Part shown: positions 1 to 64,000 of the stretch, piece by piece
Layout of the letters: each line of letters starts with the position of its first letter
Position numbering within the stretch: the stretch's first letter is position 1
NCBI GenBank assembly: GCA_012178725.1
Contig: GCA_012178725.1_3030.1
Origin: a phage
Reading direction: 5' to 3' (one strand)
Length of the DNA stretch: 64,000 bases
Translations under genes and position numbers: made by a program
The notes under the pieces: model-generated
Seen by the model: the letters and a program-made list of their open reading frames with translations, nothing else
Database searches by the model: none
What the model was told of the DNA's origin: nothing

Positions 1-1821
1 ATGAACGTTAACGGTTCATTTGAATCATCCGGTGTTACTGCTGGAAATAGAGGAGTTCACACAACAGGCGAAATTTCATCTGGAGCAGTGAATGCTCTTC
101 GCATTTGGAATGCAGATTATGGAGCTATTTTTAGACGTTCAGAAGGTAGTCTTCATATTATTCCAACTGCTTATGGTGAAGGCAAAAATGGTGATATCGG
201 TCCACTTCGTCCATTTAGTATTGCTTTGGATACTGGTAAGGTTGTTATTCCAGATTTAGAATCAAGTTATAACACGTTTGCTGCAAATGGCTACATTAAA
301 TTTGCTGGTCATGGCGCTGGCGCTGGTGGTTATGATATTCAGTATTCACAAGCTGCTCCTATTTTCCAAGAAATTGATGACGACGCTGTAAGCAAATATT
401 ATCCTATTGTTAAACAGAAGTTTCTAAACGGTAAATCCGTTTGGTCTTTAGGTACTGAAATTAATTCGGGTACATTCGTTATTCATCATCTGAAAGAAGA
501 TGGATCGCAGGGCCATACATCTCGTTTTAATCAAGACGGTACTGTTAACTTCCCGGATAACGTTCAGGTCGGCGGCGGTGAAGCTACTATTGCTCGTAAT
601 GGTAACATCTGGTCTGATATCTGGAAAACGTTTACTTCAGCAGGCGACGTAACTAATATTCGCGATGCTATTGCTACTCGCGTTGCCAAAGAAGGCGACA
701 CGATGACCGGCACTCTTTGGATTAATAAAGATGCCGCTGGAATAGTTCTTAATCCTCCTTTGACCAGTGATTCATCATTTATTCGTTCTGATACGGCCGG
801 GGCCAATAATTGGTATATTGGTAAAGGCGGTGCCGACAATGGTCTAGGTTTTTACAGTTACATTACACAAGGCGGTGTATACATAACAAATACCGGTGAA
901 ATATCGCTTTCTCCTCAAGGACAAGGAACATTTAATTTTAATAGAGACCGCCTTTATATAAATGCTAGTCAATGGGTTGCACATAAATCTGGCGCTTGGG
1001 GCGACCAATGGGGCTTAGAAGCTCCTGTATTTGTGGATTTTGGTAGTGTCAGTAATGACTGCTATTATCCTATTATTAAAGGAAAATCTGGTATTACTAA
1101 CGAAGGATATTTTTCCGGCGTAGATTTTGGTATGCGACGCATTACTAATACATGGGCACAAGGTATTATTCGTGTAGGTAATCAGGAAAACGGTTCAGAC
1201 CCACAAGCCATCTATGAATTCCACAGTAACGGTACTTTTTATGCCCCTAGCCTACTTAAGAGCAACAGAGTATCAGCAGGTGGCGGTGACCCTGTATGGG
1301 CCGGGCCATGTATTGTTCTTGGCGATAATGACACAGGTCTAGTTTGGGAAGCAGATGGTATTTTCAACGCATATGCAAACGGCCAAGGTGTATTCAGTTT
1401 TAGAGCTGGTCTCGCACAAACATTCGGTAACGTAGCGTTAAACGTTAACGCAGGTATGTATGTTCGTGATAACATTGATGTTAACGACGTTTATATCCGT
1501 TCTGATATTCGTTGTAAGTCAGAAATTAAGCTTATTAAGAACGCTCAAGAGAAATCTAAACTCTTAGGCGGCTATACTTATCTGCTTAAAAACTCTGTTA
1601 CAGACGAAGTTAAACCATCTGCAGGTTTAATTGCTCAGGAAGTTCAAGAAGTATTGCCTGAACTTGTTTCTGAAGATAAAGAGACCGGACTGCTTCGTTT
1701 GAACTATAACGGTATTATCGGTTTAAATACTGCTACAATCAACGAGCATACAGATGAAATCAAGGAATTGAAATCTGAAATTGCCGAATTGAAAGCATTA
1801 ATTAAATCATTGATAAAATAA
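1..1821 (+). CDS. 37: Long tail fibre distal subunit gp37, C-terminal part (ORF runs off the 5' window edge), with a C-terminal intramolecular-chaperone-like module
   Basis: 606-aa frame open from base 1; C-terminal ...GGYTYLLKNS...GLIAQEVQEVLPELV... then a heptad-like tail; lies directly upstream of a gp38-type adhesin and holin t as in T-even phages. Confidence 0.75.
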   Translation: MNVNGSFESSGVTAGNRGVHTTGEISSGAVNALRIWNADYGAIFRRSEGSLHIIPTAYGEGKNGDIGPLRPFSIALDTGKVVIPDLESSYNTFAANGYIKFAGHGAGAGGYDIQYSQAAPIFQEIDDDAVSKYYPIVKQKFLNGKSVWSLGTEINSGTFVIHHLKEDGSQGHTSRFNQDGTVNFPDNVQVGGGEATIARNGNIWSDIWKTFTSAGDVTNIRDAIATRVAKEGDTMTGTLWINKDAAGIVLNPPLTSDSSFIRSDTAGANNWYIGKGGADNGLGFYSYITQGGVYITNTGEISLSPQGQGTFNFNRDRLYINASQWVAHKSGAWGDQWGLEAPVFVDFGSVSNDCYYPIIKGKSGITNEGYFSGVDFGMRRITNTWAQGIIRVGNQENGSDPQAIYEFHSNGTFYAPSLLKSNRVSAGGGDPVWAGPCIVLGDNDTGLVWEADGIFNAYANGQGVFSFRAGLAQTFGNVALNVNAGMYVRDNIDVNDVYIRSDIRCKSEIKLIKNAQEKSKLLGGYTYLLKNSVTDEVKPSAGLIAQEVQEVLPELVSEDKETGLLRLNYNGIIGLNTATINEHTDEIKELKSEIAELKALIKSLIK

Positions 1822-1851
1822 TAAAAGGGCCTTCGGGCCCTGGAGGTTTTT

Positions 1852-2631
1852 ATGGCAGTAGTAGGAATTCCTGGTTGGATTGGGACTTCAGCCGTCGCTG
1901 AAACAGGCCAGCGCTGGATGTCAGCGGCCTCTAGAGAATTGCGTCTAGGGAACCCATCTTGGATGTCACAATTCGCTGGACGCTCAAGAGAAATTATTCA
2001 CACGCTTGGAGCAGACCATAACTTCAATGGTCAATGGTTTCGTGACCGTTGTTTTGAAGCCGGCGGTGCTCCTATAGTGTTTAATATCACAGGCAACTTA
2101 GTATCATATTCTAAAGACGTTCCTTTATTCTTCATGTATGGTGATACTCCTAACGAATATGTTACTTTGAATATTCATGGTGGTGTTCATATGTGGGGCC
2201 GAGGTGGTAATGGTAGCGTAAATGGAAGCCCAGGCACTAATGGTGGCGACGTAATCCAAAATGATATTGGTGGACGACTTCGTATTTGGAACTATGGCGT
2301 TATTGCATCAGGCGGCGGCGGTGGTGGTGCAGTGTCATTACAGAATAGCTGGGCACCAAATGCTACAGCAGGTGGCGGTGGTGGTAGACCGTTTGGCATC
2401 GGCGGAGGCGGCGTTAATTGGCCGGGTGGTAATGCTAGTTATGACGCGCCTGGCGGTGCCGGTTACACTTCCCAATTCGGCGGAGGCAATGGCGGTGATG
2501 CTGGAGGTCGGGGTGGAGATGGATGGGGTAATCACTTATCTAGATCCGGCGGTGGTGCTCCAGGTAGAGCGGTATTCGGTTCTTCACCATCATGGGGTGC
2601 AACAGGCACGATCTACGGTTCCTGGATTTAA
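1852..2631 (+). CDS. 38: gp38 receptor-recognising adhesin (T2/T6 type) with glycine-rich motifs
   Basis: 259 aa; conserved N-terminus [11 protein letters not shown]...RWMS...[35 protein letters not shown] then poly-Gly blocks ([20 protein letters not shown]) separating short variable segments; 30 bp after gene 37 with GGAGG SD. Confidence 0.85.
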
Positions 2632-2650
2632 ATGGTAATACCTCTCAGCA

Positions 2651-2658
2651 TATAAATA
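2651..2658 (+). promoter_or_regulatory. Late promoter (TATAAATA) for holin t
   Basis: Exact TATAAATA 19 bp upstream of the t start, followed by AAGGAGG. Confidence 0.6.
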
Positions 2659-2676
2659 TCCTTAAAAGGAGGGTCT

Positions 2677-3333
2677 ATGGCAGCACCTAGAATATCATTT
2701 TCGCCCTCTGATATTCTATTTGGTGTTCTAGATCGCTTGTTCAAAGATAACGCTACCGGGAAAGTTCTTGCTTCCCGGGTAGCTGTCGTAATTCTTTTAT
2801 TTATGATGGCGATTGTTTGGTATAGGGGAGATAGTTTCTTTGAGTACTATAAGCAATCAAAGTATGAAACATACAGTGAAATTATTGAAAAGGAAAGAAA
2901 TGCACGCTTTGAATCTGTCGCCCTGGAACAACTCCAGATAGTTCACATATCATCTGAGGCAGACTTTAGTGCGGTGTATTCTTTCCGCCCTAAAAACTTA
3001 AACTATTTTGTTGATATTATAGCATACGAAGGAAGATTACCTTCAACAATAACTGAAAAATCACTTGGAGGATATCCTGTTGATAAAACTATGGATGAAT
3101 ATGCAGTTCATTTAAATGGACGTCATTATTATTCTGACTCAAAATTTGCTTTTTTACCAACTAAAAAGCCTACTCCCGAAATAAACTACATGTACAGTTG
3201 TCCATATTTTAATTTGGATAATATCTATGCTGGAACAATAACCATGTACTGGTATAGAAATGATCATATAAGTAATGACCGCCTTGAATCAATATGTGCT
3301 CAGGCGGCCAGAATATTAGGAAGGGCTAAATAA
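2677..3333 (+). CDS. t: Holin t
   Basis: 218 aa, near-identical to remembered T4 holin (MAAPRISFSPSDILFGVLDRLFKDNATGKVLASR...); one N-terminal TM segment; AAGGAGG SD and TATAAATA late promoter upstream. Confidence 0.95.
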   Translation: MAAPRISFSPSDILFGVLDRLFKDNATGKVLASRVAVVILLFMMAIVWYRGDSFFEYYKQSKYETYSEIIEKERNARFESVALEQLQIVHISSEADFSAVYSFRPKNLNYFVDIIAYEGRLPSTITEKSLGGYPVDKTMDEYAVHLNGRHYYSDSKFAFLPTKKPTPEINYMYSCPYFNLDNIYAGTITMYWYRNDHISNDRLESICAQAARILGRAK

Positions 3334-3606
3334 TTATTTGTTTGTATACATTTCTAAATATCTATATACACCCTCAAAACCCTCGTTGAATTCGTCGATG
3401 AGGGTTTTCTTATCTTCTTGAGTTAATTCAGAAACAATTTTACGGAATGAATTCTGATTTAATTTTCTACCTTCATGCGTTACTCCAATCTCATTCAGAA
3501 ATGCAATAAAATTAGCACGATTCTCAACAATATCTTCTCTGGAAAATTTAATCAAAATAGACGCAACAGTAATAATTTCACGAACTGTATCAATGTTTTT
3601 ATTCAT
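3334..3606 (-). CDS. asiA: Anti-sigma70 factor AsiA
   Basis: 90 aa, matches remembered T4 AsiA (MNKNIDTVREIITVASILIKFSREDIVENRANF...). Confidence 0.95.
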   Translation of the reverse strand: MNKNIDTVREIITVASILIKFSREDIVENRANFIAFLNEIGVTHEGRKLNQNSFRKIVSELTQEDKKTLIDEFNEGFEGVYRYLEMYTNK

Positions 3607-3618
3607 TAACTATACCAC

Positions 3619-3771
3619 TCAATTAGTTGACTTTGTTATAATATCATCAGACGCTTGATTTGTAAACTGGTCTGTGTTATTTTCTTCAAAAATTTTTTCT
3701 GCGAATTCCTTGAACGACTCACGTTCCTGAGCTACATTGTGCTCGATTACCTTTTCAAGATTATGACTCAT
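3619..3771 (-). CDS. Small acidic protein (asiA.1-like), 50 aa
   Basis: Hand-translated MSHNLEKVIEHNVAQERESFKEFAEKIFEENNTDQFTNQASDDIITKSTN*; its ATG overlaps the arn stop (ATGA). Confidence 0.4.
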   Translation of the reverse strand: MSHNLEKVIEHNVAQERESFKEFAEKIFEENNTDQFTNQASDDIITKSTN

Positions 3772-4046
3772 TCGAAATAATCTTCAATTTCGTAATCATG
3801 GACATAAATCATTATAGTTTTTAATACATCATCAATACTTTTTCCTGGAGCTGGAATTACGTAAAAATATCCTGCTTTTGAGAGGTCTTTATAAGTTCCA
3901 ACCAAGAAATCATTATTCTCGAGATGTAATTCTTCAACTAATTCATTAACAATTGAATGGTATAAATTTGGTAGAAACTTATATAGCTTTTCTAGAGTAT
4001 CAATTTTGATTGTGTATTGAACCACGGACTGAGAATCAATAATCAT
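3768..4046 (-). CDS. arn: Anti-restriction nuclease Arn (McrBC inhibitor)
   Basis: 92 aa, acidic; size and position between asiA and motA as in T4. Confidence 0.8.
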   Translation of the reverse strand: MIIDSQSVVQYTIKIDTLEKLYKFLPNLYHSIVNELVEELHLENNDFLVGTYKDLSKAGYFYVIPAPGKSIDDVLKTIMIYVHDYEIEDYFE

Positions 4047-4129
4047 AGACCTTCCCCTTATGTTTCTGTTTGCGATTAGATTCTTTAAACGCTTTCTTCT
4101 TATCCTTATGAACAGAAGCTTTATTAAAA

Positions 4130-4348
4130 TTATGTTTTGCGACTAAATTGTTCATAGTGCTGAATTACCTCTCTTAAGCATTTACATGTGAATGAAAACT
4201 TTTTAGCTACACCACATTCAAATATATGTTCTCTTAAATCACGTGTATCGGTATATCCCATCTCAACAATAAAATGCCGTATTAGATTTTTATCTTTATC
4301 ATTGAGAGAATTAAAATAATCAGATTTTGAATTAATTTCCCTGGCCAA
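4130..4348 (-). CDS. Hypothetical early protein (arn-motA interval)
   Basis: 72-aa ORF in minus-strand operon; overlaps next ORF start. Confidence 0.5.
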   Translation of the reverse strand: MAREINSKSDYFNSLNDKDKNLIRHFIVEMGYTDTRDLREHIFECGVAKKFSFTCKCLREVIQHYEQFSRKT

Positions 4349-4628
4349 ATTGAATCACCTTCAGTTGACGTTTTAGCTCTTTTATCATCTCTTCGTTCAT
4401 CGCAATATAAAGATCGCGTAAAGCAGGTTTTAGCATTCCATTTACTGGAGAACTAAATGGGCACACATAATCTTTTCCTACAAGCTTTTTAGTTAATTCC
4501 ATATCACAGAACTGAAATGCCGGTTCATTGGCATAAATTCCCCAATTAGTTGACATCATTTTATTGGCATATTCCAACGCCTGGATTTGATTCATAATTC
4601 CATCAATTTGAAACTTTTTAATATTCAT
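4332..4628 (-). CDS. Hypothetical early protein
   Basis: 98-aa ORF, tightly packed with neighbours. Confidence 0.5.
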   Translation of the reverse strand: MNIKKFQIDGIMNQIQALEYANKMMSTNWGIYANEPAFQFCDMELTKKLVGKDYVCPFSSPVNGMLKPALRDLYIAMNEEMIKELKRQLKVIQFGQGN

Positions 4629-5089
4629 TAGTAAAGGTCCTCAGAGTAAAGTTCTTTTTCACTACCACCACGTTCAATACGTACTTGTCCAGCGTAAGTT
4701 GCAATAATCATTGCTTCTTCACGTGTCCAATAATTACTATATTGGTCAATAAATCCTTGGTCATCATCGCAAACTTGCTGAGTAACTAATTGAGGTTTAA
4801 CTACATCTAAAACTTCTGCCATATCTTTAGAATAATGACGAGCACCTGGAATAATAAGAGTTCGTCCATCTTTTAATTTAAAACGATTGGCTGCGCAAAC
4901 AATCCGTCGTTGATACTTTTGGTTTTCATCCCAATATGCAGTCTGCCAACAGATTTCAGGAACTTCTTTCAGAATATCTTCTTCTGTGCATTTATAACCA
5001 TGCGCTTTAAATTTTTCAACAAGACTTTCTGGAGTCTCACGAGATAAAGGAACATTCAGCATTTTTAAACGATTAATAAATGGGTTCAT
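4628..5089 (-). CDS. Hypothetical early protein
   Basis: 153-aa ORF; stop/start overlap with neighbours. Confidence 0.5.
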
Positions 5090-5415
5090 TTAAACCATCC
5101 TTTAATACGCTGCCACAAAGTTTTCTGTTGAGCTTTGTTAACACCAATTGAACGAATAACTGGTTGAGATTCCTGGAATTCTTTATAATCAGCAAGGTAA
5201 ATTTCGTAAGCTGCATCCGTAAATGAACTTATCGCTGCCATAAAATTATTGCGAATACCTACTGGAGCATCTTTACTTTCACGAATAATCATGTATTTAC
5301 CAGTCTTAATCTTTACGATAGTTCCAAGATAAGCTCCATGGTACCAGATGTCCCATCCCTCTTGAGTGGGTTCTGCGCAACGACGAAGTTCATTGACAAT
5401 TTCTAACTTGTTCAT
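5086..5415 (-). CDS. Hypothetical early protein (motA.1-like position)
   Basis: 109-aa ORF immediately downstream of motA. Confidence 0.5.
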
Positions 5416-5425
5416 TATTTATTCC

Positions 5426-6061
5426 TCACAGTTCAGATGCTACAGTGATTACAGCTTCAATGTTTTCTGCCGAGCGTTTAATGTCAAGATACACATTACC
5501 GTTTTTAGCGATTTTACATGACATTCCGATGTCAGTAAATTTCTGAATATGATGTTCCATCATTTTGTATCCAAAAATTCGCATATTTCCATTATTGTTA
5601 ATTTCAAAATTACGAATTCCGTGAGTACGTTTTTCTAAAATAGCGAGATAGTTACTGCGATAAGTTTCAACCTTTTTAAGAACAAATCCATTTTCATCTA
5701 AAAGTTTTAACATGAGGTCTTTATCTTCTTCCATATCAGAAGTAATTTCACGAGCTTTACGAGTTGCTCGTTTTTTCAGTAGTTCCGGAGCATTTTCCTG
5801 TGCATATAAAGTTGCTGCGTTTGAAATAATATCCTGAGCTTCACCTGTAATGATTAATCCATCACCAGATTTCTCCACCAGGCCTTTTTTAATCAATACC
5901 CCAATATTACTATTAACTACTGCGTTACCTAAATCTGGATGTACCTCACGAACTTCTACAGCTGTAATGAAATCTTTCTTAGCAATGGTAATTAAAATCG
6001 CAGCAGTTTTTTCATTCAGAACATCGTTAGAAGCTTTGATGATATAAGTTACTTTAGACAT
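5426..6061 (-). CDS. motA: Middle-transcription activator MotA
   Basis: 211 aa, matches remembered T4 MotA (MSKVTYIIKASNDVLNEKTAAILITIAKKDF...); early promoter cassette upstream. Confidence 0.92.
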   Translation of the reverse strand: MSKVTYIIKASNDVLNEKTAAILITIAKKDFITAVEVREVHPDLGNAVVNSNIGVLIKKGLVEKSGDGLIITGEAQDIISNAATLYAQENAPELLKKRATRKAREITSDMEEDKDLMLKLLDENGFVLKKVETYRSNYLAILEKRTHGIRNFEINNNGNMRIFGYKMMEHHIQKFTDIGMSCKIAKNGNVYLDIKRSAENIEAVITVASEL

Positions 6062-6094
6062 TTTCTAATCTCCGTAATTCTGTATCAGTAGTTG

Positions 6095-6131
6095 ATAGTT
6101 GTATAGTACCACAGTATGCTTTGGTTGTAAA
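6095..6131 (-). promoter_or_regulatory. T4-type early promoter upstream of motA
   Basis: Minus strand GTTTAC-18-TGGTACTATACA, conserved leader ACAACTATCAACTAC..., SD GGAGATTAG. Confidence 0.6.
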
Positions 6132-6147
6132 CCGTTTTGTGAAAAAA

Positions 6148-6183
6148 TTTTTAAAATAAAAAAGGGAGAGCCTCGGCTCTCCC
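6148..6183 (-). terminator. Rho-independent terminator downstream of gene 52 / small membrane ORF
   Basis: GGGAGAGCC...GGCTCTCCC hairpin followed by TTTTTTATTTT on minus strand. Confidence 0.6.
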
Positions 6184-6188
6184 TAAAA

Positions 6189-6338
6189 TTACTGCATGAC
6201 TGTGATAACTGTCATGATAACACGTTGAATTCCGAACGCAAGAAGACCTCCTGCTATGGCTGGAACAACGCCTAAACCCGCCAGTAAAATGCTACCAGAT
6301 ACTAATGCAGCGCTTGTAATACCAATGAATGGACTCAT
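6189..6338 (-). CDS. Small glycine-rich membrane protein, 49 aa
   Basis: Hand-translated MSPFIGITSAALVSGSILLAGLGVVPAIAGGLLAFGIQRVIMTVITVMQ*; ATG overlaps gene 52 stop (ATGA); followed by a terminator. Confidence 0.4.
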   Translation of the reverse strand: MSPFIGITSAALVSGSILLAGLGVVPAIAGGLLAFGIQRVIMTVITVMQ

Positions 6339-7663
6339 TTGATTTCCTCTAAATCTTTGGTGTATTCGGTAACTACATCAGTAGTTTTCCAATATTCGTT
6401 TTCTTCTTTTTTAGCTTTAGCTTCTTCAGCAAGTTTCTTTGCTTCATCGGAAGTCATATGAAAAATATTCATTCCAACTAGTTTATCAACATAAGAAGAA
6501 TACATATCGATTTTCGAAAGTTCTTCGGTCAGTTCTTTACGAGTTTTACCCTGTACAACAATTTCACCTGAAATTACTTTCTTAATGAAATGTGCCTTGG
6601 CAAAGGCTAAACGAAAAGCTGACTCAGTTTCTTTGATTTTGTTATCAATTCGTTTTTGGACATAAGTTTTACGAACTTCAACAAAGTCTTTAATTAAATC
6701 AACTACGTTATCGTAAACTTGTAGTTTTCCTTTCTCATTAATAACCGTAATATTCTGAGAACGACGCTCAATCAACCCGAAGTCTTTCATAATTTTTGCG
6801 TGGCGTTCTTCTTCATTATCGCTCAAAGAATATTCTTTACGGAATTTAACTTTGAATCCAAAACCGTGCTCACCGCAAGCATCATCCCATGTAATGAAGC
6901 CTTTATCTTCAAGTGGGTCTAAAATTTTACTCACATAAGTTTCACGATCATACTTATACGGAATCTCAGTGATATGCATTTGAGTTCGTGAAGTAAACTT
7001 ATATGTTCCACGAATTTCATATTGCCCATCAATTTCAACGACTTCACCACGAAATTCTGGGAATTCTACCTTCGGTTTAGTTACTTTCTTTCCTTGAAGA
7101 GCTTGCAGTACAGCTTTCTTAACAGAAGAAACACTATGAGGAAGAATGTAAGTTGCATAACCAGTTGCAATACCGGAAACACCATTAAGAAGAACAGTAG
7201 GAATAATAGGCAAATAGAAAGCAGGCGGAATGTGTTCTTTATCTTGATGTACCGGAGCATATTCAGTATCTTTATATACGTTATAGAAATTTTTACTTAC
7301 ACGAGCAAAAATATAACGACTTGCTGCTGCTTTTTGGACGGTACGAGAACCAAAGTTTCCTTGACCATCTAACAGAGGAAAGTTATTATTCCAAGTGTTA
7401 GCCATCAAAGCACCTGCGTCTTGCGCAGAGTTTTCACCATGATGATATCCAAGGTCCGCTACACCGCCTGCGATAGAAGCGAGTTTGTGAAACTTATCTT
7501 TATTTCCTCGTGCCAAATCAAGAGCTCGAGCAATAACAAATCGTTGAACTGGCTTAAATCCATCAATCATATTTGGAATGGCACGATTTTCAACCGTGTA
7601 CATAGCATAAGCCAATGCTTCATTATCAATGATACTTTTTAAATCGCGATTATTCAGTTGCAT
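6335..7663 (-). CDS. 52: DNA topoisomerase II medium subunit gp52 (GyrA-like)
   Basis: 442 aa; GyrA-like breakage-reunion region; T4 gp52 size and position. Confidence 0.95.
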   Translation of the reverse strand: MQLNNRDLKSIIDNEALAYAMYTVENRAIPNMIDGFKPVQRFVIARALDLARGNKDKFHKLASIAGGVADLGYHHGENSAQDAGALMANTWNNNFPLLDGQGNFGSRTVQKAAASRYIFARVSKNFYNVYKDTEYAPVHQDKEHIPPAFYLPIIPTVLLNGVSGIATGYATYILPHSVSSVKKAVLQALQGKKVTKPKVEFPEFRGEVVEIDGQYEIRGTYKFTSRTQMHITEIPYKYDRETYVSKILDPLEDKGFITWDDACGEHGFGFKVKFRKEYSLSDNEEERHAKIMKDFGLIERRSQNITVINEKGKLQVYDNVVDLIKDFVEVRKTYVQKRIDNKIKETESAFRLAFAKAHFIKKVISGEIVVQGKTRKELTEELSKIDMYSSYVDKLVGMNIFHMTSDEAKKLAEEAKAKKEENEYWKTTDVVTEYTKDLEEIK

Positions 7664-7806
7664 AAATTTACCATACTAGTGAATGTAGTGCCATAATAAC
7701 ATCAGAAATGAAAAGCACGACTTGAATTAATCCGAACATTACTCCATAATATAGTGCTACTAATAAAGTAGCAAGGGCTAATGAATAGCCCAAGATTTTC
7801 TTAATC

Positions 7807-7959
7807 ATTAGTAGATAACAACACAAATGTTAAATATGCACACATACCCTGGGCTAAAGCTTGCGAAAACACGCTGCTGGCATCAATACAGATAGTTAAA
7901 ACACATGCTACTATCCAACAAATAAATGAAATAACTCCTAATAATTTTGCAATATTCAT
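7807..7959 (-). CDS. ac: Small membrane protein Ac (acridine sensitivity), 50 aa
   Basis: Hand-translated MNIAKLLGVISFICWIVACVLTICIDASSVFSQSFSPGYVCIFNICVVIY*; GAGGAAAAT SD overlaps stp stop; position between 52 and stp. Confidence 0.55.
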
Positions 7960-7966
7960 ATTTTCC

Positions 7967-8047
7967 TCACTGGCGTCCGAAGACGCCTTTAGTTTTAAGA
8001 TTATTACGATAGAACTGCATCACATGTTCGTTATGGAAATTACTCAT
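7967..8047 (-). CDS. stp: Stp peptide (26 aa; activator of the host PrrC anticodon nuclease)
   Basis: Hand-translated [26 protein letters not shown], matching remembered T4 Stp; ATG overlaps ndd stop (TAATG). Confidence 0.75.
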
Positions 8048-8505
8048 TAATATGCCTGCAAAACAAATTTAAAGTTATCAGCCAACATACGGTTCATTTC
8101 TTCAAGTGTTTGATACTCAGAATGATGATTACGAGTAAACGCCAAAGCTAACTGACCTTTACCAAATCCTGTCGTCAGAGGTTTCATCTTAGAAGCAGGC
8201 AGATAAAATACTGTGTATGGAACATTGTTATTTGCAATAGTACGTGCAAGCTGAGACCGACGTTGACGAATATGACTTAGAACTGCACTGAATCCTTGCT
8301 TAGAACGCTGATTACCTACATAAAATCGTGCAGACACACATGGATTACTAAATGGACGACCATCTAATTTACTTACTAAAAAGTAAAATCCAGGTTTAGA
8401 TAAAATGTCTTTATGCGGAGTTCCCAAAAACCATTCACCGCCCTTGATTGTGCCAATAACAGTTGCGCCTGCATTATTCAGATCAGTAACAGTCATGTAT
8501 TTCAT
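8047..8505 (-). CDS. ndd: Nucleoid disruption protein Ndd
   Basis: 152 aa from internal ATG ([13 protein letters not shown]...) with GAGGAAATTAAT SD; track ORF is N-terminally extended; T4 Ndd size and position. Confidence 0.8.
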
Positions 8506-8565
8506 ATTAATTTCCTCTAAATTATTTTCTACTCCAAGGCCGCATGAATACACGCGGCCATTAAA

Positions 8566-8781
8566 TTAATCGTCGCAGTCGACGCTCAATTCCCAAAACT
8601 CTTCTACGGTATAAGTTTCAATATCATTTTCAATACAGAAACGTTCATTACTATTGTTTGCTAAAGTAGCGTTAACTGTCATTTTCTCGCTGGTACTCTT
8701 AAGAGGTGAAATACGAATTAACTGATCACCGTTATCTAAACAAAAAATTTCACCAACTTTTACATCTTTAAAACTTTTCAT
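8566..8781 (-). CDS. Hypothetical early protein (ndd.1-like)
   Basis: 71-aa ORF with AGGTGAATT SD. Confidence 0.5.
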   Translation of the reverse strand: MKSFKDVKVGEIFCLDNGDQLIRISPLKSTSEKMTVNATLANNSNERFCIENDIETYTVEEFWELSVDCDD

Positions 8782-8789
8782 AATTCACC

Positions 8790-8897
8790 TCAAGGAGTAT
8801 AAAATCCGAATGCAGTTGTTGACCATCCCATCCAGTATGGGAAATTTGCACCAATGTAAAACATAAGAATATAAAACCAACCGCTCAGCAAATTCAT
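8790..8897 (-). CDS. Micro membrane protein, 35 aa
   Basis: Hand-translated MNLLSGWFYILMFYIGANFPYWMGWSTTAFGFYTP*; start overlaps upstream stop (TGATG). Confidence 0.3.
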   Translation of the reverse strand: MNLLSGWFYILMFYIGANFPYWMGWSTTAFGFYTP

Positions 8898-9094
8898 CAT
8901 TTTACACCGTTCCAAATTGTTTCAACCACGGATTTTAAGCCATTTTGATGAATGTCCATTCCAACTACCGCCATCAAATAGATTCCAACTACAACTGAAC
9001 CTAAGGCAAAAATCAGCATGAAAATGAATAAAGCCGGAAAAATATTATCGAAAAACCATTCAATAAATGTAAAAGCACTGCGTTTACGCTTCAT
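8897..9094 (-). CDS. Small membrane protein, 65 aa
   Basis: Internal ATG (MKRKRSAFTFIEWFFDNIFPALFIFMLIF...) with GAGGAAAAT SD; hydrophobic. Confidence 0.45.
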   Translation of the reverse strand: MKRKRSAFTFIEWFFDNIFPALFIFMLIFALGSVVVGIYLMAVVGMDIHQNGLKSVVETIWNGVK

Positions 9095-9101
9095 ATTTTC
9101 C

Positions 9102-9215
9102 TCACATAAATCCAAAGTAAACGTTTAATACATCAATCATTAAAACGATTGGGAATATACTCAAAACAACTAAAATTATAATTATATTCCATATAGCTTT
9201 AATAATCTTTTTCAT
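9102..9215 (-). CDS. Small membrane protein, 37 aa
   Basis: MKKIIKAIWNIIIILVVLSIFPIVLMIDVLNVYFGFM from internal ATG; GGAGGAAC SD; early-promoter cassette immediately upstream. Confidence 0.4.
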   Translation of the reverse strand: MKKIIKAIWNIIIILVVLSIFPIVLMIDVLNVYFGFM

Positions 9216-9220
9216 TTTGT

Positions 9221-9273
9221 GTTCCTCCGTGGTTGATAGGGTAATAATACCACAGAGGAACAGTCTTGTAAAC
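9221..9273 (-). promoter_or_regulatory. Early-promoter cassette with SD-complementary spacer
   Basis: GTTTAC AAGACT GTTCCTCTGTGG TATTATTACC...CCACGGAGGAAC ACAAA ATG. Confidence 0.55.
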
Positions 9274-9280
9274 AACTTTT

Positions 9281-9379
9281 TTAAAAATATTCGTAATAAA
9301 TGTGAATACCAATCACTACTGCCGAAACTTGCGCAACCCACCACGCACAAGCAATAAGTACAGAATTAAAAATTTTCAT
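9281..9379 (-). CDS. Micro membrane ORF, 32 aa
   Basis: Hand-translated MKIFNSVLIACAWWVAQVSAVVIGIHIYYEYF*; ATGA-coupled to upstream micro-ORF. Confidence 0.25.
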   Translation of the reverse strand: MKIFNSVLIACAWWVAQVSAVVIGIHIYYEYF

Positions 9380-9462
9380 AATAACCTCATCACAAAAGTA
9401 AATGTTAAACAAATTACTGGAATACTAATTAACCAAACAAAACACCACCACAATGAACTCAT
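9376..9462 (-). CDS. Micro membrane ORF, 27 aa
   Basis: Hand-translated MSSLWWCFVWLISIPVICLTFTFVMRLL*; preceded by 8-codon ORF MKIAEIEL* (9459..9485), ATGA-coupled. Confidence 0.25.
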   Translation of the reverse strand: MSSLWWCFVWLISIPVICLTFTFVMRLL

Positions 9463-9515
9463 AGTTCAATCTCAGCGATTTTCATTTTATTCTCCAAATC
9501 TGTATCAGTATTTGA

Positions 9516-9551
9516 TAGTTGTATAGTACCACGGTCCTTGTGGTATGTAAA
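9516..9551 (-). promoter_or_regulatory. T4-type early promoter
   Basis: GTTTAC ATACCACAAGGACCGTGG TACTATACAACTATCAA...GGAGAATAAA ATG. Confidence 0.55.
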
Positions 9552-9567
9552 CCATTTTGTGAAATTT

Positions 9568-10125
9568 TTAAATGGAAAGATACCATCCATTGTAGTTGCT
9601 TTTTCTTACAACCTTACGAAGGTCTTCTCTATCACCGATGAACTTCGGAGTGTACTGGATGACACCTGGATGAATTTCTTTAGTGTTGAATATAATTATA
9701 CAGTCCGCGACCTGGTGATTTAGAATGGGCCCTAGATTTATTCCAGAACCATATGGATACTCTCCGCTGCATCCTGTTGTTACAGAAATCCAACGTGAGT
9801 CAGTTTGATGTGTCTTAACTTCTACACGGAGCCCGCAATATTTTGGATGTGCTAAAACATCCCATGCATATGTGTACGGATCATTGACATCTTCTTGGCC
9901 TTTATTGACATATCCGCTTAGCCAATCTGCTACAAAAAACTCTGCGTACACAGCGATACGGCATCTTTCGATAACTTCTGTCTTATCCTGATTTGGGTTT
10001 TGTTTTAAAGAGTATCTTGCAGTATCAGCAATTTTGACCTTCATTTCACCAGTCAAGTCACTGTTCGATAGGGTAAATGTCGGAATCTGAAATAGTCTCT
10101 GTAGCCCCGGATTCGTTTTCTGCAT
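9568..10125 (-). CDS. denB: Endonuclease IV DenB
   Basis: 185 aa; T4 DenB size and position next to rIIB. Confidence 0.88.
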   Translation of the reverse strand: MQKTNPGLQRLFQIPTFTLSNSDLTGEMKVKIADTARYSLKQNPNQDKTEVIERCRIAVYAEFFVADWLSGYVNKGQEDVNDPYTYAWDVLAHPKYCGLRVEVKTHQTDSRWISVTTGCSGEYPYGSGINLGPILNHQVADCIIIFNTKEIHPGVIQYTPKFIGDREDLRKVVRKSNYNGWYLSI

Positions 10126-10170
10126 TTAAACTTTCCTTTATGTCGGAATCACTGATATTCATATAATAAA

Positions 10171-10197
10171 TCATAAAACAAAAGGGCCGAAGCCCTT
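10171..10197 (-). terminator. Rho-independent terminator upstream of denB
   Basis: GGGCTTCGGCCC (UUCG loop) followed by TTTTGTTTT. Confidence 0.55.
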
Positions 10198-10200
10198 ATT

Positions 10201-10395
10201 TTATTTGAATTGTGCAATTCTTTTCTCTAGACATTCAGCATAAGATTTCATTGAGATGAACTGTGAAAGCAGCAGTTCTTGCTCAACTGCACTAACCGTT
10301 AGAAACTTTGTGCTTTCTAAAAATTTGCTCAGTGCATTAATTTTGAGCATTAATTGATCGTATTCTTCTTTTACTCGTGCTTGATAACCTAACAT
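10201..10395 (-). CDS. Hypothetical protein (denB.1-like)
   Basis: 64-aa helical ORF between rIIB and denB, flanked by GGGCTTCGGCCC hairpins. Confidence 0.5.
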   Translation of the reverse strand: MLGYQARVKEEYDQLMLKINALSKFLESTKFLTVSAVEQELLLSQFISMKSYAECLEKRIAQFK

Positions 10396-10423
10396 AATTT
10401 TCCTTAGTTAAGGGCCGAAGCCC

Positions 10424-11362
10424 TTATTTAAATTGTTCAGTAACGTCTTCAACTACTTCATATTGGCAGGTACGCATTTTAGCATCATTGTAATCAATCG
10501 GAATTGATACTACATCACGTGGATGTACTTTAACTTTTACAACTCGGCTGGTTGAACTGCCAAAGTGACGAATATAAGATTTAGAACACACATGCAGACC
10601 ACGAGAACAAGTTTGTGTATCATCGTCATTCACACGAGTACGCGGCATTTTAACTACTTTACCAGGACTGTTATCAAAGGTATTTGAGTGACAGTCAAAG
10701 TAATTGCTGCGAACTACTTTCCAAGCATAGAAGTAACCATCTTCTGTAATTTCAATATCGTTTGCTACCAAGAAATCAAAAAGTCGAGATACCGCTTTCT
10801 GGCTTGGGTTTTCCAGCAGATTTTCCAAGAACGGAAAATAAAATTCAAAGTTTTCGCCTTTTTCCATCGAATCAAGAATACGATCAACCAAACCAGACCG
10901 CAATTCAATATTTTGATAGAATAAGCTTCCACCTTCAATTCGAACATCACCGGAAATATATTTTTCAACAGCGCGACGAACATTAATTTTTTGTGCCGCT
11001 TCTTCCAACTTATCCGCTACAAGCAGATTAAGAATTTCCTGGAAGTTTGAATGAGTATTAGGAGTTGCGTTATAAGTTACACCGTCAACAGTAATTGAAA
11101 TGAATTTTTTAGATGCATTCCAAATAATGTCAGATTTAGCAACTGGAGCAATAACTGCATCGCTATTAACTTTAACTGTAATATCACCACTAATAGTAAC
11201 TTTAGGGCGTTTAGCTTCTTCAGCATTTTTCAAAACACGACGGATTGTGTCAACCGATACACCTTGCCAATCAGCCAATTCCTGTTGAGTGTAATTACCA
11301 CTTGAATACAGTTTAACAATTTCAGCTTGTTCGTTTTTGGTCAGGCATTTAATATTGTACAT
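10424..11362 (-). CDS. rIIB: rIIB membrane-associated protein
   Basis: 312 aa (T4 rIIB size); N-terminal HTH-like region; immediately downstream of rIIA. Confidence 0.93.
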   Translation of the reverse strand: MYNIKCLTKNEQAEIVKLYSSGNYTQQELADWQGVSVDTIRRVLKNAEEAKRPKVTISGDITVKVNSDAVIAPVAKSDIIWNASKKFISITVDGVTYNATPNTHSNFQEILNLLVADKLEEAAQKINVRRAVEKYISGDVRIEGGSLFYQNIELRSGLVDRILDSMEKGENFEFYFPFLENLLENPSQKAVSRLFDFLVANDIEITEDGYFYAWKVVRSNYFDCHSNTFDNSPGKVVKMPRTRVNDDDTQTCSRGLHVCSKSYIRHFGSSTSRVVKVKVHPRDVVSIPIDYNDAKMRTCQYEVVEDVTEQFK

Positions 11363-11373
11363 AATTTTCCTTA

Positions 11374-13551
11374 TTAGGCCGCAAGGGCCTTCATAGTTTT
11401 AGCGATTTGGGAAACTTCATCATCACTTAAAGAGTTGCGATAACCGATGAAGTCGGAAACAATACGGAATTTCTTGGTAAACTCAGCAACCATTTTATCA
11501 CTGTTTTTTGAAGCATTATTTGATAATACATCAAAAAGATTAGTTACTGTCCAGATGTCATGACCGATGGTATCTTTTCCACCATTAAAATATACACCGC
11601 GCAATGAACTAACTATATTAGCGAGTCGTGTATATTCTTCAGAAACTTCATCTGTACTGAAGTACTTCATCATAAAATCTAGTTCAGGATACTTGATAAT
11701 TTTATCAATATATCGTTGAGCTGAACTTGAATAACCTACGTACTTATCATAATCTACATCATCAAAAGCATCTACATATAAATCACGCAAAGCTTCAAAA
11801 ATACATTGGCACTGACCGAGTTCTTTTACCTTTTTCTGTAAAAGCGGACGAATAACATAAAATTCATTAATGCCAATAAGATTAGCCATACGAATCAAAA
11901 TATTCATAGATGGATGACAAAGAGATGTAGTACCATCCATAGAGAAAATATCAGAACGATGCATATACGCTACATAACCAGTAATTTCATCTGCTTCTGA
12001 TGTGAGCGTAAATAGTTCCTCTTTTTCCCATCGCCCATCTTTAATTTCAAATTTAAATGCTGTAGCAGCTTTAGGACGAGGAGCTTTACTTTTAACTACC
12101 TTTGGAATATAGCTTTTAACTAAAGCTTCAATTTCTGACAAATAATGAATGTTAACTTCATCACTTTCAAACATCGCCATAATATCAGGAAGTAAATCAA
12201 TCTGCGATTCTACTTCCGGATTAATAAACAGAAGACGCTCATTGTGATGAATATTCAAAGTGTTATTAAATTCACTATCATCTAACGCGTGTGCTAATCC
12301 ACGGACAATATTAACACGATTTTTAATATTATCAATAACGATATTAATTTTTGTTGCATTAATACCAAACAGACGATAACTTGATGCAACGGCTGAAGTT
12401 TCATGACTTTGCTTAATGCGCTTCAGTCGAGGGTCAAGATTTACTTCATACACAACTCCTGCATTACATAACTTACTATCAGGTTCAAACATGCTTTGCA
12501 TCTTCTTATATGACAGATTTTTAGTCGTAAATTTGACTGAATTACTAATCATATAATCTCGAGCAGAATATCCCATCTTCATCAATTCACGATATGTGTG
12601 ACGAGGAGATGTAGATTCTTTAAATCGTTTTACATCTTCATTAAATGCTTTCTCACTGAGTTCTTTAACTCGTTCAATAATATTTTTACGAGTGCGATCA
12701 TCCAGTGAAAGAGCCTCGCGAGATGGAGCAATATCAAGTGAACCCATTGGAAACTTAATGTAATTCACTTCATTGCGAATGCTTAGCCAGTTACGGTCTC
12801 TAATAACACCATCGATAGGATAAACAATACCGCCATAGATAGCATACAATCCGCCGCGATCAGGCCAGTATCTTTCTGGATTTACACCGTAATAGTCATC
12901 AAAATCTGGAAAATAATCAATTTCGCGGTCAAGACCATTAATGATAGCCAAATCTTTGAATGGTCGCATGATATAAGAAACTTCATAAGCAAAGTTTCTA
13001 AAGTCTTTTTCTTCAACTGGAACTACAATTTCAATACCAGTTTTATCATCTGGACCCATTTCTTTTACGAATGTAGGTTTAATCTGTGGACCATCACCAT
13101 CCATATAAGCTACATAACCACGAATTTCACCTTTATGATACGAAGTAATACTAAATGTATCAGTATAACTAAACGGAGATTTAGAACCTAAACCAAATCC
13201 GCCAATGAAATCGTTAGATTCAGCCTTAGATGAACTGAAGTATGAATTATACAACCCAGGAGAATTATCATCACCTTGAATATCAAAATCACTCATACCC
13301 GGACCAAAATCTCGACAAACAAATCGTGGGTCTAAACGTCCAGGAATTTGTATGATAAATTTTTCAGGATTTCCATTAAGTGCATGAGCATCAATCATGT
13401 TAGTAATCAATTCACGGACTACTGCGCGAATCTTGTTTGTATACAAATCAGATGATAGAATTTTAAATACTTTAGGATTTGCTGCGATGCTAAATGCTTT
13501 TGATTTAGAACCATTACCAAGAATTGTTTCTTTTTCAGTGGTGATAATCAT
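11374..13551 (-). CDS. rIIA: rIIA protein
   Basis: 725 aa (T4 rIIA size); N-terminal GHKL-ATPase-like motifs ([17 protein letters not shown]). Confidence 0.95.
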
Positions 13552-13561
13552 AATTTCCTCA

Positions 13562-13765
13562 TTAATTCATATTACGTTTAATAACTTCGGCAACTTCTAG
13601 TAGTTCATCTTTAGTTGCAGTGTCGGATTGAATTTTATCTCTAATATCTTTAAAGCGGTTTTTAAATTCTTCGGCTTCTCCCATATCGAAAAAGCGTTGA
13701 ATGATTCTATATTCTCGATGAACTGCTTTATCAAAAAGTTCTAAATTTACTTTATATGATTTCAT
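13562..13765 (-). CDS. Hypothetical protein (rIIA.1-like)
   Basis: 67-aa ORF; early promoter GTTTAC-18-TATAAT upstream. Confidence 0.55.
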
Positions 13766-13790
13766 TTCAATATCCTCATTTGCCCAATTA

Positions 13791-13820
13791 ATTATACCAC
13801 ATCCTTGTGGTAAAGTAAAC
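13791..13820 (-). promoter_or_regulatory. Early promoter upstream of rIIA.1/rIIA
   Basis: GTTTAC-18 bp-TATAAT; -35 overlaps gene 39 stop. Confidence 0.6.
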
Positions 13821-15640
13821 TACTGGCTCATCCATTCTTTACGAAGGTCAGCATTATCTCCCATGAGCATTTCAAAAAGCTCTTTCCAGTTCTCAGGAAG
13901 TTTAACAACATCATATACTGGATTTTGAATCATCTCACGATATTCAGATTTTTCCAAAGAGCCAAGTCCTTTAATATAACGGATGCTATGTTTAGGTAGA
14001 GCATCTTTGGCACTCTCATATTCAGCGACTGTATAAAACCATTCTTGTTTTTTACCGACCTGAGCGATGATTACAGGAGTTTTGACAAAGCGAATTCGTC
14101 CTTGCTCAAACAGTTCTGGCCAATTACTAAAAAATCCAAGAAGAGAAGGATAAATGCTTCCTAGACCATCATGGTCAGCATCAGTCATAATAGCAATATT
14201 ATGATAATTCAAGTTTTCAGCTTTTTCACCAAGAACTAGACCAGTGATTGCGCAAATATCAAACAGTTCTTTGTTTTTAAGCATATCTGCATAAGACATA
14301 CCCCAGCTATTAAGAACTTTACCACGCAATGGATAACCACCGTGAAGTTCTTTATCACGAACATCAATAAGATATCCGATAGCAGAATCACCCTCAGTCA
14401 AGAAAAGAGTAGTGTCAGCATCTTTACCGCAAAGATTCGCTTTGATATGTTTATGAACCTTAGCTTTAGAAGCCTTTTTAGCTGCTTTAGTTTCTGCTGC
14501 TTTTTCTGCCGCCAATTTACGAGCCAAAGCAGCTTCAATAATCGGCATTAGAATTGCTTCATTATTTAGAATAGCACGTGAAATCTTTTTAGCATCAAGT
14601 TGAATATGACTACGGATTTCACCAAATGGAGAAGTCAAACGCTCTTTAGTTTGAGAATCAAATCGCATGTTTTTCATATCACGAACAAACATAACGATAG
14701 TCAAACATTCTTTGACACGCGCTTTGGTTACATCAATTTTGAACTTACGTTTGATTTGTGGAATAAGGTCTTCACAAATATCATCCATAACACAGTCAAT
14801 GTGATGGCCACCATTCTTAGTATGAATGTTATTCACATAAGTTAATTGACGAAAACCATCCGGTGAACGACCAACTGCAATAGAACAATTTTCTTGTTCT
14901 TGAACGATAGCATGCTCATCATATTGGCGTGCATATTTCTTAAAATTACCCTGAACCTTTTTACCATTAAAGGTAAATTGAATATCAGGATAAACAACAG
15001 CAAGTGTCTGGAGACGATCTAGTGTAATGTCAAGATAAACTTGGGACAGCTCATTAGTTTCAAATGACATAAAATCAGGAATGAAAGTAACACGAGTTCC
15101 TTTCCATTTTCCTGGAATAGTTTCCCATGATTTATTTTCCATGCCATTTGAACAACGAACTACAATATTATTTTGACCATCGCCAGTTTCACCAACAAAC
15201 ATCACAGAAAAAATGTTAGTTAAACTAGAACCAACACCGTTCATACCGCCGGTGACGCGTTCTTTATCATCACCGAAGTTACCACCTGCTTTTGGAATAG
15301 TCCATGCAGCAACAGGACCAGGAATTTCTTCACCGGTAGGTGTTTTAACCATCGCTTGTGGAATACCGCGACCGTTATCTTCAACTGTTACTTGATTGTT
15401 TTTAATAGTAACGTTAATTTTATTTGCGAATTTAAACTTAGTACGAATACCTTCATCTACTGAGTTATCGATAATTTCATCAATAAGCTTAACAAGACCA
15501 GGTACATACTGAACACTTTCCCATTTACCAAACAGAAAGCGCTCATGCATTTCATTAGCAGAAGAACCAATGTACATGCCGCTACGCTTTTTGATATGTT
15601 CAATATCGCTCAGAATTTTAATTTCATTCTTAATCATCAC
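13820..15640 (-). CDS. 39: DNA topoisomerase II large subunit (GyrB-like ATPase), uninterrupted gene 39 (T4 39+60 equivalent)
   Basis: 606 aa; GHKL ATPase and TOPRIM-like motifs; one continuous frame with no gene 60 split. Confidence 0.95.
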   Translation of the reverse strand: MMIKNEIKILSDIEHIKKRSGMYIGSSANEMHERFLFGKWESVQYVPGLVKLIDEIIDNSVDEGIRTKFKFANKINVTIKNNQVTVEDNGRGIPQAMVKTPTGEEIPGPVAAWTIPKAGGNFGDDKERVTGGMNGVGSSLTNIFSVMFVGETGDGQNNIVVRCSNGMENKSWETIPGKWKGTRVTFIPDFMSFETNELSQVYLDITLDRLQTLAVVYPDIQFTFNGKKVQGNFKKYARQYDEHAIVQEQENCSIAVGRSPDGFRQLTYVNNIHTKNGGHHIDCVMDDICEDLIPQIKRKFKIDVTKARVKECLTIVMFVRDMKNMRFDSQTKERLTSPFGEIRSHIQLDAKKISRAILNNEAILMPIIEAALARKLAAEKAAETKAAKKASKAKVHKHIKANLCGKDADTTLFLTEGDSAIGYLIDVRDKELHGGYPLRGKVLNSWGMSYADMLKNKELFDICAITGLVLGEKAENLNYHNIAIMTDADHDGLGSIYPSLLGFFSNWPELFEQGRIRFVKTPVIIAQVGKKQEWFYTVAEYESAKDALPKHSIRYIKGLGSLEKSEYREMIQNPVYDVVKLPENWKELFEMLMGDNADLRKEWMSQ

Positions 15641-15664
15641 TTATCCTCGTTTGGTTTCGGGAAT

Positions 15665-15689
15665 ATTATACTCCGGTAATCATAAAGCT
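15665..15689 (-). promoter_or_regulatory. Candidate MotA-dependent middle promoter upstream of gene 39
   Basis: Minus strand AGCTTTA (MotA-box-like) - 12 nt - TATAAT. Confidence 0.4.
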
Positions 15690-15706
15690 AAAGGCCCGAA
15701 GGCCTT

Positions 15707-15967
15707 TTATTTAAAACGGATAGTCGAATCCTTGAAGAATAGACCAGAACATACGGTTCCTTCTACTTTCTGCCCGGTAGGTCCAATAGCGCGAAATCCA
15801 GTATGTTGGAAATCATTTTCAGAGCAACCGAACCAATTGTATCCAGTGATTTCAATATTAGTAAAACCGCTTGATGACAAAATTTTGGTTGCATTATCAG
15901 CATCAGTACATCCTGCTAAAGACACTGCTAATACTAATGCTGCGATAGAACGATTAATATATTTCAT
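15707..15967 (-). CDS. Predicted lipoprotein
   Basis: MKYINRSIAALVLAVSLAGC...: signal peptide plus lipobox LAGC. Confidence 0.5.
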   Translation of the reverse strand: MKYINRSIAALVLAVSLAGCTDADNATKILSSSGFTNIEITGYNWFGCSENDFQHTGFRAIGPTGQKVEGTVCSGLFFKDSTIRFK

Positions 15968-15971
15968 AATT

Positions 15972-16343
15972 TCACTCAAATTTAATGGCTTGAAGAAGAC
16001 TAATAATTCTCAAGCGACTTCTTTCATCTTTAACTGTAAAAGAAAGAGGGTCACCAGATTTCATAGTGATGGTGCATCCAAAATCAAAATCTTCTGTAAC
16101 TTCTTCGAAGAAGTCAAATTCTTCATCATAAATTAGAACATTACTCTGAAAGCTGTGAAGAATTTTTCCATCATTTCCAGATGCTGTACTAATCATTGTA
16201 ACATTATGACCTTTCATATCTTCAACGATAAATTCGCTTGTAGATATTACTGCATTAATAGAACCGTTCCTATGAATAGCAGAAAATAGATATTTCTTTT
16301 CTTCACCTTCGCGAACACGATATTTCTTACCGATTTTAAACAT
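15972..16343 (-). CDS. Hypothetical protein
   Basis: 123-aa ORF; TAATTATG junction with upstream zinc-ribbon ORF. Confidence 0.5.
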   Translation of the reverse strand: MFKIGKKYRVREGEEKKYLFSAIHRNGSINAVISTSEFIVEDMKGHNVTMISTASGNDGKILHSFQSNVLIYDEEFDFFEEVTEDFDFGCTITMKSGDPLSFTVKDERSRLRIISLLQAIKFE

Positions 16344-16345
16344 AA

Positions 16346-16522
16346 TTACCCTTTAAGTAAGTCGTAAAATCCACCATTCACATGCTTAGGAGCAGAAGGC
16401 CGACGAGTAGACAAACGATGACATTTAGGGCAAACATCATTTTCTCGTTCAGAAATCTTTTTAATTTTTTCATATTCATGCCCGCAATCTTCGGATTGGC
16501 ATTTATAATCATACATTGGCAT
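16346..16522 (-). CDS. Zinc-ribbon micro-protein (FmdB-like), 58 aa
   Basis: Hand-translated MPMYDYKCQSEDCGHEYEKIKKISERENDVCPKCHRLSTRRPSAPKHVNGGFYDLLKG*; two CxxC pairs. Confidence 0.45.
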   Translation of the reverse strand: MPMYDYKCQSEDCGHEYEKIKKISERENDVCPKCHRLSTRRPSAPKHVNGGFYDLLKG

Positions 16523-16524
16523 AA

Positions 16525-16950
16525 TTATTCCTTAAAGTGTGCTTTCAACATCTGATACAAGGACCATGCCTGTTCATTATTTTCAATAGTAACTTTCATG
16601 ACCGGGAATTCTGTGAAATCTTCTATTTGTTCTTGCTCTTTCTCTTCCTGCTCTTGCTCTTCAGCTGCCTGGTATGGATTTTCAACTTCATCAAAGAACC
16701 CAGCTTCGCTAGTAGAAAGCCAGATAAAGTTTTCGTCAAGGATATCACCATGTGTTGCATATCCAACTGTGCCAGTAGATGTCACAATTTTAGTAGGACG
16801 ACCAAGATGGTCAACATCTAAAATTTTAAAAGGATGCATACCTAAACGGCGCGCATAGATTCCGTTATCAGTATGATCTTTAATAAAATTTTCTTGAGCT
16901 TGTTTATTTTTAAATTGATACCATTTATTAACTTCAAATTTAATAGCCAT
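16525..16950 (-). CDS. goF: Hypothetical protein with acidic tail (goF-like position and size)
   Basis: 141 aa; acidic run [18 protein letters not shown]; position between 39 and motB. Confidence 0.4.
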
Positions 16951-17165
16951 TAATAAGTTTCCTTCCAGTAAGTTGTGCCATCTTCAGTAATTTCACGAAA
17001 TACACCGTAAATTGGTTGTTTATCACCAACCTTTTCATACACATAAACCGAAGTCAAGTGAGTAAACTTAACGGTATGTTCTTTTTGAACTACTACCAAA
17101 TCTGGATCGAATAGTACATCTTCAAATTCGTCATTAGTGCAATTCTGAACAATTTTACGTTTCAT
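16950..17165 (-). CDS. Hypothetical protein (cef-like position and size)
   Basis: 71-aa ORF; ATGA overlap with neighbour. Confidence 0.4.
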
Positions 17166-17178
17166 TACAATTTCCTCA

Positions 17179-17448
17179 TTAATTGAACAGTGGAGCGATG
17201 CGTTTCAGAAGAGTAGCAGCACCTTTAGCGAATTTTACATCATGAAAAACAGTTTCTTCTTCCGTTACAACACGAGCTTTAATGTTTTCACAATCCCAAT
17301 TTTTGCGAACAATCTTCAAAAGCTGCAGTAAATCTTTACATTCAGCAATATCGATAACACATCCACGAGAATCTTCCATTATCGCACGATAACCGTAAGC
17401 CATACCATAATCATTGAAAGATTGCTCGATGATAATTAAATTTTCCAT
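17179..17448 (-). CDS. Hypothetical protein
   Basis: 89 aa from ATG (MENLIIIEQ...) with GGAGAATAAA SD; track ORF starts at an upstream TTG. Confidence 0.5.
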   Translation of the reverse strand: MENLIIIEQSFNDYGMAYGYRAIMEDSRGCVIDIAECKDLLQLLKIVRKNWDCENIKARVVTEEETVFHDVKFAKGAATLLKRIAPLFN

Positions 17449-17545
17449 TTTATTCTCCAAGTTGTTTTCTGTATCAGTAGTTGATATTGATATAGTACCA
17501 TAATCAACTACTGATGTATATAGTTTTATGAAAAAATTTTAAACT

Positions 17546-18037
17546 TTATGCATAGCGAGCTTTGCTATAGTGTTTAATCCAACTTTCAGGAATGACTTTG
17601 TATGTTCCTAAAAATACCGCGTTGTATAACTTAACGCCATCTTCTACCCATTGATCAGTAATGTATGCACACATAGCGCGAGTACGGTTAACAACACCTT
17701 CCTCACCTTCAGTAAATTCAAACTCATAAGGAGCAACGAACTTAATAGCCTGACCGAGTTTCCACTTAAAGTCTACACCTACATGCGAAGTATCAATCGT
17801 TTCAATTCCTTTAGCGGGAACAGCTTTCAAAAACGCAGGCTCAAGAAATTTCCATCGAACATAACCAAACTGAGGTTTAGACATTCCATCTTTAGGAATG
17901 ATACGCACTTTTACTTCAGAATCTTCATCTTTAACACCATGTTTAAGCTGAATGCTTACGACTTCAACCAATTTTCCTGCTGCTTTAGAACGGGATTTAT
18001 CAGATACACGAGCAATTTCACCGATATTAATATTCAT
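17546..18037 (-). CDS. motB: MotB-like DNA-binding protein
   Basis: 163 aa; T4 MotB size and position; shares C-terminal motif with adjacent paralog. Confidence 0.6.
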   Translation of the reverse strand: MNINIGEIARVSDKSRSKAAGKLVEVVSIQLKHGVKDEDSEVKVRIIPKDGMSKPQFGYVRWKFLEPAFLKAVPAKGIETIDTSHVGVDFKWKLGQAIKFVAPYEFEFTEGEEGVVNRTRAMCAYITDQWVEDGVKLYNAVFLGTYKVIPESWIKHYSKARYA

Positions 18038-18110
18038 AATTATCTCTCACTTGTTAAAAAGATTTTATACTCCGCAGGACCATTATACTCTGGTCCCAAG
18101 AGTTTGTAAA

Positions 18111-18611
18111 CTAGCTTACACGAACATTAATCACTGCGCTGCGAGGAACTACAGAGTACTCTCCAGCATGAACTACGTTCAGAAGTTCAACACCATCTTC
18201 AATCCACTGATCAGTTACCCAACCGCCAATCGGATTCGCGAATGGACGACGAATATAAACTGCCTTACACAACAAATCAGTCGGGTCTTCAATTTTTTCA
18301 ACTGGTGTTACATACATAGAAACTAAATCCATATCAATATGGGATTTTTCTTGTTCTTCTTTTTCAATTTCTGTCAATAAATTGAAATCTTCTTCATAGA
18401 TGATGAATGATGATACCCTTCCATAATAGTTTCTAATTTCCATGTACACTGTACCAATGAGAATTCCGCTATTAACACTAATAACAGTAAAAGGATATCC
18501 GCCAGTTGTACCAAGAAGTTCCCAAAACTTGCTATCAGTCGTATTCGACATTGTCTGGAAATCAATTTCAGATGGTTTTTTCATTTGATACGTAGTATTA
18601 ATTTTAATCAT
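18111..18611 (-). CDS. MotB paralog
   Basis: 166 aa; C-terminal ...GGWVTDQWIEDGVELLNVVHAGEYSVVPRS vs MotB ...AYITDQWVEDGVKLYNAVFLGTYKVIPES. Confidence 0.55.
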   Translation of the reverse strand: MIKINTTYQMKKPSEIDFQTMSNTTDSKFWELLGTTGGYPFTVISVNSGILIGTVYMEIRNYYGRVSSFIIYEEDFNLLTEIEKEEQEKSHIDMDLVSMYVTPVEKIEDPTDLLCKAVYIRRPFANPIGGWVTDQWIEDGVELLNVVHAGEYSVVPRSAVINVRVS

Positions 18612-18620
18612 AATTTTCCT

Positions 18621-19133
18621 TTAATCTAAGGTAATAAAGCCTTTTAATTCGGCATGCGATTTGCGAAACATTACTTGATGCCCACCAATGATAACTTGAT
18701 CATCTGGCACTTCATAAATCGCAATGTACATTCCACGATCTTTTAAGTCTTCACGCTCTTCTCGAGTAAACCATCTCATTATATCATATTCACTAGCGAA
18801 AGCAAAATGATATAATGCAATAAACCACAATGGAATATAATTTTCAATTCGTGAATAATCTTTATTCCATTTAGTTTTAATAGCATCATTAGCATTTTCA
18901 ACTAATAACTTATCATCGTGCGGAATAGGAATACTTTCATGACTTTCATAATTATCGCTATGATGATGAAATGACGATGAATTAATACCGCAAAATTTTA
19001 GCCAAGTTCGAGTTTTCATAGAATCAAATCCACGATAAGGAGTTGATTGAACACATAACTCTTGCCTAATTTTCATTATACCACTATCATCATTTAATGC
19101 GCTAAACGATGATTCAACACGATAAATTTTCAT
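18621..19133 (-). CDS. Hypothetical protein
   Basis: 170 aa from internal ATG (MKIYRVESS...) with GAGGATAATAAA SD. Confidence 0.5.
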   Translation of the reverse strand: MKIYRVESSFSALNDDSGIMKIRQELCVQSTPYRGFDSMKTRTWLKFCGINSSSFHHHSDNYESHESIPIPHDDKLLVENANDAIKTKWNKDYSRIENYIPLWFIALYHFAFASEYDIMRWFTREEREDLKDRGMYIAIYEVPDDQVIIGGHQVMFRKSHAELKGFITLD

Positions 19134-19196
19134 TTTATTATCCTCAGTAGCTATGGTGTTATAATACCACAACTGACCGAGGAAGTAAACAACTTT

Positions 19197-19880
19197 TTAT
19201 CGTTTAGTTGGAAGAGATAGAGGATCGCATTCTTCCTCTGATGGAGCGTCTTCTAGACCCATAGCGTATCGCAAAGCATACTTCATCATCAGGATGTCTT
19301 TCGCACAGTCATGAATAGAATCATGTGCAACGAATCCATCTAAAGTTCCCTTTGGAAGAGGACATGTGGTCATATCACGAACAAGCAGAAGTGCTTCAAT
19401 TCTGGTACGAATATCACGCTGATTCCAGAATTTACACGGTTCTAACTTAAATGTGTCAAGCTCATTCTCAGAAACACCATTAAGACGTTGAATATCACGA
19501 ATGAGATCGACTAAAATTGGAAAATCAAACGACATTCCACGGCACCAGCCTTGAGATTTCCAAGGATCGATATTATGCGCATTGATGTAATCATTAAATT
19601 TTGCAATACCATCGATAGTGCTTACATCTTCATCTGATGGTGCAATATTTTTTCTAGCTTCAGGTGATTGATTTTTCCACCATTCGATAGTGCTTTTAGT
19701 AAAAAGACGATGTCCTTTTTGGCTTTTTAAATCAAATTTGATTTTAATGCCGCGTGAAACTAATTCATCAAATGTTTCAACAACTTCCGGGTTAGGGTCA
19801 AAAGCAATTACAGCCAAATCAATAACAGCTGCTTTTTCACCACTTCCCATCGTTTCAAAATCTATAATAAAATCAAACAT
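19197..19880 (-). CDS. dexA: Exonuclease A DexA (DEDDh 3'-5' exonuclease)
   Basis: 227 aa; FDFETMG, ...HDSIHDCAKD... exonuclease motifs; T4 DexA size. Confidence 0.88.
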   Translation of the reverse strand: MFDFIIDFETMGSGEKAAVIDLAVIAFDPNPEVVETFDELVSRGIKIKFDLKSQKGHRLFTKSTIEWWKNQSPEARKNIAPSDEDVSTIDGIAKFNDYINAHNIDPWKSQGWCRGMSFDFPILVDLIRDIQRLNGVSENELDTFKLEPCKFWNQRDIRTRIEALLLVRDMTTCPLPKGTLDGFVAHDSIHDCAKDILMMKYALRYAMGLEDAPSEEECDPLSLPTKR

Positions 19881-20137
19881 TAAATTTTCCTTGCTAAATC
19901 GCGAATTTGACCTACAGTATAGTCTTGAATATAAACTTTATTGATAGGCTCATCAATAAATTTTGCCATAGATTCAATGTCTTTTTGTATTTCTTCAAGA
20001 CTGTATACTATCTTTAAAGCTTTTTCGCGAATAGTAATATTTTCAGGACCCTGATTTTCTTTAATGACAGCTTTAACATTTGCCATAAGAGATTTAAATT
20101 GGTACCAACTTAATTCAATCATTAATAATCGCCTCAT
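19880..20137 (-). CDS. Hypothetical protein (paralog pair member)
   Basis: 85 aa; similar to adjacent 86-aa ORF (LEEIQKDIESMAKF...YIQDYTVGQIRDL vs LEEIERDLIALEFF...TINDYVLGEISYL). Confidence 0.5.
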   Translation of the reverse strand: MRRLLMIELSWYQFKSLMANVKAVIKENQGPENITIREKALKIVYSLEEIQKDIESMAKFIDEPINKVYIQDYTVGQIRDLARKI

Positions 20138-20375
20138 AAAGATAGCTAATTTCGCCTAAAACATAATCATTAATTGTAACAGTTTTCACTTCACCGCAAA
20201 AGAATTCTAACGCAATTAAATCTCGTTCAATTTCTTCTAATTGAAGCATCAACTTATTAGATTCAATTTTTACAGTTTCACGATTTTTACCATGAGCAAT
20301 TTCATAAATTTCGCTAATTTTATCCTGAAGAAAATAAAACTGATCTTTAGTTATTTCCACGAATAGCTTCCTCAA
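20115..20375 (-). CDS. Hypothetical protein (paralog pair member)
   Basis: 86 aa; see adjacent paralog. Confidence 0.5.
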   Translation of the reverse strand: MRKLFVEITKDQFYFLQDKISEIYEIAHGKNRETVKIESNKLMLQLEEIERDLIALEFFCGEVKTVTINDYVLGEISYLYEAIIND

Positions 20376-20414
20376 ATTTAATCAATAATTTACAGACACT
20401 TTCATCTAGTGTAA

Positions 20415-20606
20415 TTACCGTATCTGTATTACTGTGATATGATTGTTTTCAATTCGTTTAATTGCTAATATAGTATCACTTATAAGATAAAGCTTATGAA
20501 GGAGCTCAGCTCCTGTTACCATAACATTAAGATTATCTTGCTTATTAGTATGCTTCCTTATACCATCTATTAGACGATTTAAATATTTTGAATTGATGTT
20601 AATCAT
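20415..20606 (-). CDS. Hypothetical protein
   Basis: 63-aa ORF upstream of dda. Confidence 0.4.
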   Translation of the reverse strand: MININSKYLNRLIDGIRKHTNKQDNLNVMVTGAELLHKLYLISDTILAIKRIENNHITVIQIR

Positions 20607-20612
20607 ATATCC

Positions 20613-21932
20613 TCACACATAAAACACATCATAACGACCACGAGTGACACCAACATAAAGAAGCTGCTGAGCTAATTCAGCATCTGCATAATGAATACAA
20701 GGCGTATAAATGAAAGCACGGTCTACAGACATACCCTGCGCTTTATGGAATGTTGATGCAGGAAGTGCTTTCACTTTACTAAACTGTGATTTAGCATCCC
20801 AAAAATCGCTCCACGGAGCTTTTCCGCCTTTGTTCCAATTTTTATAAGTTTCTGCTGTTTTACCTAAAAATAGGTTAAACTTATACAATTCTTCATCAGA
20901 TGAAATTATTTTAATCTTTTCACGATAATATTCATCATCGCCATAAGTTTCTACTGTTAAATCCCAATGACGAATTAAGTATTCCCCAGAAACACCACGA
21001 GCTTTAACAAACGTTGATGTATACTCTGCTTCTATAATACGAACTAATTGTCCGTTATTAAAAATAATTTCTGACACAGGCTTTCCATCAATTTTATATG
21101 TTTTAATTAATGGTTCCTGCATTACAATAATTTCACCGACAATAAAATCTTTATCAGTTTCAAAAATCTTTTTACGAATGATGTTATTTAACTTGTCAAC
21201 AGATTTATTCGTAAATGCCATTACGCGATTTTCAAACAAATCATCTAGTGATTTTACGATTGAAAAATAATTTACCATAAAATCGCGTAAAGCAGTATCA
21301 CCAGTAAATCCACGTACTCCATGCCCGTCAACAACTTTGTCATAAATCCACTTACCGTTGCGAACGTCAGTAGCTACATCAATAATAGGAGCATTACTGC
21401 GTTTAACTTCAGTGAGTTCACACTGATAAAAATCTTTATGTGTAAAGAATGGACTGATATAAGCAGTATTTTCTCCTGGGTCAACAGGTCTAATTTGCTT
21501 ATTATCACCTATTCCAATTATAGTACACCACGGCGGGATAGTTGAAAGCAGAATTTTAAATAGCTTTCTATCATACATTGACACTTCATCGCAGATTAAT
21601 ACCCTGCATTTAGCTAAATCTGGTACTTCCTTCTGCTCAAAAAGAACGTTTTCTTCATATGTTACTGGGTTAATTTTAAGAATACTATGAATAGTACTTG
21701 CTTCTTTCCCTGATAGTTTTGAAAGAATCTTTTTAGCTGCATGAGTAGGAGCTGCTAAAATAATACCAGTTTCACCCGTAGATATTAAAGCTTCAATGAT
21801 GAATTTGGTAAGAGTAGTCTTACCGGTGCCAGCAGGTCCATTAATAGTTACATGATGTTTCTTTTCTTTAATAGCCTTCATAACAATGTTAAAGGCATTT
21901 TTCTGGCCTTCGGTCAAATCATCAAATGTCAT
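20613..21932 (-). CDS. dda: Dda DNA helicase (SF1B)
   Basis: 439 aa; Walker A GPAGTGKT and SF1 motifs; matches remembered T4 Dda N-terminus (MTFDDLTEGQKNAFNIV...). Confidence 0.95.
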   Translation of the reverse strand: MTFDDLTEGQKNAFNIVMKAIKEKKHHVTINGPAGTGKTTLTKFIIEALISTGETGIILAAPTHAAKKILSKLSGKEASTIHSILKINPVTYEENVLFEQKEVPDLAKCRVLICDEVSMYDRKLFKILLSTIPPWCTIIGIGDNKQIRPVDPGENTAYISPFFTHKDFYQCELTEVKRSNAPIIDVATDVRNGKWIYDKVVDGHGVRGFTGDTALRDFMVNYFSIVKSLDDLFENRVMAFTNKSVDKLNNIIRKKIFETDKDFIVGEIIVMQEPLIKTYKIDGKPVSEIIFNNGQLVRIIEAEYTSTFVKARGVSGEYLIRHWDLTVETYGDDEYYREKIKIISSDEELYKFNLFLGKTAETYKNWNKGGKAPWSDFWDAKSQFSKVKALPASTFHKAQGMSVDRAFIYTPCIHYADAELAQQLLYVGVTRGRYDVFYV

Positions 21933-22240
21933 CGTAAATTCCCTGCAATTGGTATACTAACAATACGCCCAGTATCTAAAATTCGCTGATATAATCTTTG
22001 TGTGTCTACGTCAGGCTTAACATGTTTAACTTCTATTTTATTAAACCAAAACTTACGTGGAGTCTCAACTAATCTTGGAATTCCCTTACCTAAAGCTAGT
22101 CGATACTGTTCTTTAAGAGTAGTAAATACTTTATCAGCAATCTTCCATTCAAAAAATACAGCAGGACGATGTTCATCAAGCGGAACTGGCGCCGTAAATC
22201 CGTCTTTGTCTCGGTAAACTATCGCATATACATAAACCAT
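21929..22240 (-). CDS. Hypothetical protein (dda.1-like)
   Basis: 103-aa ORF; ATGA overlap with dda. Confidence 0.5.
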   Translation of the reverse strand: MVYVYAIVYRDKDGFTAPVPLDEHRPAVFFEWKIADKVFTTLKEQYRLALGKGIPRLVETPRKFWFNKIEVKHVKPDVDTQRLYQRILDTGRIVSIPIAGNLR

Positions 22241-22241
22241 A

Positions 22242-22988
22242 TTATCCTCGGATAAGTTTAAAAATTGAACAATTTAGCGGGTATCCTCTTTTCAGTTTAA
22301 GTTTATCAATAAAAGACAAGTTTTGATACCGCTCTACACCTTGAATAATTTTATCACACATATCATATTGCATTTCTGCTTCTGACAACTTTTTCACAAT
22401 TTTCCAATCCGAGCCTTTAAGAAGAACGTTCAGTTTAACAACTTCAGCGCCTTCTGCTATGCGAGAACCATCAATACGAGCTTTAAGTGCTATAATCCTT
22501 AGCTTAATGTCAGAGGTCTGTTTTGATTTAGAAAGCTGAGAAATGTGTTCAATTCGATTTTCACGTTTTTTCTGTATAGCTTTAATTTGATTATAAGTCT
22601 TTTTGATTTTAGCCCATTTCTTTTCATCTAAATTTAGTTTATGAACTTTTTTCGCAGATGAACGACCAATTCGCAAAGCAAATAAATCCCGTTTTTCAAT
22701 TAACTCCTCTAAAGTATAATCAGAACGAAATGTATTATACTTTTTCTTTACTGCAATAACATTCCCTTTAATGTATCCAACGTTATTATCAAAACGTTCT
22801 AATGATAATTTCTCTCCTTCAATACGATTATCAAAAGGTTCTCCCGAGTAAGCACAAACTTTTTGATCTAAAATGTTCTTAATGTAATTGAAGTCTAAGT
22901 TAAAATCTTTAGAACGTCTTTTTGCAGATGCCTGAGTATGCTCTAAACGACGTTTAATTTTACGAATTTGGTTATTAGACAGCTTCAT
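22242..22988 (-). CDS. srd: Basic protein at the srd position, with a degenerate HNH-like segment
   Basis: 248 aa, Lys/Arg-rich; CAYSGEPFD...LERFDNNVGYIKGNVIAVKKKYN resembles an HNH_3 core lacking the catalytic His/Cys; position between dda and modA. Confidence 0.4.
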   Translation of the reverse strand: MKLSNNQIRKIKRRLEHTQASAKRRSKDFNLDFNYIKNILDQKVCAYSGEPFDNRIEGEKLSLERFDNNVGYIKGNVIAVKKKYNTFRSDYTLEELIEKRDLFALRIGRSSAKKVHKLNLDEKKWAKIKKTYNQIKAIQKKRENRIEHISQLSKSKQTSDIKLRIIALKARIDGSRIAEGAEVVKLNVLLKGSDWKIVKKLSEAEMQYDMCDKIIQGVERYQNLSFIDKLKLKRGYPLNCSIFKLIRG

Positions 22989-23111
22989 ATTTTTCTCACA
23001 TCTTACGGACGGTTAACTACTTATACTATAACATTTTTACTTCAGCTTGTAAACAACTTTATGTAAAAATGCTTTAAAAATTTCATGGTATAATGAATCT
23101 AAGTCCTTCCA

Positions 23112-23714
23112 TTATAGATTAAATCCTTCAAAATCAAGAGTATAGATAGTGTATGTTGAATACTTTTTGTACTCATATCTATCTGCAATTCTAAATACAC
23201 TTCCAGCTGGTATCATTACTTCTTGTTCATCTGAAACTAATTCCATATTACGATAACGATGGCTATCCGGAAACTTAAAGTTTGGATTGTATTCTTTACA
23301 GCGCAGAGCTTTTATAGCATACTCCTGGAAATTGAATACCATAGGAGCTTTGAATTCAAAAATAACTTGTGTGTTATACTCTAAACCAGAAGCAAAATGT
23401 AGAGCTATATTTTTATCATATGAAGCTGATACGACTTTATCAAATGTAATAATATCAATTCCTTGATTTAACACCTGCTTAGTCTCAGCTGGAACACCTC
23501 TCCAAAGAGGTTTATCGTTTGGAACCAAACGAGATTTGATTATTTCATTTAACCAAGTATGGTCATCTGGCTTATTAGTAATACAATGAATTAAAAGTTC
23601 AATTTCAGATAAATTAAACCCTTCAGAAAGTAATTCTTCACGAATAGAAGCACGCACCGATGCATCCATTGATTTTATTTTAAAATCTTTTAGTTGCATT
23701 ACTGAGTATTTCAT
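23112..23714 (-). CDS. modA: ADP-ribosyltransferase ModA
   Basis: 200 aa; R-S-E-type motifs (LWRG, SAS, EQEVMIP); T4 ModA size and order. Confidence 0.85.
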   Translation of the reverse strand: MKYSVMQLKDFKIKSMDASVRASIREELLSEGFNLSEIELLIHCITNKPDDHTWLNEIIKSRLVPNDKPLWRGVPAETKQVLNQGIDIITFDKVVSASYDKNIALHFASGLEYNTQVIFEFKAPMVFNFQEYAIKALRCKEYNPNFKFPDSHRYRNMELVSDEQEVMIPAGSVFRIADRYEYKKYSTYTIYTLDFEGFNL

Positions 23715-24334
23715 TCAACTACCTCAATATCATAAACTTTAAATGTTCCAAATGAATCGTGTAATTTTTCTTTTGAAATAGAAGTTATTCTATACTTTCC
23801 AATTGGAATCATCCATTCTTGTTCACGCACAATCATCATTAAGTTATCAGTACGCTCTGAATCTAATCCATCAGTATCTTCATACGTGTACTTAAACTCA
23901 GTATTAGGAGAAGAAAGTATAATATCGCTGATATGGTCAGAATAATTAAAAGCTTTATTAGTTTTTAAGCGAAGTATTATTTTAGTAAAATATTCAGCAT
24001 AAGAAAAAGAACATGCTGTGAGCAAACTAGTAGTAAATGAATCTACTCTATTCGTTGAAAACACTTCTCCAACTTGTAAATCTTTAATAAGTTCTTCTGT
24101 TGATTTTGATATACCACGATATAGCTGATAAGGAGATTTAGTTAAATGCTTTTTAATGATTTTATTCAACTGCCTATGAAGAGCTTCATTCTTTTTGGCT
24201 TCCATACATTGCCAAAGAATTGACTGTTCAAAGTCAGTAAATTTTTCACAGACCTTTTTATACATATCATATTGAAAATCAACGCTTTCAGCTTTTATAG
24301 ATAACTGTTCAACATCTGCAAGATTAATAATCAT
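23711..24334 (-). CDS. modB: ADP-ribosyltransferase ModB
   Basis: 207 aa; LYRG ... FSTNRV ... EQEWMIP; overlaps modA by 4 nt. Confidence 0.85.
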   Translation of the reverse strand: MIINLADVEQLSIKAESVDFQYDMYKKVCEKFTDFEQSILWQCMEAKKNEALHRQLNKIIKKHLTKSPYQLYRGISKSTEELIKDLQVGEVFSTNRVDSFTTSLLTACSFSYAEYFTKIILRLKTNKAFNYSDHISDIILSSPNTEFKYTYEDTDGLDSERTDNLMMIVREQEWMIPIGKYRITSISKEKLHDSFGTFKVYDIEVVE

Positions 24335-24401
24335 GATAGCCTCCGTATACTTCAGAAGCTATCATATCATTGTTAGAAAGGAAAGTAAACAACTTTTTGA
24401 A

Positions 24402-24584
24402 TTATTTTGCCCAGGGAGCCCAAGGCGGAGGGTCAAGATGGTATGAAGCTAGTTCTTCTAGAAGAGCATCTGGGGCTTCAATTCCATAATTCTGTAATAC
24501 TATACGGTACTCTTTCTTATAATCACTAGAATCATTCTGGATATTCGTAGAATGATTATCTTCTAACATCTCAAATAAATCCAT
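24402..24584 (-). CDS. Hypothetical acidic protein
   Basis: 60-aa ORF. Confidence 0.4.
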   Translation of the reverse strand: MDLFEMLEDNHSTNIQNDSSDYKKEYRIVLQNYGIEAPDALLEELASYHLDPPPWAPWAK

Positions 24585-24592
24585 ATTAATTC

Positions 24593-25063
24593 CTAGCGAT
24601 AAAAACCAAAGTGACGATTAGCTTCAACAATCTTTCTTTCTTCTTCAGACATTCTCCAGCGTAGTCCAACATCAAAATGAGCCCAGACCATCCTAACAAA
24701 TGCATTTATATCTTTAATATCTTCAATAATGAATGTTTTACTTTTAAAAGGTTGACTCGCTAATTTAACTTTATCGTCTTCAAACATGTCAAAAAGACCA
24801 TATTCATGAGCTCTTTTATAGCCTTTAATAGTTAAAGCTTCAGAAGAAGAAAATGGTGAATCTGTATTCTGCAAAATATCTTCAGTATGCTTTATAATTA
24901 GAATAACATTTTCTGGATATTTTCTTTCTTTTATATCTTTAATTAAAATATCCGGATTTTCTGCTAAAGGAATAATTAACGAGCATTTTTTATCAAGTGT
25001 ATTTACTGATTTACCTTCTTTAGACATAAATTCTATTGAATAATGTTTTGCTACTTCAATCAT
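24593..25063 (-). CDS. Hypothetical protein
   Basis: 156-aa ORF. Confidence 0.5.
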
Positions 25064-25216
25064 GTGATTTCCTTTTGCCTACTAATGGACCATCAGGAAT
25101 TTTGTTTTCCTGGATATATTTCTCATTTTCTTCCATCATTTTACTGCCAATTTTAAGAAGCAAATCCAAGGCTTCATTTGCTTTAGCCTTTGCCTCTTCT
25201 AACGTCATATCTTTGG

Positions 25217-25420
25217 TCATGATTTATCACCATAGATGTCTCTCATCAATTTAAGCGCTGAGCGTTCTAATTTCTTTTCTTTCTCAGCACTAATCATTGA
25301 TTTCATCCATTCTTCTGACTCGTTCTGCATTTCTTTATTTGCCTGTTCAACCCAACCATCATCAATATACATTGAGTTTGGTCTATTGAACCATTCAAGA
25401 ATCTTCTTGAGAGCTTTCAT
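25217..25420 (-). CDS. Hypothetical protein
   Basis: 67-aa ORF. Confidence 0.4.
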
Positions 25421-25889
25421 TTATTTTACCTAAAACAATAGTAGGAGCATCGTCAAATTTATGAATTTTTAGCAAATTTGGATTTAACTTATTCCATAAA
25501 GAGGTAATAAAATATGATAGCGCACTTTCGTCCGTAATTATAAATTTATTTCCTTTATCTATTTTCCAATCATATATTGAATCATATGAATAGAAGGATA
25601 ACGGTTTATTATAATATGCTTCACTAACATCAATATAGTTAGATTTAGTAAATGCTTGAATTGCCATAAATGGAGAATTTTGTACAGTTTCAATAATTCC
25701 GATCTTTTTAAGTTTTATTTCAACATCTTCTGGAATTGGCATTGAAATAAAATCTTCTACTAGATACATATTATTGTCATATCTTTTATCAATCATTACT
25801 GCTACGGTAATTGGAACATCCTTAACAAACGCCATACTAATACTATTGATAGACATTTCAAACAAAATTGCTTCCATAATTTTCCTCAA
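25395..25889 (-). CDS. Hypothetical protein (mrh-like position)
   Basis: 164-aa ORF in modB-soc interval. Confidence 0.45.
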
Positions 25890-26227
25890 TCACAAGATGT
25901 AGATGAACAACTAGAATCACAAGAACTTCCACATGAATCGCCCGCCCATACATGAATAGGAACATTAGTATCATATGAATCAGAACTAGACTGTGTTTTC
26001 TGTGTGTTAGATGATGTAGTAGGTACTGACCAGCGCCAAGGATTTTTATAATATTCTTGGGCTTCTTCATAAGTCATAGTAACTGCTTCTACTGTTCCAT
26101 CTCCCATATAAACATACTCAACTACAGTTAAAGGAAGATAGTCATTTGAAATAGGAACTACACCTTCTCCCGGAGTTGTAGAGAAAAAATCTGTAAAGAA
26201 ATTTTTAAACCAATTAAAGATAAACAT
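25886..26227 (-). CDS. Hypothetical protein with C-terminal Ser/Cys-rich tail
   Basis: 113 aa ending ...[19 protein letters not shown]. Confidence 0.5.
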
Positions 26228-26433
26228 TACAAAAAGCCTCTTTTGAATTCGACTTGCTTCTTACCATAATCATACCGAATCTCTGCATTAAATTCGACAG
26301 AACCATCTGCGTACATCATAAATGAATGCACAACAACTTCTGTAGACCATGGCTGTAGTTCATATTTCTTCATTACATGCCGTGAAATGATAATATCTAA
26401 ATCTTCATTTGGTTTAATCCAACGATTTAACAT
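26227..26433 (-). CDS. Hypothetical protein
   Basis: 68-aa ORF, start overlaps upstream stop. Confidence 0.45.
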   Translation of the reverse strand: MLNRWIKPNEDLDIIISRHVMKKYELQPWSTEVVVHSFMMYADGSVEFNAEIRYDYGKKQVEFKRGFL

Positions 26434-26491
26434 AGCGCTCTCCTCTATAAGATAATTTTATTATACCATACTCATTTTGGAAAGTAAACCA

Positions 26492-26526
26492 TTTAAATGA
26501 AAAAAGGACTCCCGAAGGAGTCCTTA
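26492..26526 (-). terminator. Rho-independent terminator downstream of soc
   Basis: AAGGACTCC-TTCG-GGAGTCCTT followed by TTTTTTCATTT. Confidence 0.7.
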
Positions 26527-26529
26527 AAT

Positions 26530-26775
26530 TTATTCACCAGTTACTTTCCACAAATCTTCATTTGCAGCAATCCATTCAGTACGTTGATTTTCTTCATATA
26601 CTGTAGAATATGCTGCTTTTTCTGAAGGGAATGTCTGGTAATGTGCACCAGAAATTTTGTGAACGTCAGAATAAAGAGGGAAAGCTACAGAAATTTCCTT
26701 TCCTTCAATTTTCTTATTTCCATCTAATTTCTGCTCAAATGTTTTGATATTAACATAACCGCGAGTACTAGCCAT
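26530..26775 (-). CDS. soc: Small outer capsid protein Soc
   Basis: 81-aa ORF (T4 Soc ~80 aa); TATAAATA late promoter upstream and strong terminator downstream. Confidence 0.88.
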   Translation of the reverse strand: MASTRGYVNIKTFEQKLDGNKKIEGKEISVAFPLYSDVHKISGAHYQTFPSEKAAYSTVYEENQRTEWIAANEDLWKVTGE

Positions 26776-26805
26776 GTAATTCTCCTTTTATTTAAATTAC
26801 ATGAT

Positions 26806-26813
26806 TATTTATA
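26806..26813 (-). promoter_or_regulatory. Late promoter (TATAAATA on minus strand) for soc
   Basis: Reverse complement of tatttata about 30 bp upstream of the soc ATG. Confidence 0.55.
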
Positions 26814-26858
26814 ATAAATTCTCGCGGCTTTTAAGTCGTCGTTTATTTAAACGAGCTA

Positions 26859-27377
26859 TTAATAGCCTCGGTCTTGACGAGCGAAATTTTCAGCATTTTT
26901 CAGATAATAAAGTTTAAATATTTCTTCAGCTGACATTCCAAGAGCAATAAATTTATTCATGAAAAAGTGAAATTGGTCAATCAGTTCAAATTTAATTTCA
27001 AGCTGATCTTCAGGAGATAAGTCTTGAATTTTCTTGGATTGCATTTCAGAATAACGTTTCTTCCAAGGTTTCCATACGGCAGAAGCTTCTTTTTCACCAT
27101 TACTCATACCACCAAGAGAAGTATATAGCTCGCGAGTTTCATCTGCGATATAATCGTCTTGGTTTCGCAACCAAGCAAGAACTTCTCCTGCAGTTTCAAG
27201 TGAATCAGGATGACGATTTGTTTCTGGTTTATCATTAGCCAAACGAATCTGTAAATGCCGCTGCATATCAAGCATAACCTGCAGTGGGTCAATATTGTGC
27301 ATAATATTCTCAGCATATGCACGAGTTGCTTTATCAACACCTTCGATCAAATGAGCGCATTCATTAAAGTGAGCCAT
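26859..27377 (-). CDS. 56: dCTP pyrophosphatase gp56 (MazG-like)
   Basis: 172 aa from internal ATG (MAHFNECAHLIEGVDKA...); track ORF N-terminally extended; MotA-box middle promoter upstream. Confidence 0.88.
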   Translation of the reverse strand: MAHFNECAHLIEGVDKATRAYAENIMHNIDPLQVMLDMQRHLQIRLANDKPETNRHPDSLETAGEVLAWLRNQDDYIADETRELYTSLGGMSNGEKEASAVWKPWKKRYSEMQSKKIQDLSPEDQLEIKFELIDQFHFFMNKFIALGMSAEEIFKLYYLKNAENFARQDRGY

Positions 27378-27411
27378 TATTTTTCCTTTCAATTCATGGG
27401 TTAGTAGATTA

Positions 27412-27437
27412 ATTATACAATAAATATATAAAGCAAT
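27412..27437 (-). promoter_or_regulatory. Candidate middle promoter upstream of gene 56
   Basis: Minus strand TTGCTTTA - 11 nt - TATAAT. Confidence 0.45.
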
Positions 27438-27448
27438 AAGGAGGACAT

Positions 27449-27649
27449 ATGGTACAAAAATTAATGGCACTTGTTAATGCCATAAAAGGTAATAAAAAAC
27501 GTATAGCTTTTACTATTTCTGCTATGGTAGGAATTTTACTCTGGAACTTTATTCTATCACCTGTTGCAATTGCACATGGTATTAATATTCCAGTAGTTAC
27601 TCTTGATACATTTGTAGATTTAGCATTTGCTTTAGTTGGGTTGATTTAA
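27449..27649 (+). CDS. Small membrane protein (plus strand), 66 aa
   Basis: Strong SD AAGGAGGACAT-ATG; two hydrophobic segments; occupies the 56-61 interval. Confidence 0.45.
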   Translation: MVQKLMALVNAIKGNKKRIAFTISAMVGILLWNFILSPVAIAHGINIPVVTLDTFVDLAFALVGLI

Positions 27650-28674
27650 ATCTTAGCATATTTAGATAGCCGCATTTTAGCCATCAACCCCTGGGCAATA
27701 TTATTTTTCATATATTCCATAATTTGTTCAGGGGTTGCACCTTCCTTTCTAATCATATCATTAACATCTTTTGATTTCCAGGGAGATTTATCCCAAAACA
27801 TAACCCTTTCTCCTGCATCAACTAATTTAGTCATTCGCTTAATAGTGTCAGGATGACGAGGTTCATTATCTAAAACCCACACTCGTCTATCTTTAAATGG
27901 AACAACTTCTAGGTCTAATTGACCACCCGTAATAGCTATACCATTTTCAATAAAAAGTGAATCTATAGGTCCTTCTAGAACATATACATCACCATCTTTA
28001 ACTCGTTCGACTCCATAGATTTTTGTTGCTTCAGGATAAGCTTTGATGGTGATATATTTTTGGGGAGCATCTTTCTTTAATGCACGTCCTTGAAAAGACT
28101 CAGCTTTTCCATTAGCATTATAAATTGGAATAACAAGACGAGGCTCAGGTATTTCCTTTTTATATGTTCCCGGTGCTATACTATTAACTAATTTAGGCCA
28201 TTCGGTTGTAAACCAAAGATATTTCCATTTATCCTTTGGAATACAACGAGCTTTTACATATTTTATAATTGGATGGTCTTCCGCCAATTTATCTAATCTA
28301 ACACATGACAGAAGAGATTTAATTATTTTCTTCTCAGGTTGTTTAGGAAGTTCTTTAGGTTTTTCTACTGGACGACTTTTACCTTTTTCTTTTCTTATTT
28401 CAAAGATATACTCACGATATAAATCGGGTTCAAACTCCTTTAAATATATTCCGATTGGCGCATGATAGTTACAGTTATAACAATGAATATTTCCTTCATT
28501 ATTATCGCCATAATACCATCCACGAGCTTTATTCTGGTCGGTTTTTGAATCTCCACAAACAGGGCATCTAAACCGTAATTTAAAAGTTGAACTATTATTT
28601 ACTTGTGTGAATTTAGGTAAATGAGCTAATGCACGGTATGCAAACTCATTATCAATCCAAGGTATTGATGACAT
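27646..28674 (-). CDS. 61: DNA primase gp61
   Basis: 342 aa; zinc ribbon CPVC...CYNC plus TOPRIM-like region; T4 gp61 size. Confidence 0.95.
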   Translation of the reverse strand: MSSIPWIDNEFAYRALAHLPKFTQVNNSSTFKLRFRCPVCGDSKTDQNKARGWYYGDNNEGNIHCYNCNYHAPIGIYLKEFEPDLYREYIFEIRKEKGKSRPVEKPKELPKQPEKKIIKSLLSCVRLDKLAEDHPIIKYVKARCIPKDKWKYLWFTTEWPKLVNSIAPGTYKKEIPEPRLVIPIYNANGKAESFQGRALKKDAPQKYITIKAYPEATKIYGVERVKDGDVYVLEGPIDSLFIENGIAITGGQLDLEVVPFKDRRVWVLDNEPRHPDTIKRMTKLVDAGERVMFWDKSPWKSKDVNDMIRKEGATPEQIMEYMKNNIAQGLMAKMRLSKYAKI

Positions 28675-28676
28675 TT

Positions 28677-28841
28677 TTACTCTTCTTTTTCTTTAGATTC
28701 CTCTTTTTTCTTTTTAGGAATCTGTTCAGGACCTTTATTTACTACAGCGCCTGATGTTGTTCCAGTAGAGATATTTTCAGGATTACCACCTGAATCTCCA
28801 GCGACCATATCTTCTTTGATAAATTCTTTATATGTTTTCAT
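28677..28841 (-). CDS. Small Lys/Glu-rich protein (61.1-like), 54 aa
   Basis: Hand-translated MKTYKEFIKEDMVAGDSGGNPENISTGTTSGAVVNKGPEQIPKKKKEESKEKKR*; TAATATG junction. Confidence 0.4.
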   Translation of the reverse strand: MKTYKEFIKEDMVAGDSGGNPENISTGTTSGAVVNKGPEQIPKKKKEESKEKEE

Positions 28842-28842
28842 A

Positions 28843-28888
28843 TTAACCTCTATTCATAAAAGCATTAAAAATTTGGTCATCAATAGAT
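28843..28888. repeat. 46-bp direct repeat, copy 1 (3' end of the 118-aa ORF)
   Basis: ttaacctctattcataaaagcattaaaaatttggtcatcaataga; 45/46 identical to copy at 29201..29246. Confidence 0.8.
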
Positions 28889-29199
28889 GGTGCAGTAATA
28901 TTTTCTGCATCATTTAGCAAATCATTAATTTCATCAAATAGCATAACACATGTACCTTTATTTCCTGTAATTGTTACTGCGCAATTACGAACGTTTTCTT
29001 TATTAAATTTTAGGTTAATATTTTCGTAATGAAAATCCTTTAATGCTGAATATATTTTTAAAATAAAATTGTCTTTTACTACAATAAACCCAACCTCACT
29101 ATTAAAACGTGGTTCATGGAAACTGTAATAAACCTTTTCATCTATAAAATCGTATGAAATTTTTTCCATTTTTAAATATGAAAATTCAGAACTATACAT
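28843..29199 (-). CDS. Paralog of the C-terminal half of the adjacent 61.2-like protein
   Basis: 118 aa; shares F(I/V)VKDN motif and identical tail SIDDQIFNAFMNR with the 208-aa neighbour; 46-bp near-exact DNA repeat at the 3' end. Confidence 0.5.
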   Translation of the reverse strand: MYSSEFSYLKMEKISYDFIDEKVYYSFHEPRFNSEVGFIVVKDNFILKIYSALKDFHYENINLKFNKENVRNCAVTITGNKGTCVMLFDEINDLLNDAENITAPSIDDQIFNAFMNRG

Positions 29200-29200
29200 A

Positions 29201-29246
29201 TTAATCTCTATTCATAAAAGCATTAAAAATTTGGTCATCAATAGAA
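29201..29246. repeat. 46-bp direct repeat, copy 2 (3' end of the 61.2-like ORF)
   Basis: ttaatctctattcataaaagcattaaaaatttggtcatcaataga. Confidence 0.8.
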
Positions 29247-29827
29247 ACATTTACTTTAGACTGTTTTTCAGATGGCAATTCATATCCACATATTACAATT
29301 TTATGATCAATATCAAAATACACAGAAGCAATATGATTAATGATATTTTCAGTGAAGTCTAAATCGACATCAATATCTTTTTGACCAAAGCCCAAAGGAT
29401 AAATAATGCGAGTAATTCGATTATCTTTAACAAAGATTCCACCGACATACTCTGTACTGCGTTTAAAGTCTACACGCCGACGAAATGAAAAATATTCAGG
29501 CTCTTTATGAGCTCGGCTCATAGGACACAACGAATAACTAGAATAAGAGATGTCAAATCCTACGCCTTCGATATGAGCCAAAGTGTCATGATTAAACCAA
29601 TTATAATCGTACGCCAAATCCATTAGATTATAATATGTAAAAGGCACCGGATTAACATCATTAGTCACAAGCATGTAATTAGCAACTGCTATAATTTCAT
29701 TGTTTTTAACGAATACAAACCGTGATTGATGCGAATGACCTGGACCCGCGTTTTCACGATTAATGATATAACACTGGGCACCTTTATATTTGTATGTATC
29801 TTTGCACTTGTGCATTTGATAGAGCAT
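29201..29827 (-). CDS. Hypothetical protein (61.2-like)
   Basis: 208-aa ORF between sp and gene 61. Confidence 0.5.
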   Translation of the reverse strand: MLYQMHKCKDTYKYKGAQCYIINRENAGPGHSHQSRFVFVKNNEIIAVANYMLVTNDVNPVPFTYYNLMDLAYDYNWFNHDTLAHIEGVGFDISYSSYSLCPMSRAHKEPEYFSFRRRVDFKRSTEYVGGIFVKDNRITRIIYPLGFGQKDIDVDLDFTENIINHIASVYFDIDHKIVICGYELPSEKQSKVNVSIDDQIFNAFMNRD

Positions 29828-30120
29828 TATTCACCTACCACTTCAGCGATGATATTTTTGTTATTAAAGTTTTTATCGCAATACAGAACATAATTATACT
29901 GCATTACACCACCAGACTTAAGCTGTTTTTGCACTTCAGCTTTCATTTCAGGACGATCGCGCTTAACGATATTCATAATATCTGCTTCAATTTGAGTTTC
30001 AACCTCAGTCTGATCAGCAGTCATAGACCATTCGCACAAATCTTTATCATAACCTGCCATAGCAGGCTGAGCAGCACAAGAAGCTAAAGCAAAAATTGTA
30101 GCAAAAATAAATTTTTTCAT
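29827..30120 (-). CDS. sp: Spackle periplasmic protein Sp (61.3)
   Basis: 97 aa with signal peptide MKKFIFATIFALASCAAQPAMA; T4 Sp size and position. Confidence 0.85.
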   Translation of the reverse strand: MKKFIFATIFALASCAAQPAMAGYDKDLCEWSMTADQTEVETQIEADIMNIVKRDRPEMKAEVQKQLKSGGVMQYNYVLYCDKNFNNKNIIAEVVGE

Positions 30121-30180
30121 GATAATCTCCTCAGTAGTTTATGTTTATATAGTATCTCAATTTCCAACAAAAGTAAACAG

Positions 30181-30438
30181 CTATTTTAAAACTTCTGCGT
30201 AATCACATGTTACAAACTGTTTCTCTAGCTTAACGATCTTACGAAAGTATCTTTTACATTGACGAATCTGTCGCTTAGTAGGGCGCACAGCAAACTTAAT
30301 AAATTCCACTCGACCAAATGGAGGGCTTTCTTCTGATGGAATATCTAACACCAATTCCCACGTATCTGCAATAAGTGCTTTGAATTGCGTATTTTTCCTG
30401 ACGTTATACGGAGTAGGTTTAAATAAAACAATATGCAT
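30181..30438 (-). CDS. tifA: TifA-like protein (61.4; ToxIN inhibitor in T4)
   Basis: 85 aa from ATG one base after dmd stop (TAATATG, GAGGA SD); basic; position immediately downstream of dmd. Confidence 0.55.
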   Translation of the reverse strand: MHIVLFKPTPYNVRKNTQFKALIADTWELVLDIPSEESPPFGRVEFIKFAVRPTKRQIRQCKRYFRKIVKLEKQFVTCDYAEVLK

Positions 30439-30439
30439 A

Positions 30440-30622
30440 TTATCCTCGGCAATCCACTTCACATACTTTCTTGTCATCAATGAAAGCTTTAACTAATGCT
30501 TTATTAACTTCAGCATACTGAGTAGTAGCCCATTGAACGTCATCTTTCATCATTGTGATTTCTTTAGTAAACATGCTTTCATTCTTAAACCATCCCATAA
30601 AAACTACCTTTACCAATTCCAT
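30440..30622 (-). CDS. dmd: Dmd antitoxin (RnlA/LsoA inhibitor)
   Basis: 60 aa, matches remembered T4 Dmd (MELVKVVFMGWFKNESMFTKEITMMKDDVQWATTQY...). Confidence 0.85.
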   Translation of the reverse strand: MELVKVVFMGWFKNESMFTKEITMMKDDVQWATTQYAEVNKALVKAFIDDKKVCEVDCRG

Positions 30623-30680
30623 AACAATCTCCTCATTTAACCAACAAGACTACTATACCATAGTCTCGTCAGCTTGTAAA

Positions 30681-32108
30681 CTAAAATTTTAATTCATTCG
30701 CCAAAGCATCTAACTGAGCTCGAGTGGATTCATTTCTTTGATAGCGATTCTGCTCAGCCTGAATCTGTTGTGAACCTGCTACTTCGTTCACTTCAGTTGG
30801 AGTAGAATCTTGTTCAATTTCTACCCATTTCTGATTTCCCTTTTGAACACCCATCAAAAACTTATTCCACTTATTCTTATCGCCATATCGTGATTTGATT
30901 TGCTTAATGAGTTGTTGTTCAGCAGCTGCTAGCTCCTCGGTTTCAATGACCGCAAGCATAAAATCGGCTGTTGCTGGAAGACCGGCAGATTCTGCAATAT
31001 CGCTCATGTTAACATCAGAAGAGTCCCAAGCTTGTTTACCGACCTGTGCTGCAGTCCAAAGAACAGTTTCGGTTTCAACAGCCAGAGCACGCAATTCCTC
31101 TGCAATAGCTTTAACAGTTGTGTAACTATTTTCTGAATAAACTCGGATGCGACAAGATTTACAAATACCCAGATAATCTACAATAATGATTGTTGGAACA
31201 AAATTCTTCTTGAGCTTCAATTCATTCAAGAGAGACCTGAATGTATTAGCGTCTGCTCCACCAGTAGGATACTGTTTAACGATTAAACGACCAAGAGTAG
31301 ATTTCTCACGCCATTTTTCCATTTTTCCTTTATACTCAGCGTAAGAAATATGCCCATCATCAATGTCATCAAGAGAAACATCAAGCATATTAGCATCAAT
31401 ACGCTTAGCACAGACTTCTTCTGCCATTTCCATGGAAATGTAAAGAACATTATGTCCGAGCTGCAAATAATCTGCTGCCAATGAACACAGACCTAATGAC
31501 TTACCAACGTTAACGCCAGCCATTAAAACGTTCAGTGTTCCAGTCTCAGCTCCGCCTTTAGTAATTTTATTTAGAATTCTGAGTTTAAATGGAACTTTAC
31601 GAGCTTTATTCATATAAGATAGCCAGCGTGCTTCGTAGTCATCCATCCAATCATGACCAACGTAGCTATCAAATGAAATTGATAATGCTTGGCGCATGAT
31701 GTCAGGAATAGCACCAACATCCGGCATTTTCTTATTTCGTTTTTCCGGAGGAAGCTCAGCATTAGTTTGAATTTCGATTATTTTAGACGTAGCATTAAAC
31801 ATCGCCCTTTGCTGAACATATTTTTCTGTTTCTTTTACTAACCAGCTGTGGTCTTCTGGAGAATCAGCCAGTTTTGAAATAAGTGTTTTTACACCAGAAT
31901 ATTCTGTTTCAGTAAATGAACTATTTTCTAATGCAACATTTAACGCATTAATAGATGGAACGCTATGGTACTCATTAACATGAGATTTAATTAATTTGAA
32001 TGTATTTTTAGCTGGACCACTTTCAAAATATTCTGAATCCATATATGGCCAAACTTTTGAAAAATAAGCTTGATCAAATATAAGATGAGAAAGAATAATT
32101 TCTACCAC
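30681..32108 (-). CDS. 41: Replicative DNA helicase gp41 (DnaB family)
   Basis: 475 aa; Walker A GVNVGKS; T4 gp41 size. Confidence 0.95.
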   Translation of the reverse strand: MVEIILSHLIFDQAYFSKVWPYMDSEYFESGPAKNTFKLIKSHVNEYHSVPSINALNVALENSSFTETEYSGVKTLISKLADSPEDHSWLVKETEKYVQQRAMFNATSKIIEIQTNAELPPEKRNKKMPDVGAIPDIMRQALSISFDSYVGHDWMDDYEARWLSYMNKARKVPFKLRILNKITKGGAETGTLNVLMAGVNVGKSLGLCSLAADYLQLGHNVLYISMEMAEEVCAKRIDANMLDVSLDDIDDGHISYAEYKGKMEKWREKSTLGRLIVKQYPTGGADANTFRSLLNELKLKKNFVPTIIIVDYLGICKSCRIRVYSENSYTTVKAIAEELRALAVETETVLWTAAQVGKQAWDSSDVNMSDIAESAGLPATADFMLAVIETEELAAAEQQLIKQIKSRYGDKNKWNKFLMGVQKGNQKWVEIEQDSTPTEVNEVAGSQQIQAEQNRYQRNESTRAQLDALANELKF

Positions 32109-32117
32109 ACTTACTCC

Positions 32118-32480
32118 TTAAAAGAATTTAAATTTTTTCTTTGACCTTTTATTAAATGCATCTTGCAGTTGCATTGTAATACATTTTTCTACATGAGGAG
32201 CTAACTCAGCTTTTCTTTCTTGGTCAAGAACAGCAAAGTCCATTACGACTTTTCCATCAACCCAATCTAATTTTGTCACATACACAATGTGTGTAGAACC
32301 ATCTTCTAGTTTAATGACAATCTCCTGGATAACATTTTCCATGGCAGATTTAATTATCTTAAGAGATTCATTAAAAAGACGTTCTTTTCTTTCTTCTTCC
32401 CCCTCCGAAGAGGGGGATTCATCGATAATTTCTAGATCTAAATCTAAATCATCTTTATTCATTAAATTCTTCCATATCAC
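32118..32480 (-). CDS. 40: gp40 head vertex assembly chaperone (positional)
   Basis: 120-aa ORF between uvsX and 41; overlaps uvsX 3' end. Confidence 0.6.
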   Translation of the reverse strand: MIWKNLMNKDDLDLDLEIIDESPSSEGEEERKERLFNESLKIIKSAMENVIQEIVIKLEDGSTHIVYVTKLDWVDGKVVMDFAVLDQERKAELAPHVEKCITMQLQDAFNKRSKKKFKFF

Positions 32481-33636
32481 TTAACTGTTCGAGGTCAGTT
32501 TCTAAATCAGCAGCTGATTTACTTTTACTTTCTGGAGATTTAAATTTTTCAACCTTTGAGTTAATCAATTCATCAACTTCAGCTTCAACAATTTCATTAC
32601 TATCAATAGCACCTAACTGATAAGCACGTTTAATAGCATCTCGGAATGGTTGATGCTTAAATAAAGGACCCCAGAATGTAGTGCAGTTGGTATCTTTTGC
32701 ACGCCAAGATTTTTCTTCGCGAATCATCTCGCCGGTTTCTTCGTCAAGAAATTCACGAGCATACCAACCATTCTTAGGTTTTACTACAAATCCTAATTCT
32801 AGAGCCATATCTAACAATCCAGAATAAGGATCGATACCACCGTCAAATTTAACATCAATAAAGAATTTACTTTTTTCTTTAACGGTACGAGATTTTTCTA
32901 CATTTAGAACAAATTGATACCCTTGAAGATCAGAACCATCTTTAATCTGACGCTTACCGATAATGAATACGGTATCAGCCGAATACATTACGCCTGTACC
33001 ACCTGTCATCACGGTTTTACTAAACATTTCAATTGTTTCAATTGTATGGTTAACCGCAACACATGGAATATTTTTAATGCTAAAGTAAGGAGTAACAATA
33101 CGGAATAATGACTTCAGTGATTTAGCACGAGTCATATCTGCCACAGATTTTTCATTCAAGGCATCTTCCGTTTCTTTCTTAGAAGCCATATTACCAATTG
33201 AGTCGATGAATACTATAACCTTTTCACCACGCTCAATAGCTTCAAGCTGATTCACCATATCAATTTTCAGCTGTTCAACTGATTGAATTGGCGTATGAAT
33301 TACACGTTCCGGGTCAACTCCCATGGATCGCAAATAAGCTGGAGTAATACCAAATTCGCTATCATAGAATAGACAAACTGCGTCAGGATATTTGTTCAAA
33401 TATGCCGCAACCATAGTCAAAGACATATTTGATTTAAAGTGTTTAGAAGGCCCTGCGAAAATAGTTAAACCAGACTGCATACCGCCATCAATCGCACCAG
33501 AAATAGCAATATTAAGCATTGGGATTTTTGTACGGATTACATCCTTTTCATTAAAGAATTTAGATGTAGTCAGTTCAGCAGTCATTTTAGAAGTGGAAGC
33601 TTTAATCAAACGGGATTTTAAATCTGCAATAGACAT
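32455..33636 (-). CDS. uvsX: UvsX recombinase (RecA-like)
   Basis: 393 aa; RecA fold motifs (GPSKHFKS Walker A); N-terminus resembles T4 UvsX. Confidence 0.95.
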   Translation of the reverse strand: MSIADLKSRLIKASTSKMTAELTTSKFFNEKDVIRTKIPMLNIAISGAIDGGMQSGLTIFAGPSKHFKSNMSLTMVAAYLNKYPDAVCLFYDSEFGITPAYLRSMGVDPERVIHTPIQSVEQLKIDMVNQLEAIERGEKVIVFIDSIGNMASKKETEDALNEKSVADMTRAKSLKSLFRIVTPYFSIKNIPCVAVNHTIETIEMFSKTVMTGGTGVMYSADTVFIIGKRQIKDGSDLQGYQFVLNVEKSRTVKEKSKFFIDVKFDGGIDPYSGLLDMALELGFVVKPKNGWYAREFLDEETGEMIREEKSWRAKDTNCTTFWGPLFKHQPFRDAIKRAYQLGAIDSNEIVEAEVDELINSKVEKFKSPESKSKSAADLETDLEQLSDMEEFNE

Positions 33637-33713
33637 TCATTTTTTCCATAGGCATCATTATATTTTCCTCACTGGTTAAAGATAGAGTAATTATAACACA
33701 ATAAATTTAGGCA

Positions 33714-34562
33714 TTAATCAACTGCTATTGGATGAATAGCATTAAACTTATGAAATGCTTCTGATTTTTCTTTACGAGAAACACACATGCGAAGAACCTT
33801 TAATGGCTCGTCTTCTTCACCCAACGATTTTCGTTTTTCAATATTAGAAGTTTTCCAACGAGCTTGCTCTGGAAACTCTCTATTGATTTGCTCAAGCGCT
33901 CTATTATGTTTAGAATTACTACGAATTGAACTGCACCCGCCAGGAGCTTGTGCTTTTCCAGATACAACCAGATATTTGAACAAGGCCAAATGCGGATAAC
34001 CTTGATTAATTAAATTGAGAAATGCATACATATCTTCGCATAAATCAATTTTTCCATACCCAATTTGTTCTGTCGTAAGTTTTCCGAGATCATACCATGT
34101 ATTCGTGAATCCATATGAATTTTCACGATAATTACCCCAAGATGAAGTAATTTTAAAAATAGGTAGACGAGCATGGCCATGATAATACCCACAATCCATG
34201 GCATCCTCAACATATTGAATCAATTCATAGAACTGTTCACGAGTCAATTGATTGACTTTATCCACACAACGACGATCATCTCTTTTTCGCATTGAACTCA
34301 TACGAATAGTAGTATCATCGTCAATCATCCAGATTCGTTGACCTGCATACATATCAGTAATTGCTTTACGAGTACCAGCAATTCCATTTACATCATCAGG
34401 AATAGTTATAATTTTAGCTCTAGACCCATAGGCATCATAATAAGCTTTTTCTTCGTGTTCACGCACTACAATATGGGGTTCATAATCAGTCGGAAACATA
34501 TCAAGGGCAGAAACTGCCCCAACACGCTGATAACTTGGAATTACGAATTGAATCATTTCCAC
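33714..34562 (-). CDS. Putative hydroxymethylcytosine-DNA glycosyltransferase (DxD-containing, GT-A-like) at the beta-gt position
   Basis: 282 aa; ...RIWMIDDDTTIRM... DxD motif; sits between uvsX and 42 where T4 has the 351-aa beta-gt. Confidence 0.5.
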   Translation of the reverse strand: MEMIQFVIPSYQRVGAVSALDMFPTDYEPHIVVREHEEKAYYDAYGSRAKIITIPDDVNGIAGTRKAITDMYAGQRIWMIDDDTTIRMSSMRKRDDRRCVDKVNQLTREQFYELIQYVEDAMDCGYYHGHARLPIFKITSSWGNYRENSYGFTNTWYDLGKLTTEQIGYGKIDLCEDMYAFLNLINQGYPHLALFKYLVVSGKAQAPGGCSSIRSNSKHNRALEQINREFPEQARWKTSNIEKRKSLGEEDEPLKVLRMCVSRKEKSEAFHKFNAIHPIAVD

Positions 34563-35293
34563 TCACCGTTATAATCTTTTTTCACAATATGAGTTTCGCC
34601 AGTATTCCACCAATGATCAACCAAGTAAAAATGACGAGAATATACATGAAGACTTCCAACATTCCATATAATAGAACCTGCTTTATACTGACGAGTTGAA
34701 TCGCCTGCATTCAAATCAGATACTAATTTATCTAATACGTATTTTTGCCATGCATAATCATTACGGAATCCGAAGACCACGTCATTTGAGCGCATGTTAA
34801 CAACCGCATTGATTTTCTTGTCACGAATCAGATACTGTACGGTATTCGTACACATGAAATCTGACATGCCATCTTTATTGTAGTCAAATTGCATGGATGG
34901 ACGAGTATAAATCATGATACCACGTCGAGAATCAGGATTTTGACCAAGTTCAGCTAAACACATATCATATTGAGCATAGTTATCTTCTGACCAGATAGCC
35001 CAACCATAATTCGAGTTAATTTCACCTTTAGAAGATGCTACTTGTTGCCAAATCTTCGGTGTTTCACCCGGAATATCTTTAACGAACAAGCTCTTAGATT
35101 TATACCATTCAAGTTCACGCTGAATGTATTCATCATTAAGAGCGCCAAAAATAAACGGTTCATCTGCTATAAATGATGCGCCAATAATTTCAATAGTTTT
35201 AACGCCAGTTTTATCAACTACGAAATCTTTTTCTTTTAATGCAAGCCCCAAATGAAGACGGATTTCTTCAACTGTCATAGAGTCACTAATCAT
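34553..35293 (-). CDS. 42: dCMP hydroxymethylase gp42
   Basis: 246 aa; thymidylate-synthase-like fold; T4 gp42 size. Confidence 0.95.
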   Translation of the reverse strand: MISDSMTVEEIRLHLGLALKEKDFVVDKTGVKTIEIIGASFIADEPFIFGALNDEYIQRELEWYKSKSLFVKDIPGETPKIWQQVASSKGEINSNYGWAIWSEDNYAQYDMCLAELGQNPDSRRGIMIYTRPSMQFDYNKDGMSDFMCTNTVQYLIRDKKINAVVNMRSNDVVFGFRNDYAWQKYVLDKLVSDLNAGDSTRQYKAGSIIWNVGSLHVYSRHFYLVDHWWNTGETHIVKKDYNGEWK

Positions 35294-35446
35294 TTAAACC
35301 TCAATTGATACATTCATATTTAACTTGTAACAGTAATAAACCCCAACCTAAAATAATAGTTGGAATCATAAGAGGAACCGTTACACTATAGTATATACTT
35401 ATTATAACCATCAAGATTAAAAGCAACACTGCTATAATTTTGCTTT

Positions 35447-35698
35447 TCATTCTTTCTCTCTGATGATAATTACCTGATTTGGATGTGCAGACTTTTTGGT
35501 TTCACCCGCAATTGACCAAATGAATGTAATAAACCAACCAATAATTGACCAATTAAACAGTAAAGATGTGAAAAAGATTCCTACTGTCGATTTTGACCCA
35601 CGCATCAAGGCGATAAACCATGGAAGCATGTATATAATAATAGCCAACACACCTGAAACTAAAACCATAAAAATTGAACCTGCTACTAAAGTTTCCAT
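35447..35698 (-). CDS. imm: Superinfection immunity protein Imm
   Basis: 83 aa, two TM helices; T4 Imm size and position. Confidence 0.88.
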   Translation of the reverse strand: METLVAGSIFMVLVSGVLAIIIYMLPWFIALMRGSKSTVGIFFTSLLFNWSIIGWFITFIWSIAGETKKSAHPNQVIIIREKE

Positions 35699-35705
35699 GT
35701 TTTCC

Positions 35706-36086
35706 TCACTTAGTCAAATTTTTTACACATGAATTATAAGAATTCACTACATACTCCATCGGAGCATTTTTACCAGTACGCCATTGGTAATTATTAGCCC
35801 AATTAGCCCAAAGCTCGGCGCAGTAGTTTTCAATTTTTTCTTCGCGTGTAATTACATCCGAATTACGATATGCTTGAGCAGATTCATCTGGACGAATAGC
35901 TTCGTCAAAATTCGCCTGCATTTGTTCGACTGTTTGCTTTGGAGCTTCTTTATAACACTTGACATTAGGATTATAAAACTTGCTTGAACAGTTTACAATT
36001 TTTCCTGCATCAGACTGATTTACTACCGGTCCTTGATCTACACAACCAGTAAGACCTAATGCAATAACCAAAATAGTGATTTTCAT
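35706..36086 (-). CDS. Predicted lipoprotein (imm.1-like)
   Basis: MKITILVIALGLTGC: signal peptide plus lipobox. Confidence 0.5.
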   Translation of the reverse strand: MKITILVIALGLTGCVDQGPVVNQSDAGKIVNCSSKFYNPNVKCYKEAPKQTVEQMQANFDEAIRPDESAQAYRNSDVITREEKIENYCAELWANWANNYQWRTGKNAPMEYVVNSYNSCVKNLTK

Positions 36087-36098
36087 AATAATTTCCTC

Positions 36099-36350
36099 TT
36101 AAAACTTAACAAATAACTTTAAAGCATCTTCAGTTTTAATTCCTTTTCTTACACCCATAACAGAAATTGGCTGTGACTGAAATTTTCCTTTACCATTATA
36201 AATTTCTAATCCAGTCACCATTCCATTTTGTTCTATAATACCGTAAGTGTTACCTTCATTTTCAAATTCTTTAACTTTAAAAAGTTTATTCGCTTTTTCT
36301 GCGTTAACAACTTTTAAATTTTGAATAAAATTAGTTTGAATATTTTTCAT
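36099..36350 (-). CDS. Hypothetical protein
   Basis: 83-aa ORF with GGAGGAAC SD and early-promoter cassette upstream. Confidence 0.45.
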   Translation of the reverse strand: MKNIQTNFIQNLKVVNAEKANKLFKVKEFENEGNTYGIIEQNGMVTGLEIYNGKGKFQSQPISVMGVRKGIKTEDALKLFVKF

Positions 36351-36355
36351 TTTGT

Positions 36356-36408
36356 GTTCCTCCGTAGTTGATAGTTGTATAGTACCACAGAGGAACGGTC
36401 TTGTAAAC
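36356..36408 (-). promoter_or_regulatory. Early-promoter cassette with SD-complementary spacer
   Basis: GTTTAC AAGACC GTTCCTCTGTGG TACTATACAACTATCAA CTACGGAGGAAC ACAAA ATG. Confidence 0.55.
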
Positions 36409-36483
36409 AGTTTTGTGAAAAAATTTTTAATGAATCCAAAAGGTCCAGAATCATCTGTTTTTCATAAGTATAGATTTATATTA

Positions 36484-36513
36484 CTTGTATGAAAAAGGGA
36501 CCCGGAGGTCCCC
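36484..36513 (-). terminator. Rho-independent terminator downstream of gene 43
   Basis: GGGACC-TCCG-GGTCCC followed by TTTTTCAT. Confidence 0.6.
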
Positions 36514-36525
36514 AGATTTATTCTA

Positions 36526-39222
36526 TCAGCCAAACAGGAAGTCTAACGAAGCTTTTTCTTCATAGTCCATACCAGCCGATTCACACATACCCGCAAGCGG
36601 TTTAACAAACGATTTTTGGAACAAAGTTGAGTAGTCAATCCAAGACAGTACGTCAGAACGAATTTCTTTTGGAAGTTCTGTGCCCGACGGCCAAGCAATA
36701 CACTTGTCACCAAATGGATTTCCTTCACGTAATGGAAGAACCATTACCTTATTTCCATCCAAAATTGGAGCTACACCTAAACCGCTAACAGCTCGACGAT
36801 AAGTTAGCACACCACGAATATGGAACGGGCATTTAAATCCTGGCCAACCTTTATCATCATATTTCGCTATATCGTTCGCAGTTTTTACTTCAGCAATAAC
36901 TTTATAGTCAAGTTGACGATATTCTTTCTCGAAGTTCTTGTAATATTCTTGGACAGACTCTTCACCTTCCTGAAGAATACGACGAATACTTTCTTCAAGA
37001 GCTTCTTGGACCGCTTTAGGCGTTGAACTTTGCTGAGTTTCCATACCCATGATTTTTAGATGCGGTTCAGCAAATCGCTTATCTTCCATATCATAAACAT
37101 TCAGAGCATAACGCTTTTTCGCTTTCCAAAATCCACCAACGCCCTTTGAACCAAGCGGAGGGCAAGAAATAGCTTCACGGTCCATATGCATCAGATGCTC
37201 GCGGTTATTCATATAATCACATAACTCACGATATGCAACATCAATCATAGGTTCCATCTTTTTCTTACCGAACTGATTCATAAATTCAACTAAATCGTTC
37301 TGCTCTTTGAATCGGTCAAGACCAACTTTTTCAATAACTTTATCTACACAAACATATACCGAATCAGTATCACCTGCTGCAATGAAATCTTCACCATTAG
37401 TTCCGCATACTTTATTCAGATATTCATTAATTTTACGAGCAATCCACTGAATACCGACTTGGCCAAAAATTGTGATAGCAGTAGCATTTCGCAAATCATA
37501 GTAACGGAAATGAATATTACCAAGAGCACCATAAAGACTGTTAATGAGAATTTTACGGTTCAGCTGATTTGTGTTAGCAAGTGTAGCAGCTTTTTCACAT
37601 TCCTCAATCAGACTATTGAGAACAGATTCAGTATAATTCGATAGCTCATTTAAGAAATCATCACTGAACTTAACATATCGTTCAACTTCTGGTTTAGTTG
37701 AACAGGACCCTGCGCCTTTCATAATAATCTTTTTAATAGCTTCGGCATTCATTTCTTCAGCGAACATTTTCTTTTTCCAATCTTTACGCTGGAAAAATAC
37801 TTTAGCGATTTCCTTTGGAATGATACCTTCTTGATGCTTATCATACATCCATCCATTCGGAGAACAAGAATATTCATCACTTGGTTTAGGAGCTGTTCCT
37901 GCGATATATTCATGAATTGGATGAACTTTAAACTGTCCACGAATAGTCTCAGGACTAATGTTAACCTGACGAATAATGCTCGGATACAGAGACGTCAAGT
38001 CAAAACTCATAATATATCGACGAGCAATTGGTTTAGGTTCAAACACAAATGCACCCGGAAAACTCTGTTTAACGTGCGAACCTTGTTGAGGAATAACCTT
38101 ATGTTCACCTTTCAATGAGTTAAAAATAATAGCATCCCAAGTTTTAATAGGACTCATTACACCAGAAAAAGGCATTTTAGCGTAATAAGACATACTTAAA
38201 ACTAGATCGATAAACCCGCGAATTTTATCAATTGCTTGAACTGATTCTACGTCAATGATGTTATAACTAATGTATCGTTGATGATTAGTCTCACGAAGTT
38301 TATTAATAGGACCGTCGTATGGTAATTTACCTTTTTTGGTTTCATGTTGAGCAACTGATTCCAAAGAGAATGACGGCAAATTAGTAAAAGCGAATTTCTT
38401 GTACAAATCTAAATAATCAAGAATAGATACGCCATCAATAGAATAAATTTCTTTGCTACCGTACATATTTTGAATTAGTTTAGATTTTACTCGACCGATT
38501 GGAGAGAAACGTTTCATACTGCGTTCGCCCAGAATCATTTTAACACGATTCATGATATACGGAACGTCAAATCCCTCAATATTCCAACCAGTAAAAATAG
38601 CAGGTCGTTTCTGTTCCCAGAGATTGATATATTCCATGAGCATATCACGCTCATTATCGAATGGCATATAAATTACTCGGTCAAGAATTTCTTGAGGAAC
38701 TTCATCACCACCTTCACAGTCAAGCTTAGCAGCTAACTTTGCATCCCATTTTGATACTGAACCGTACATTGAATTCAAAAGGTCGAAAACATAAAAACGA
38801 TCGTCAATTGAATCGTAATGAGTGATAGCATCAATTTCATATTCAGCTTTCATTGGGTCAGGAAATTTATCACCAGTAACCTCAATGTCACAGTTAGCTA
38901 CACGAACAAATTTTCGGTCATAAACAATTTCTGAACCATATGTATCACTGATATAAGCGAGTTTAAAATCGTTCATACCGAGAGCTTCAAGACCGATGTC
39001 TTCCATTCGCTTCATCCAATCTCGAGCATCTTTCATTGATGGAAATTTTTGAGGAGCACAGTTTTTACCATAGATGTCTTTGTATTTTGACTCTTCCTTA
39101 CAATGCCTAAACATAGTCGGAAGATATTCTACTTCACGGGTACGTTCCTTTCCATTTTCATCAATATAACGTTCAACAATGTTATTTCCGACTGTTTCAA
39201 TAGAGATATAAAATTCTTTCAT
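36526..39222 (-). CDS. 43: DNA polymerase gp43 (family B)
   Basis: 898 aa; exonuclease and polymerase motifs (YGDTDS); T4 gp43 size. Confidence 0.97.
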   Translation of the reverse strand: MKEFYISIETVGNNIVERYIDENGKERTREVEYLPTMFRHCKEESKYKDIYGKNCAPQKFPSMKDARDWMKRMEDIGLEALGMNDFKLAYISDTYGSEIVYDRKFVRVANCDIEVTGDKFPDPMKAEYEIDAITHYDSIDDRFYVFDLLNSMYGSVSKWDAKLAAKLDCEGGDEVPQEILDRVIYMPFDNERDMLMEYINLWEQKRPAIFTGWNIEGFDVPYIMNRVKMILGERSMKRFSPIGRVKSKLIQNMYGSKEIYSIDGVSILDYLDLYKKFAFTNLPSFSLESVAQHETKKGKLPYDGPINKLRETNHQRYISYNIIDVESVQAIDKIRGFIDLVLSMSYYAKMPFSGVMSPIKTWDAIIFNSLKGEHKVIPQQGSHVKQSFPGAFVFEPKPIARRYIMSFDLTSLYPSIIRQVNISPETIRGQFKVHPIHEYIAGTAPKPSDEYSCSPNGWMYDKHQEGIIPKEIAKVFFQRKDWKKKMFAEEMNAEAIKKIIMKGAGSCSTKPEVERYVKFSDDFLNELSNYTESVLNSLIEECEKAATLANTNQLNRKILINSLYGALGNIHFRYYDLRNATAITIFGQVGIQWIARKINEYLNKVCGTNGEDFIAAGDTDSVYVCVDKVIEKVGLDRFKEQNDLVEFMNQFGKKKMEPMIDVAYRELCDYMNNREHLMHMDREAISCPPLGSKGVGGFWKAKKRYALNVYDMEDKRFAEPHLKIMGMETQQSSTPKAVQEALEESIRRILQEGEESVQEYYKNFEKEYRQLDYKVIAEVKTANDIAKYDDKGWPGFKCPFHIRGVLTYRRAVSGLGVAPILDGNKVMVLPLREGNPFGDKCIAWPSGTELPKEIRSDVLSWIDYSTLFQKSFVKPLAGMCESAGMDYEEKASLDFLFG

Positions 39223-39224
39223 AG

Positions 39225-39262
39225 ATATTCCTTAGTTTATAGCCCGAGTTATTAGGCTCTTG
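39225..39262 (-). promoter_or_regulatory. gp43 translational operator (autoregulatory RNA site at the gene 43 start)
   Basis: Minus strand ...AAGAGCCTAATAACTCGGGCTATAAACTAAGGAATATCTATG matches the remembered T4 gene 43 operator. Confidence 0.5.
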
Positions 39263-39271
39263 ATATATTAT

Positions 39272-39297
39272 ACTCCAAATAAGGGGCCGAAGCCCCT
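39272..39297 (-). terminator. Hairpin/terminator downstream of regA, abutting a TATAAT -10 element
   Basis: GGGGCTTCGGCCCC followed by TTATTTGGAG TATAAT. Confidence 0.45.
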
Positions 39298-39300
39298 TGC

Positions 39301-39669
39301 TTAATTACCAATCGTATATTTAGGAACGAGTTTCCATTCATGTTTTTGTTTAAAAGAAATAACTCGGAAGTTATTAGTTAAATCTTTCATAAAAGTTCTT
39401 TGACCAGGAACGATTTCAATCAGTCCCCAATCTTCTAACAACCATGCAATCGAATCACGACGAACTTCATCTTCTTCTGTCATTTCAACTTGGCGACCAT
39501 CCATACGAAGCATTTCTTTAAAATGAACGATATAGTATAGTCCTTTTTTCTGAAGAATATGACAGGACTGATACAGAACTTTATCTTTATTATTAGCAAT
39601 TCCCATACGAGTCAAAGTTTCTTTTACTTTCAGAAAATCTTCAGGTTTTTTAAGAGTAATTTCAATCAT
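39301..39669 (-). CDS. regA: Translational repressor RegA
   Basis: 122 aa; T4 RegA size and position. Confidence 0.9.
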   Translation of the reverse strand: MIEITLKKPEDFLKVKETLTRMGIANNKDKVLYQSCHILQKKGLYYIVHFKEMLRMDGRQVEMTEEDEVRRDSIAWLLEDWGLIEIVPGQRTFMKDLTNNFRVISFKQKHEWKLVPKYTIGN

Positions 39670-39670
39670 T

Positions 39671-40234
39671 TTACCATTCCAATGCTAGTTTTTTGAGTTG
39701 TTTCTGTTCTTTTACGTTCTTAGTCACTTCTTTCAAAAAATCATCCGTGACTAAACCTTTTAGTTCTTTTAATACTAAAGGAAGTTTTCCATTTTTAGTA
39801 AGAATTGATTTATAGTTAATTGCATCATTTGTATTAACTTGATACCGTTTAGCAAGTAACTTAATAATCAATACTTCGGTGGAATCTTCAACCAGTTTTG
39901 CCCATTTACCATATCTTTTACCACGAGGAACTGCAGCCATTAGATAATTAAAATGAGCTTCATCACTTAAGCCTGATCCAATTAAATTCATAGCATATAC
40001 AGCTGGCATGCACTCTGGAAATTGTGATAATGCATTTTCGACCATGAATTTTGAATAATCTTTTTGAGCAATAGAGCATTTAGTTTTATTATTGATAGCT
40101 CCAATTATTTCAAAAAATTCATTTTCAGCTTTTTCTTTAAAAGAATCAGCAGCGGATTGGACAGCTGTCCAATCTTTTGAATACCAAGCAACTTGATGCT
40201 CGTTTAATTGAATATCATCTTCAAATAAGCTCAT
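39671..40234 (-). CDS. 62: Clamp loader subunit gp62
   Basis: 187 aa from [12 protein letters not shown]...; start follows gene 44 stop (TGATATG). Confidence 0.9.
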
Positions 40235-40235
40235 A

Positions 40236-41195
40236 TCACTTCCACTGCATTTCACATGCTAATTGAATGAAAAGATAAGCTAAATGTAATTCAGTGTTAG
40301 CTGCAATACCATGATACTGATTATTTTCGCCGACAATTTCGTACATACGAATAATACTCTGTGGAGTTACACGTGAATAGATTTCTTCGGCAAGTTTACC
40401 CACGAACCACGAATAATCGGCTGCATATTTTGGTGCTAAAGCTCTGAGTTGTTTAACATCTTTATTTTTGAGAGACTCAAGAACATCATCAATAGCACCA
40501 CGATCGTTAGTAACCAGTGATAAAATACCAGCATCCAAAACACCTTTAGATGAATAACTATCGAGCTCGCCAATAGTTTTACGAAAATCAGGAAAATTCT
40601 TTTTAACCAAAGCTGCTACAACTTTCATATCAGCTATAGCAATTCCTTCATGCTTACAGATTTCAGTCAATCGACGAATCATCTGCTTCATCATTTCAAT
40701 TTTATCTTCATCGGTCGGTTGACCGAATGTAATAACTCGGCAGCGTGACTGGAGAGGTTTAATAATACCATCAATATTGTTAGCAGTAATAATAATACTA
40801 CAGTTTGAACTATAAGCTTCCATAAAGGAACGAAGATGTCGCTGAGACTCTGCTAACCCTGAGCGGTCAAATTCATCAATAACGATTACTTTTTGACGAC
40901 CATCAAATGAAGCTGCGCTGGCAAAATTAGTCAAAGGACCACGAACGAAATCAATTTTACAATCTGATCCATTCACAAACATCATATCAGCATTTACATC
41001 ATGACACAATGCTTTTGCTACAGTTGTTTTACCTGTTCCTGGAGAAGGAGAATGAAGAATAATATGTGGAATCTTACCTTTACTTGTAATAGATTTAAAG
41101 GTTTCTTTATCAAAGGCGGGAAGAATACATTCATCGATAGTAGATGGACGATATTTCTGTTCAAGAATGTGTTCTTTTTCATTTACGGTAATCAT
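40236..41195 (-). CDS. 44: Clamp loader ATPase gp44 (AAA+)
   Basis: 319 aa from [20 protein letters not shown]...; Walker A GTGKTT; GAGGAAATT SD. Confidence 0.95.
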
Positions 41196-41246
41196 AATTT
41201 CCTCATTCAAGTTTTAGTGTAAATTATAAAGGGCCGAAGCCCTTTA

Positions 41247-41933
41247 TTAAAAATCGTGGGTAGAATCAGCTTCAAGAGCTACTACATAATTCGCGTGTTC
41301 ACCTTCAAATTTAGCAGCACCTTGTTTACCTTTTGCCCAGAGCAGAAGTTTATAATTTCCTGGTTGCATTTTCATATTTGCCATATTGATAATGAAATTA
41401 AATGTATTTTCACCATCATAATCACCAAGAGTCAAAGAATATTTAACACGGGTCAAAGCAGAATCTTCTACTTTATTAAAACCGTTAATTACGATTTTAC
41501 CTTCTTTTACTGTGATAGCAATTGTATCAATCTGCAGACCACGAGATACACGCAACAGTTGTTGAAGGTCTTCAGCTTTAATTTCAGTAACAACAGATGC
41601 TACCGGGAATGGAATCGGTTTATTAGGAGCAACTACTGTACTCGGATCGGCTGCTGGCCAAAAAATTGTTGAGCGGGCATCAGCAATTTTAATATTTCCA
41701 TCTTCTGACTGGGAAATTTCTGCATCATCATTAACTAGAGACAGAATACCGAGAAAACCGTTCAAATCGTAAATCGCTACATCAAAATCAATAACGTCAG
41801 AAATATTTGCTTCCGCATAAGTTGTACCATTAACTGCACGAGTCATAATAAATTGACCTGATTTAAGCATAATACCGGAGTTAATAGTAGCGAAATTTTT
41901 AAGCAGAGCAGTAGTATCTTTAGACAGTTTCAT
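41247..41933 (-). CDS. 45: Sliding clamp gp45
   Basis: 228 aa; T4 gp45 size and position. Confidence 0.95.
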   Translation of the reverse strand: MKLSKDTTALLKNFATINSGIMLKSGQFIMTRAVNGTTYAEANISDVIDFDVAIYDLNGFLGILSLVNDDAEISQSEDGNIKIADARSTIFWPAADPSTVVAPNKPIPFPVASVVTEIKAEDLQQLLRVSRGLQIDTIAITVKEGKIVINGFNKVEDSALTRVKYSLTLGDYDGENTFNFIINMANMKMQPGNYKLLLWAKGKQGAAKFEGEHANYVVALEADSTHDF

Positions 41934-41988
41934 GTAATTTCCTTCAATTCAAATGAGATTTAATTTTATAACTAATTTAATAAAGCAA

Positions 41989-42378
41989 TTAACGATTAAA
42001 ATCAGCCGCAATTGTTTCAGCGACAATTTGAGCAGCAACAATTAGACGTTCATCTGCATTACCGCAATAATCATCTTCAAGGCGTTCACCACATGAAGTC
42101 ATAATAAATTTAGCACCGGCGTTTAGGGATTCTGTAGTATGTTTGCGCATTAGTTCAATCCATTTATTACTTACTTCACGATCGATAGCTTCATAATACG
42201 CATGACGAGCAGGTGCAGATTTAATTTTGTTCTGAATAACTTCCATTGCGTTATCAGAAAGAGACAAAACCCATGCTCGACGAATTTTATTTTGATTTTG
42301 TGGATTTGATTCAGAACGCACGTGTTTTGGCTGAATATCTTTTACATCAACAGTATAATTCACAGTAATTTTAGTCAT
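41989..42378 (-). CDS. rpbA: RNA polymerase-binding protein RpbA
   Basis: 129 aa; T4 RpbA size and position. Confidence 0.8.
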
Positions 42379-42387
42379 AATACACCT

Positions 42388-42576
42388 TTAATCATAATAA
42401 TCAGTAACAGTCCAAGCTTCATTTCTATTGGACATTATTTTTGTATATTCTGCTTTAAATGCATTCTTAAGCATAGATTCAGTAACTATATGCTCTTCAT
42501 TAGAAAAATTATTTCTCAGAATATATCGTTTTATTTCAGGAATAGTTAATAGATGCTGTCCAGTTGAATATTCCAT
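42388..42576 (-). CDS. Hypothetical protein (45.2-like)
   Basis: 62-aa ORF between 46 and rpbA. Confidence 0.5.
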   Translation of the reverse strand: MEYSTGQHLLTIPEIKRYILRNNFSNEEHIVTESMLKNAFKAEYTKIMSNRNEAWTVTDYYD

Positions 42577-42631
42577 GTTTTTCCTCCATAGAGATTATAC
42601 TCTAATAAATTAAAGCATAATCTCTTATAAA

Positions 42632-44314
42632 TTAAACCATTACAGTAAATCGACCAACTTTCTTCATTTGAAGATGCTGACCATATTCTTGCGGGTCATG
42701 GTCTTTATGTGAAATTATAAAAACATTAGTGTTTTTCATTGAATTTATAATATTAGCTACACCTTTAATACCTTCGGCATCAAATGACCCATCAAACACT
42801 TCATCGAGTATTAATGTACTAATACTAACACCAGATACAATAGAAGCAATATCACGCCAAGTAAATAAAAGAGCAATATCAATTCGTGCTTTTTCACCTT
42901 CACTAAATGAAGCATAACTAAAATCTTCACGACCACGGGATTTAATTGTCTCATTAAATTCTTCATCTAATGTAAACACATAATCCGCTTCCATTATTTT
43001 AAGATAATGGTTAATCTGCTTATTAAATAATGGAATGTACTTTTTAATAATAGCACCTTTAATACCAGAATCTTTGAGCATATCAGTCAAAATTCCTCTG
43101 TGGTATTTTTCCATTACTAAATTAGTTTTTGTCTTAACAATTTTATCAAGTTCTTCTTGAAGCAGTGCTATTTCATCAGCATGGTCAATAAACTCAGAAG
43201 ATGCTTTTTCTATAGCCGCTTTAACCTTTTTAGCTTTATCTACCGTCGTGATTAGAGATTGCTTTTTATTGCGAATATCATTTGCCAACGACTGTTGGGT
43301 TTTAATATTATCTCGGTATTCATCAACAAGAACTTTTAAATTATCACGGTGTGTTGAAAGCTGTTCAAACGAATGCGTACATTCAGAAACTTTATCTTTA
43401 ATTTTAGAAACAACTTTATCACCGGAACTTAATTGTGACAAGCAGGTTGGACATAATCCACCTTCGTGATACATATTAATGACTTTATTATACGAGTCAA
43501 TTTTTGATTTAATTAAAACTGCTTCTTGACCGATTTTATTAAATGCATCAGTCGGGTCTTCATCTAAAACAATATTAACTAATCTTTCATTAGCTTCTTC
43601 TATTTCCGATTTTAGCGTTCTAGCTTCTTTTGCCAAATCATCATACATATTTTGAAGACGAGTAAGGTTGTCACCCGTTAATTTTTTCTGGCGTTCAACG
43701 TTATCATTATATATTTTAATTTGTTGGATAATACTATCTTTTTTAACATCAAGCACTTGGTTTTGTGAATTTAATTCACGTATTAGTGCTTTATTAAGCT
43801 TATCCATTTCAGCTAATGTTCCTACCTCAAGCAGGTCTTCCACAAGCTTTCTTCGCGCAGGGGTCGACAAACCCATGAAAGGGGTATACCCTGCTGTACC
43901 AAGGACAACAATCTGCTTGAAACTGGCATATGACATTCCGATAAGCTGTTCAAATTCTGCTTGGAAATCTTTACTGCTGGCAGATTCATTAAGACGTGTA
44001 CCGTTAACGGTGATTTCGAAAACGTTCGGTTTTTGTCCTCTTTTGATATAGTACTTTTTCTCATCATATTCCATCCACAGTTCAACTAAAAGTTCTTTCT
44101 TATTTGTGCTGTTTATTAATTGACCTTTCTTTACATCACGAAATGGCTTACCAAAAAGCCCAAATGTGATGGCTTCTAACATAGTAGACTTACCACCGCC
44201 ATTTCGGCCAGTAATAAGAGTTTTTTGAACCTTATCTAATTGAATGTCAACTCCATTTTGACCAACTGACATTATATTTTTATATTTTACTCTATTAAGT
44301 TTAAATGATTTCAT
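42632..44314 (-). CDS. 46: Recombination nuclease subunit gp46 (SbcC/Rad50-like ATPase)
   Basis: 560 aa; Walker A GRNGGGKST, coiled-coil middle with CPTC zinc hook, C-terminal signature/Walker B. Confidence 0.95.
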   Translation of the reverse strand: MKSFKLNRVKYKNIMSVGQNGVDIQLDKVQKTLITGRNGGGKSTMLEAITFGLFGKPFRDVKKGQLINSTNKKELLVELWMEYDEKKYYIKRGQKPNVFEITVNGTRLNESASSKDFQAEFEQLIGMSYASFKQIVVLGTAGYTPFMGLSTPARRKLVEDLLEVGTLAEMDKLNKALIRELNSQNQVLDVKKDSIIQQIKIYNDNVERQKKLTGDNLTRLQNMYDDLAKEARTLKSEIEEANERLVNIVLDEDPTDAFNKIGQEAVLIKSKIDSYNKVINMYHEGGLCPTCLSQLSSGDKVVSKIKDKVSECTHSFEQLSTHRDNLKVLVDEYRDNIKTQQSLANDIRNKKQSLITTVDKAKKVKAAIEKASSEFIDHADEIALLQEELDKIVKTKTNLVMEKYHRGILTDMLKDSGIKGAIIKKYIPLFNKQINHYLKIMEADYVFTLDEEFNETIKSRGREDFSYASFSEGEKARIDIALLFTWRDIASIVSGVSISTLILDEVFDGSFDAEGIKGVANIINSMKNTNVFIISHKDHDPQEYGQHLQMKKVGRFTVMV

Positions 44315-44329
44315 TTTGTATCCAATTGT

Positions 44330-45184
44330 TCACAATGAAGAAAATTCTTTAACTAAAGCCTGTAATGAAGCCTCTATTGGATATCCATTCTTAACTAACA
44401 TTTTCCTAAACATTACATGTTTAGGACGATTATATGATATCCACAATTCATACAATTTATCTTTATTATCCCAATGATAGCCTTTTCGTCGAGATGCTAT
44501 ATGAGCTTTTCTAATCTCCGGATTTTTCCAACTAGCAGCTACTGAATTTGATATAGCTATTTTATATTCAGGTTTTGATAAAGCAGCACGAACAGCCTTT
44601 TGGTGTTTAATTTTATTTTCTTCGTTATTAAACCATTCCCTTGAAGCCATTGAAATTTTTTGTTTTGTTTTAAAATTATTTAATCTTTCTTTATTATCTT
44701 TCCTATTTTTTGCTACTGAAAAATATTTTAATGCCCTTTCTCTAGCAGCATTTCTATTTTGCGGATTTGAATAATACTGTTGAAGCCTTTTTGATATTGT
44801 GTCACTTACATCTTGTTTTATAAAACTATATTCAGCAGCTATTAAATCAACTTCGGCTAAAGATAAATTTTTATATGTTTTTCCTGACATCATTCTATTT
44901 AAAGCATTTAGCATTTTTCCATTTTTACCTTTTGCTAATAAGAAGTGTGCTTTAAAATGATTAAAATGACTTAAATTAACTAAATTCCATGTAGATTTTA
45001 AATATTCAGGAAATATTGATTTAGGAAGCACGTGGTGTGCTTCCGTTTTACCTGGAGTTTTAACAGTTGAATTCACAGAAATAAAATTAATGTAAGACTT
45101 GGCGTCTTCTTCACTCAACGCTAATTTTTCAACTAATTCCTTTATTAAAAATTCATCATTAATGTCAAGTTTAAAATTCTTCAC
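44330..45184 (-). CDS. Free-standing HNH homing endonuclease (mob-like) with C-terminal basic repeat motifs
   Basis: 284 aa, GTG start with AAGGAA SD; EAHHVLPKSIF...NLVNLSHFNHFKAH HNH core; repeated ...KPEYKIAISNS / ...WKNPEIRKAHIAS... DNA-binding-like motifs. Confidence 0.7.
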   Translation of the reverse strand: MKNFKLDINDEFLIKELVEKLALSEEDAKSYINFISVNSTVKTPGKTEAHHVLPKSIFPEYLKSTWNLVNLSHFNHFKAHFLLAKGKNGKMLNALNRMMSGKTYKNLSLAEVDLIAAEYSFIKQDVSDTISKRLQQYYSNPQNRNAARERALKYFSVAKNRKDNKERLNNFKTKQKISMASREWFNNEENKIKHQKAVRAALSKPEYKIAISNSVAASWKNPEIRKAHIASRRKGYHWDNKDKLYELWISYNRPKHVMFRKMLVKNGYPIEASLQALVKEFSSL

Positions 45185-45387
45185 AAAAGATTCCTTTTAA
45201 TGTATCTTTTAGACCATTCTATCATATCATCATAATCTAAAAAGTATTCATCAAATTCAGCCATGCAAACAACACCTTGTGCTGCTTTTGATGTGATATA
45301 AATTATTCCAACATATCTAGAATCTTCTTCGGTGTAATCAATATTTGCTATGAATTCATCGTTAATGTCAAATGTCGAAAACTTCAC
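45181..45387 (-). CDS. Hypothetical protein (46.1-like); N-terminus duplicated in the adjacent endonuclease
   Basis: About 68 aa from GTG (VKFSTFDINDEF...); start uncertain; overlaps upstream ORF. Confidence 0.35.
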   Translation of the reverse strand: MKFSTFDINDEFIANIDYTEEDSRYVGIIYITSKAAQGVVCMAEFDEYFLDYDDMIEWSKRYIKRNLL

Positions 45388-45631
45388 AGTATGCATCCTT
45401 AATACAAGATACAGCCATATCTCGCAATGATTTAGGTGTGTCATTATCTAAAATGTTGAAGTTAAAGGATACAGCCCAGTCAGTGCAGACCGTAACCTTT
45501 TTAATACAATTATCTTCAACCTCTAGCGGTTCAAACCAATATTCAATAATTTCTTTATGACCAATATCATCTTTTACTTCGCATTCAAAATGCTGACTCA
45601 TCATAACATTTTTAAATTCATCAAAAGTCAT
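45368..45631 (-). CDS. Hypothetical protein (46.2-like)
   Basis: 87-aa ORF; ATGA overlap with gene 47. Confidence 0.45.
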   Translation of the reverse strand: MTFDEFKNVMMSQHFECEVKDDIGHKEIIEYWFEPLEVEDNCIKKVTVCTDWAVSFNFNILDNDTPKSLRDMAVSCIKDAYCEVFDI

Positions 45632-46647
45632 TGTGTTGCCTCTACATATAGCTGATTTGCATATTGAATAAGTGCTTCACGATCAGAATCAGTGATGTCT
45701 GGAATTGCATTAATATACTCTTCCATTAATGTCTGAAGCGATTGAACTTCAACTTCTTCACTGTCATCTGACTCGACAGAGTTATCAATCTTTGACACAA
45801 CTCGTAATGAATGCACAACTTTTTCTAGTTCAGATTCGAACTTCGTTAGATTTTTGTCTACTTCAGTTACTATAACACGTACTGATAGATTTGTAAAATC
45901 TTTATAGTCAATTTTTCCCTTAAATGGATATTGAATTCGACGATGCCAGGTAGTGTTGTTTGGAATAAATTCCATTCGTTCTGTTTCTGTATCAAACATC
46001 CAGAACCCGCGAGGGTCATTCTCGTCACCTGCAGTTAGTGTCCATGGTGTCCCAATATATCTGACGTTAGCAGCCTCAGAGATAGTATGGAAGTGACCAG
46101 ACCACACCTCTTTATAAGTCTTAAGGAAATCAGGTTCAAGACCGTGAGATTTCATTCCTTTATAAAAATAAAATCCATTCAGTTCCCAGTGACCAACGCA
46201 AAAAGAAGCAGATGAAGTTTTGATGTGTTCAAGAATTTCACCAGTATTTTCTTCACACATCCAAGGAATTAAATCAATCAAACATCCGTCAAAATCTACT
46301 GTAGTAGGCTTATCATATACTTTAACATTAGGATATTTAGCCAAAAGCTCAGTAGAAGCATTTGGAGTTAAAGTATTTTTAAAGTGCATATCATGGTTTC
46401 CTACAACAGTATGCAGGGTAATACCAGCATCATCAAGCATTTGAACTATTTCACGGGCGAATTCCATAGTTTTATGTGTGATTGCTTTTCGCACATCAAA
46501 AATATCGCCGTATTGAATCCATGTAGTAATTCCATTTTTCTTAGAATATTCTATTGCCTGTTTAATTCCATCCAACTGAATGGATTGAACCCACTCATCA
46601 TCGGCTTTAACACCTAAATGCCAATCACCTAAATTTAAAATTTTCAT
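45628..46647 (-). CDS. 47: Recombination nuclease subunit gp47 (SbcD/Mre11-like phosphoesterase)
   Basis: 339 aa; calcineurin-like motifs (GDWHLG, GNHD); T4 gp47 size. Confidence 0.95.
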   Translation of the reverse strand: MKILNLGDWHLGVKADDEWVQSIQLDGIKQAIEYSKKNGITTWIQYGDIFDVRKAITHKTMEFAREIVQMLDDAGITLHTVVGNHDMHFKNTLTPNASTELLAKYPNVKVYDKPTTVDFDGCLIDLIPWMCEENTGEILEHIKTSSASFCVGHWELNGFYFYKGMKSHGLEPDFLKTYKEVWSGHFHTISEAANVRYIGTPWTLTAGDENDPRGFWMFDTETERMEFIPNNTTWHRRIQYPFKGKIDYKDFTNLSVRVIVTEVDKNLTKFESELEKVVHSLRVVSKIDNSVESDDSEEVEVQSLQTLMEEYINAIPDITDSDREALIQYANQLYVEATQ

Positions 46648-46780
46648 ATATCAAGAACCGTCATTGAAATGCAAAATAAAATTATTGAAATAAATCCATC
46701 TGGAGTGCTAAAGAACCCAATCCAACATGCTCTAGTGAATAGATAAAATGCGAGAAAAAGTATCACATATCCAAGAAATA

Positions 46781-46805
46781 TCATTATATCAAACTCCGTA
46801 TAAAG
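46781..46805 (-). promoter_or_regulatory. Candidate middle promoter upstream of gene 47
   Basis: Minus strand AGCTTTA - 12 nt - TATAAT, right after the agt terminator hairpin. Confidence 0.4.
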
Positions 46806-46823
46806 CTAAAGGGCCGAAGCCCT
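46803..46823 (-). terminator. Hairpin/terminator downstream of agt
   Basis: AAAGGGCTTCGGCCCTTTAG directly after the agt stop. Confidence 0.45.
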
Positions 46824-48026
46824 TTATTTTGTAATAATGTCAAACTGTTCTTTAAAGCAGAAGCTTGAATCTTGATGCTGATACAAAAATTCATAAGCTT
46901 TTTCGCGTTCGCGGTCATAAAGAGTTCGATCAGATGACAGTTCTTTAATACGTTCAAATGTTGATTCCATGTCATTTTCATCAAACCAAATGATACCGCT
47001 ATCATGCGAGGTCAAAGGAGTATTATCAACACGGAATTTTAAATTTTCGCCAGTAGATTTCCAAAATACCGGAATTGTTCCACATGCACCAAGCTCGAGA
47101 TGAGTATATTCTAAAGAACGTTGTAGATATTTTTTATCCAACTTACTCAACTGATAACCAAAACCGGATTTACTCATACGTTCAAGCATTTCGCTATTTA
47201 CATAACGGTCAAGAATTTGCGTTGGCAAATTAGGAGCAATTTTAATTTGGTCTACTTGATGAAGACGATAATACTCGTATGGAATTCCTTTTTCTTTAAT
47301 AGGAATGAACGCTGGAGAACGTTCCAGACCTTCCATAATAGTACTTAGTCCTGCAGGTTTAAGATGTTTTTCATGAAAATCAAACATCTGATAAAAACCT
47401 TTCCATGTAGTCGTACGACCAATCCAACGGTTGATATTCATGTTAATTTCAGAAACATCTTTCCAGTAGGTTGATCGAACCTTCGCAATATCCATCGGAG
47501 GTTGAAAGTTATATACTGTCGGTGCTTCTTCAATATCATCAAACAGAGAAACTGTTTCAGGATACCATTCTTTCATCAGAACTTTATTAAAATCACCATT
47601 ATCAGAATGGCTAAAAATAACATCAGCTCGACGAACAGTTTCTTCTAATCCCAAATTTCGGCGCAAAGAAAGAGAAGAATGGTCATGTTGATAAACTACA
47701 ACACGAACAGAAGGTTTAATGTTATCAATAATTTTTTTATAGTTATTAATAGTGTCTTCTTCAACCGAAGTAGCAGGAACTGAATTGATAATTAGAATAT
47801 CACAATCATTTACCAGCTTAAGTGTTTTATCATATTCTTTTGCCAATAAAACCGGAATTGAAAATGATTTATAATCATGCGCGCAATTACGAGTAAATGA
47901 TTTATCTTTAGCATAAACCAAAGTTACTTCATGACCATTCTTAATAAACCAATCACGTTGCTCAAGAGAAAATTTAGTTACACCACAACCTTCAAGACCT
48001 CGAGCCATAAAAATACATACTTTCAT
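46824..48026 (-). CDS. agt: DNA alpha-glucosyltransferase
   Basis: 400 aa; N-terminus M.ICIFMARGLEGCGVTKFSLEQRDWFIKNGHEV matches remembered T4 alpha-gt. Confidence 0.88.
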   Translation of the reverse strand: MKVCIFMARGLEGCGVTKFSLEQRDWFIKNGHEVTLVYAKDKSFTRNCAHDYKSFSIPVLLAKEYDKTLKLVNDCDILIINSVPATSVEEDTINNYKKIIDNIKPSVRVVVYQHDHSSLSLRRNLGLEETVRRADVIFSHSDNGDFNKVLMKEWYPETVSLFDDIEEAPTVYNFQPPMDIAKVRSTYWKDVSEINMNINRWIGRTTTWKGFYQMFDFHEKHLKPAGLSTIMEGLERSPAFIPIKEKGIPYEYYRLHQVDQIKIAPNLPTQILDRYVNSEMLERMSKSGFGYQLSKLDKKYLQRSLEYTHLELGACGTIPVFWKSTGENLKFRVDNTPLTSHDSGIIWFDENDMESTFERIKELSSDRTLYDREREKAYEFLYQHQDSSFCFKEQFDIITK

Positions 48027-48050
48027 TTAATATCCTCTTTGTTTTGGTTT

Positions 48051-48075
48051 ATTTTACCAAAAATTTATAAAGCAA
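48051..48075 (-). promoter_or_regulatory. Candidate middle promoter upstream of agt
   Basis: Minus strand TTGCTTTA - 11/12 nt - TAAAAT, after hairpin ATAGGAGCTTCGGCTCCTAT. Confidence 0.4.
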
Positions 48076-48269
48076 TATAGGAGCCGAAGCTCCTATCCAC
48101 ATAATACGCCATACAGAGGCTCGTTAGAACTTTTAAATTTTATGCGCTTATATTTTATAGTTCCTTCTGCTTTAGCTTTATCATGAGACTCTTTAAAGCG
48201 TCTCATCATTTCCTCTTTAGAGGAACGAATTTTATTATAATCTATTTCAGAAGTCTGGGTGTTCATCTT

Positions 48270-48476
48270 TCATAACTGCCACCATTTTTTGACTTGATAA
48301 GAATCAACCCACACTTTCATATTAGGGTCTGCTCTTACAATAGGAGGATTAACTTCTTTAATTGAACTATCATGGTATTCTTTTTCAGAAATTTTCACAC
48401 AAAGATGACCATTCAAAGATTCAGTAAATCCTGCATTAATTTTAAGACGCTTGAATTTTACGTGTGTAAGCATCAA
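48270..48476 (-). CDS. Hypothetical protein
   Basis: 68-aa ORF in agt-55 interval. Confidence 0.4.
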   Translation of the reverse strand: MMLTHVKFKRLKINAGFTESLNGHLCVKISEKEYHDSSIKEVNPPIVRADPNMKVWVDSYQVKKWWQL

Positions 48477-48759
48477 TCATATCCTCAATTTGCGATCTAG
48501 TAGTCTTCCAAAGAATACTGATGAGTTCATCGTTATATGGCTGTTTTAGAATATCCCGACTTTTCTTGATAGCATATTCGTATTGAGCAAAATTATTATT
48601 TTCAGCTGCAATCTGAGCGTGCTTATAAAGACGATTCAGTTCGCGTTTGTTTTTAGACAATAACTTATTTGCTTTTCTTTCTGCTTCAAGACGGTTCTTT
48701 TCTTCAATAGAAGAAATAAGCTTTTCCACTTCATCATTAATTTCGGGTTTATCAGTCAT
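48442..48759 (-). CDS. Hypothetical protein
   Basis: 105-aa helical, charged ORF. Confidence 0.5.
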   Translation of the reverse strand: MTDKPEINDEVEKLISSIEEKNRLEAERKANKLLSKNKRELNRLYKHAQIAAENNNFAQYEYAIKKSRDILKQPYNDELISILWKTTRSQIEDMIDAYTRKIQAS

Positions 48760-48760
48760 A

Positions 48761-48979
48761 TTATTTCTCTAATATAAAATAAAAATCATCATCTGTTAAA
48801 TGATACCGATAGTTTAATTCTACACCATTAGATTTAAAAGCGGTATCATACGGATTTTCTGGATCAATATCAATGTCAAGAGCTAAAACTTCCCTGAGAT
48901 ACATTTTAAGTAAATAGGGAATAGCTTCAACTTCAGGTATTTCTTCCAAGAATCCGGAGAGGTTAATCGTTAGCCTCAT
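48761..48979 (-). CDS. Hypothetical protein
   Basis: 72-aa ORF directly downstream of gene 55. Confidence 0.45.
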
Positions 48980-49520
48980 ATAAAAAATCCAAACTAGGAG
49001 AATCGTCTACAACACTTTTCTTTTCAGCCCCCGGTGTTCTATAGGTTGATTCTTCGTAATGCGTCATTTTATCGTAGATGTCTTGAATAAAAGTTTCATC
49101 TACTAACGCAACCATATCGTCGTCACGACTGTCATAGACATTGTGAACGAAGTAACTATATTTCTTTGCAACTTCCTTACGTTCTTTTTTAATACGCTGG
49201 ACGAATGCATTAAAACAAGCTTGAGTTATATATGCATGTGGGTTTTTATATTTCGTTTCATCAAAATTATGAAGCCCCTTAATAGAAGCTTCTATACCAT
49301 CTGCAATCATTTCTTGTTTCCAAGACTGGGTGTATCCTGAAAAGTTGAAACGTTTAGATAAGCCTTCTGCAATAAGCATAATGGCTAATCCGATAGTATC
49401 ATTTTGACGAACTACTTTATTTGGGTCTTTATTATTTGCTAATTCTGTTTTCCAATCAATAATAGCTTGTAAAAGCTCTTTATTGTTTACGTAATTATAT
49501 TTAGGCTTAGTTTCTGACAT
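48963..49520 (-). CDS. 55: Late-transcription sigma factor gp55
   Basis: 185 aa from [27 protein letters not shown]..., matching remembered T4 gp55. Confidence 0.9.
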
Positions 49521-49598
49521 TTTCACCTCTTAGCTCAATTCATAGATCTATTATATCATAATATTTGAAGATCTATCTTAAAGCATAGAGGATATCAG

Positions 49599-49868
49599 TT
49601 ATCTAAGTAAACAGTATGCTTGGAATACTTTCTCCATCATCTTTTTAAATTCATGAATATCTATATAATGACTAGTTAGATCAGCATGATATAAAAAGTC
49701 TAAAAACTTTTCATGTGTACTAACATATTCACTTTCATTTAATTCAGAAACATGGCTTTCCCAATATCCAACACCAGTCTTATTTGGGAAAAATGAAATT
49801 TTCATGTATTGGTCAACATAGAAAATGCCATAATTTTCAATAGTAATAGAAATATTAATAAATTTCAT
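49599..49868 (-). CDS. Hypothetical protein
   Basis: 89-aa ORF. Confidence 0.45.
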   Translation of the reverse strand: MKFINISITIENYGIFYVDQYMKISFFPNKTGVGYWESHVSELNESEYVSTHEKFLDFLYHADLTSHYIDIHEFKKMMEKVFQAYCLLR

Positions 49869-50086
49869 ACATTCATCAACTTAGCCGCTTCAAGAGCTGC
49901 ATCTAGTGAATCAAATTGGTCAACGTATTCAATCAATTCACCATAATTGGCATATAACCACCATTGGCTAAATTCATACTCAAGGATGAATCCGTTTCCT
50001 TCAATTTGAGTTAAACCAATGCCATTTGTATTTACTTCATATCCAGCAAGACGCAAATCGTTAATAAGAGCTTCGTTCATATTCAT
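49865..50086 (-). CDS. Hypothetical protein
   Basis: 73-aa ORF; ATGA overlaps on both sides. Confidence 0.45.
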   Translation of the reverse strand: MNMNEALINDLRLAGYEVNTNGIGLTQIEGNGFILEYEFSQWWLYANYGELIEYVDQFDSLDAALEAAKLMNV

Positions 50087-50409
50087 ACCTTAGCAATTTT
50101 CAGGTCAGCAAATTTTTTCTTGCGTTGATTTTTCATACGACGAATAGTTTTATCGGAAATTTCATGCTTTTGATAAGCTTTAGATTCTACGCCAAAAGCT
50201 TTAACATCAAATTCCGACAAGATATATTGAACCAGCAATTCACGGACAGTATTACGTCCAATTTTCTGATCATTCTGTTTCATCGTCTGATGAAGCTCTT
50301 TTTCCCATTTATCCAAAATTTGAGGAGTTACAATATCGCCTTTTTCTAGCAAAGAAACTACTTTATCATATGCGTAAGAATTGATGGCGTTTTTAATTTG
50401 AATAGTCAT
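50083..50409 (-). CDS. Hypothetical protein
   Basis: 108-aa ORF with GAGGATAATG start context after a terminator hairpin. Confidence 0.5.
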   Translation of the reverse strand: MTIQIKNAINSYAYDKVVSLLEKGDIVTPQILDKWEKELHQTMKQNDQKIGRNTVRELLVQYILSEFDVKAFGVESKAYQKHEISDKTIRRMKNQRKKKFADLKIAKV

Positions 50410-50437
50410 ACATTATCCTCAATTGCGTTAAAATTTT

Positions 50438-50463
50438 ATTATCCAAAAAGGGCCGAAGCCCTT
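50438..50463 (-). terminator. Rho-independent terminator
   Basis: GGGCTTCGGCCC followed by TTTTTGG. Confidence 0.55.
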
Positions 50464-50662
50464 AGCTAAACTTTTTGGCACCCTTCCAGCCTTCATACAT
50501 CATTGCGGCTGATATTAATATTGCTCCTGAGCAACTTGAATATTTGTGATTCCAAAACCAGTTTAGAAAAACTTCGTCATCAATACCTTGTGCTATCATA
50601 TTTTCAAAGAACTGACGACGAGCTTCGGCAATTCGCTGCGATAATTTAGATTCAGGATTCAT
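50462..50662 (-). CDS. Hypothetical protein
   Basis: 66-aa ORF followed by terminator hairpin. Confidence 0.45.
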   Translation of the reverse strand: MNPESKLSQRIAEARRQFFENMIAQGIDDEVFLNWFWNHKYSSCSGAILISAAMMYEGWKGAKKFS

Positions 50663-50794
50663 TTAAATTTTCCAATTACCATTTTCATCAATAAATTTAA
50701 TCCAGTCATTTACTGACCACTTAGTTGTATCGCCTTTTGGAGTAACATTTAAAGTGTATAACCCCTGCTTAAAAAGCATTCGTTTAATATTCAT
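50663..50794 (-). CDS. Hypothetical small protein
   Basis: 43 aa from internal ATG (MNIKRMLFKQ...) with GAGGAAAAT SD; track ORF longer. Confidence 0.3.
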   Translation of the reverse strand: MNIKRMLFKQGLYTLNVTPKGDTTKWSVNDWIKFIDENGNWKI

Positions 50795-50801
50795 ATTTTC
50801 C

Positions 50802-51095
50802 TCAGCTGTAACGATAACATTCGTTTGATTTGCGCTTAGCAACTCGTTGAGATGTATTATAATCAAAATCATCGTCAATGTAAACTGATTTTTTCAACTT
50901 TCTTACTTCACCACGCAGTTGACGATTCAATTCATTCTTAACCTCTGAATCAACACCTCGCATACGTCGCCATTTATCTGAACGAAAAATGTTTTCAACC
51001 ATATCTTTATGACTTACCCCATCAGGAGCTTTACGCTTTCCGAAATAGTCATAATCACGAACTTTCAAGTCTTTACGACGATACGTTTTACCCAT
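50802..51095 (-). CDS. Hypothetical basic protein
   Basis: 97 aa from ATG MGKTYRRKDLK...; start overlaps upstream stop. Confidence 0.45.
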   Translation of the reverse strand: MGKTYRRKDLKVRDYDYFGKRKAPDGVSHKDMVENIFRSDKWRRMRGVDSEVKNELNRQLRGEVRKLKKSVYIDDDFDYNTSQRVAKRKSNECYRYS

Positions 51096-51270
51096 GGAGT
51101 TTAATTTCCTTAGCAACTGAACTAAATACAGCACGATCACAAATCATGTGTTTATGTAACTTAAGTATAAGATAATAAACATCATAACCATTTACGTAAG
51201 TAACACGAACAACATTACCATTAATAAAATAATATTGTCCCTTTTTAATTTCTTTATCAACCACAACCAT
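51088..51270 (-). CDS. Hypothetical protein
   Basis: 60-aa ORF; TGAGGATTTGAT SD; early promoter GTTTAC-18-TATTAT upstream. Confidence 0.45.
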   Translation of the reverse strand: MVVVDKEIKKGQYYFINGNVVRVTYVNGYDVYYLILKLHKHMICDRAVFSSVAKEIKLHG

Positions 51271-51300
51271 ATCAAATCCTCAAAGGCAATTCATATGTTA

Positions 51301-51330
51301 ATAATACCACGGTTTGAACTTGTTGTAAAC
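51301..51330 (-). promoter_or_regulatory. Early promoter
   Basis: GTTTAC-18 bp-TATTAT upstream of ORF 51088..51270. Confidence 0.5.
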
Positions 51331-51428
51331 AACTTTGTGAAAAATATTTTAGGGAATGATAAGAAGGGAACGATAGCTTAGAATGGTAATATACAGAATG
51401 TAAGAAAGAAAGGCCCAGAGGGCCCATC

Positions 51429-51752
51429 TTAGTCTTCTATGATATCTCTATCATATCCAAGTGAAATGAGAGTTTCTTTGAAGTGTTTAATGTTCTTTTG
51501 TCTGGAATCATTAATGAAAATGACTGGATAACGAATGTTAAGAGATGTGAATCCAGCGCGTTTAGCAAGAGATACAATCAGTTGACGATCATACTCAATC
51601 TTACCATTATTAGTAAGAACTTTATAAAAAGTAAAAGGAACATTGAGCTCCTTTAGAAGTTTTGTAACTGATTGACATCCAGGACAACGACCTACTTCAT
51701 CTGGAATTCCATAGACTTCAATCTTATTCTTTAAGTTCGAGTTTTGTTCCAC
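51429..51752 (-). CDS. nrdH: Glutaredoxin-like protein (NrdH-like, CPGC active site)
   Basis: ...IEVYGIPDEVGRCPGCQSVTKLL... redox motif; start uncertain (GTG chosen; track ORF extends to 51881); next to nrdG. Confidence 0.5.
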   Translation of the reverse strand: MEQNSNLKNKIEVYGIPDEVGRCPGCQSVTKLLKELNVPFTFYKVLTNNGKIEYDRQLIVSLAKRAGFTSLNIRYPVIFINDSRQKNIKHFKETLISLGYDRDIIED

Positions 51753-52035
51753 GAGAAATAATTCCTTGGTAAGCCCAATAAGGAGGATTAACAGAATCCT
51801 CACCAGAGTTTTCTTCAGGAAAATAAACCTGGATAACGAAGCCGGATTCATCAAAGGTAAAATAAACCGTAGGCAGTTCACCTAACAAATCGGCACGAGC
51901 GTTGATTTCTTCGAGGTCTTGTTCACGTCCAGCCCAGAAGCTTGGGTTCAGACTACATTCATAGAAATAATAGTCATTACCGAACATATCAAAACCATTC
52001 CAACTCTCTACTACATACCGCTCAAAACTAATCAT
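51724..52035 (-). CDS. Hypothetical acidic protein
   Basis: 103-aa ORF. Confidence 0.5.
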   Translation of the reverse strand: MISFERYVVESWNGFDMFGNDYYFYECSLNPSFWAGREQDLEEINARADLLGELPTVYFTFDESGFVIQVYFPEENSGEDSVNPPYWAYQGIISRGTKLELKE

Positions 52036-52037
52036 AA

Positions 52038-52253
52038 TTAATCCTTTTTATCAAGAACCGCATTCAGCTTGTTAGTAATTTTATCCAGACGCTCATTGAA
52101 CTCACTAGAAGATAAGCCCTTTTCTGGAGAAATTAAACTAATCACGAAAAATATAGCAATAAAAGGAATAAGGAAAATAGCTCCAACTGCCATAAACAGA
52201 AAGAATGTTACAGTTGTAAGAAAATCAGCTAAACCTTTACGAAATTTATACAT
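52038..52253 (-). CDS. Small membrane protein
   Basis: 71 aa; hydrophobic TTVTFFLFMAVGAIFLIPFIAIFFVISL. Confidence 0.45.
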   Translation of the reverse strand: MYKFRKGLADFLTTVTFFLFMAVGAIFLIPFIAIFFVISLISPEKGLSSSEFNERLDKITNKLNAVLDKKD

Positions 52254-52368
52254 ATTTTACCCTTAATTGATTAACCAAGCATTGATAAGCACTAAACTAT
52301 ATTGCGAATAAAATTCTGGACCAAAATGAAAAATCATATCATTTATAGTGTCCATAATATAATTCAAT

Positions 52369-52839
52369 TTAATCATGTTTCCACACCCCATCGGTATTTG
52401 ACCAAAGTCGCTGATTATCTGATCCTCGCCACAGCTTTTTAGTCGGAAGATTTTTCTCATACTTCCCATCAATAATAACATCAACATATTTAAGCATTTC
52501 TAGTTGTTTAATATCTTCAAACTTATATCCTGTCCACAACCAAATGCTTTTATTGGGATAAAGATTTTTTACTGTTTGAACCACAGAGTGAATCACGTCT
52601 CTGTTATCAGGATAAAGAGGGTCACCTCCGGTTATAGTTAATCCTTCTATATAATCATTATTCAAACATTCAATCAATTGTTCTAGTGTTTCACCAGTAA
52701 ATGGAATACCATTTCTAGCATTCCATGTTGATTTATTATAACACCCTTCGCATTTATGCAAACAACCTGTAACGAAAAGAACGACCCTGCATCCAGGGCC
52801 ATTCACAAAATCACAGGGATAAAATCTATCGTAATTCAT
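52369..52839 (-). CDS. nrdG: Anaerobic ribonucleotide reductase activase NrdG (radical SAM)
   Basis: 156 aa; cysteine cluster CDFVNGPGCR...GCLHKCEGCYN. Confidence 0.9.
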   Translation of the reverse strand: MNYDRFYPCDFVNGPGCRVVLFVTGCLHKCEGCYNKSTWNARNGIPFTGETLEQLIECLNNDYIEGLTITGGDPLYPDNRDVIHSVVQTVKNLYPNKSIWLWTGYKFEDIKQLEMLKYVDVIIDGKYEKNLPTKKLWRGSDNQRLWSNTDGVWKHD

Positions 52840-54653
52840 TGGTGTTTAACCCTATGCATGATTTCTTTATTTTTACCGAGATTAAATCCGCGTTCGTTCG
52901 GATTTCCCAAATAACCACATGTTCTTCTTATTGTGTTCATCTTTTTAGGATCAGTTTCTCCACAAATAGAACAAACAAATCCGTTTTCAGTAGGAGTCAT
53001 TTCATGGGTACTTCCACATGTAAAACATTTATCTACTGGCATATTAACACCAAAATAATCTAAATGTTGTGCAGCATAATCCCATACGGCCTCAAGACCC
53101 TTTAAGTTATTTTTCATATCAGGAAGTTCAACATAAGAAATGTGACCACCTGTCGCAATGAAATGATATGGCGCTTCACGAGAAATCTTTTCAAACGGAG
53201 TAATATTTTCTTCTACTGAAACGTGGAAACTGTTAGTGTACCAGCCTTTATCGGTAACATCTTTTACACTTCCATATTTTTCTGTATCAAGTTTACAGAA
53301 GCGATAACAAAGGTTTTCAGCAGGAGTAGAATACAAACTAAAAGCAAACCCAGTTCTTTCAGTCCACTGTTTAAGACGAGCATTCATTTTAGTTAAAATT
53401 TCTCGTCCAATATCACGACCTACAAGAATATTCAATTCGTGAATACCAATGTATCCTAGAGACACTGAACTTCTGCCATTTTTAAATAACTCAATTATAT
53501 CGTCATCAGGTTTAAGACGAACCCCGAATGCACCTTCTTGGTAAAGAATAGGAGCAACAGTTGCTTTAACTCCTTTTAAGGAACTAATTCTACACATCAA
53601 AGCTTCAAAACACAAATCCATTCGCTCATTGAACAATTCGATAAATTTCTGTTCATTGAACTGTGTTCCAATATAAGAATCTAATGCGATACGAGGAAGA
53701 TTCAGTGTTACAACACCAAGATTATTACGTCCATCAAGAATTTCATTACCAGTCGAATCTTTCCATACGCTCAAGAAACTACGGCAACCCATCGGAGAAA
53801 CAGGAACAGATGAACCAGTGATAGCTTTATTGTTCTTAGCTGAAATAATATCAGGATACATCCTTTTGCTTGCGCACTCTAGAGCAAGCTGTTTAATATC
53901 ATAGTTTGGATCGTCTTTATAAAGATTAACACCTTCTTCAACAAACATAACAAGCTTAGGGAAAATAGGAGTTATCCCATCACGACCAAGACCTTTAATA
54001 CGATTTTTCAGAATTGCTTTCTGAATCATTCGTTCAGTCCAGTCAGTTCCCGTACCAAATGTAATTGTTACAAAAGGTGTTTGCCCGTTTGAACTAAAGA
54101 GAGTATTTACTTCATATTCATAAGCTTGGAATGCATCGTATACGTCTTTTTCTGTTTTAGATTGAGCATAATTCAGTGCATCGGCGATTTGCCATTTTTC
54201 TGCATCCTCAATATGTTTTGCATAGGTGCGTTTAACATAAGGAGAAAGTACTTTATCTACATTAGCAAAAGTCGTTCCGCCATATTGATGGGAAGCAACC
54301 TGTGCAGTAATTTGTGCCATAATTGCAGTAGCAACGCCAATTGATTTAGGAGTTTCAATCTGTGCATTACCAAGCTTAAATCCGTTCTCAAGCATTCCTT
54401 TTAAATCTACTAAACAGCAATTAGTAAATGGAAGAGCAGGGGAATAATCAATATCATGGAAATGAATAATTCCGCTTTCATGCGCTTTCATAATAAAAGA
54501 CGGGACCATATTTTTGGCAATGTGTTTAGACACAATACCAGCCATAAGGTCCCGTTGAGTTGGAAAAACACGAGAATCTTTATTAGCATTCTCGTTTAAA
54601 AGGTCTTTATTAGTTTTATGAATCAATCCTTCAATTTCTTTTTCAATTGTCAT
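52836..54653 (-). CDS. nrdD: Anaerobic ribonucleotide reductase NrdD, uninterrupted
   Basis: 605 aa; C-terminal zinc ribbon CFTCGS...CSICG and glycyl-radical region RRTCGYLG; single continuous ORF. Confidence 0.95.
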   Translation of the reverse strand: MTIEKEIEGLIHKTNKDLLNENANKDSRVFPTQRDLMAGIVSKHIAKNMVPSFIMKAHESGIIHFHDIDYSPALPFTNCCLVDLKGMLENGFKLGNAQIETPKSIGVATAIMAQITAQVASHQYGGTTFANVDKVLSPYVKRTYAKHIEDAEKWQIADALNYAQSKTEKDVYDAFQAYEYEVNTLFSSNGQTPFVTITFGTGTDWTERMIQKAILKNRIKGLGRDGITPIFPKLVMFVEEGVNLYKDDPNYDIKQLALECASKRMYPDIISAKNNKAITGSSVPVSPMGCRSFLSVWKDSTGNEILDGRNNLGVVTLNLPRIALDSYIGTQFNEQKFIELFNERMDLCFEALMCRISSLKGVKATVAPILYQEGAFGVRLKPDDDIIELFKNGRSSVSLGYIGIHELNILVGRDIGREILTKMNARLKQWTERTGFAFSLYSTPAENLCYRFCKLDTEKYGSVKDVTDKGWYTNSFHVSVEENITPFEKISREAPYHFIATGGHISYVELPDMKNNLKGLEAVWDYAAQHLDYFGVNMPVDKCFTCGSTHEMTPTENGFVCSICGETDPKKMNTIRRTCGYLGNPNERGFNLGKNKEIMHRVKHQ

Positions 54654-55123
54654 TTTAAACTCTTTCTAAGCTGCTTCTTAAATGAAGCTATTAACTGTGT
54701 TTTGGTGTCAGATTCATTATATTCAAATCCTCTTTGAAGCATCTCGGCCATCATTTCCTCTTTTCCTAAACGAGAAAATTCCTTTGATTTATCTCCAACA
54801 AAGTTAGGGTGAATATTATTTTGGGTGTAATCGGATTTTAAATAAGTAAGTAAATTTTCTAACCATTCAAGATAATCAACACCTTGTCCCTTTAAGCCAG
54901 AACGATTAAATTTGTGCTTCATTTGACCTTCTGCGGCATTGCAGAGATTACAAAGCAATCCACGTACCTTTCCTGCTTTTGGTCCATTTAATTCATGGTC
55001 ATGATCGAGGTGATTAGCTTGAACATCAGGATTTAGTTCTCGTTGGCAAATTAAGCATTTACCGTTTTGTGCATCATAAAATTTCTGTTTTTCTTCTTTA
55101 TATAATTTGCCAGTCAATAACAT
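54650..55123 (-). CDS. 49: Endonuclease VII gp49 (Holliday junction resolvase)
   Basis: 157 aa; zinc-binding CLIC...CNLC and HLDHDHE; T4 gp49 size. Confidence 0.9.
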   Translation of the reverse strand: MLLTGKLYKEEKQKFYDAQNGKCLICQRELNPDVQANHLDHDHELNGPKAGKVRGLLCNLCNAAEGQMKHKFNRSGLKGQGVDYLEWLENLLTYLKSDYTQNNIHPNFVGDKSKEFSRLGKEEMMAEMLQRGFEYNESDTKTQLIASFKKQLRKSLK

Positions 55124-55339
55124 AATAAACCCTTACCTTAAATAGATAAGGGTATTTATTATTTCAAGTATTGTAAAACATTCGATGCAATCGCTTATAT
55201 TGTCGAATCATCTTTTTAGTAGGACGAGAATAAGTTCCTATACAAGTGGTCATATTAGGGTCAGTAGGACTTCCTTTAATAAAAAGTTTCCAAACCTTAC
55301 CACCATTTAACTTTTCAGTATAAATTAATTCGGTTTTCA

Positions 55340-55804
55340 TTAAAATGCTCGGTCAGAAAAAGAAATTTGAGTTTCAAGCCATTCAATATATTCTGCCGCG
55401 GCTTGCATTAAATTTCCTTCATAATCATCAATATCTTTTTTCAACGCCGATTTAGATAATGCGTATGAAATGCGTTCACCCTGAAATCCAGCTTTAGGTT
55501 TATGAAGAACTTGATCAATTCGTTCTACAACTTCTTCAATTTCGCCATTTTCTGCGGATTCAGTATTCCACAAGCACCAATACGTAATTGGCTTATCATA
55601 GATGTTAATAATCTTTCCATCAGAAAGTTCAATTTCAATAATTCCAGTATCAGGTTCTATGTCATCTTCACATTCTTTTGCAAGTTCACGAACTTTAAAG
55701 ACAGTACCTGCACTAAGTTCCGGCCAGTAATTACACAACCCTTTATCAACACGATTAATTCTAAACCACTTATCTACTGCAATCATGTCCCATCTCCATA
55801 TCAA
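55340..55804 (-). CDS. Hypothetical protein (49-nrdC interval)
   Basis: 154-aa ORF. Confidence 0.5.
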   Translation of the reverse strand: MIWRWDMIAVDKWFRINRVDKGLCNYWPELSAGTVFKVRELAKECEDDIEPDTGIIEIELSDGKIINIYDKPITYWCLWNTESAENGEIEEVVERIDQVLHKPKAGFQGERISYALSKSALKKDIDDYEGNLMQAAAEYIEWLETQISFSDRAF

Positions 55805-55909
55805 TTAAGTCATTTATTGTTGGTTCATTATATACTGTTTCTTCATCAGTGTAAACCGGTTCTTCCGGCTCTGGCTCTACAGTTTCCCATCTAGCCGCCC
55901 ACCAAGGTT

Positions 55910-56230
55910 TTATAGCGTAATCCATTCTCGTACTATCTGAGTTACTACACGTTCACGGGGCTCGACTAGTTCAACAGTCGGAACTGCATAATACCAGTCA
56001 GAATGATAAGAACCTGACCGAGATTCATTTACCGCTACATGTACATTATGTTTTGGACTAAAGTAAACACACTGACGATATTGGCATTTACCATCTTGCA
56101 CCCAGTCTTCTATTTCGATAGGTTTAAGATAGTCGGAAAAATCGAAATCATAGTTTTCCGAAAATGCATCATGGTCTTCGATGATTTCGCTCAGAACTGC
56201 ATCAACATCTAATTTATTTTCAATAGTCAT
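55910..56230 (-). CDS. Hypothetical acidic protein
   Basis: 106-aa ORF. Confidence 0.5.
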   Translation of the reverse strand: MTIENKLDVDAVLSEIIEDHDAFSENYDFDFSDYLKPIEIEDWVQDGKCQYRQCVYFSPKHNVHVAVNESRSGSYHSDWYYAVPTVELVEPRERVVTQIVREWITL

Positions 56231-56240
56231 TTTTCACCAA

Positions 56241-56450
56241 TTAATTTCGCAATTTATTAAGTTCTTCATAATCAATCCAGGATTCTAATCCTGATGGCAA
56301 ATCAGATTCAATTTCCCAAAGAAGTTCTTCAATTTTATGAAGACGATCTAGTTCTTCAGCAGGAATAGTAACCATTGACGGAGCTCTTGCTACATTAATA
56401 TCGTAAATCATATTTACCCCAGTTTGACCATACAATCGCCGTATTTCCAC
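56241..56450 (-). CDS. Hypothetical protein
   Basis: 69-aa ORF. Confidence 0.4.
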   Translation of the reverse strand: MEIRRLYGQTGVNMIYDINVARAPSMVTIPAEELDRLHKIEELLWEIESDLPSGLESWIDYEELNKLRN

Positions 56451-56629
56451 TTAGAAATAGACTTTTCACCGTTAGAATAATAAACTTCGAGTTTAGCACG
56501 ATTATTTTTAATTTGAATAACCTTGGCTGTCATCAAAGTTCCATACCCATAATAAACTGCAACTTCATCACCTACATATACAGCGCTTCCGCGGTAATCG
56601 TGAATATAGTCAGTTCCTTCGAGCATCAT
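56414..56629 (-). CDS. Hypothetical protein
   Basis: 71-aa ORF; ATGA overlap with nrdC. Confidence 0.4.
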   Translation of the reverse strand: MMLEGTDYIHDYRGSAVYVGDEVAVYYGYGTLMTAKVIQIKNNRAKLEVYYSNGEKSISKWKYGDCMVKLG

Positions 56630-56889
56630 TTAAAATATTCTCGCAGTTGGTCAAATCCACCAATATGACTTCCATCAGGAGCAAATACCTGAGGCATTGT
56701 CAAGCCGATTTGAGTATCACGACCTAGTTTAGTCAGAAGCTCAGCGATTTTCTCATCATCAAAAACACCTTTTTCCGGCATAATGTTGATAAATTCAAAC
56801 GGCTGTTTCTTCACGGTCAAAAGACGTTTTGCATTATCGCAATACACACATTTATGAATGTTGCTATCATAACCATATACTTTAAACAT
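56626..56889 (-). CDS. nrdC: Glutaredoxin/thioredoxin NrdC
   Basis: 87 aa; CVYC active site; matches remembered T4 NrdC start MFKVYGYDSNIHKCVYCDNAKRLL. Confidence 0.9.
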   Translation of the reverse strand: MFKVYGYDSNIHKCVYCDNAKRLLTVKKQPFEFINIMPEKGVFDDEKIAELLTKLGRDTQIGLTMPQVFAPDGSHIGGFDQLREYFK

Positions 56890-56890
56890 A

Positions 56891-57133
56891 TTATTCCTTA
56901 ATTCCTAGTACTTGTTTAAAAGTCTCGTCGTAATCAAGACTTTGGCCCGTTTGTTCTTTATGTTTGTATATAATATCACTTACTTCTGATAGCATATTTT
57001 TATATGAACGAGTTAAAGCAGATTTAAGCACGCTGTATCTATCAGGAAATTTACCATGTTCATTATAATAAGCTATTGCTAATTCACGGACTGCCTTTTC
57101 AGCAGCTTCCATATATTCTTTACGCTTGGTCAT
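56891..57133 (-). CDS. Hypothetical protein (nrdC.1-like)
   Basis: 80-aa ORF. Confidence 0.5.
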
Positions 57134-57135
57134 TT

Positions 57136-57525
57136 TTAATCCAAAATATTATTAGGCATTGGTTGAACACTCACAAGTTCTTTAAAGAACTCAGTAGAGT
57201 CAGGCAATTTAACCATTTCCGGAGCATGCTTACTGAATTTATGTTTACATTGACGGCATTTATATTCAAGCTCTGGTTTACGCCAGTTAATCAATTGAAC
57301 TTGTTCAGTACCGCATTCAGGGCAATTAGGAACGTTTTTAGAAGCTCTTTCACGTCGTTCAACCATAGCCATAATAGCATCCCATGCTGGAGGTTTAAAA
57401 TCTAAATCGTCGCAGCCGTGAATCTTTCCACGCATTTCCATATCATCTTCCTCACCAGCCATAATAATTTTAATTAAACTGGAATTACTTGAAGCTGCAA
57501 TGTCTTCTAATAAACGCTTTTTCAT
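57136..57525 (-). CDS. Zinc-ribbon protein
   Basis: 129 aa; CPECGTEQ...CRQCKH four-cysteine ribbon. Confidence 0.5.
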
Positions 57526-58451
57526 TTCAATACCTCAATAGCATTACGTAAACCATTTGCTTTTGCATTAAGAGCTTTTAACAATTTGGTGTGTTCTGCA
57601 ATTTGGGCTTCAACTTCAATCAAACGGGCATTGAGATATTCGCGTTCTTCACTCAGATTATCAACCTTTTCTACTTTAGGCTCTTTTACAACTGTCTTAT
57701 ATGTATTAGGGTTCTTCAGTTTAATTAGAATGCGTGAACTGTATAACATTGAACCATTATCTTCGGTTTCGTCATACATTTCCACTACGTCCATAATTTT
57801 TAACATCATGCGGAGTTTATAAGACAACGAACAAATAGTTTTGTTGTGCTTATTAATTTCTTTAGCTGTCATGGTGCCAAGATTACGTGAGTAATAATAA
57901 GGAACCTGGATATTAATTAATACTGATGAACCACCTGGCTTGTGTGTTACTTCATCAGCAATAACCCAGTCCTTAACATGAACTGTATTTGTACGGTCAT
58001 CGCCCGCGGTAAATAGTTTGCGAGCATGCTTAAAAAGCATATTCACTTGGTCATTGAATTGACAAGCAAATTTATCAGCAAATTTAGTTTCAGGAATGGT
58101 AGATAACCAATCAGCCAAATGAGTCTTTTTAACATCGTTAACAATAGTAAATTCAACCAAATCGGTTATAGATGTCTCAGATTTAATAAAGCTCGGCTTC
58201 ATAAAGTTTTTAATGTTATCGTGAGCTACAGTAGAAGATAACATACGAGAACGTTTAAACCATTCAAGCAAATTACCTAACGAATGAGAATAAGCGTTTT
58301 GAGTATCTTTACAGATATGATTTTCCTGGCCAACATATTGAAGGAAATCACGAAGAATATTATTGATTACTGCTCTGTGTCCGATCTGATAATTACGATG
58401 TTTAGTAATAAGACTGTCAAAATAATCAATATAATGTTTACGAGTTTTCAT
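57522..58451 (-). CDS. Member A of tandem paralog family with C-terminal coiled coil
   Basis: 309 aa; shared motifs with next three ORFs (see findings). Confidence 0.55.
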   Translation of the reverse strand: MKTRKHYIDYFDSLITKHRNYQIGHRAVINNILRDFLQYVGQENHICKDTQNAYSHSLGNLLEWFKRSRMLSSTVAHDNIKNFMKPSFIKSETSITDLVEFTIVNDVKKTHLADWLSTIPETKFADKFACQFNDQVNMLFKHARKLFTAGDDRTNTVHVKDWVIADEVTHKPGGSSVLINIQVPYYYSRNLGTMTAKEINKHNKTICSLSYKLRMMLKIMDVVEMYDETEDNGSMLYSSRILIKLKNPNTYKTVVKEPKVEKVDNLSEEREYLNARLIEVEAQIAEHTKLLKALNAKANGLRNAIEVLK

Positions 58452-58505
58452 GTTCTTCTCACTTGGTTAATGATTTATACTCCGAGCCATCCTTGGCTTT
58501 AAATT

Positions 58506-59537
58506 TTACTTAATTAACTGTAAAGCCTGTTCTAAACGATCAAGACGATTAACAGATTCTTCCCAAATCCTTTTAGCCTGCTCATATTCTTTCTGCGCTT
58601 TATTAGAAATTTCTAGAACTTCTTTATAAGCTTTTTCTAATGCAATAACTTCTGGACGAATTTCTATCGGTTCAGGCGAATCGTCAAGATTATCCATTAG
58701 TTCCTCAAGGGTAGTTTCTTCTTTAGGAGTATTCACAATTTCATCACATTTTTGTTGGTAAATTTCTTTATCAGTAGGTGAATAAGCACATTTCACTTCA
58801 CGAAGACTAATTACAATTTTATATCCTTCCCAGCCGCATATATTCTTAAAAGGATATGTATGAATATTTTCTACTGTTTCCATACAAAGTAATGCGGTCT
58901 CTAATTGACGAGTTATAGTGCTAGCAATTGAGAAAAATTTATTAATATTCTTTTGGTTAGTTTCTGGTGTAAAAAATCCATAATTCACAAAAATAGATAC
59001 TTTATTTTTATCAAGTTCATATTCTTTTATGATAATCATGTCAGAAGCCAAAGGATGAATTTGACGATAATCGCCATAACATAATTTAGAAGCTGATTTT
59101 AGAATTTGCTTCTTAAAAAGTCTGAAATTACTAATCCAACGACGAGTAAAAATATTCTCAGGGTCTTCTTTGACATTAAGATGATAAGAATTAACATCAC
59201 CGAACCAATTATATCCTACTACATCTTTGGTTCGTTTAATTTCTTTCCCAAAATTACCAAGAATATCCCGATTAACCAAATATGAAAGAAGACGAGACTC
59301 TTTAAAAGTTTTTTTGATAACATCTTTATCTACACGGCTAGAAATTTTACGAATTTCATGAATAAATTTAGTAGAAGAAACAATACTTGCATCAACACTA
59401 TTGAGCCATTGATTGATAATAGAAAGAACGATATTTTGACCAAACATCGGTATAGCTTTATCATCAATAACGCTGTTGAACGATTTAATATATTCGTTGC
59501 GAGTCATATTAATTTCCTCAGTAGAAAGTAAGAACAT
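58506..59537 (-). CDS. Member B of tandem paralog family with C-terminal coiled coil
   Basis: 343 aa; shared motifs. Confidence 0.55.
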   Translation of the reverse strand: MFLLSTEEINMTRNEYIKSFNSVIDDKAIPMFGQNIVLSIINQWLNSVDASIVSSTKFIHEIRKISSRVDKDVIKKTFKESRLLSYLVNRDILGNFGKEIKRTKDVVGYNWFGDVNSYHLNVKEDPENIFTRRWISNFRLFKKQILKSASKLCYGDYRQIHPLASDMIIIKEYELDKNKVSIFVNYGFFTPETNQKNINKFFSIASTITRQLETALLCMETVENIHTYPFKNICGWEGYKIVISLREVKCAYSPTDKEIYQQKCDEIVNTPKEETTLEELMDNLDDSPEPIEIRPEVIALEKAYKEVLEISNKAQKEYEQAKRIWEESVNRLDRLEQALQLIK

Positions 59538-59564
59538 TATACCACATCCTTGTGGCGAAGTAAA

Positions 59565-60584
59565 CTAGTTTAGTGCATTTAGTGCGTTGTTCAGTTTAGA
59601 ACGTTGCTTCGTGAGATTTTTGACTTTTTCTTGTGCTTTTTCTAGCATCTTTTCAGCTTCTAACACTTCATTGGTCGCTTTAACGAGTTCATCATCTACT
59701 GCCTTAAGAGACTTCTCAATCGCATCCGCGTGCCATTTTTCAACAGGTTTAAGACTCGGATTTTCAATAGGAAGAAAATTCACTTTATTGAATTTCCATG
59801 CATCTTTATTGCCTGAACTATACATCCAAAATTTAGAATCGTTTGATGAGTAATTAGATAAATTTAAGTTATCTTGCACTTCTTGCTTTTTCTCTTGCGG
59901 GACTTCGTCCTTTCTCAAAAAATCGTATTTAAATGAAACGACCATATCAAGTTCATATGTTGTTGTATGTTCCCAATTTCGCTCAAAACGAGGTAAAATC
60001 TTAGAATGAACAGCGGCAACAACATCCATATACTTAAATGCTTCTGTCAACTGCGATTTAAGGCATTCGCAAATTGAAAGAGAATTTTTTGTATTAGGTT
60101 TAAAGCTAATTCGTGCAGTTCTATTATTTTCTTTTAATGGTCTTACTTCCATCTGAAGAGTATAACCATCAAATTTCAAATTCTTTAAGTTAATATCAGA
60201 GCCTTTTAATCGACTAGCAGTAGACAAAATTTGCTTTAATTGTTTACGGAATAGAGCAATAAATCTCCATTCAAGACGATAATGATTTGGATTGAAAAAT
60301 CCAGATGATAAATCGACCTTACTTTGACCAACGCCTTGAACAAATAGAGGATTTTTATAATCAATAGTTTTACAGAAATCGGTGAGCTGCTCACGAGCAG
60401 TCATTTGTGTAATATACCCCGCTTTACTAAAATGACGTAACCATTCACTGCTATTCATATATTTAAAGTGAATATCACGATTAACTTTATCAGGGTCTAA
60501 ATTATTTTGGCACAAAAATGTCATAACATCACGAGTATAGCTGGCATTACGAATCATATCTTCAATTTGAGAACGAGTTTTCAT
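59565..60584 (-). CDS. Member C of tandem paralog family with C-terminal coiled coil
   Basis: 339 aa; shared motifs. Confidence 0.55.
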   Translation of the reverse strand: MKTRSQIEDMIRNASYTRDVMTFLCQNNLDPDKVNRDIHFKYMNSSEWLRHFSKAGYITQMTAREQLTDFCKTIDYKNPLFVQGVGQSKVDLSSGFFNPNHYRLEWRFIALFRKQLKQILSTASRLKGSDINLKNLKFDGYTLQMEVRPLKENNRTARISFKPNTKNSLSICECLKSQLTEAFKYMDVVAAVHSKILPRFERNWEHTTTYELDMVVSFKYDFLRKDEVPQEKKQEVQDNLNLSNYSSNDSKFWMYSSGNKDAWKFNKVNFLPIENPSLKPVEKWHADAIEKSLKAVDDELVKATNEVLEAEKMLEKAQEKVKNLTKQRSKLNNALNALN

Positions 60585-60592
60585 GGTGTTCC

Positions 60593-61495
60593 TTAAGATT
60601 TAAGTAAATCAACAATTTTAATTAACTTTTCACGCTCAGATTTAGCTTTACTACTCAATCCAGATAGTCTAAAAATTTCATCATCATATTGTTGAATAGA
60701 AATATTCAGCTCTTCAATCTGTTTATTAAAATAATCAATTTGTTCAGAATGTTTTTCGTTACTACGAACTGGTACAGGTTTTGTAGGCAATTTAGTTGAA
60801 CTGGATTCATCCGGGCGATAAATTAAAATACAACTTGAACCAATAGGGCATTTTGCACCAGATGAATATTCTAATGTTCCAGCTTCTTTTAAAACTTCAA
60901 AAGCTAAACAGAGATGATGCCCCATATTAACATAATCTGTAGAGTGAGCTCTGATGTAATAATCATCGCCGCGAATACTAAATTTAAAGCATTTAAGGTC
61001 TTCTGTATTATTGGTCTTAAAAATCATTTGTTTATCTAGACCTTTAGCTAATCGAGCGCCTAATGCTAATAATCGTCGTTGATTTTCCCACAAATCTGCG
61101 ATCATTTGGTCAAATGATAATTTCGGCATTAGTCGACCATAAAGGTCATATCCTTTATTATAATTGCGAAGGATTTCACTCGCGTTAATACGAGACAATG
61201 CTCCAATTTTATTAAGGGCTTTCATAATGCGATTAGATAAACCCATTCCAGACCCATTTGTTCGTTGTAAATGTTTTTCTAATCCAAATCCAATATCAAC
61301 TTTAAATTTATCTAAAATTTCAGCATGAACATCTCTGTCAATAACATTCAAATCCAAAGTTGGGTTAAATCTATGAAAAAATTTATCTGGCTCTCCACGA
61401 CGAAGTACAGTCCATTCATTTAATTTTTTATTAACTAAAGATTTAATTACTGCATTGACATTATTAATTACTACTGACATATTTTTCTCACTCAA
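60593..61495 (-). CDS. Member D of tandem paralog family with C-terminal coiled coil
   Basis: 300 aa; shared motifs. Confidence 0.5.
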   Translation of the reverse strand: MSEKNMSVVINNVNAVIKSLVNKKLNEWTVLRRGEPDKFFHRFNPTLDLNVIDRDVHAEILDKFKVDIGFGLEKHLQRTNGSGMGLSNRIMKALNKIGALSRINASEILRNYNKGYDLYGRLMPKLSFDQMIADLWENQRRLLALGARLAKGLDKQMIFKTNNTEDLKCFKFSIRGDDYYIRAHSTDYVNMGHHLCLAFEVLKEAGTLEYSSGAKCPIGSSCILIYRPDESSSTKLPTKPVPVRSNEKHSEQIDYFNKQIEELNISIQQYDDEIFRLSGLSSKAKSEREKLIKIVDLLKS

Positions 61496-61896
61496 TTTTC
61501 AATTTTACTAAATACACAGAATATGATGGAAAAGACTATATAAGCACCGCATACAGATTGAACTAATACCATTCCAAAGAACCAAACAATATTATCAAAC
61601 AATGTCTGTTTTACGTCGAAAGGACGTAAACTTACAGTAATATTATCGCCTTTTTCTATTGATGAATACATCTCTGGTGAAATATATTCGCTAAATCTAT
61701 AACCATCATTCAGCTCATATACAGCAATAAACGATAAACTAGACCCCTTTCCTTGTGTTCCTGTAAAGGTATTAACCACAGTAACATCATAATCTTTATA
61801 ATGCATATAATCATTAATTGCGTAATAACCATATGCAATTACTATACATAAACAACATATCAATAAATTCAATCTTTTAATTATCAACTGTTTCAT
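61492..61896 (-). CDS. Membrane protein with two TM segments
   Basis: 134 aa; hydrophobic N- and C-terminal segments. Confidence 0.5.
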   Translation of the reverse strand: MKQLIIKRLNLLICCLCIVIAYGYYAINDYMHYKDYDVTVVNTFTGTQGKGSSLSFIAVYELNDGYRFSEYISPEMYSSIEKGDNITVSLRPFDVKQTLFDNIVWFFGMVLVQSVCGAYIVFSIIFCVFSKIEN

Positions 61897-61951
61897 AATA
61901 ATCTCAATTAAAAGGGCTTAGAACCATTATACCATCCTTGGTATAAAGCGG

Positions 61952-62479
61952 TTATGCGAGTACCGTCTTTAACCGTTCTTCAAACTTCCGAAGAGTATTC
62001 TGGCGTTCAGCTCTTTGCTTTTTGTAAGTTTCAATACGCTCTGAAATGAGAGTGTATCGTTCATTTACTGATTCTTTCATAAAATCAGGAATTTCACGAG
62101 AAGCTTTAATCTCATCAAATTTATCAATAACAGCTTGCTCTTCAGCAATTAAGTTATCATACATCAAAATATCTTTCTTGATGAACTCAATATCTTCTTG
62201 AGTTACACGAGATAACTTAGATGCTTTATCCTTTTTGTACTGTTCGTTAGTATCACGAGACCAGTGTAATGTACGATTTTTATTCGTATTTTTGTAAATT
62301 TCTACAATACCAATCTCATCGATGATAACAATCCAATTCCAACGAGATTTATAAATTTGTCCTCCATCAACCGTGATTTCATCTCCAATTGAGATGTCAT
62401 TAAAGAACTTGCTTTGTGCTTCAGATTTAAATTTACCATCGTTGTAATTTACCAAGTTGAAAATATCTTTAGCATTCAT
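61952..62479 (-). CDS. Hypothetical protein
   Basis: 175-aa ORF; GGAGGAAC SD and early-promoter cassette upstream. Confidence 0.5.
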   Translation of the reverse strand: MNAKDIFNLVNYNDGKFKSEAQSKFFNDISIGDEITVDGGQIYKSRWNWIVIIDEIGIVEIYKNTNKNRTLHWSRDTNEQYKKDKASKLSRVTQEDIEFIKKDILMYDNLIAEEQAVIDKFDEIKASREIPDFMKESVNERYTLISERIETYKKQRAERQNTLRKFEERLKTVLA

Positions 62480-62484
62480 TTTCT

Positions 62485-62537
62485 GTTCCTCCGTAGTTGA
62501 TAGTTGTATAGTACCACAGAGGAACAGTCTTGTAAAC
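62485..62537 (-). promoter_or_regulatory. Early-promoter cassette with SD-complementary spacer
   Basis: Near-identical to the 36356..36408 cassette. Confidence 0.55.
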
Positions 62538-62539
62538 CG

Positions 62540-62854
62540 CTAAAAGAAACTTCTTTCACAATTTTTTCCACTGAACCACGCGCTCACTGCTTTCTTAGTC
62601 TCAGGAGCAGTGTTATCCATAAACCATTCAAAGGCAGCCTTTTTATGATTCTGGAGGGCTTCTCGGGCTTTAATCTGCTCACGGTCTATTAACACTAACA
62701 TATGAGCCTTTCTTGTCACCAAGGGCTTCTTATGATTTTTTGAATACTCCCAGTCATTTGTCCATCGCATTGTCGTTGCAAATTGAAATACAGCTTCTTT
62801 AATTTTAGTTTCGTAAATTTCACGAGCCTTTGAGTATAACATCATTACCTCCAT
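62540..62854 (-). CDS. Hypothetical protein
   Basis: 104-aa ORF. Confidence 0.5.
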   Translation of the reverse strand: MEVMMLYSKAREIYETKIKEAVFQFATTMRWTNDWEYSKNHKKPLVTRKAHMLVLIDREQIKAREALQNHKKAAFEWFMDNTAPETKKAVSAWFSGKNCERSFF

Positions 62855-62943
62855 TTACCAGTTTAATTCTAGTCATCTTTTTGATGGCAGTCCATATAAT
62901 CTATTTCTGAACTGCCTTTTTGTCATAGAAGGCCTCTTATGAA

Positions 62944-63924
62944 TTATTTCAGAAGAGTAACCTCAGCAATTTCTTCCCAACCATTTTTGTCGGTCATAAT
63001 AAAGTCAGCAAGATAAAGAGCAGTACGCAGTGAAACATTGCGTAAACGATTAACATTGACTTTCATCCATGATAATGCTTTATAAGTTTCTTCATCAGAA
63101 AGACCGCGCTTTTGCATCATGTCAGTTGAAAGAATAACATCTTCAACCCTGACCATAATTTCTTCATTAGTGTGAACACCCAAATCCAAATAAACTGAGC
63201 GGGACACTAATGCTTGTAAATGTGGAGCAAGTTTAGTACCACGGTCTAATTCGCGGTCAATGTCAACGTTTGTGATAAAAACAATCGTTCCTTTAAATTC
63301 AAACTCACGCTCAATGCCTTTTTCTTCTAAGTAAGAAGATGCGGTGCTCCAGCAGACTTTACGGGTCTCTCCAGTGTCCAGAGCAGCTTTCAGAAGATTA
63401 AGAATGTCCATATCAGAGAAAACATCCACATCATCAATCAAAAGGACAGAATTCTCTTCACGATTATTCCAAAGCTGCTCATAAAGACCAATACCAGAGA
63501 TTTTACCATTAATGCTTTTATATTCAATGTATCCAATATCATTTGCTTTATTTAAAGCTTTATCTAAAGAATACGTTTTACCAATACCTGCTGCACCAGA
63601 GATAATTAATGAACGAATGTTTCCGTTAATAATACCATTCGTCATCATTCCCATAACATTAAATCTTTTATTAATGCGGGTTTTCATATCTTCATACGAT
63701 TCTTTAACTTCTTCAACTTTTACACCATCATATGAAATGTCTGATTTGTAAACCCAAACACCGCGACGTTTACCGTCAATTTCAACAAAAACTTTACCAT
63801 CTCCTTGTGCATCTACCGGAGCATTATCTGGGAACCATTCGCCTAAGAGCTCAAAAGTTCCAGAGATTTCTTTACCGAAGTAGATACCCTTATTGATAGT
63901 TACAGTTTTCATTTTATTCTCCAA
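62944..63924 (-). CDS. AAA-type ATPase (nrdC.10-like)
   Basis: 326 aa; Walker A GAAGIGKT, Walker B LLIDDVD; early promoter upstream. Confidence 0.6.
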   Translation of the reverse strand: MENKMKTVTINKGIYFGKEISGTFELLGEWFPDNAPVDAQGDGKVFVEIDGKRRGVWVYKSDISYDGVKVEEVKESYEDMKTRINKRFNVMGMMTNGIINGNIRSLIISGAAGIGKTYSLDKALNKANDIGYIEYKSINGKISGIGLYEQLWNNREENSVLLIDDVDVFSDMDILNLLKAALDTGETRKVCWSTASSYLEEKGIEREFEFKGTIVFITNVDIDRELDRGTKLAPHLQALVSRSVYLDLGVHTNEEIMVRVEDVILSTDMMQKRGLSDEETYKALSWMKVNVNRLRNVSLRTALYLADFIMTDKNGWEEIAEVTLLK

Positions 63925-63939
63925 ATCCGTATCAGTTGA

Positions 63940-63976
63940 TAGTTGTATAGTACCATAAAGCTTTATGCTTGTAAAC
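63940..63976 (-). promoter_or_regulatory. Early promoter with palindromic spacer
   Basis: GTTTAC AAGCATAAAGCTTTATGG TACTATACAACTATCAACTGATACGGATTTGGAGAATAAA ATG; spacer holds 14-bp palindrome CATAAAGCTTTATG. Confidence 0.5.
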
Positions 63977-64000
63977 AGTTTTGTGAAAAATTTTTGAAAT

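What the first reader, a model, noticed from the sequence alone, without database searches (positions are those of the whole stretch)
22242..22988. Protein at the srd position carries what looks like a catalytically dead HNH core
The 248-aa basic protein contains CAYSGEPFD-x-LERFDNNVGYIKGNVIAVKKKYN, resembling the core of small phage HNH_3 endonucleases but with the usual catalytic His and second Cys replaced (SG for CG, ERFD for DHID). If real, this is a domesticated nuclease fold reused for binding, consistent with Srd acting on the host RNase E/transcription apparatus rather than cutting DNA.
Basis: inference. Interest (0 to 1): 0.4.

Follow-up and report, generated by a model that had tools for sequence, protein, structure and literature searches.

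The report
Srd carries a PacI-type nuclease domain
The first 100 residues of the T4-type phage protein Srd, known for speeding up host mRNA decay through RNase E, form an HNH-type nuclease fold of the rare histidine-less PacI kind, and every PacI catalytic residue is still in place, so the domain looks intact rather than dead.

Summary
The ORF at 22242-22988 (minus strand, 248 aa, pI 10) is Srd of a Tequatrovirus, in the order dda / dda.1 / srd / modA / modB.

The "catalytically dead" reading is not supported. Arg in place of His, and Ser in place of the second Cys, hold in essentially all 222 related domains I could inspect. They are not losses specific to Srd. PacI is an active enzyme that also lacks the His and uses a loop tyrosine instead.

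Srd keeps every PacI equivalent with identical spacing: E64, R65, Y72, N76, N85, R88. All are invariant in 42 of 42 Srd-like proteins. Only the structural zinc cysteines are gone.

The most likely reading is an intact, tyrosine-type metal and nucleic-acid binding site, probably still catalytic. No activity has been tested. Pfam HNH_3 and sigma-70 models do not match.

The parts
22242..22988 (-). srd coding sequence (248 aa plus stop)
   Evidence: ORF list. phrog_1400 E 3.3e-108. 99%-identical cluster with 441 members. Synteny with annotated Tequatrovirus genomes.
22689..22976 (-). N-terminal PacI-type beta-beta-alpha-metal (HNH / His-Me finger) domain, residues about 5-100. Predicted elements: helices 5-24 and 33-40, strand 61-65, omega loop 66-76, strand 77-81, helix 82-88, helix 93-99.
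22725..22856 (-). Conserved core motif from C45 to R88: C-A-Y-S-G-E...S-L-E-R-F-D-N-N-V-G-Y-I-K-G-N-V-I-A-V-K-K-K-Y-N-T-F-R
   Evidence: Invariant columns in 26 orthologs and in 42/42 Srd-like proteins. Gap-free alignment of residues 64-88 with PacI 92-116.
22794..22799 (-). Codons E64-R65 at the end of strand 1. They correspond to PacI D92-R93 and to the D-H of canonical HNH enzymes. E64 is the predicted metal ligand.
   Evidence: Position 64 is D or E in 221/222 related domains and position 65 is R in 220/222. PacI binds its metal through one Asp and one Asn (PMC4081073).
22761..22775 (-). Codons Y72 to N76 in the omega loop. Y72 corresponds to PacI Y100, the tyrosine that replaces the catalytic His. 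N76 corresponds to PacI N104, the structural Asn of the H-N-H motif.
   Evidence: Y in 221/222 and N in 222/222 related domains. 42/42 in Srd-like proteins. Literature on the PacI tyrosine.
22734..22736 (-). Codon N85 on the core helix. It corresponds to PacI N113 and is the predicted second metal ligand.
   Evidence: N in 218/222 related domains and 42/42 Srd-like proteins. Alignment.
22419..22625 (-). Basic antiparallel helical hairpin (helices 122-153 and 159-190). It is absent from the short, roughly 195-aa Srd relatives.
   Evidence: AF2 secondary structure. Alignment with P0026 and P0174 shows the deletion. pI 10.4 for residues 101-195.
22248..22382 (-). C-terminal small helical module (helices 203-222, 226-233, 243-247) with conserved R220, G235 and P237 ('KLKRG-PL')
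   Evidence: It is retained in the short relatives and in the Acinetobacter phage ortholog.
23025..23053 (-). Promoter-like site 37 nt upstream of the srd start codon: TTTACA, 17 nt, TATAGT, with TG before the second hexamer
   Evidence: Consensus scan, 10 of 12 matches. Sequence read. This is a consensus match only. The region as a whole has no more matches than shuffled sequence.

Best explanation
Srd is a modular early protein. Residues about 5-100 are a genuine HNH / His-Me finger nuclease domain of the histidine-less, tyrosine-type PacI class.

Shown here:
- The fold is beta-beta-alpha-metal.
- The domain is homologous to the PacI family.
- It belongs to a very large, mostly phage family that Pfam does not cover.
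- All residues that make up the PacI active site are present at identical spacing and invariant in Srd orthologs: E64 for D92, R65 for R93, Y72 for Y100, N76 for N104, N85 for N113, R88 for K116.
- Only the structural Cys4 zinc site has been lost. C45 alone remains.

Inferred:
- The domain still binds one divalent metal through E64 and N85, and through it a nucleic-acid phosphate.
- Y72 is placed to act as general base or nucleophile, so the domain is at least a metal-dependent nucleic-acid binding module and probably still a phosphodiesterase.
- The basic helical hairpin (122-190) and the C-terminal helical module (203-247) would then provide the contact with the N-terminal half of RNase E that has been reported for T4 Srd. 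This would bring RNA and RNase E together, much as an adaptor does.

The missing His and second Cys are ancestral traits of the class, not signs of inactivation.
For: - Identity as Srd.
- Fold: AF2 pLDDT 91.9 for the domain, with strand 61-65, loop, strand 77-81, helix 82-88.
- Sequence: the family profile's best PDB hit is PacI, E 0.03. hhalign against the PacI family gives 96.4%, E 1.2e-9, over Srd 16-96 and PacI 31-125.
- Spacing is identical: [DE]-R-x-[DN]-x3-G-Y-x3-N-x8-N-x2-[KR].
- Family-wide conservation in 222 domains: C45 100%, R65 99%, Y72 99.5%, N76 100%, N85 98%, D/E64 99.5%. In Srd-like proteins it is 42/42 for each.
- Two tandem-domain members keep all four PacI cysteines and so bridge to PacI.
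- PacI is active, with Tyr replacing His and the metal held by one Asp and one Asn (PMC5714182; PMC4081073; PMC3384342).
- Many active His-Me fingers lack the zinc knuckle (PMC5714182).
- A related subfamily is scattered between unrelated conserved phage genes (polymerase, RNR, RNA ligase, RecA and others), as free-standing homing endonuclease genes are.
- Srd stimulates RNase E and was suggested to associate with its N-terminal half (Qi et al. 2015, as cited in PMC13232886, PMC7430671 and PMC4980113).
Against: - No biochemical activity of Srd or of any family member other than PacI is known to me, and none was found in the searched literature.
- From my recollection of Qi et al. 2015 (the paper is not in the library), the reported Srd effect on mRNA decay depends on RNase E. 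That fits an activator or adaptor better than an independent RNase.
- Srd has Glu where PacI has Asp.
- All zinc ligands but one are gone. The N-domain has a single Cys and a single, non-conserved His.
- I could not inspect model coordinates, so the spatial clustering of E64, Y72 and N85 is inferred from alignment and secondary structure, not measured.
- The sequence link to PacI is weak by plain HMM search (E 0.03).
- Strict conservation could reflect metal and phosphate binding without cleavage.
- Which part of Srd binds RNase E is unknown.
Confidence: 0.6

Rival explanations
1. The HNH-derived domain of Srd is catalytically inert and serves only as a binding surface, for RNase E, RNA or the transcription apparatus, like the SMAD MH1 domain or the nuclease-like domain of ENPP proteins.
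For: - The canonical catalytic His is absent and three of the four zinc cysteines are gone.
- Srd is a syntenic, vertically inherited host-takeover gene in T4-type phages, not a sporadic mobile endonuclease.
- Its known phenotype is stimulation of RNase E through association with its N-terminal half.
- Dead His-Me fingers used for binding do exist (PMC5714182).
Against: - The known dead groups lack both the His and the equivalent Tyr (PMC5714182). Srd keeps the Tyr and both metal-ligand positions.
- The 'missing' residues are missing in the whole family and in the active enzyme PacI.
- There is no drift at any catalytic-equivalent position in 42 Srd-like proteins, although overall identity falls to about 31%.
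Confidence: 0.3
2. The database annotation. Srd is an anti-sigma factor or a decoy of host sigma-70 / sigma-S ('similarity with rpoD'), and the conserved motif mimics a sigma region rather than a nuclease.
For: Annotations in many phage records read 'Srd anti-sigma factor' or 'postulated decoy of host sigma70 or sigmaS'. The gene sits among transcription modifiers (modA, modB, mrh, srh).
Against: - No Pfam sigma-70 region model matches, even at E<=10.
- The conserved motif maps onto an HNH fold by three independent methods.
- The papers I could read that cite functional work on Srd describe only the RNase E effect.
Confidence: 0.05
3. The resemblance to HNH is a chance or generic treble-clef-like similarity, and the domain is an unrelated small alpha/beta fold.
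For: No Pfam or NCBIfam HNH hit. No PDB hit with the single sequence or with the Srd-only profile. The family profile to PacI gives only E 0.03.
Against: - hhalign gives 96.4%.
- There is a gap-free 25-residue motif alignment with seven shared key positions.
- PHROG 'HNH endonuclease', 'endonuclease' and 'endonuclease VII' families are hit at E 1e-18 to 9e-8.
- Some family members keep the full CxxC...CxxC site.
Confidence: 0.03

Closest known systems
Restriction endonuclease PacI (PDB 3ldy / 3m7k; group 20 of the His-Me finger classification, Jablonska et al. 2017)
   Same: - Profile-profile homology of 96.4%.
- Same histidine-less motif [DE]-R-x-[DN]-x3-G-Y-x3-N-x8-N-x2-[KR] with identical spacing.
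- The helices that precede the finger also align (Srd 16-40 with PacI 31-60).
- Neither is covered by Pfam.
   Different: - Srd lacks PacI's N-terminal zinc ribbon and three of the four cysteines of the second Cys4 site (S48, K81, Y84 in place of C66, C109, C112).
- Srd has Glu, not Asp, at the first metal-ligand position.
- Srd carries a 150-residue helical extension that PacI lacks.
- PacI is a homodimeric 8-bp cutter from a bacterium. The substrate, oligomeric state and activity of Srd are unknown.
Canonical HNH nucleases (Cas9 HNH domain, EcoKMcrA, Hpy99I, T4 endonuclease VII; Pfam HNH, HNH_3 and others)
   Same: Beta-beta-alpha-metal core, structural Asn in the omega loop, and a metal-binding Asn on the helix. 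The 'Q-x-G-x-C-x-Y-S-G' lead-in resembles that of type II-C Cas9 HNH domains.
Catalytically dead His-Me fingers: SMAD MH1 domain and the ENPP1-3 nuclease-like domain
   Different: Those groups lack both the His and the substitute Tyr. Srd keeps the Tyr and the metal ligands, strictly conserved.
T4 Srd as described by Qi et al. 2015 (Genetics 201:977), compared with the RNase E adaptor RapZ
   Same: The window protein is Srd itself. It lies in a 99%-identical cluster, and its N-domain is identical to that of T2, T6 and RB14. Srd, like RapZ, was suggested to contact the N-terminal catalytic half of RNase E and increases cleavage.
   Different: The papers I could read do not assign any fold to Srd. 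RapZ is an unrelated kinase-like tetramer with a dedicated sRNA-binding domain.

Membership tests
T4 Srd family (phrog_1400) | Full-length profile match | tested here: met
   E 3.3e-108, residues 4-248 on profile positions 2-249 of 251.
T4 Srd family (phrog_1400) | Position between dda/dda.1 and modA/modB in T4-type genomes | tested here: met
   The same order is seen around the distant ortholog P0027.
T4 Srd family (phrog_1400) | Binds the N-terminal half of RNase E and accelerates host mRNA decay | not testable with these tools
   Known only from the literature on T4 Srd.
His-Me finger / HNH superfamily | [quoted passage not shown] | tested here: met
   AF2 gives strand 61-65, strand 77-81 and helix 82-88 at pLDDT above 90. 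The fold-search hit lists are dominated by HNH enzymes.
His-Me finger / HNH superfamily | Catalytic His at the C-terminal end of strand 1 | tested here: not met
   That position is R65. It is R in 220/222 related domains and never H. The definition is from PMC5714182.
His-Me finger / HNH superfamily | Asn in the omega loop and a metal-binding Asn or His on the core helix | tested here: met
   N76 (222/222) and N85 (218/222).
His-Me finger / HNH superfamily | Zinc knuckle (CxxC...CxxC). Optional, since many active members lack it. | tested here: not met
   Only C45 remains. S48, K81 and Y84 replace the other three cysteines.
PacI-like group (His-Me finger group 20) | Significant profile and structure similarity to PacI | tested here: met
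   [not shown]
PacI-like group (His-Me finger group 20) | A tyrosine in the omega loop that substitutes for the catalytic His, preceded by D-R at the end of strand 1 | tested here: met
   E64-R65 and G71-Y72 align without gaps to D92-R93 and G99-Y100. Y100 is the only Tyr in PacI between D92 and N113 and is invariant in 6/6 PacI homologs.
PacI-like group (His-Me finger group 20) | Metal coordinated by one Asp and one Asn | tested here: inconclusive
   The positions are occupied by E64 (Glu, not Asp) and N85. The geometry could not be checked because no model coordinates or metal were available.
PacI-like group (His-Me finger group 20) | Two Cys4 zinc sites per subunit | tested here: not met
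   The N-domain has one Cys and one His. Some family members (P0168, P0170) do keep one full site.
PacI-like group (His-Me finger group 20) | Mg-dependent DNA cleavage as a homodimer | not testable with these tools
   Needs biochemistry.
   No HNH family is listed at E<=10 for Srd, or at E<=0.01 for 54 relatives.
Sigma-70 family / sigma mimic ('similarity with rpoD') | Match to the sigma-70 region 2, 3 or 4 models | tested here: not met
   No Sigma70 model appears among the Pfam hits at E<=10.

The most novel reading that the evidence does not exclude
Srd is an active, tyrosine-dependent beta-beta-alpha-metal nuclease or nickase, and its catalytic site (E64, Y72, N85) is required for T4-induced host mRNA destruction. 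On this reading the textbook 'RNase E activator' works through, or in addition has, its own phosphodiesterase chemistry on RNA or on host DNA. More broadly, PacI would not be an oddity. It would be the one characterised member of a histidine-less HNH class with thousands of sequence clusters in phages that Pfam does not cover.
Probability: 0.35. Interest if true: 0.65.

Novelty: new member of a known kind. Interest (0 to 1): 0.45.

Why it matters
Srd is one of very few known proteins that bind the catalytic half of RNase E and speed it up, and none of the papers I could read assigns it a fold or a mechanism.

Placing its conserved core in the PacI-type HNH class gives three precise point mutants to test: E64A, Y72F and N85A. 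It also turns "how does Srd stimulate RNase E?" into a direct experiment. Either the nuclease-type site is needed or it is not.

The result also corrects an easy mistake, that no His means a dead HNH. The PacI-type tyrosine variant, listed in 2017 as a group of about 90 mostly giant-virus sequences, has a very large set of phage relatives: 10,315 representative clusters match the Srd N-domain profile at E<=1e-3. Only the best 150 proteins were inspected. These relatives are currently annotated variously as anti-sigma factor, anti-termination protein, HNH endonuclease or hypothetical protein.

Tried and rejected
- **Single sequence and Srd-only profile against PDB sequences:** nothing meaningful. 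A profile of 48 diverse domains was needed to reach PacI.
- **Pfam and NCBIfam:** no informative hit for Srd or for 54 relatives.
- **RNA-linked neighbours:** three relatives sit next to an RNA ligase or a Ro-like RNA-binding protein, which suggested an RNA-linked family function. I tested this on 72 viral contigs of one subfamily. RNA ligase was adjacent in only 6. The 145 neighbours fell into 92 clusters, including DNA polymerase III alpha, an intein-containing RNR, dNMP kinase, a PD-(D/E)XK nuclease, RecA and baseplate gp25. I rejected a specific RNA link. The pattern looks like free-standing homing endonucleases.
- **The search for related loci with the diverse alignment A5:** failed because no stretch was conserved enough.
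- **Key papers:** Qi et al. 2015 (PMC4649665) and Shen et al. 2010 (PMC2886031) are not in the library. What I say about their details rests on citing papers and on memory.
- **Other copies of the domain in the 64-kb window:** none.

Full report
**What is at the coordinates**

Window 22242-22988 on the minus strand is a 248-codon ORF. Its product is basic, with pI 9.99. It matches the PHROG family 'Srd anti-sigma factor' over its full length, E 3.3e-108. The surrounding 3.5 kb is about 98% identical to many Tequatrovirus genomes, in which the genes run dda, dda.1, srd, modA, modB.

A sigma-70-like promoter match lies 37 nt upstream on the same strand, at 23053-23025: TTTACA, 17 nt, TATAGT.

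**Conservation**

A search of 5.8 billion proteins returned 27 Srd relatives, down to 31% identity. In the alignments the quoted segment is the most conserved part of the protein. C45, A46, Y47, S48, E50, F52, E64, R65, N68, G71, Y72, G75, N76, V77, V80, K81, K83, Y84, N85 and R88 never change.

**Is it an HNH fold?**

Pfam and NCBIfam see nothing, and the single sequence finds nothing in the PDB. PHROG profiles, however, match residues 10-98 to families annotated as follows:
- 'endonuclease', E 1e-18
- 'HNH endonuclease', E 1.5e-16
- 'endonuclease VII', E 9e-8

AlphaFold2 models are confident: pLDDT 88.5 for the full length and 91.9 for residues 1-101. They give two helices, then strand 61-65, a loop, strand 77-81 and helix 82-88, which is the beta-beta-alpha arrangement.

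**The domain belongs to a large family with the same 'defects'**

A profile of the Srd N-domain was scored against 1.84 billion representative proteins. It found 10,315 clusters at E<=1e-3 and 697 at E<=1e-10, often with two to four copies of the domain in one protein. Only the best 150 proteins could be inspected.

In their 222 domains the counts are:

| Srd position | Residue and count |
|---|---|
| 45 | Cys, 222 |
| 48 | Ser or Thr, 208; Cys, 4 |
| 64 | Glu or Asp, 221 |
| 65 | Arg, 220; His, 0 |
| 72 | Tyr, 221 |
| 76 | Asn, 222 |
| 85 | Asn, 218 |

None of 54 sampled members hits a Pfam HNH model. They are not a loss on the Srd branch.

**The link to PacI, and why it matters**

A profile of 48 diverse domains has PacI as its best match among all PDB sequences, E 0.03. 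A profile-profile comparison with six PacI homologs gives 96.4% probability, E 1.2e-9, over Srd 16-96 and PacI 31-125. From E64 to R88 the alignment has no gaps:

| Srd | PacI |
|---|---|
| E64-R65 | D92-R93 |
| D67 | D95 |
| G71-Y72 | G99-Y100 |
| N76 | N104 |
| N85 | N113 |
| R88 | K116 |

PacI's Cys4 site (C63, C66, C109, C112) aligns with Srd C45, S48, K81 and Y84.

The literature states three relevant things:
- PacI is an active HNH enzyme that lacks the catalytic His. A tyrosine in the omega loop takes over its role, and the single metal is held by one Asp and one Asn (PMC5714182; PMC4081073; PMC3384342).
- The His-Me finger groups regarded as dead lack both the His and the Tyr.
- Many active members lack the zinc knuckle.

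Y100 is the only tyrosine in PacI between D92 and N113, and it is invariant in PacI homologs. Srd thus retains the complete PacI-type catalytic set, with Glu for Asp, and has lost only a structural zinc site. In 42 Srd-like proteins (N-domain plus the characteristic C-terminal tail), C45, E64, R65, G71, Y72, N76, N85 and R88 are each 42/42. Two tandem-domain relatives still have all four cysteines, which links the family to PacI.

**Behaviour of relatives**

By tblastn the domain occurs in 1,326 phage records. A full-length Srd ortholog upstream of dda in Acinetobacter phage Meroveus is already annotated 'putative HNH endonuclease', and a Streptomyces phage relative is annotated 'HNH endonuclease'. 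Klebsiella phage orthologs are called 'anti-termination'.

I followed a hint that relatives sit next to RNA ligase genes. In 72 viral contigs carrying one subfamily, RNA ligase was the neighbour in only 6. The neighbours fell into 92 clusters and included DNA polymerase III alpha, an intein-bearing ribonucleotide reductase, dNMP kinase, a PD-(D/E)XK nuclease, an RNase T-type exonuclease, RecA and baseplate gp25.

That scatter between conserved genes is what free-standing homing endonuclease genes look like. It fits an enzymatically active family. This is an inference, not a demonstration. Srd itself is different, being fixed in position across T4-type phages.

**How it most likely works**

Shown:
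- Srd has a PacI-type beta-beta-alpha-metal domain with an apparently complete tyrosine-type active site.
- This is followed by a basic helical hairpin (122-190), which short relatives lack.
- The protein ends with a small conserved C-terminal helical module.

From the literature: T4 Srd accelerates host mRNA decay by stimulating RNase E and was suggested to associate with its catalytic N-terminal half.

Inferred: the N-domain binds a divalent metal and a nucleic-acid phosphate and probably retains phosphodiesterase chemistry. The helical part would hold RNase E, so that Srd acts as an adaptor that may also cut or nick.

I rate the HNH/PacI assignment at about 0.9. I rate the combined statement (intact site, not a dead relic) at about 0.6, a binding-only domain at about 0.3, and the sigma-decoy annotation at about 0.05. 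No sigma-70 model matches.

The main caveats are that nothing has been assayed, that the reported phenotype depends on RNase E (from my recollection of Qi et al. 2015), that Srd has Glu rather than Asp, and that I could not measure side-chain geometry in the model.

**Novelty and score**

Srd and PacI are both known. Some database entries already hint at 'HNH'. I found no paper in the library that assigns Srd a fold or connects it with PacI. I therefore class this as a new member of a known kind.

Its value is practical. It overturns the 'dead HNH' reading, supplies three decisive point mutants for a protein whose mechanism is open, and shows that the PacI-type variant has a very large set of phage relatives. 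Interest 0.45.

Noticed in passing
Not in the window: proteins P0028-P0173: The Srd N-domain profile matches 10,315 representative clusters at E<=1e-3. Many proteins carry 2-4 tandem copies, for example P0040 (852 aa, 4 copies, from the dinoflagellate Polarella glacialis). None of 54 sampled members is covered by a Pfam HNH model, so this large histidine-less family appears to lack a curated domain model.
   Followed up: partly
L003:2788-4361; L005:5001-7234; L004:555-2788; L008-L087: Relatives of the domain sit directly next to RNA ligase genes (Cronobacter phage leB, metagenomic P0085) or a Ro-like RNA-binding protein gene (Streptomyces phage Patelgo). A census of 72 viral contigs showed RNA ligase adjacency in only 6. 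Neighbours were otherwise very diverse (DNA polymerase III alpha, intein-containing RNR, RecA, gp25 and others), as expected for free-standing homing endonuclease genes.
   Followed up: yes
L002:2950-3909 (Acinetobacter phage Meroveus orf025): A 319-aa protein annotated 'putative HNH endonuclease' is a full-length Srd ortholog (N-domain, long helical region, C-terminal 'KLGLPL' tail) lying upstream of dda. Klebsiella phage orthologs are annotated 'anti-termination'. Annotation of this gene family is inconsistent across phage records.
   Followed up: partly
window 22242-22988: The name Srd stands for 'similarity with rpoD', and the usual annotation is 'anti-sigma factor' or 'sigma decoy'. No Pfam sigma-70 region model matches the protein, even at E<=10.
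   Followed up: partly
window 21929-22244: Tight gene packing suggests translational coupling. One nucleotide separates the srd stop codon (22242-22244) from the dda.1 start codon (22238-22240). dda.1 (21929-22240) overlaps the dda start (ends at 21932) by 4 nt.
   Followed up: no
[not shown]
   Followed up: partly
P0026 and P0174 (Morganella phage MP1 'Srd anti-sigma factor', 194 aa): Short Srd versions lack the whole helical hairpin (Srd residues about 105-200) but keep the N-domain and the C-terminal 'KLK-G-PL' module. These two parts therefore look like the functional core.
   Followed up: no
L028:4224-5309 and similar neighbours: Several of the neighbouring RNA ligase genes begin with a roughly 60-residue segment that has CxxC and an 'HH' motif (for example 'KCVFCKS...VVHHVIERRLF'). 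It looks like a canonical HNH finger fused to the ligase. Pfam reported only the RNA_ligase domain, so this is unverified.
   Followed up: no

Follow-up and report, generated by a model that had tools for sequence, protein, structure and literature searches.

A small gene between genes 56 and 61 of T4-like phages, the orthologue of dam.1, and its candidate late promoter

The stretch of phage DNA analyzed here, 64,000 nucleotides in length (hereafter the window), contains between gene 56 and gene 61 a short open reading frame that runs on the plus strand in an otherwise minus-strand neighborhood. In phage T4, dam, the gene for the DNA adenine methyltransferase, lies between the same two genes. 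The locus raises the question of whether this frame is a gene at all and, if so, whether it is a recently acquired moron that took the place of dam, a reading suggested by a preliminary description of the sequence, or a long-standing component of T4-like genomes with an expression and a function of its own.

Coding status, identity and distribution of the small gene

The phage from which the window derives is T4-like and belongs to the genus Tequatrovirus, and the blocks flanking the locus show 94–98% identity to T4 DNA. Gene 56, which encodes the dCTPase/dUTPase (26859..27377, minus strand), was identified by its match to PHROG 173 (E = 1.7e-44) and by alignment to the T4 annotation; its start was set from the homology with T4 gp56 and not from the longer mechanical ORF. 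The window carries a divergent allele of this gene, with DNA only about 73% identical to that of T4. Gene 61, which encodes the DNA primase (27646..28674, minus strand; PHROG 47, E = 8e-106), forms together with the small frame a block of 97.8% DNA identity to T4. The preliminary description had drawn attention to a plus-strand frame of 66 codons behind a strong Shine-Dalgarno (SD) sequence, and both are present: the frame occupies 27449..27649 and is preceded, by direct reading, by the SD AAGGAGG at 27438..27444 on the plus strand, with a 4-nt spacer to the ATG. It is convergent with gene 61, a TTAA being common to both stop codons. Its GC content is slightly lower than that of its neighbors (30.8% vs 34.6%, with a GC3 of 0.14), which are genes of replication and nucleotide metabolism.

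An ORF of 66 codons is not significant by itself, given the many spurious ORFs of similar size in this AT-rich window, and the small gene is judged to be real because it is conserved and not because of its length. Its pairwise dN/dS is 0.07–0.15 in Tequatrovirus, 0.10 in Mosigvirus and 0.3–0.4 in Gaprivervirus, and the excess of synonymous changes in the best pairs reaches P = 6e-5 in the first of these genera and P = 1e-4 in the second. Between genera the DNA is unalignable, yet the length, the frame and the sequence motif of the product persist at 25–55% amino-acid identity, and an SD is present in all the homologous loci. As measured by these substitution patterns, the small gene is under purifying selection, with a dN/dS of about 0.1. 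One could still argue that the locus is non-coding and that the open frame is a by-product of overlapping signals, namely a gene 61 terminator, promoters and the origin region, citing the shortness of the ORF, the number of chance ORFs of like size in the window and the lack of an annotation in RefSeq T4. Set against the strong synonymous excess, the retention of frame, length and motif where the DNA can no longer be aligned, and an SD everywhere, we regard this explanation as very unlikely.

The homology search that had been suggested for the 66-aa protein assigned it to PHROG 2024 (E = 1.4e-31, with residues 2–66 on profile positions 1–65 of 65), and recovered a T4 orthologue and several hundred further records. 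PHROG 2024 is a family of function-unknown proteins, the members of which include dam.1 of phage T4T (ADJ39749.1), RB69ORF029w and RB32ORF030w. In the RefSeq record of T4 (NC_000866), dam spans 16846..17625 and gene 61 spans 17935..18963, with the 309 bp between them left empty; the orthologue of the small gene lies inside this gap at 17738..17938, with 64 of its 66 residues identical, and its SD and its stop overlap with gene 61 are those of the window. T4T, which was sequenced independently (HM137666), labels this orthologue ‘dam.1, hypothetical protein’; it is named RB69ORF029w in RB69 and RB32ORF030w in RB51, and a newer T4 record has a hypothetical protein there. The gene is, in short, already catalogued and widespread, yet uncharacterized and absent from RefSeq T4.

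By tblastn, we found the protein in 693 phage records, of which 687 are covered to at least 80%; about 500 of them come from Tequatroviruses and reach at least 90% identity, and 190 have less than 60%. When 1.84 billion representative proteins were searched with a profile, and the distant matches were then used as tblastn queries, relatives of 60–69 aa were obtained from Kanagawavirus, Jiaodavirus, Gelderlandvirus, Dhakavirus and unclassified Citrobacter and Enterobacter phages. A word-indexed protein search with P0080 returned the query alone, and a family HMM run against the six-frame ORFs of the window detected no paralogues. Seven genera (Tequatro-, Mosig-, Gapriver-, Dhaka-, Kanagawa-, Jiaoda- and Gelderlandvirus) have the gene at the same site and in the same orientation. 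In every locus that we opened, it is opposite in strand to its neighbors and situated just beyond the 3' end of gene 61. The 4-bp overlap of the stop codons is usual among these loci; DK-13 and Bp7 lack it through insertion of a homing endonuclease gene between the small gene and gene 61, and in PKO111 and TH40 the two are separated by a short spacer. The small gene is absent from the checked loci of RB49, GAP161, Aeromonas phage avDM5 and Acinetobacter phage KARL-1, which are T4-like phages outside Tevenvirinae. In these outgroups, gene 56 or other same-strand genes come directly after gene 61 with no space for the small gene; in RB49, for instance, gene 61 is followed by gene 56 after a gap of 14 bp.

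These patterns allow the moron proposal to be divided into a part that stands and a part that does not. The layout is moron-like: within a conserved block, in which gene 61 adjoins gene 56 in RB49 and the outgroups lack the insert, the small gene lies on the opposite strand with a promoter-like box and an SD of its own, and in several relatives (Bp7, PKO111 and TH40) with a terminator as well. Its slightly lower GC content and the absence of dam from the window are also in keeping with a recent, lineage-specific acquisition that replaced dam. However, T4 carries the ORF next to dam, which already refutes such a replacement. Moreover, the distribution is neither sporadic nor indicative of recent entry, as about 690 records, nearly all of them with high coverage, place the gene at the same site in all the sampled Tevenvirinae genera; the dam-less layout is that of the majority; and the near-identity to T4 of the ORF and gene 61 makes the ORF part of a conserved block. 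We consider the recent replacement of dam extremely unlikely, and hold with high confidence that the small gene is a resident, conserved gene of Tevenvirinae and the orthologue of dam.1. The only sense in which the term moron survives is that of a single ancient insertion, which possibly, and plausibly, took place in the ancestor of Tevenvirinae.

The gene 56 junction and dam as variable cargo

The small gene had been described as standing where T4 has dam. This is correct insofar as T4 dam does lie between genes 56 and 61, but T4 has the small gene there as well. The reported lack of dam was borne out: tblastn with T4 Dam detected no homologue between genes 56 and 61 or anywhere else in the 64-kb window, the part of the genome that this search covered (best E = 0.8). 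More broadly, 184 phage records were found to contain T4-type dam, as against the about 500 Tequatrovirus records with the small gene, and a contiguous 56-ORF-61 layout like that of the window is seen in 323 of 514 close relatives. The gap between gene 56 and the small gene has no cargo in the window, dam in T4, a 186-aa ORF together with dam in an IMG/VR locus (L011) and a homing endonuclease in phage fPS-90; in further cases it is filled by MazG-like genes, three small ORFs or a 1.5-kb ORF. The smaller number of dam records and the changing cargo imply that dam is an optional insert, and the small gene stays put as the cargo on its gene 56 side changes. Thus, going by the compared genomes, dam is variable and acquired-looking cargo, the small gene is the resident, and the dam-less layout is the majority state.

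The 186-aa partner, which directly abuts dam in L011, is matched by the PADLOC model REase_II (E = 9e-5) and, below threshold, by Pfam DpnII (E = 0.0045). In T4, a remnant of this partner is found between dam and dam.1, comprising its last 17–20 codons only. This points to the dam cassette as an inserted and decaying restriction-modification-like module, which about a third of Tequatroviruses carry. The comparison shows the 56/dam.1 junction to be an insertion hotspot, with the dam gene of T4 having the look of a relic of such a module.

Divergent transcription signals between gene 56 and the small gene

On the strand opposite to the small gene, the preliminary description had also recognized a candidate MotA-type middle promoter for gene 56, and this is now well supported by its sequence pattern, its position and an independent annotation. 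The promoter (27412..27438, minus strand) is made up of the MotA box ATTGCTTTA at 27438..27429, an 11-nt spacer and the -10 element TATAAT at 27417..27412; its core, TGCTTTA-11 nt-TATAAT, covers 27435..27412. It has the composition that characterizes MotA promoters, namely (a/t)(a/t)(a/t)TGCTT(t/c)A about 11–13 bp upstream of a -10 element TAnnnT, with no -35 element. The more general pattern TGCTTNA-N10-13-TANNNT is enriched in the window (23 matches vs 6.7 expected). The distance of the -10 element to the gene 56 ATG, 34 nt, is precisely that seen in T4, and the position of the promoter is conserved in five lineages from four genera, including Mosig-, Gapriver- and Dhakavirus. In Yersinia phage fPS-90, the sequence of which is identical at this site, it has been independently annotated as a ‘predicted middle promoter’. 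According to the T4 record, the gene 56 transcript primes the origin oriA, and the promoter in the window is homologous in position to this 56/oriA promoter of T4.

Upstream of the small gene itself, the plus strand contains a late-promoter-like box, AATAAATA (27419..27426), which agrees with the T4 gp55 consensus TATAAATA (positions -13 to -6) at 7 of 8 bases. The box is situated 22 nt upstream of the ATG, giving a predicted transcription start near 27432, and in the dam-less window it falls within the spacer of the middle promoter on the opposite strand. Its core, ATAAATA, is found 15–22 nt upstream of the ATG of the small gene in 11 of 13 lineages, with ATTAAATA in the other two, and the remaining upstream flanks are unalignable between these lineages; the chance of finding ATAAATA in such a slot is less than 1% per lineage. 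Across the window, which is mostly an early region, ATAAATA is about six-fold depleted (7 copies vs 40 expected), and the full consensus TATAAATA occurs twice vs 10.8 expected. Four of the seven copies of ATAAATA are located 18–31 nt upstream of an SD and ATG, and these belong to t (holin), soc, gene 49 and the small gene. The first base of the box is variable, being A in the window, G in T4 and C in Gaprivervirus and Kanagawavirus. The gene 49 box likewise has A instead of T at this base, in both the window and T4, and Barth et al. in 1988 are said to have reported a late promoter at that spot of gene 49. Across T4-like late promoters, the -13 T is poorly conserved (Nolan et al. 2006, PMC1524935).

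The same region could be read as the leader of a real gene with early or middle expression, with ATAAATA being retained as part of the leader or of an A/T-rich promoter region. The deviation at the first base would fit such a reading, as would the judgment of earlier annotators: the HMM-based list of RB69 late promoters by Nolan et al. has no entry at RB69ORF029w, and the annotation of fPS-90 marks no late promoter at the small gene. Further, in dam-less genomes the box overlaps or abuts the A/T-rich MotA region, be it the spacer or the flank of the MotA box, and its conservation there could be partly shared with the middle promoter. Against this, a promoter scan returned neither a sigma-70-like nor a MotA-type promoter on the plus strand upstream of the small gene. 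The distance of the box is fixed with respect to the ATG and not to the opposite-strand MotA box, relative to which it lies inside the spacer in the window, abuts it in Gaprivervirus and is 3–4 nt off in Mosigvirus and Dhakavirus. ATAAATA also persists without a nearby MotA box in T4, where dam comes between it and the gene 56 promoter, and in Kanagawavirus, L018 and MY742, and elsewhere in this early region the 7-mer has been purged. On balance, we deem early or middle expression unlikely, and late expression of the small gene, as suggested by the placement of the box, reasonably probable.

Bp7, PKO111 and TH40 additionally display a canonical hairpin terminator directly after the ORF. The fixed position of the box, its depletion elsewhere and these downstream terminators support an autonomous, one-gene late transcription unit, in which a gp55-type late promoter at AATAAATA would drive transcription and the strong SD would direct translation. 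In the dam-less genomes, this putative late promoter would be arranged back-to-back with the middle promoter of gene 56 and inside its spacer.

Two hairpins were found in the vicinity of the small gene. The first, on the minus strand at 27454..27483, is a terminator-like hairpin of 8 bp (ATGGCATT/AGTGCCAT followed by a T-run), which lies in the first codons of the small gene. It was the one site returned by a terminator scan (vs 0.3 expected), its fold has an energy of -8.9 kcal/mol (z = -2.3), and a ‘terminator’ annotated in fPS-90 coincides with it. Gene 61 transcripts may be stopped by this hairpin ahead of the gene 56 promoter, and, as it is inside the 5' end of the small gene, such transcripts would cross the whole of the small gene in antisense. 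The hairpin was dropped as a feature of the family, since it is not conserved outside Tequatrovirus. The second is a stable hairpin on the plus strand at 27685..27737, within the 3' end of gene 61 and 36 nt past the stop of the small gene (fold of 27630..27760: -30.5 kcal/mol, z = -3.1); a hairpin of different sequence is found at the corresponding place in other genera. It might block or terminate the plus-strand transcript, or else be a 3' structure of the gene 61 mRNA. An Rfam scan of 27200..27900 gave only noise.

The protein, its possible role and its relation to known systems

The product of the small gene is typified by a Lys/Arg cluster, a hydrophobic helix with an invariant Trp and a near-invariant Asn, and, after the helix, a P-x-A-x3-G-x3-P-x4-[D/E] signature followed by a hydrophobic tail in the family alignment. 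In the window protein, the motif takes the form W-N-F within the long transmembrane (TM) helix, and the C-terminal tail is short and acidic/hydrophobic. An AlphaFold2 model based on an alignment of 18 sequences (pLDDT 80) has helices at residues 2–14, 16–42 and 52–63. The N-terminal segment is net positive in nearly all members of the family, and the tail is neutral or acidic, with E, K, R or H in its distant homologues. From the sequence and the model taken together, the product is very probably a 7-kDa inner-membrane protein, for which we infer one TM helix with a cytoplasmic N-terminus and a short periplasmic or interfacial helix. That it has two TM helices, as proposed in the preliminary description, is doubtful, though still conceivable for the T-even members: the model shows one long helix (residues 16–42) and a C-terminal helix of 12 residues, and the polar tails of the distant members argue against a second membrane span.

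Scans of the window protein and its distant homologues against Pfam, NCBIfam and PADLOC detected no family above noise, the noise-level matches including GTA_holin_3TM (E = 0.1) and AaeX (E = 0.013). A sequence search of the PDB with the family profile gave nothing meaningful, and a Foldseek search of viral predicted structures with the AlphaFold2 model retrieved family members only. AaeX/DUF1656 was rejected as a chance resemblance: hhalign against E. coli AaeX gave a probability of 21.7% over 25 columns, and the NCBIfam model scored 15.8 bits, against a cut-off of 82, with one distant member only. Membership among the holins was likewise set aside, there being no Pfam or NCBIfam holin match above threshold, a C-terminus (...AFALVGLI) that is hydrophobic and not charged, and no linkage to lysis genes.

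The convergence with gene 61 and the hydrophobicity of the product could be accounted for together by a module akin to type I toxins, in which a toxic hydrophobic peptide is held down by convergent gene 61 transcripts, or in which the late plus-strand transcript is antisense to the 3' end of the primase mRNA and helps shut off the primase late in infection. The stop codons in common, the size and hydrophobicity of the protein and the minus-strand hairpin in the 5' end of the ORF, by which gene 61 transcripts would cover the ORF, are all in line with this, as is the layout in Tequatrovirus, where the plus strand has no canonical terminator ahead of the gene 61 coding sequence and the only hairpin is the one within gene 61. 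However, an endonuclease gene or a spacer stands between the ORF and gene 61 in DK-13, Bp7, PKO111 and TH40, and the ORF there can have a terminator of its own, which implies that the overlap with gene 61 is not required; the minus-strand hairpin is specific to Tequatrovirus; and the conserved W-N, P, G, P and D/E residues suggest a specific interaction and not generic membrane damage. We therefore view such a module as rather improbable. As a whole, the observations are best explained by the small gene being a resident, separately transcribed late gene beside gene 61 that encodes a small inner-membrane protein, and we consider this explanation likely.

As to function, we offer, as a guess made with low confidence, that the envelope is the target of the protein late in infection, with effects on lysis timing, lysis inhibition or membrane integrity, by analogy with the small late membrane proteins of T4 with known roles (the holin T, the antiholin RI and the spanins). 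One homologue bears an automatic UniProt label ‘Holin’. T4 already has a complete holin/antiholin/spanin set, and we know of no case in which classical T4 r-mutant genetics pointed to this locus. A search of the literature on dam.1 and on ribosome profiling and small ORFs of T4, which took in the HIDEN-SEQ and CRISPRi-ART papers, yielded no transcript, protein or phenotype data on the ORF. It is conceivable, though we rate it as unlikely, that the small gene is an overlooked late function of T4 spanning all Tevenvirinae, either a component of lysis or the envelope or a dual-purpose element that also shuts off the primase by antisense. The dual-purpose alternative, if true, would tie the switch to late transcription to primase shut-off, back-to-back with the promoter that primes oriA.

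T4 is one of the best-studied viruses, yet a gene that is intact, conserved and selected across the subfamily is missing from its reference genome (NC_000866). The CRISPRi-ART library, for one, was designed against ‘all annotated CDSs’ (PMC11879866), and functional screens that rely on the reference annotation would miss this gene. Current models are unchanged by these findings. To the existing catalogue entry, the present analysis adds evidence for a conserved late promoter, the finding that the gene is restricted to Tevenvirinae, the divergent and overlapping arrangement of the middle promoter and the putative late promoter in dam-less genomes, and the restriction-modification-like nature suggested for the dam cassette. 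If late expression is correct, the late program would gain one more small membrane protein, and the oriA region would provide a compact case of overlapping divergent middle and late promoters.

The closest known counterpart of the small gene is dam.1 and, more widely, PHROG 2024, the proteins of which range in amino-acid identity to the window protein from 98.5% (T4T) down to about 55% (the RB69 group) and the genes of which match it in strand, in position and in the 4 bp shared with the stop of gene 61. Compared with dam.1 of T4T, nothing material differs in the window, except that in the absence of dam the small gene abuts the gene 56 promoter directly; the T4 dam cassette occupies the junction that is empty in the window. 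This cassette in turn resembles the DpnII-type restriction-modification modules: DpnII cuts GATC, which is the Dam site, and in relatives of T4 the 186-aa ORF precedes dam. In its upstream signals, the small gene is comparable to the T4 late genes that lie in early regions (soc, gene 49 and t), all of which have the ATAAATA core upstream of an SD and ATG; it differs from them in that its late transcription is predicted only and in that the first base of its box is A, G or C depending on the lineage. The protein resembles the T4 lysis membrane proteins, holin T and antiholin RI, and the class II/III holins, in its small size and probable late expression, and would further share with holins and antiholins a single TM segment, an N-terminus on the inside and a short periplasmic segment. 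It departs from the lysis proteins in having no Pfam holin match and a hydrophobic C-terminus, and in not being encoded beside lysis genes. With AaeX/DUF1656, it has in common the spacing P-x5-G-x3-P-x4-E over 25 residues.

An insertion hotspot beside the micro-gene

Comparison across the Tevenvirinae revealed an insertion hotspot where gene 56 meets the micro-gene (the dam.1 orthologue), as seen at the T4 locus (L001), an IMG/VR locus (L011) and the loci of further relatives (L017, L018, L019, L021, L023 and L031). The cargo comprises dam, a REase-like ORF together with dam, homing endonucleases, genes for MazG-like pyrophosphohydrolases, small ORFs and a 1.5-kb ORF; while this cargo varies, the micro-gene remains joined to the end of gene 61. 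The REase-like ORF, a 186-aa member of PHROG 8706 found beside dam in some dam-carrying Tequatroviruses, is typified by the copy in L011 (1841..2401, minus strand), which overlaps the dam start by 1 bp. It matches the PADLOC REase_II model (E = 9e-5), and the Pfam DpnII model also aligned, below threshold (E = 0.0045). GATC is both the Dam site and the site cleaved by DpnII. All that T4 retains of this partner is a vestige of its 3' end (VLVLLSNTYDEELYNSF...), located between dam and dam.1 (L001 5640..5702, equivalent to NC_000866 17639..17701, minus strand). The T-even dam may thus be a relic of a restriction-modification-like module.

The gene 61 side

At the 3' end of gene 61, within the primase coding sequence, lies a stable predicted hairpin, CAACCCCTGGGCAA...TTGTTCAGGGGTTG (27685..27737, plus strand; z = -3.1). 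A hairpin is predicted at the equivalent place in gene 61 of Mosig-, Kanagawa- and Gelderlandvirus, among others, with differing stem sequences. It could possibly serve as a terminator or barrier for a plus-strand transcript, or as a 3' structure of the gene 61 mRNA. Further along, an additional 118-aa ORF (28843..29199) is placed between 61.1 and 61.2 (29201..29827), both it and 61.2 being on the minus strand. It is also carried by ESh33 and is missing from T4, relative to which the window has about 310 bp inserted. Since the ORF and 61.2 have a C-terminal peptide in common (SIDDQIFNAFMNRG vs SIDDQIFNAFMNRD), their sequences suggest either that part of a gene was duplicated or that an N-terminal module was exchanged.

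Late-promoter motif and T4 annotation

Across the window, an early-gene region, selection has left the late-promoter motif strongly depleted, with 7 copies of ATAAATA where 40 are expected and two of TATAAATA where the expectation is 10.8. The remaining copies mostly precede t (2652, plus strand), soc (26806, minus), gene 49 (55153, minus) and the micro-gene. The T4 micro-gene ORF (NC_000866.4 17738..17938, plus strand) is annotated in T4T (HM137666) and OL964735, and unannotated in the T4 RefSeq and AF158101 records; genome-wide T4 screens built on the annotated CDSs of a record lacking it would have overlooked it.

Gene 56 mosaicism

A mosaic boundary is seen at the intergenic region on comparing 26776..27417 of the window with T4 (L001 3575..4826): gene 56 is only ~73% identical to its T4 counterpart at the DNA level, with flanks at 97-98% on both sides. 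The window lacks segF, the homing endonuclease gene that T4 carries between soc and 56, and has only 83 bp between these two genes. The low gene 56 identity and the missing segF are consistent with an exchange of gene 56 alleles driven by SegF as a candidate explanation here.

Follow-up and report, generated by a model that had tools for sequence, protein, structure and literature searches.

Introduction

Among the closest described systems is AdfA, a phage protein that is reportedly described in LeRoux et al. 2022. AdfA, i.e., anti-DarT factor A, corresponds to T4 gene 61.2 (PMC11257639, PMC11825919, PMC9391042), and the neighbourhood formed by adfA, tifA and dmd has been termed the anti-TA island (PMC11257639, PMC9391042). 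A histidine at position 164 of the RB69 protein is critical for the neutralisation of DarT1 by AdfA, T2 has been described as devoid of an adfA homologue, and AdfN has been reported to be necessary for DarTG1 resistance (PMC11257639). Recombination at short homologies is documented in T4 by amplifications of dmd-tifA and by compensating deletions at microhomologies of 6–10 bp (PMC9391042), while T4-type genomes also undergo a modular shuffling of PeSLs, i.e., promoter-early stem-loop cassettes (PMC2839356, PMC4122927). Finally, Table 1 of PMC2988021 places the start of the T4 middle promoter P61 at T4 position 19122, and the consensus stated there for the MotA box is (a/t)(a/t)(a/t)TGCTTtA, located near −30 and at 12 ± 1 bp from a −10 element TAtaaT.

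The locus studied here lies in this neighbourhood and features a direct repeat at the 3' ends of two adjacent genes, which is probably to be explained as a composite 3'-end module combining a peptide, expression signals and a recombination point.

The repeat and its genomic context

The window (i.e., the whole stretch of 64,000 nucleotides that was analysed) belongs to a Tequatrovirus, and the region of interest is 98–98.6% identical to many Tequatrovirus genomes, the closest being that of vB_EcoM_G10400, with RB18 also close. On the minus strand, the genes follow each other in the order gp41 helicase, dmd, tifA (61.4), sp, a 208-aa ORF, a 118-aa ORF, 61.1 and gp61 primase. The 208-aa ORF matches the Pfam AdfA profile (PF23813; 211 positions, gathering cutoff of 27 bits) with 451.9 bits (E = 3.1e-136), residues 1–207 being aligned to model positions 1–210, and its sequence marks it as a full-length member of the AdfA family. 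Like known AdfA proteins, it is full-length and has (in the stretch ...NIINHIAS...) a histidine, at residue 165, that is the equivalent of RB69 residue 164. In what follows, the 208-aa ORF is referred to as adfA (or A) and the 118-aa ORF as gene B, while the repeated 3' end is called the tail. The features of the locus are the following.

27646..28674, minus strand: gene 61 (DNA primase), which is under the control of P61 in T4
28677..28841, minus strand: gene 61.1, 54 aa, beginning with the ATG that closes repeat copy 1
28839..28887, minus strand: repeat copy 1, consisting of the last 14 codons of gene B (SIDDQIFNAFMNRG), TAA, T and the ATG of 61.1
28843..29199, minus strand: gene B, 118 aa (RB32ORF033c type, phrog_4122), single domain, under purifying selection
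28847..28850, minus strand: Shine-Dalgarno GAGG, 5 nt upstream of the ATG of 61.1, as read from the sequence
29197..29245, minus strand: repeat copy 2, consisting of the last 14 codons of adfA (SIDDQIFNAFMNRD), TAA, T and the ATG of gene B
29201..29827, minus strand: adfA (T4 gene 61.2), anti-DarT factor A, 208 aa, Pfam PF23813
29205–29208, minus strand: Shine-Dalgarno counterpart upstream of gene B, a weaker GAGA, as read from the sequence
29827..30120, minus strand: sp (spackle), the left border of the variable slot, whose stop overlaps the adfA start (TAATG)

A repeat search of the window yielded a direct repeat of 49 nt, with 48 identical positions out of 49 (98%) and a spacing of 358 nt between the two copies. 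When up to three mismatches are tolerated, the window contains exactly two copies, for 0 expected in 100 shuffles. The sole mismatch (28847/29205; G vs. A on the coding strand) affects the last codon, which is GGT (Gly) in gene B and GAT (Asp) in adfA, and the 60-nt flanks are only 33% and 27% identical between copies, so that the boundaries of the repeat are sharp. Both proteins end in SIDDQIFNAFMNR, and a (I/V)VKDN motif is present in both.

The first-pass annotation had described two ORFs with a direct repeat at their 3' ends, a shared protein tail and an F(I/V)VKDN-type motif, all of which are present as it said, on the minus strand. It had given the repeat as 46 bp with 45 identities (28843..28888 vs. 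29201..29246): the repeat is real, but these intervals are identical at 44 positions out of 46, because position 28888/29246 falls outside of the repeat. The repeat also runs 4 nt further in the 3' direction, through the stop codon, a T and the next ATG. The same two-copy layout is found in many independently sequenced phages and in metagenome contigs, which rules out an assembly artefact. That the repeat would be due to chance or to such an artefact is of negligible probability, since we found no point speaking for it, whereas the shuffles yield no match and the structure recurs in many independent isolates.

Gene B and its kinship with AdfA

Gene B reaches 30.8 bits against the Pfam AdfA profile (cutoff of 27), yet its match to PF23813 is not full-length, as it covers model positions 113–211 only. 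Using hhalign, residues 20–118 of B are aligned with residues 110–210 of A with a probability of 97.4%. Much of this similarity score derives from the tail: once the tail is removed, there is no significant BLASTP match between the A and B proteins of the window, and the best pair, i.e., A of Sf21 vs. B of the window, shows 33% identity over 64 aa. Gene B forms its own PHROG family (phrog_4122) and is best described, as far as such profile comparisons can tell, as remotely related to AdfA in its C-terminal half. The earlier view of the 118-aa ORF as a paralog of the C-terminal half of the 208-aa ORF is thus upheld by both scores where relatedness is concerned, while the case is weak without the tail.

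Gene B corresponds to the annotated RB32ORF033c (‘some similarity to gp61.2’) of RB32, RB18, RB14 and Kha5h, to which it is 93–99% identical. These annotations note the similarity to gp61.2, but they include neither the 49-nt module, nor the promoter, nor the pattern of presence/absence, and a literature search for RB32ORF033c and gp61.2 returned nothing relevant. B orthologues have dN/dS values of 0.19–0.34, which implies that B is a real gene under purifying selection. Its family is very small: a profile search of 1.84 billion cluster representatives (E ≤ 0.001) produced six matches, corresponding to B clusters of 118, 119 and 125 aa, one AdfA cluster and proteins of 3237 and 459 aa.

In comparison to AdfA, B is devoid of the N-terminal half, and the histidine equivalent to RB69 residue 164 is absent from it, the hhalign alignment placing Cys73 where AdfA has its critical residue. 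Moreover, T2 carries B and no adfA, in agreement with the published remark that T2 lacks adfA. Considering both Cys73 and the presence of B without adfA in T2, B is probably not a DarT1 inhibitor. On the structural side, a Foldseek search with the AlphaFold model of AdfA (pLDDT of 69.7) gave no PDB match at E ≤ 0.001, and a fold assignment of AdfA from this model of low to moderate confidence was dropped. The AlphaFold model of B (pLDDT of 58.2) is too weak for a structure search.

The first-pass annotation had interpreted the locus as a partial tandem duplication. If B had recently been duplicated from the 3' half of adfA, the repeat would be the part that has not yet diverged, and the adjacency of the two genes, their common orientation, their identical ends and the alignment of B with the C-terminal half of AdfA in profile comparisons all go in that direction. 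At the DNA level, however, the C-terminal half of A and the body of B, once codon-aligned, are 42% identical with a pS of 0.76, i.e., their synonymous sites are saturated, whereas the last 14 codons show 0 synonymous differences over 7 synonymous sites. At the boundary of the repeat, identity leaps from 33% to 98%, which is more abrupt than a uniform decay would produce, and the bodies alone, as reported above, do not match in BLASTP. Furthermore, B has lineages of its own located beside a gene other than adfA, including a 125-aa form and the homologue of Gapriverviruses (VR7 and TH15), which is 44% identical and follows a 145-aa gene (hereafter C) instead of adfA. The existence of such diverged homologues beside C implies that the split between A and B is older than these genera. 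A recent duplication is therefore very improbable, and the sequences depict B as an old and remote relative of the C-terminal half of AdfA.

A conserved C-terminal peptide

The tail encodes the peptide [S/A][I/V]DDQIFNAFM[N/K]R[G/D], which ends the A, B and C proteins in four Tevenvirinae genera. It is found on A in Tequatrovirus and in RB69-like loci, on B in Tequatrovirus, in Gaprivervirus and in a third lineage of 125 aa ending in SIDDQIFNAFMNRG, and on C (145 aa) in Dhakavirus (IME341) and Gaprivervirus. The genes bearing it are always located in the slot directly after sp. According to hhalign, C can be aligned to A or B only across 15–22 columns, all in the tail, and phrog_8539 matches B in the tail only. 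The C–B gene order of VR7 could suggest that AdfA is a fusion protein, with its N-terminal part derived from a C-like gene and its C-terminal part from a B-like one, but this scenario was rejected on account of these few aligned columns.

Across 17 distinct tail DNA sequences, variation in the 30-nt core (DDQIFNAFMN) is confined to 7 columns, all of them third codon positions (P = 5.9e-5), which points to selection on the amino-acid sequence. The identity of the peptide is thus best attributed, on this pattern of variation, mainly to a conserved C-terminal motif of three protein types, kept by selection at the protein level, a cause that the first-pass annotation had overlooked. AlphaFold2 models a C-terminal helix in the tail of both A (residues 196–205) and B (residues 106–116), with the pLDDT values of 69.7 and 58.2 given above, and the spacing of the hydrophobic residues (i, i+1, i+4, i+5) suggests that this helix is amphipathic.

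A bolder interpretation, which we regard as possible yet rather doubtful, is that the tail would be a portable and autonomous docking helix, mounted on three different bodies and mediating either the binding of a shared partner or an association between A and B, its DNA doubling as a promoter and a recombination hinge, and the slot after sp hosting plug-and-play anti-toxin cassettes. If this were true, selection in Tevenvirinae would act jointly on the protein motif, the promoter and the recombination site.

A middle promoter within the tail

P61 is said to have been mapped by Marshall, Sharma and Hinton in 1999. Its assignment to the T4 tail was made here from the review table and by coordinate arithmetic. 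T4 positions 19132 and 19130 are the end of adfA and the start of 61.1, respectively. The motif TGCTTTT (19153–19147) lies inside the Asn-Ala-Phe codons, the motif TAATAT (19134–19129) is composed of the stop codon TAA, a T and the AT of the ATG of 61.1, and position 19122 is an A, 7 nt downstream of TAATAT. The T4 tail thus contains a MotA box, a 12-nt spacer and a −10 element exactly where the published start at 19122 requires them.

Copy 1 of the window is identical to the T4 tail, with the same MotA box, spacer and −10 element at the same place upstream of 61.1 and 61, so that, judging from sequence and position, it is the orthologue of both the T4 adfA tail and P61. While T4 has a single P61-type copy, the window has a second one, 358 nt upstream and before gene B, with one change in the spacer. 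The corresponding promoter features are given below.

28840..28867, minus strand: predicted P61 orthologue, with MotA box TAATGCTTTT at 28867–28858, a 12-nt spacer and −10 TAATAT at 28845–28840
28833, minus strand: predicted +1 of the copy-1 promoter, inside 61.1
29198..29225, minus strand: second promoter motif, putatively active, with MotA box at 29225–29216 and −10 TAATAT at 29203–29198
near 29191–29193, minus strand: predicted +1 of the copy-2 promoter, 6–8 nt inside gene B

In both copies, the MotA box TAATGCTTTT matches the consensus at 9 of its 10 positions and the −10 element is TAATAT, which conforms to the sigma-70 pattern TAnnnT, the 12-nt spacer being ATGAATAGAGGT in copy 1 and differing by one base in copy 2 (...GAT, with GAT for GGT). 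The pattern TGCTTYW-N(11-13)-TANNNT occurs 24 times in the window, compared to 5.2 times expected, and both tails are among the matches. Owing to a start located just inside the 61.1 ORF, P61 would serve gene 61 and not 61.1. Likewise, with a predicted start inside gene B, the copy-2 promoter, which may be active, cannot express B.

The other genera have GCA or GCC in place of GCT as the Ala codon, or else use the stop codon TGA, giving TGATAT. Such degraded MotA boxes and −10 elements make the promoter lineage-specific, and it does not explain the conservation of the peptide. In T4-type phages, the idea of a sequence constrained as DNA, already put forward in the first-pass annotation, agrees with the coincidence of the repeat with the mapped T4 P61 and with Shine-Dalgarno, stop and start signals. 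From a practical point of view, engineered adfA deletions or tail fusions can disturb P61, and hence the expression of primase (gene 61).

The same annotation had also proposed a constraint acting on RNA, and this part did not withstand analysis. The corresponding scenario is that of a conserved hairpin (UCUAUU.GAUGA ... UUAU.AAUAGA) that sequesters the Shine-Dalgarno, regulates the next gene and thereby conserves the sequence. In the minimum-free-energy fold, the 5' part of the tail does pair with its 3' part, and the Shine-Dalgarno is partly covered, but the folding energies of the two tails are unremarkable (z = −1.18 and −0.17). Across the 17 distinct tails, no pair shows a compensatory change, the only variation in 5 of the 10 hairpin pairs is a loss of pairing, and the shuffles have a higher mean covariation score. 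In the absence of both a significant energy and covariation, the hairpin was rejected, and we consider its role in conserving the sequence as highly improbable. A search for terminator-like sites in 28400–30700 returned none.

Exchange between the two tails

Given the same peptide and the codon usage of the window, the chance that both tails use identical codons is 3.5e-4 (13 codons), while a hand estimate limited to the sites free of promoter and Shine-Dalgarno constraint puts identity by chance at about 0.004. The free sites that vary in other tails are the third positions of the Ser, Ile, Asp, Asp, Gln, Ile and Asn codons, along with the choice between AGA and CGA. Taken together, the low chance of identical codons and the variation of free sites elsewhere imply that an exchange between the tails is needed.

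More direct evidence comes from two metagenome loci (L023 and L024) that have different adfA alleles, one of the Sf21 type (72% identical in amino acids to AdfA of the window) and one of the window type. When these loci are compared, mismatches remain dense along A until the Asp-Asp codons of its tail, after which there are 0 mismatches for more than 700 nt, across B and 61.1 and into 61. We read this pattern as direct evidence of a crossover inside the A tail between the two types. The allele combinations seen are A1+B1, A2+B1 and A2+B2, where A1 and B1 are of the window type and A2 and B2 of the Sf21 type.

Several variants also bear on the question. Sf22, Kha5h and L024 have an AAA (Lys) variant that is confined to the A tail, PinkRuby has it in both tails (which are identical at 49/49 positions), and the window, G10400, slur03/04, teqhad, FriedrichMiescher and RB18 have it in neither. 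For the second Asp codon, both tails read GAC in window-type phages and GAT in the Sf21 group, and an Asn to Lys replacement (FMKR) is found in both tails of Gapriverviruses. Variants common to both paralogous tails, which are the criterion of concerted evolution, are thus observed in this small sample. This evidence for conversion comes from a small number of variable positions across about 30 loci, and single sites may also have mutated recurrently. In Gaprivervirus, the two tails differ at 5–9 of 49 nt, which indicates that homogenisation is not universal.

The contending explanation is that constraint alone, i.e., the peptide, the promoter, the Shine-Dalgarno and codon bias, made the tails converge on the same DNA without any recombination. 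This has some appeal, in that the tail overlaps the MotA box and −10 element of P61, a Shine-Dalgarno, a stop codon and an ATG, and in that codon usage is strongly biased. Yet sites outside of these signals vary freely in other tails, both of the above chance estimates are low, and the crossover mapped in the tail, like the variant common to both tails, tells that exchange does happen. Constraint as the sole cause is accordingly unlikely. The homogenisation of the two ends, for which the first-pass annotation had invoked a recent gene conversion, is in turn backed by the same lines of evidence and by the lack of synonymous differences in the tail, in the sense of an exchange that can be either a conversion or a crossover.

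Gain and loss of genes across phages

The comparison of copy number across related phages, advised from the outset, revealed four arrangements: neither gene, with sp, a 12-nt linker and 61.1 (RB3 and relatives); A only (T4); B only (T2); A and B (the window and many others). The adfA–61.1 junction of T4 has the exact structure of a repeat-to-repeat deletion product, namely the left flank of adfA, one tail and the right flank of 61.1. B is present in 299 phage records and the sp-B junction in 141, so that, by subtraction, about 158 records have both A and B, while the uninterrupted A-tail-61.1 junction occurs in 167. The matches to B are distributed over 301 places in these 299 records, and two records may hold two B copies; the synthetic query for a B-B duplication junction was confounded, in that two pieces were joined within a single B gene. 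The count of 100 records with neither gene is an upper bound, as it includes joined two-piece matches, at least 13 matches being full-length in a single piece. Among these single-piece matches listed are RB3, RB5-7, RB9, RB10, phiC600P9, BP32, Nami, RPN226 and BYEP01. Scans of viral contigs and metagenomes provided 13 and 7 loci, respectively, and our population figures combine BLAST counts with about 35 loci.

In the identity matrices of the A and B bodies, genomes with A only or B only are scattered among those with both genes. For instance, the A-only loci L007 and L008 resemble the window, RB18 and L024 more than they resemble T4, and T2 (B only) is closest to the window. This distribution indicates, at the level of sequence comparison, repeated gain and loss events, with recombination likely to blur any tree. 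The same relation as between A+B and A only exists between Gaprivervirus (C, B, tifA-like) and Dhakavirus (C, tifA-like).

The first-pass annotation had seen in the repeat a ready deletion or amplification site in the region of sp, tifA and dmd. Deletion is supported by the T4 junction and the 167 records, but a threat to these three genes is not, since the copies flank only gene B, so that recombination between them removes or duplicates only the 358-bp unit. A+B phages should lose B at a measurable rate.

A second junction type deserves mention. The sp-B and sp-61.1 junctions (TTAGAGG[T/C]TA[G/A]TATG) are similar to the 14 nt that close the tail, and the Shine-Dalgarno/start linker (~14 nt) may constitute a second, shorter recombination junction. 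In T2, the sp-B junction (GAATAA TTAGAGGTTAGTATG) was also evaluated as a deletion from a window-type genome, a candidate that was discarded because it is not a simple microhomology product. This junction resembles the sp-61.1 linker of RB3 joined to B, which would fit recombination at the ~14-nt linker.

Comparison with known systems

Overall, the repeat is real but largely explained by known elements. According to the composite explanation that we favour, the 3'-end module would stand at the end of each gene in a small, variable array that follows sp, within the anti-TA island. First, it encodes a conserved C-terminal peptide, predicted to be helical and common to A, B and C. Second, in T4-type phages, its DNA would hold the MotA-dependent P61 as well as the Shine-Dalgarno and the start codon of the next gene. 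Third, the presence of the same ~49 nt at the end of adjacent genes would offer homology to the very active recombination machinery of T4. Recombination at the module would delete or add B, reassort A and B alleles between co-infecting phages and convert the tails, the latter process keeping the copies near-identical even though the gene bodies were saturated long ago.

Such turnover matters because the gene content of the anti-TA island affects which bacterial defences a phage overcomes, and a single module with a peptide, a promoter and a junction would explain in concrete terms how counter-defence genes turn over rapidly. B, which is present in about half of the sequenced Tequatroviruses, and the 145-aa C are candidates for an anti-defence function. 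These findings do not overturn current understanding. AdfA, P61, the RB32ORF033c annotation, the short-homology recombination of T4 and PeSL-type shuffling were already known, while, within our literature search, we did not find described that one 49-nt module serves as the peptide of three bodies, a promoter and a hinge.

The repeat is like PeSLs in that a short conserved expression signal, at the gene borders of a variable region, acts as a recombination junction for the turnover of small genes. It is unlike them in coding for a selected peptide, in having a middle instead of an early promoter and in having no stem-loop terminator, the combination that defines PeSLs (an early sigma-70 promoter and an intergenic stem-loop terminator) being absent at the repeat. 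As for the dmd-tifA events of T4 (PMC9391042), they share with the repeat the neighbourhood, the recombination machinery and the fact that repeats set the end points. The T4 events were selected in the laboratory and used ad hoc microhomologies around dmd-tifA, whereas the present case involves a natural 49-nt repeat around gene B only.

Uneven Divergence and a Pseudogene at the adfA Locus

Synonymous divergence between the window and Sf21 is strongly uneven along the locus: dS is 0.11 in gene 61 (primase) and 0.13 in 61.1, and higher in B, the 118-aa RB32ORF033c-type gene (0.47), in adfA (T4 gene 61.2; 0.76) and in sp (0.51), the changeover lying at the tail of B, i.e., the 49-nt module that closes both adfA and B. 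This switch is consistent with counter-defence genes that are old, possibly diversifying, alleles set in a homogenised backbone.

In Shigella phage CT01 (OK018184.1; 650-1212 of locus L030), adfA is a pseudogene, in which a 38-nt deletion causes a frameshift past residue 71, and a second, in-frame deletion of 15 nt, flanked by two TCTA microhomologies, removes the residues SKVNV exactly at the start of the tail. The 15-nt loss illustrates microhomology deletion at the adfA locus.

Variation in Gene Content Around adfA and B

The presence/absence polymorphism of adfA and B is adjoined by a second one, that of the dam methyltransferase gene. This gene is absent from the window between gene 56 (dCTPase) and gene 61 (26859-27649), an interval of which the sole ORF is of the "dam.1" type; the intervals of RB18, Sf21 and RB3 are similar to that of the window, T4 carries dam at the equivalent position, and T2 has dam and an additional ORF. 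The island itself varies beyond adfA and B, as shown by RB3 and by locus L005 of a relative, whose 109-aa ORF has no counterpart in the window. Finally, the Dhakavirus and Gaprivervirus loci harbour, besides the tifA homologue upstream of sp, a second, tifA-like gene of 73 aa, which features the motif ARPTKRQ[IL]RKLKK and is labelled 61.4-like in the VR7 record. For tifA itself, the internal ATG is more likely to be the start than the TTG of the mechanically called ORF.

Features of the window and of related loci
Window 27449-27649, plus strand: 66-aa ORF of the RB69ORF029w ("dam.1") type, predicted membrane protein
RB3 (locus L018) 945-1199: gene separating 61.4 from sp, with the annotation "goF mRNA metabolism modulator"
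L005 4657-4986: 109-aa ORF, between gene 41 and dmd
L005 6417-6638 and L019 2859-3080 (Dhakavirus and Gaprivervirus loci): 73-aa tifA-like gene, directly 3' of the tail-bearing gene
Window 30181-30480: tifA as mechanically called, 99 aa, TTG start, overlapping the end of dmd
Window 30181-30438: tifA with the start of the T4 annotation, internal ATG (MHIVLF...), 85 aa

Middle-Promoter Pattern

Across the whole window, the MotA-type middle-promoter pattern TGCTTYW-N(11-13)-TANNNT is matched 24 times (5.2 expected), with 18 of the matches on the minus strand, which is the direction of the genes examined. Several of the 24 probably correspond to known T4 middle promoters.

Follow-up and report, generated by a model that had tools for sequence, protein, structure and literature searches.

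Gene content and organization

The window analysed here is a 64,000-nucleotide stretch of phage DNA (assembly GCA_012178725.1, contig GCA_012178725.1_3030.1), within which two small genes lie next to each other on the minus strand: a 60-aa ORF corresponding to dmd and, one nucleotide further on, an 85-aa ORF corresponding to tifA (Table 1). The order of genes on this strand is that of T4, running uvsX, 40, 41, dmd, tifA, sp, 61.2, the 118-aa ORF (in parentheses, as it were, being absent from T4), 61.1 and 61. An earlier reading of the letters alone (the first-pass annotation) had placed the pair beside sp and a duplicated 61.2-like module, and these neighbors are indeed present, the 118-aa ORF being 33% identical to the C-terminal half of AdfA (residues 109-207), with the terminal motif SIDDQIFNAFMNR common to both. 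This ORF has its own PHROG (4122, unknown function), occurs in 333 phage records and is annotated in phage RB18 as having "some similarity to gp61.2"; its position makes it a candidate for an additional gene directed against toxin-antitoxin (TA) systems.

Table 1. Genes and expression signals around dmd and tifA, listed in the direction of transcription.
Feature	Coordinates	Strand	Description
uvsX	32455-33636	-	
Gene 41 (helicase)	30681-32108	-	dmd directly downstream, as in T4
Early-type sigma-70 promoter-like site	30652-30680	-	TTTACA, 17-nt spacer, TATAGT, TG (extended -10)
dmd Shine-Dalgarno sequence	30629-30634	-	GAGGAG, 6 nt before the ATG; identical in T4
dmd (T4 gene 61.5)	30440-30622	-	60 aa; stop TAA at 30442-30440
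dmd-tifA junction	30436-30447	-	GAGGA, TAA, single T (30439), ATG; read from the sequence
tifA (T4 gene 61.4)	30181-30438	-	85 aa plus TAG stop; ATG at 30438-30436
Candidate promoter between tifA and sp	30149-30177	-	TTTACT, 17-nt spacer, TACTAT; identical in T4
sp (spackle, 61.3)	29827-30120	-	Next gene after tifA; Pfam T4_Spackle, E=1.6e-44
adfA (61.2), anti-DarT factor A	29201-29827	-	Pfam AdfA, E=3.1e-136
AdfA-like ORF	28843-29199	-	118 aa; Pfam AdfA, E=2.3e-7; between 61.1 and adfA
61.1	28677-28841	-	
Gene 61 (primase)	27646-28674	-	

The surroundings differ from those of T4 in the extra AdfA-like ORF, in lacking dam and, judging by RB18, in lacking segA and carrying a ggt of the T2/T6 type. 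T4 has dam between genes 56 and 61, whereas no dam was found in the corresponding region of the window (26859-27470 on the minus strand and 27449-27649 on the plus strand). The latter interval holds a hydrophobic 66-aa ORF on the opposite strand, labelled RB69ORF029w-like in RB18 and with no Pfam match. On the other side of the locus, a 282-aa ORF (33714-34562, minus strand) matches in position the ggt of RB18, where uvsX is directly followed by a beta-glucosyl-HMC-alpha-glucosyltransferase gene (ggt) of the T2/T6 type; T4 has b-gt and the homing endonuclease gene segA instead. The arrangement hints at DNA glucosylation of the T2/T6 kind, with segA missing from the site next to uvsX.

Identity of the two genes

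The acidic, 60-aa product is identical to T4 Dmd at all 60 residues, with no difference at the protein level, and is matched by the Pfam family Dmd (PF17587, E=1.6e-46, 156.9 bits against a cut-off of 27, residues 1-60 of 60), by PHROG 2102 "Dmd" (E=3e-39) and by the 60-residue chain 5hy3_B of the PDB, "Antitoxin Dmd" (residues 1-60, E=1.8e-37). The 85-aa product shares 83 of its 85 residues with T4 gp61.4 (E=1e-63), the sole differences being A35S and I83V, and belongs to PHROG 2375 (E=5e-38) and to Pfam PF23945/DUF7279 (E=2.6e-20, 72.5 bits against a cut-off of 24.5). It is basic (pI 9.83), with 17 K+R against 9 D+E and nine of the K/R residues within positions 52-70. A sequence search of the PDB with TifA gave no match at E<=1. 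A single-sequence AlphaFold2 model, unreliable in itself (mean pLDDT 44.3, pTM 0.34), placed strands at residues 2-6, 27-32 and 44-49 and a helix at 55-70, an order that equals the expected beta-beta-beta-helix.

The first-pass annotation had named the 60-aa ORF as T4 Dmd and the 85-aa ORF as T4 61.4, since renamed tifA, and had proposed alignment to gp61.4/TifA as the check on the second; the identities given above bear out both names, the renaming is found in the literature (Srikant, Guegler and Laub, eLife 2022, PMC9391042), and the coordinates, the ORF lengths and the basic nature of the 85-aa product in that annotation were exact.

At the nucleotide level, dmd differs from the T4 gene at two positions, both synonymous. 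The tifA gene differs by nine synonymous changes, two non-synonymous changes and a stop codon changed from TAA to TAG. All nine synonymous changes fall in codons 51-71, which encode the basic helix, and leave its amino acids unaltered, which points to selection on tifA. The pattern indicates two genuine genes under purifying selection, as opposed to a chance pair of ORFs. Every sequence-level feature by which the Dmd and TifA families are defined, and which could be tested, was found, and the biochemical features may be carried over through identity to the experimentally studied proteins. The region is, with very little doubt, the dmd-tifA operon already described, here carried by a T4-like phage (Tequatrovirus).

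Published functions and proposed mechanism

The functional account below draws on work with T4 and RB69 for co-transcription, the protein nature of TifA, its binding of ToxN and RNA, and the inhibition of RnlA and LsoA by Dmd, and on the window for the ORFs, their junction, near-identity to the T4 proteins, retention of functional residues, purifying selection and the promoter-like site.

In T4, dmd and 61.4 form a two-gene locus under an early promoter upstream of dmd (Srikant et al., 2022). Dmd inhibits the RNase toxins RnlA and LsoA (Otsuka and Yonesaki, 2012, as cited in Srikant et al., 2022). Induction of tifA alone abolishes toxIN defence and restores T4 plaquing on +toxIN cells, dmd making no contribution, and native tifA overcomes chromosomal toxIN (Srikant et al., 2022). 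The same study found that deletion of the tifA ATG kills the activity and that a recoded gene with 55 of its 258 nt changed still works, from which it follows that tifA acts through its protein product. TifA can bind ToxN as well as RNA, and it captures ToxN in a large ribonucleoprotein complex, RNA being bound through the basic C-terminal helix, in which a P53-T54 cap is conserved and the K55A R56A R59A variant is deficient in RNA binding (Guegler et al., NAR 2023, PMC10853763).

Applied to the window, dmd and tifA would be transcribed soon after infection from an early promoter that directly follows gene 41. Dmd would then bind and inhibit RnlA and LsoA, the toxins of the type II TA systems rnlAB and lsoAB of the host, a role suggested by its complete identity to the characterized protein. 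The basic TifA, at 98% identity to its T4 counterpart, is likewise predicted to bind the ToxN endoribonuclease of type III toxIN systems and, by also binding RNA through its basic C-terminal helix, to hold ToxN in an inactive ribonucleoprotein in which it could no longer cut phage transcripts.

Junction and expression signals

The Shine-Dalgarno sequence of tifA (GAGGA, 30447-30443) lies in dmd codons 59-60 (CGA GGA), 4 nt before the tifA ATG. The junction GAGGA-TAA-T-ATG is identical in T4 and RB18, and RB7 and the Mosigvirus mar005P1 likewise have a gap of 1 nt. The description in the first-pass annotation of a 1-nt junction (TAATATG), with the Shine-Dalgarno sequence inside the 3' end of dmd, thus corresponds to what can be read from the sequence, and T4 has the same.

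Upstream of dmd, the promoter-like site (30680-30652) begins right after the stop codon of gene 41, scores 10/12 with TG in a consensus scan, and has hexamers identical to those of T4. The scan alone is weak evidence, since it found five sites in the 1.2-kb region where shuffled sequence would give 4.4, but as a consensus match the site would agree with the published early promoter. The candidate promoter between tifA and sp scores 8/12 against the consensus, which is under the scan threshold, and may be the promoter downstream of tifA that is mentioned by Srikant et al. (2022). A scan of 29700-30900 for intrinsic terminators found none, hence none between tifA and sp.

The ribosome-binding regions of sp (30115-30133) and dmd (30617-30635) form a direct repeat with 16 of 19 positions matching, the copies lying 502 nt apart and sharing an exact 10-nt core, TGAGGAGATT on the minus strand. 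The repeat brackets dmd-tifA together with the downstream promoter-like site. It is the kind of microhomology that has been reported for segmental amplification of dmd-tifA, but chance alone would yield about 0.7 such 10-mers per 1.2 kb; the text of Srikant et al. (2022) does not give the sequences of the amplification microhomologies for comparison.

Translational coupling

Beyond the published description, the first-pass annotation added only one element, which is that the two genes are translationally coupled. In its obligatory form, this would mean that translation of tifA needs ribosomes ending at the dmd stop codon, so that TifA is tied to Dmd output and the two genes act as one regulated unit. 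A 1-nt junction in itself only permits coupling. The gap and the Shine-Dalgarno sequence in dmd are kept in T4, RB18, RB7 and mar005P1, despite a TifA identity of only about 56% in Mosigvirus, and evolution experiments with T4 co-amplified dmd with tifA in all populations, in one of them without the upstream promoter (Srikant et al., 2022). Even where the upstream gene is not dmd, in Dhakavirus and Kanagawavirus, tifA still abuts an upstream ORF, with a spacing of 0 nt or an ATGA overlap.

These same two genera, on the other hand, show that the partnership with dmd itself is not constant. In Dhakavirus, 141 nt separate dmd from tifA, a spacing annotated in phage IME281 as a 46-aa ORF (L003, 760-900), and in the Kanagawavirus phage ZX14, the tifA homologue overlaps another upstream gene, with no dmd annotated adjoining it in the stretch examined. 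In these mixed comparative data, the feature that is kept is tight packing against whichever gene lies upstream, and not a link between dmd and tifA. Tight junctions are also the default in T4: among 85 adjacent same-strand gene pairs surveyed in the first 50 kb of its genome, 42 are separated by 2 nt or less or overlap, and in seven the gap is exactly 1 nt. In the window, the junctions of the 118-aa ORF with 61.1 and with 61.2 are 1 nt each as well.

The sequence likewise gives no sign that the tifA start depends on upstream translation, as tifA has a good Shine-Dalgarno sequence of its own with a 4-nt spacer, and folding of the 101 nt around the junction (-14.5 kcal/mol) gave z=0.35 against shuffles, which argues against a structure that upstream translation would be needed to open. 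TifA is, moreover, active when expressed from a plasmid without dmd (Srikant et al., 2022), and a literature search on translational coupling of dmd and 61.4 returned nothing relevant. Coupling as originally drawn is thus not supported, and its obligatory form is considered rather unlikely.

Some termination-reinitiation at the junction is plausible, in that TAA-T-ATG may let some of the ribosomes finishing dmd restart on tifA. A more specific version, in which the dosage of TifA is set in part by translation of dmd in cis, by termination-reinitiation across the conserved 1-nt junction, is unlikely. If true, it would account for the co-amplification of dmd with tifA in all evolved T4 lines, the one without the upstream promoter among them, and it would mean that the weak native dosage of TifA is set by translation of Dmd. 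The GAGGA sequence probably supports independent initiation on tifA, so that the junction would reflect the compact packing typical of T4 and not a special regulatory device. The evidence, then, does not favor a special mechanism.

Alternative start codon and RNA-level activity

Upstream of the ATG at 30438, the frame of tifA stays open over another 57 nt and offers a TTG at -42, an ATG at -39 and a GTG at -24, and the same open upstream stretch is seen in T4, RB7 and mar005P1. The downstream ORF might accordingly start at the upstream in-frame ATG or TTG and encode 98-99 aa, overlapping the 3' end of dmd. None of the TTG, ATG and GTG candidates is preceded by an SD-like sequence, however, and TifA homologues align from M1; in the Dhakavirus homologues, the open frame reaches no further than 3 nt upstream of the ATG, and in T4, deletion of the annotated ATG abolishes tifA function (Srikant et al., 2022). 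A longer product is thus very improbable, and the 99-aa ORF called from the TTG was rejected for its lack of a Shine-Dalgarno sequence and its closure in Dhakavirus.

As the native antitoxin of ToxN is a repetitive RNA (Srikant et al., 2022), an action at the RNA level can also be conceived, with the locus supplying a toxI-like pseudo-antitoxin RNA as in escape mutants of the Pectobacterium phage PhiTE. No point in support of this was found for the dmd-tifA locus. The interval 29500-31000 is free of tandem repeats, the complete window matched no family when scanned against Rfam, ARAGORN reported no tRNA or tmRNA, and folding of the junction and of the tifA-sp spacer (z=1.02) was no better than that of shuffles. 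The T4 experiments described above, in which the recoded gene works and the gene without its ATG does not, already refute it for T4, leaving this reading with a negligible probability. Both a toxI mimic and a structured coupling element were rejected for want of repeats, Rfam matches or significant structure, and a TifA protein of 85 aa started at the annotated ATG is retained.

The TifA allele

The potency of TifA is set by residue 41 in its variable loop, F41 of T4 being weak and F41S and F41H stronger (Guegler et al., 2023). The TifA of the window keeps F41, along with the P53-T54 cap, K55, R56 and R59, within a motif R52-P53-T54-K55-R56-Q57-I58-R59 of which PTKRQ(I/M)R is kept in seven of the seven homologues compared. 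By its F41, it is a T4-type, low-potency allele, and this phage, like T4, would probably defeat toxIN at chromosomal but not at plasmid level.

The allele is an uncommon one: a full-length identity of 99% or more, which at 85 aa means an identical protein, is reached by only 3 of 658 records. A 31-aa loop peptide with S35 was found exactly in 18 of 580 records, and a form with A35 and S41 in two; these counts were taken from tblastn with 31-aa peptides, a pattern scan of codons 35 and 41 in IMG/VR having yielded one contig.

It could be asked whether S35 and V83 give this TifA a target range or potency other than that of T4, being tuned for instance to another ToxN homologue, or whether it acts mainly as a general RNA-binding protein in this phage. 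The variable loop (residues 35-50), predicted by AlphaFold models to lie at the interface with ToxN, begins with residue 35, one substitution in this loop, at residue 41, shifts potency, and TifA homologues show specificity for ToxN, some inhibiting none of the ToxN proteins tested (Guegler et al., 2023). The S35 form of the loop is also in the minority. The changes from A to S and from I to V are conservative, however, neither F41 nor any of the mapped RNA-binding residues is altered, and the TifA proteins of T2 and T6, which are more than 96% identical to that of T4, are active and behave as T4 TifA does (Srikant et al., 2022; Guegler et al., 2023). An altered activity is accordingly regarded as improbable, and T4-like behavior is the preferred reading. 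It is conceivable, if unlikely, that this minority allele, or the 118-aa AdfA-like ORF, extends the anti-TA repertoire of the phage beyond that of T4.

Distribution and significance

At a DNA identity of at least 80%, the locus occurs in 503 phage records, and a TifA homologue in 658. The operon, its promoter arrangement, the functions of both genes and the idea of an anti-TA island are all already published for T4 and its relatives, and the feature is a correct identification of a known, ordinary system. Its value is thus practical and lies in annotation, with little to offer as a discovery given that over 500 sequenced phages have a near-identical copy. In nearly every database record sampled, the 85-aa gene is labelled "hypothetical protein", and Pfam keeps the family as DUF7279, so that the gene can now be relabelled tifA. 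The F41 allele also predicts that the phage is, like T4, sensitive to toxIN at high expression; this bears on predicting the host range of therapeutic T4-like phages.

Comparison with other phages

Over a 7-kb segment, CrRp10 and RB18 match best, with an identity of about 98%. T4 itself is 99% identical to the window in DNA over 621 nt (Dmd 100%, TifA 98%) and agrees with it in gene order, in the lengths of the two products, in the promoter hexamers, in both Shine-Dalgarno sequences and in the TAA-T-ATG junction. In the T4 reference, 61.4 is located at 20112-20369 and dmd at 20371-20553, leaving the same gap of 1 nt. Homologues of tifA adjoin dmd in T2, T6 and RB69 as well (Srikant et al., 2022).

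The C-terminal extension of TifA varies within the genus, as shown by RB7 (Tequatrovirus RB3), whose TifA (L006, 901-1143) is 80 aa long and has another tail from residue 75 (...KQLLMLVK), and by tblastn matches that cover residues 1-76 and stop there, which reveal an RB7-like pattern in several other phages. The TifA of RB69 and Mosigvirus is more distant, being about 56% identical and 70 aa long without the C-terminal extension, and has H41 in place of F41; it is the more potent inhibitor of ToxN. It keeps the basic-helix motif PTKRQIRQ and follows dmd directly, in mar005P1 with the 1-nt junction too.

The region that includes 61.2/adfA has been proposed as a possible "anti-TA island" (Srikant et al., 2022), and the window agrees with T4 in having adfA as the second gene after tifA. 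Related phages carry further small ORFs at this place: one of 105 aa between gene 41 and dmd in Mosigvirus and Dhakavirus (L002, 394-711; L003, 238-555), the one of 46 aa between dmd and tifA in Dhakavirus IME281, and one of 84 aa between tifA and sp in RB7 (L006, 1207-1461). These have no significant match in Pfam, the best being a sub-threshold one to Arr-ms (E=0.005), and they are further candidates for the proposed island.
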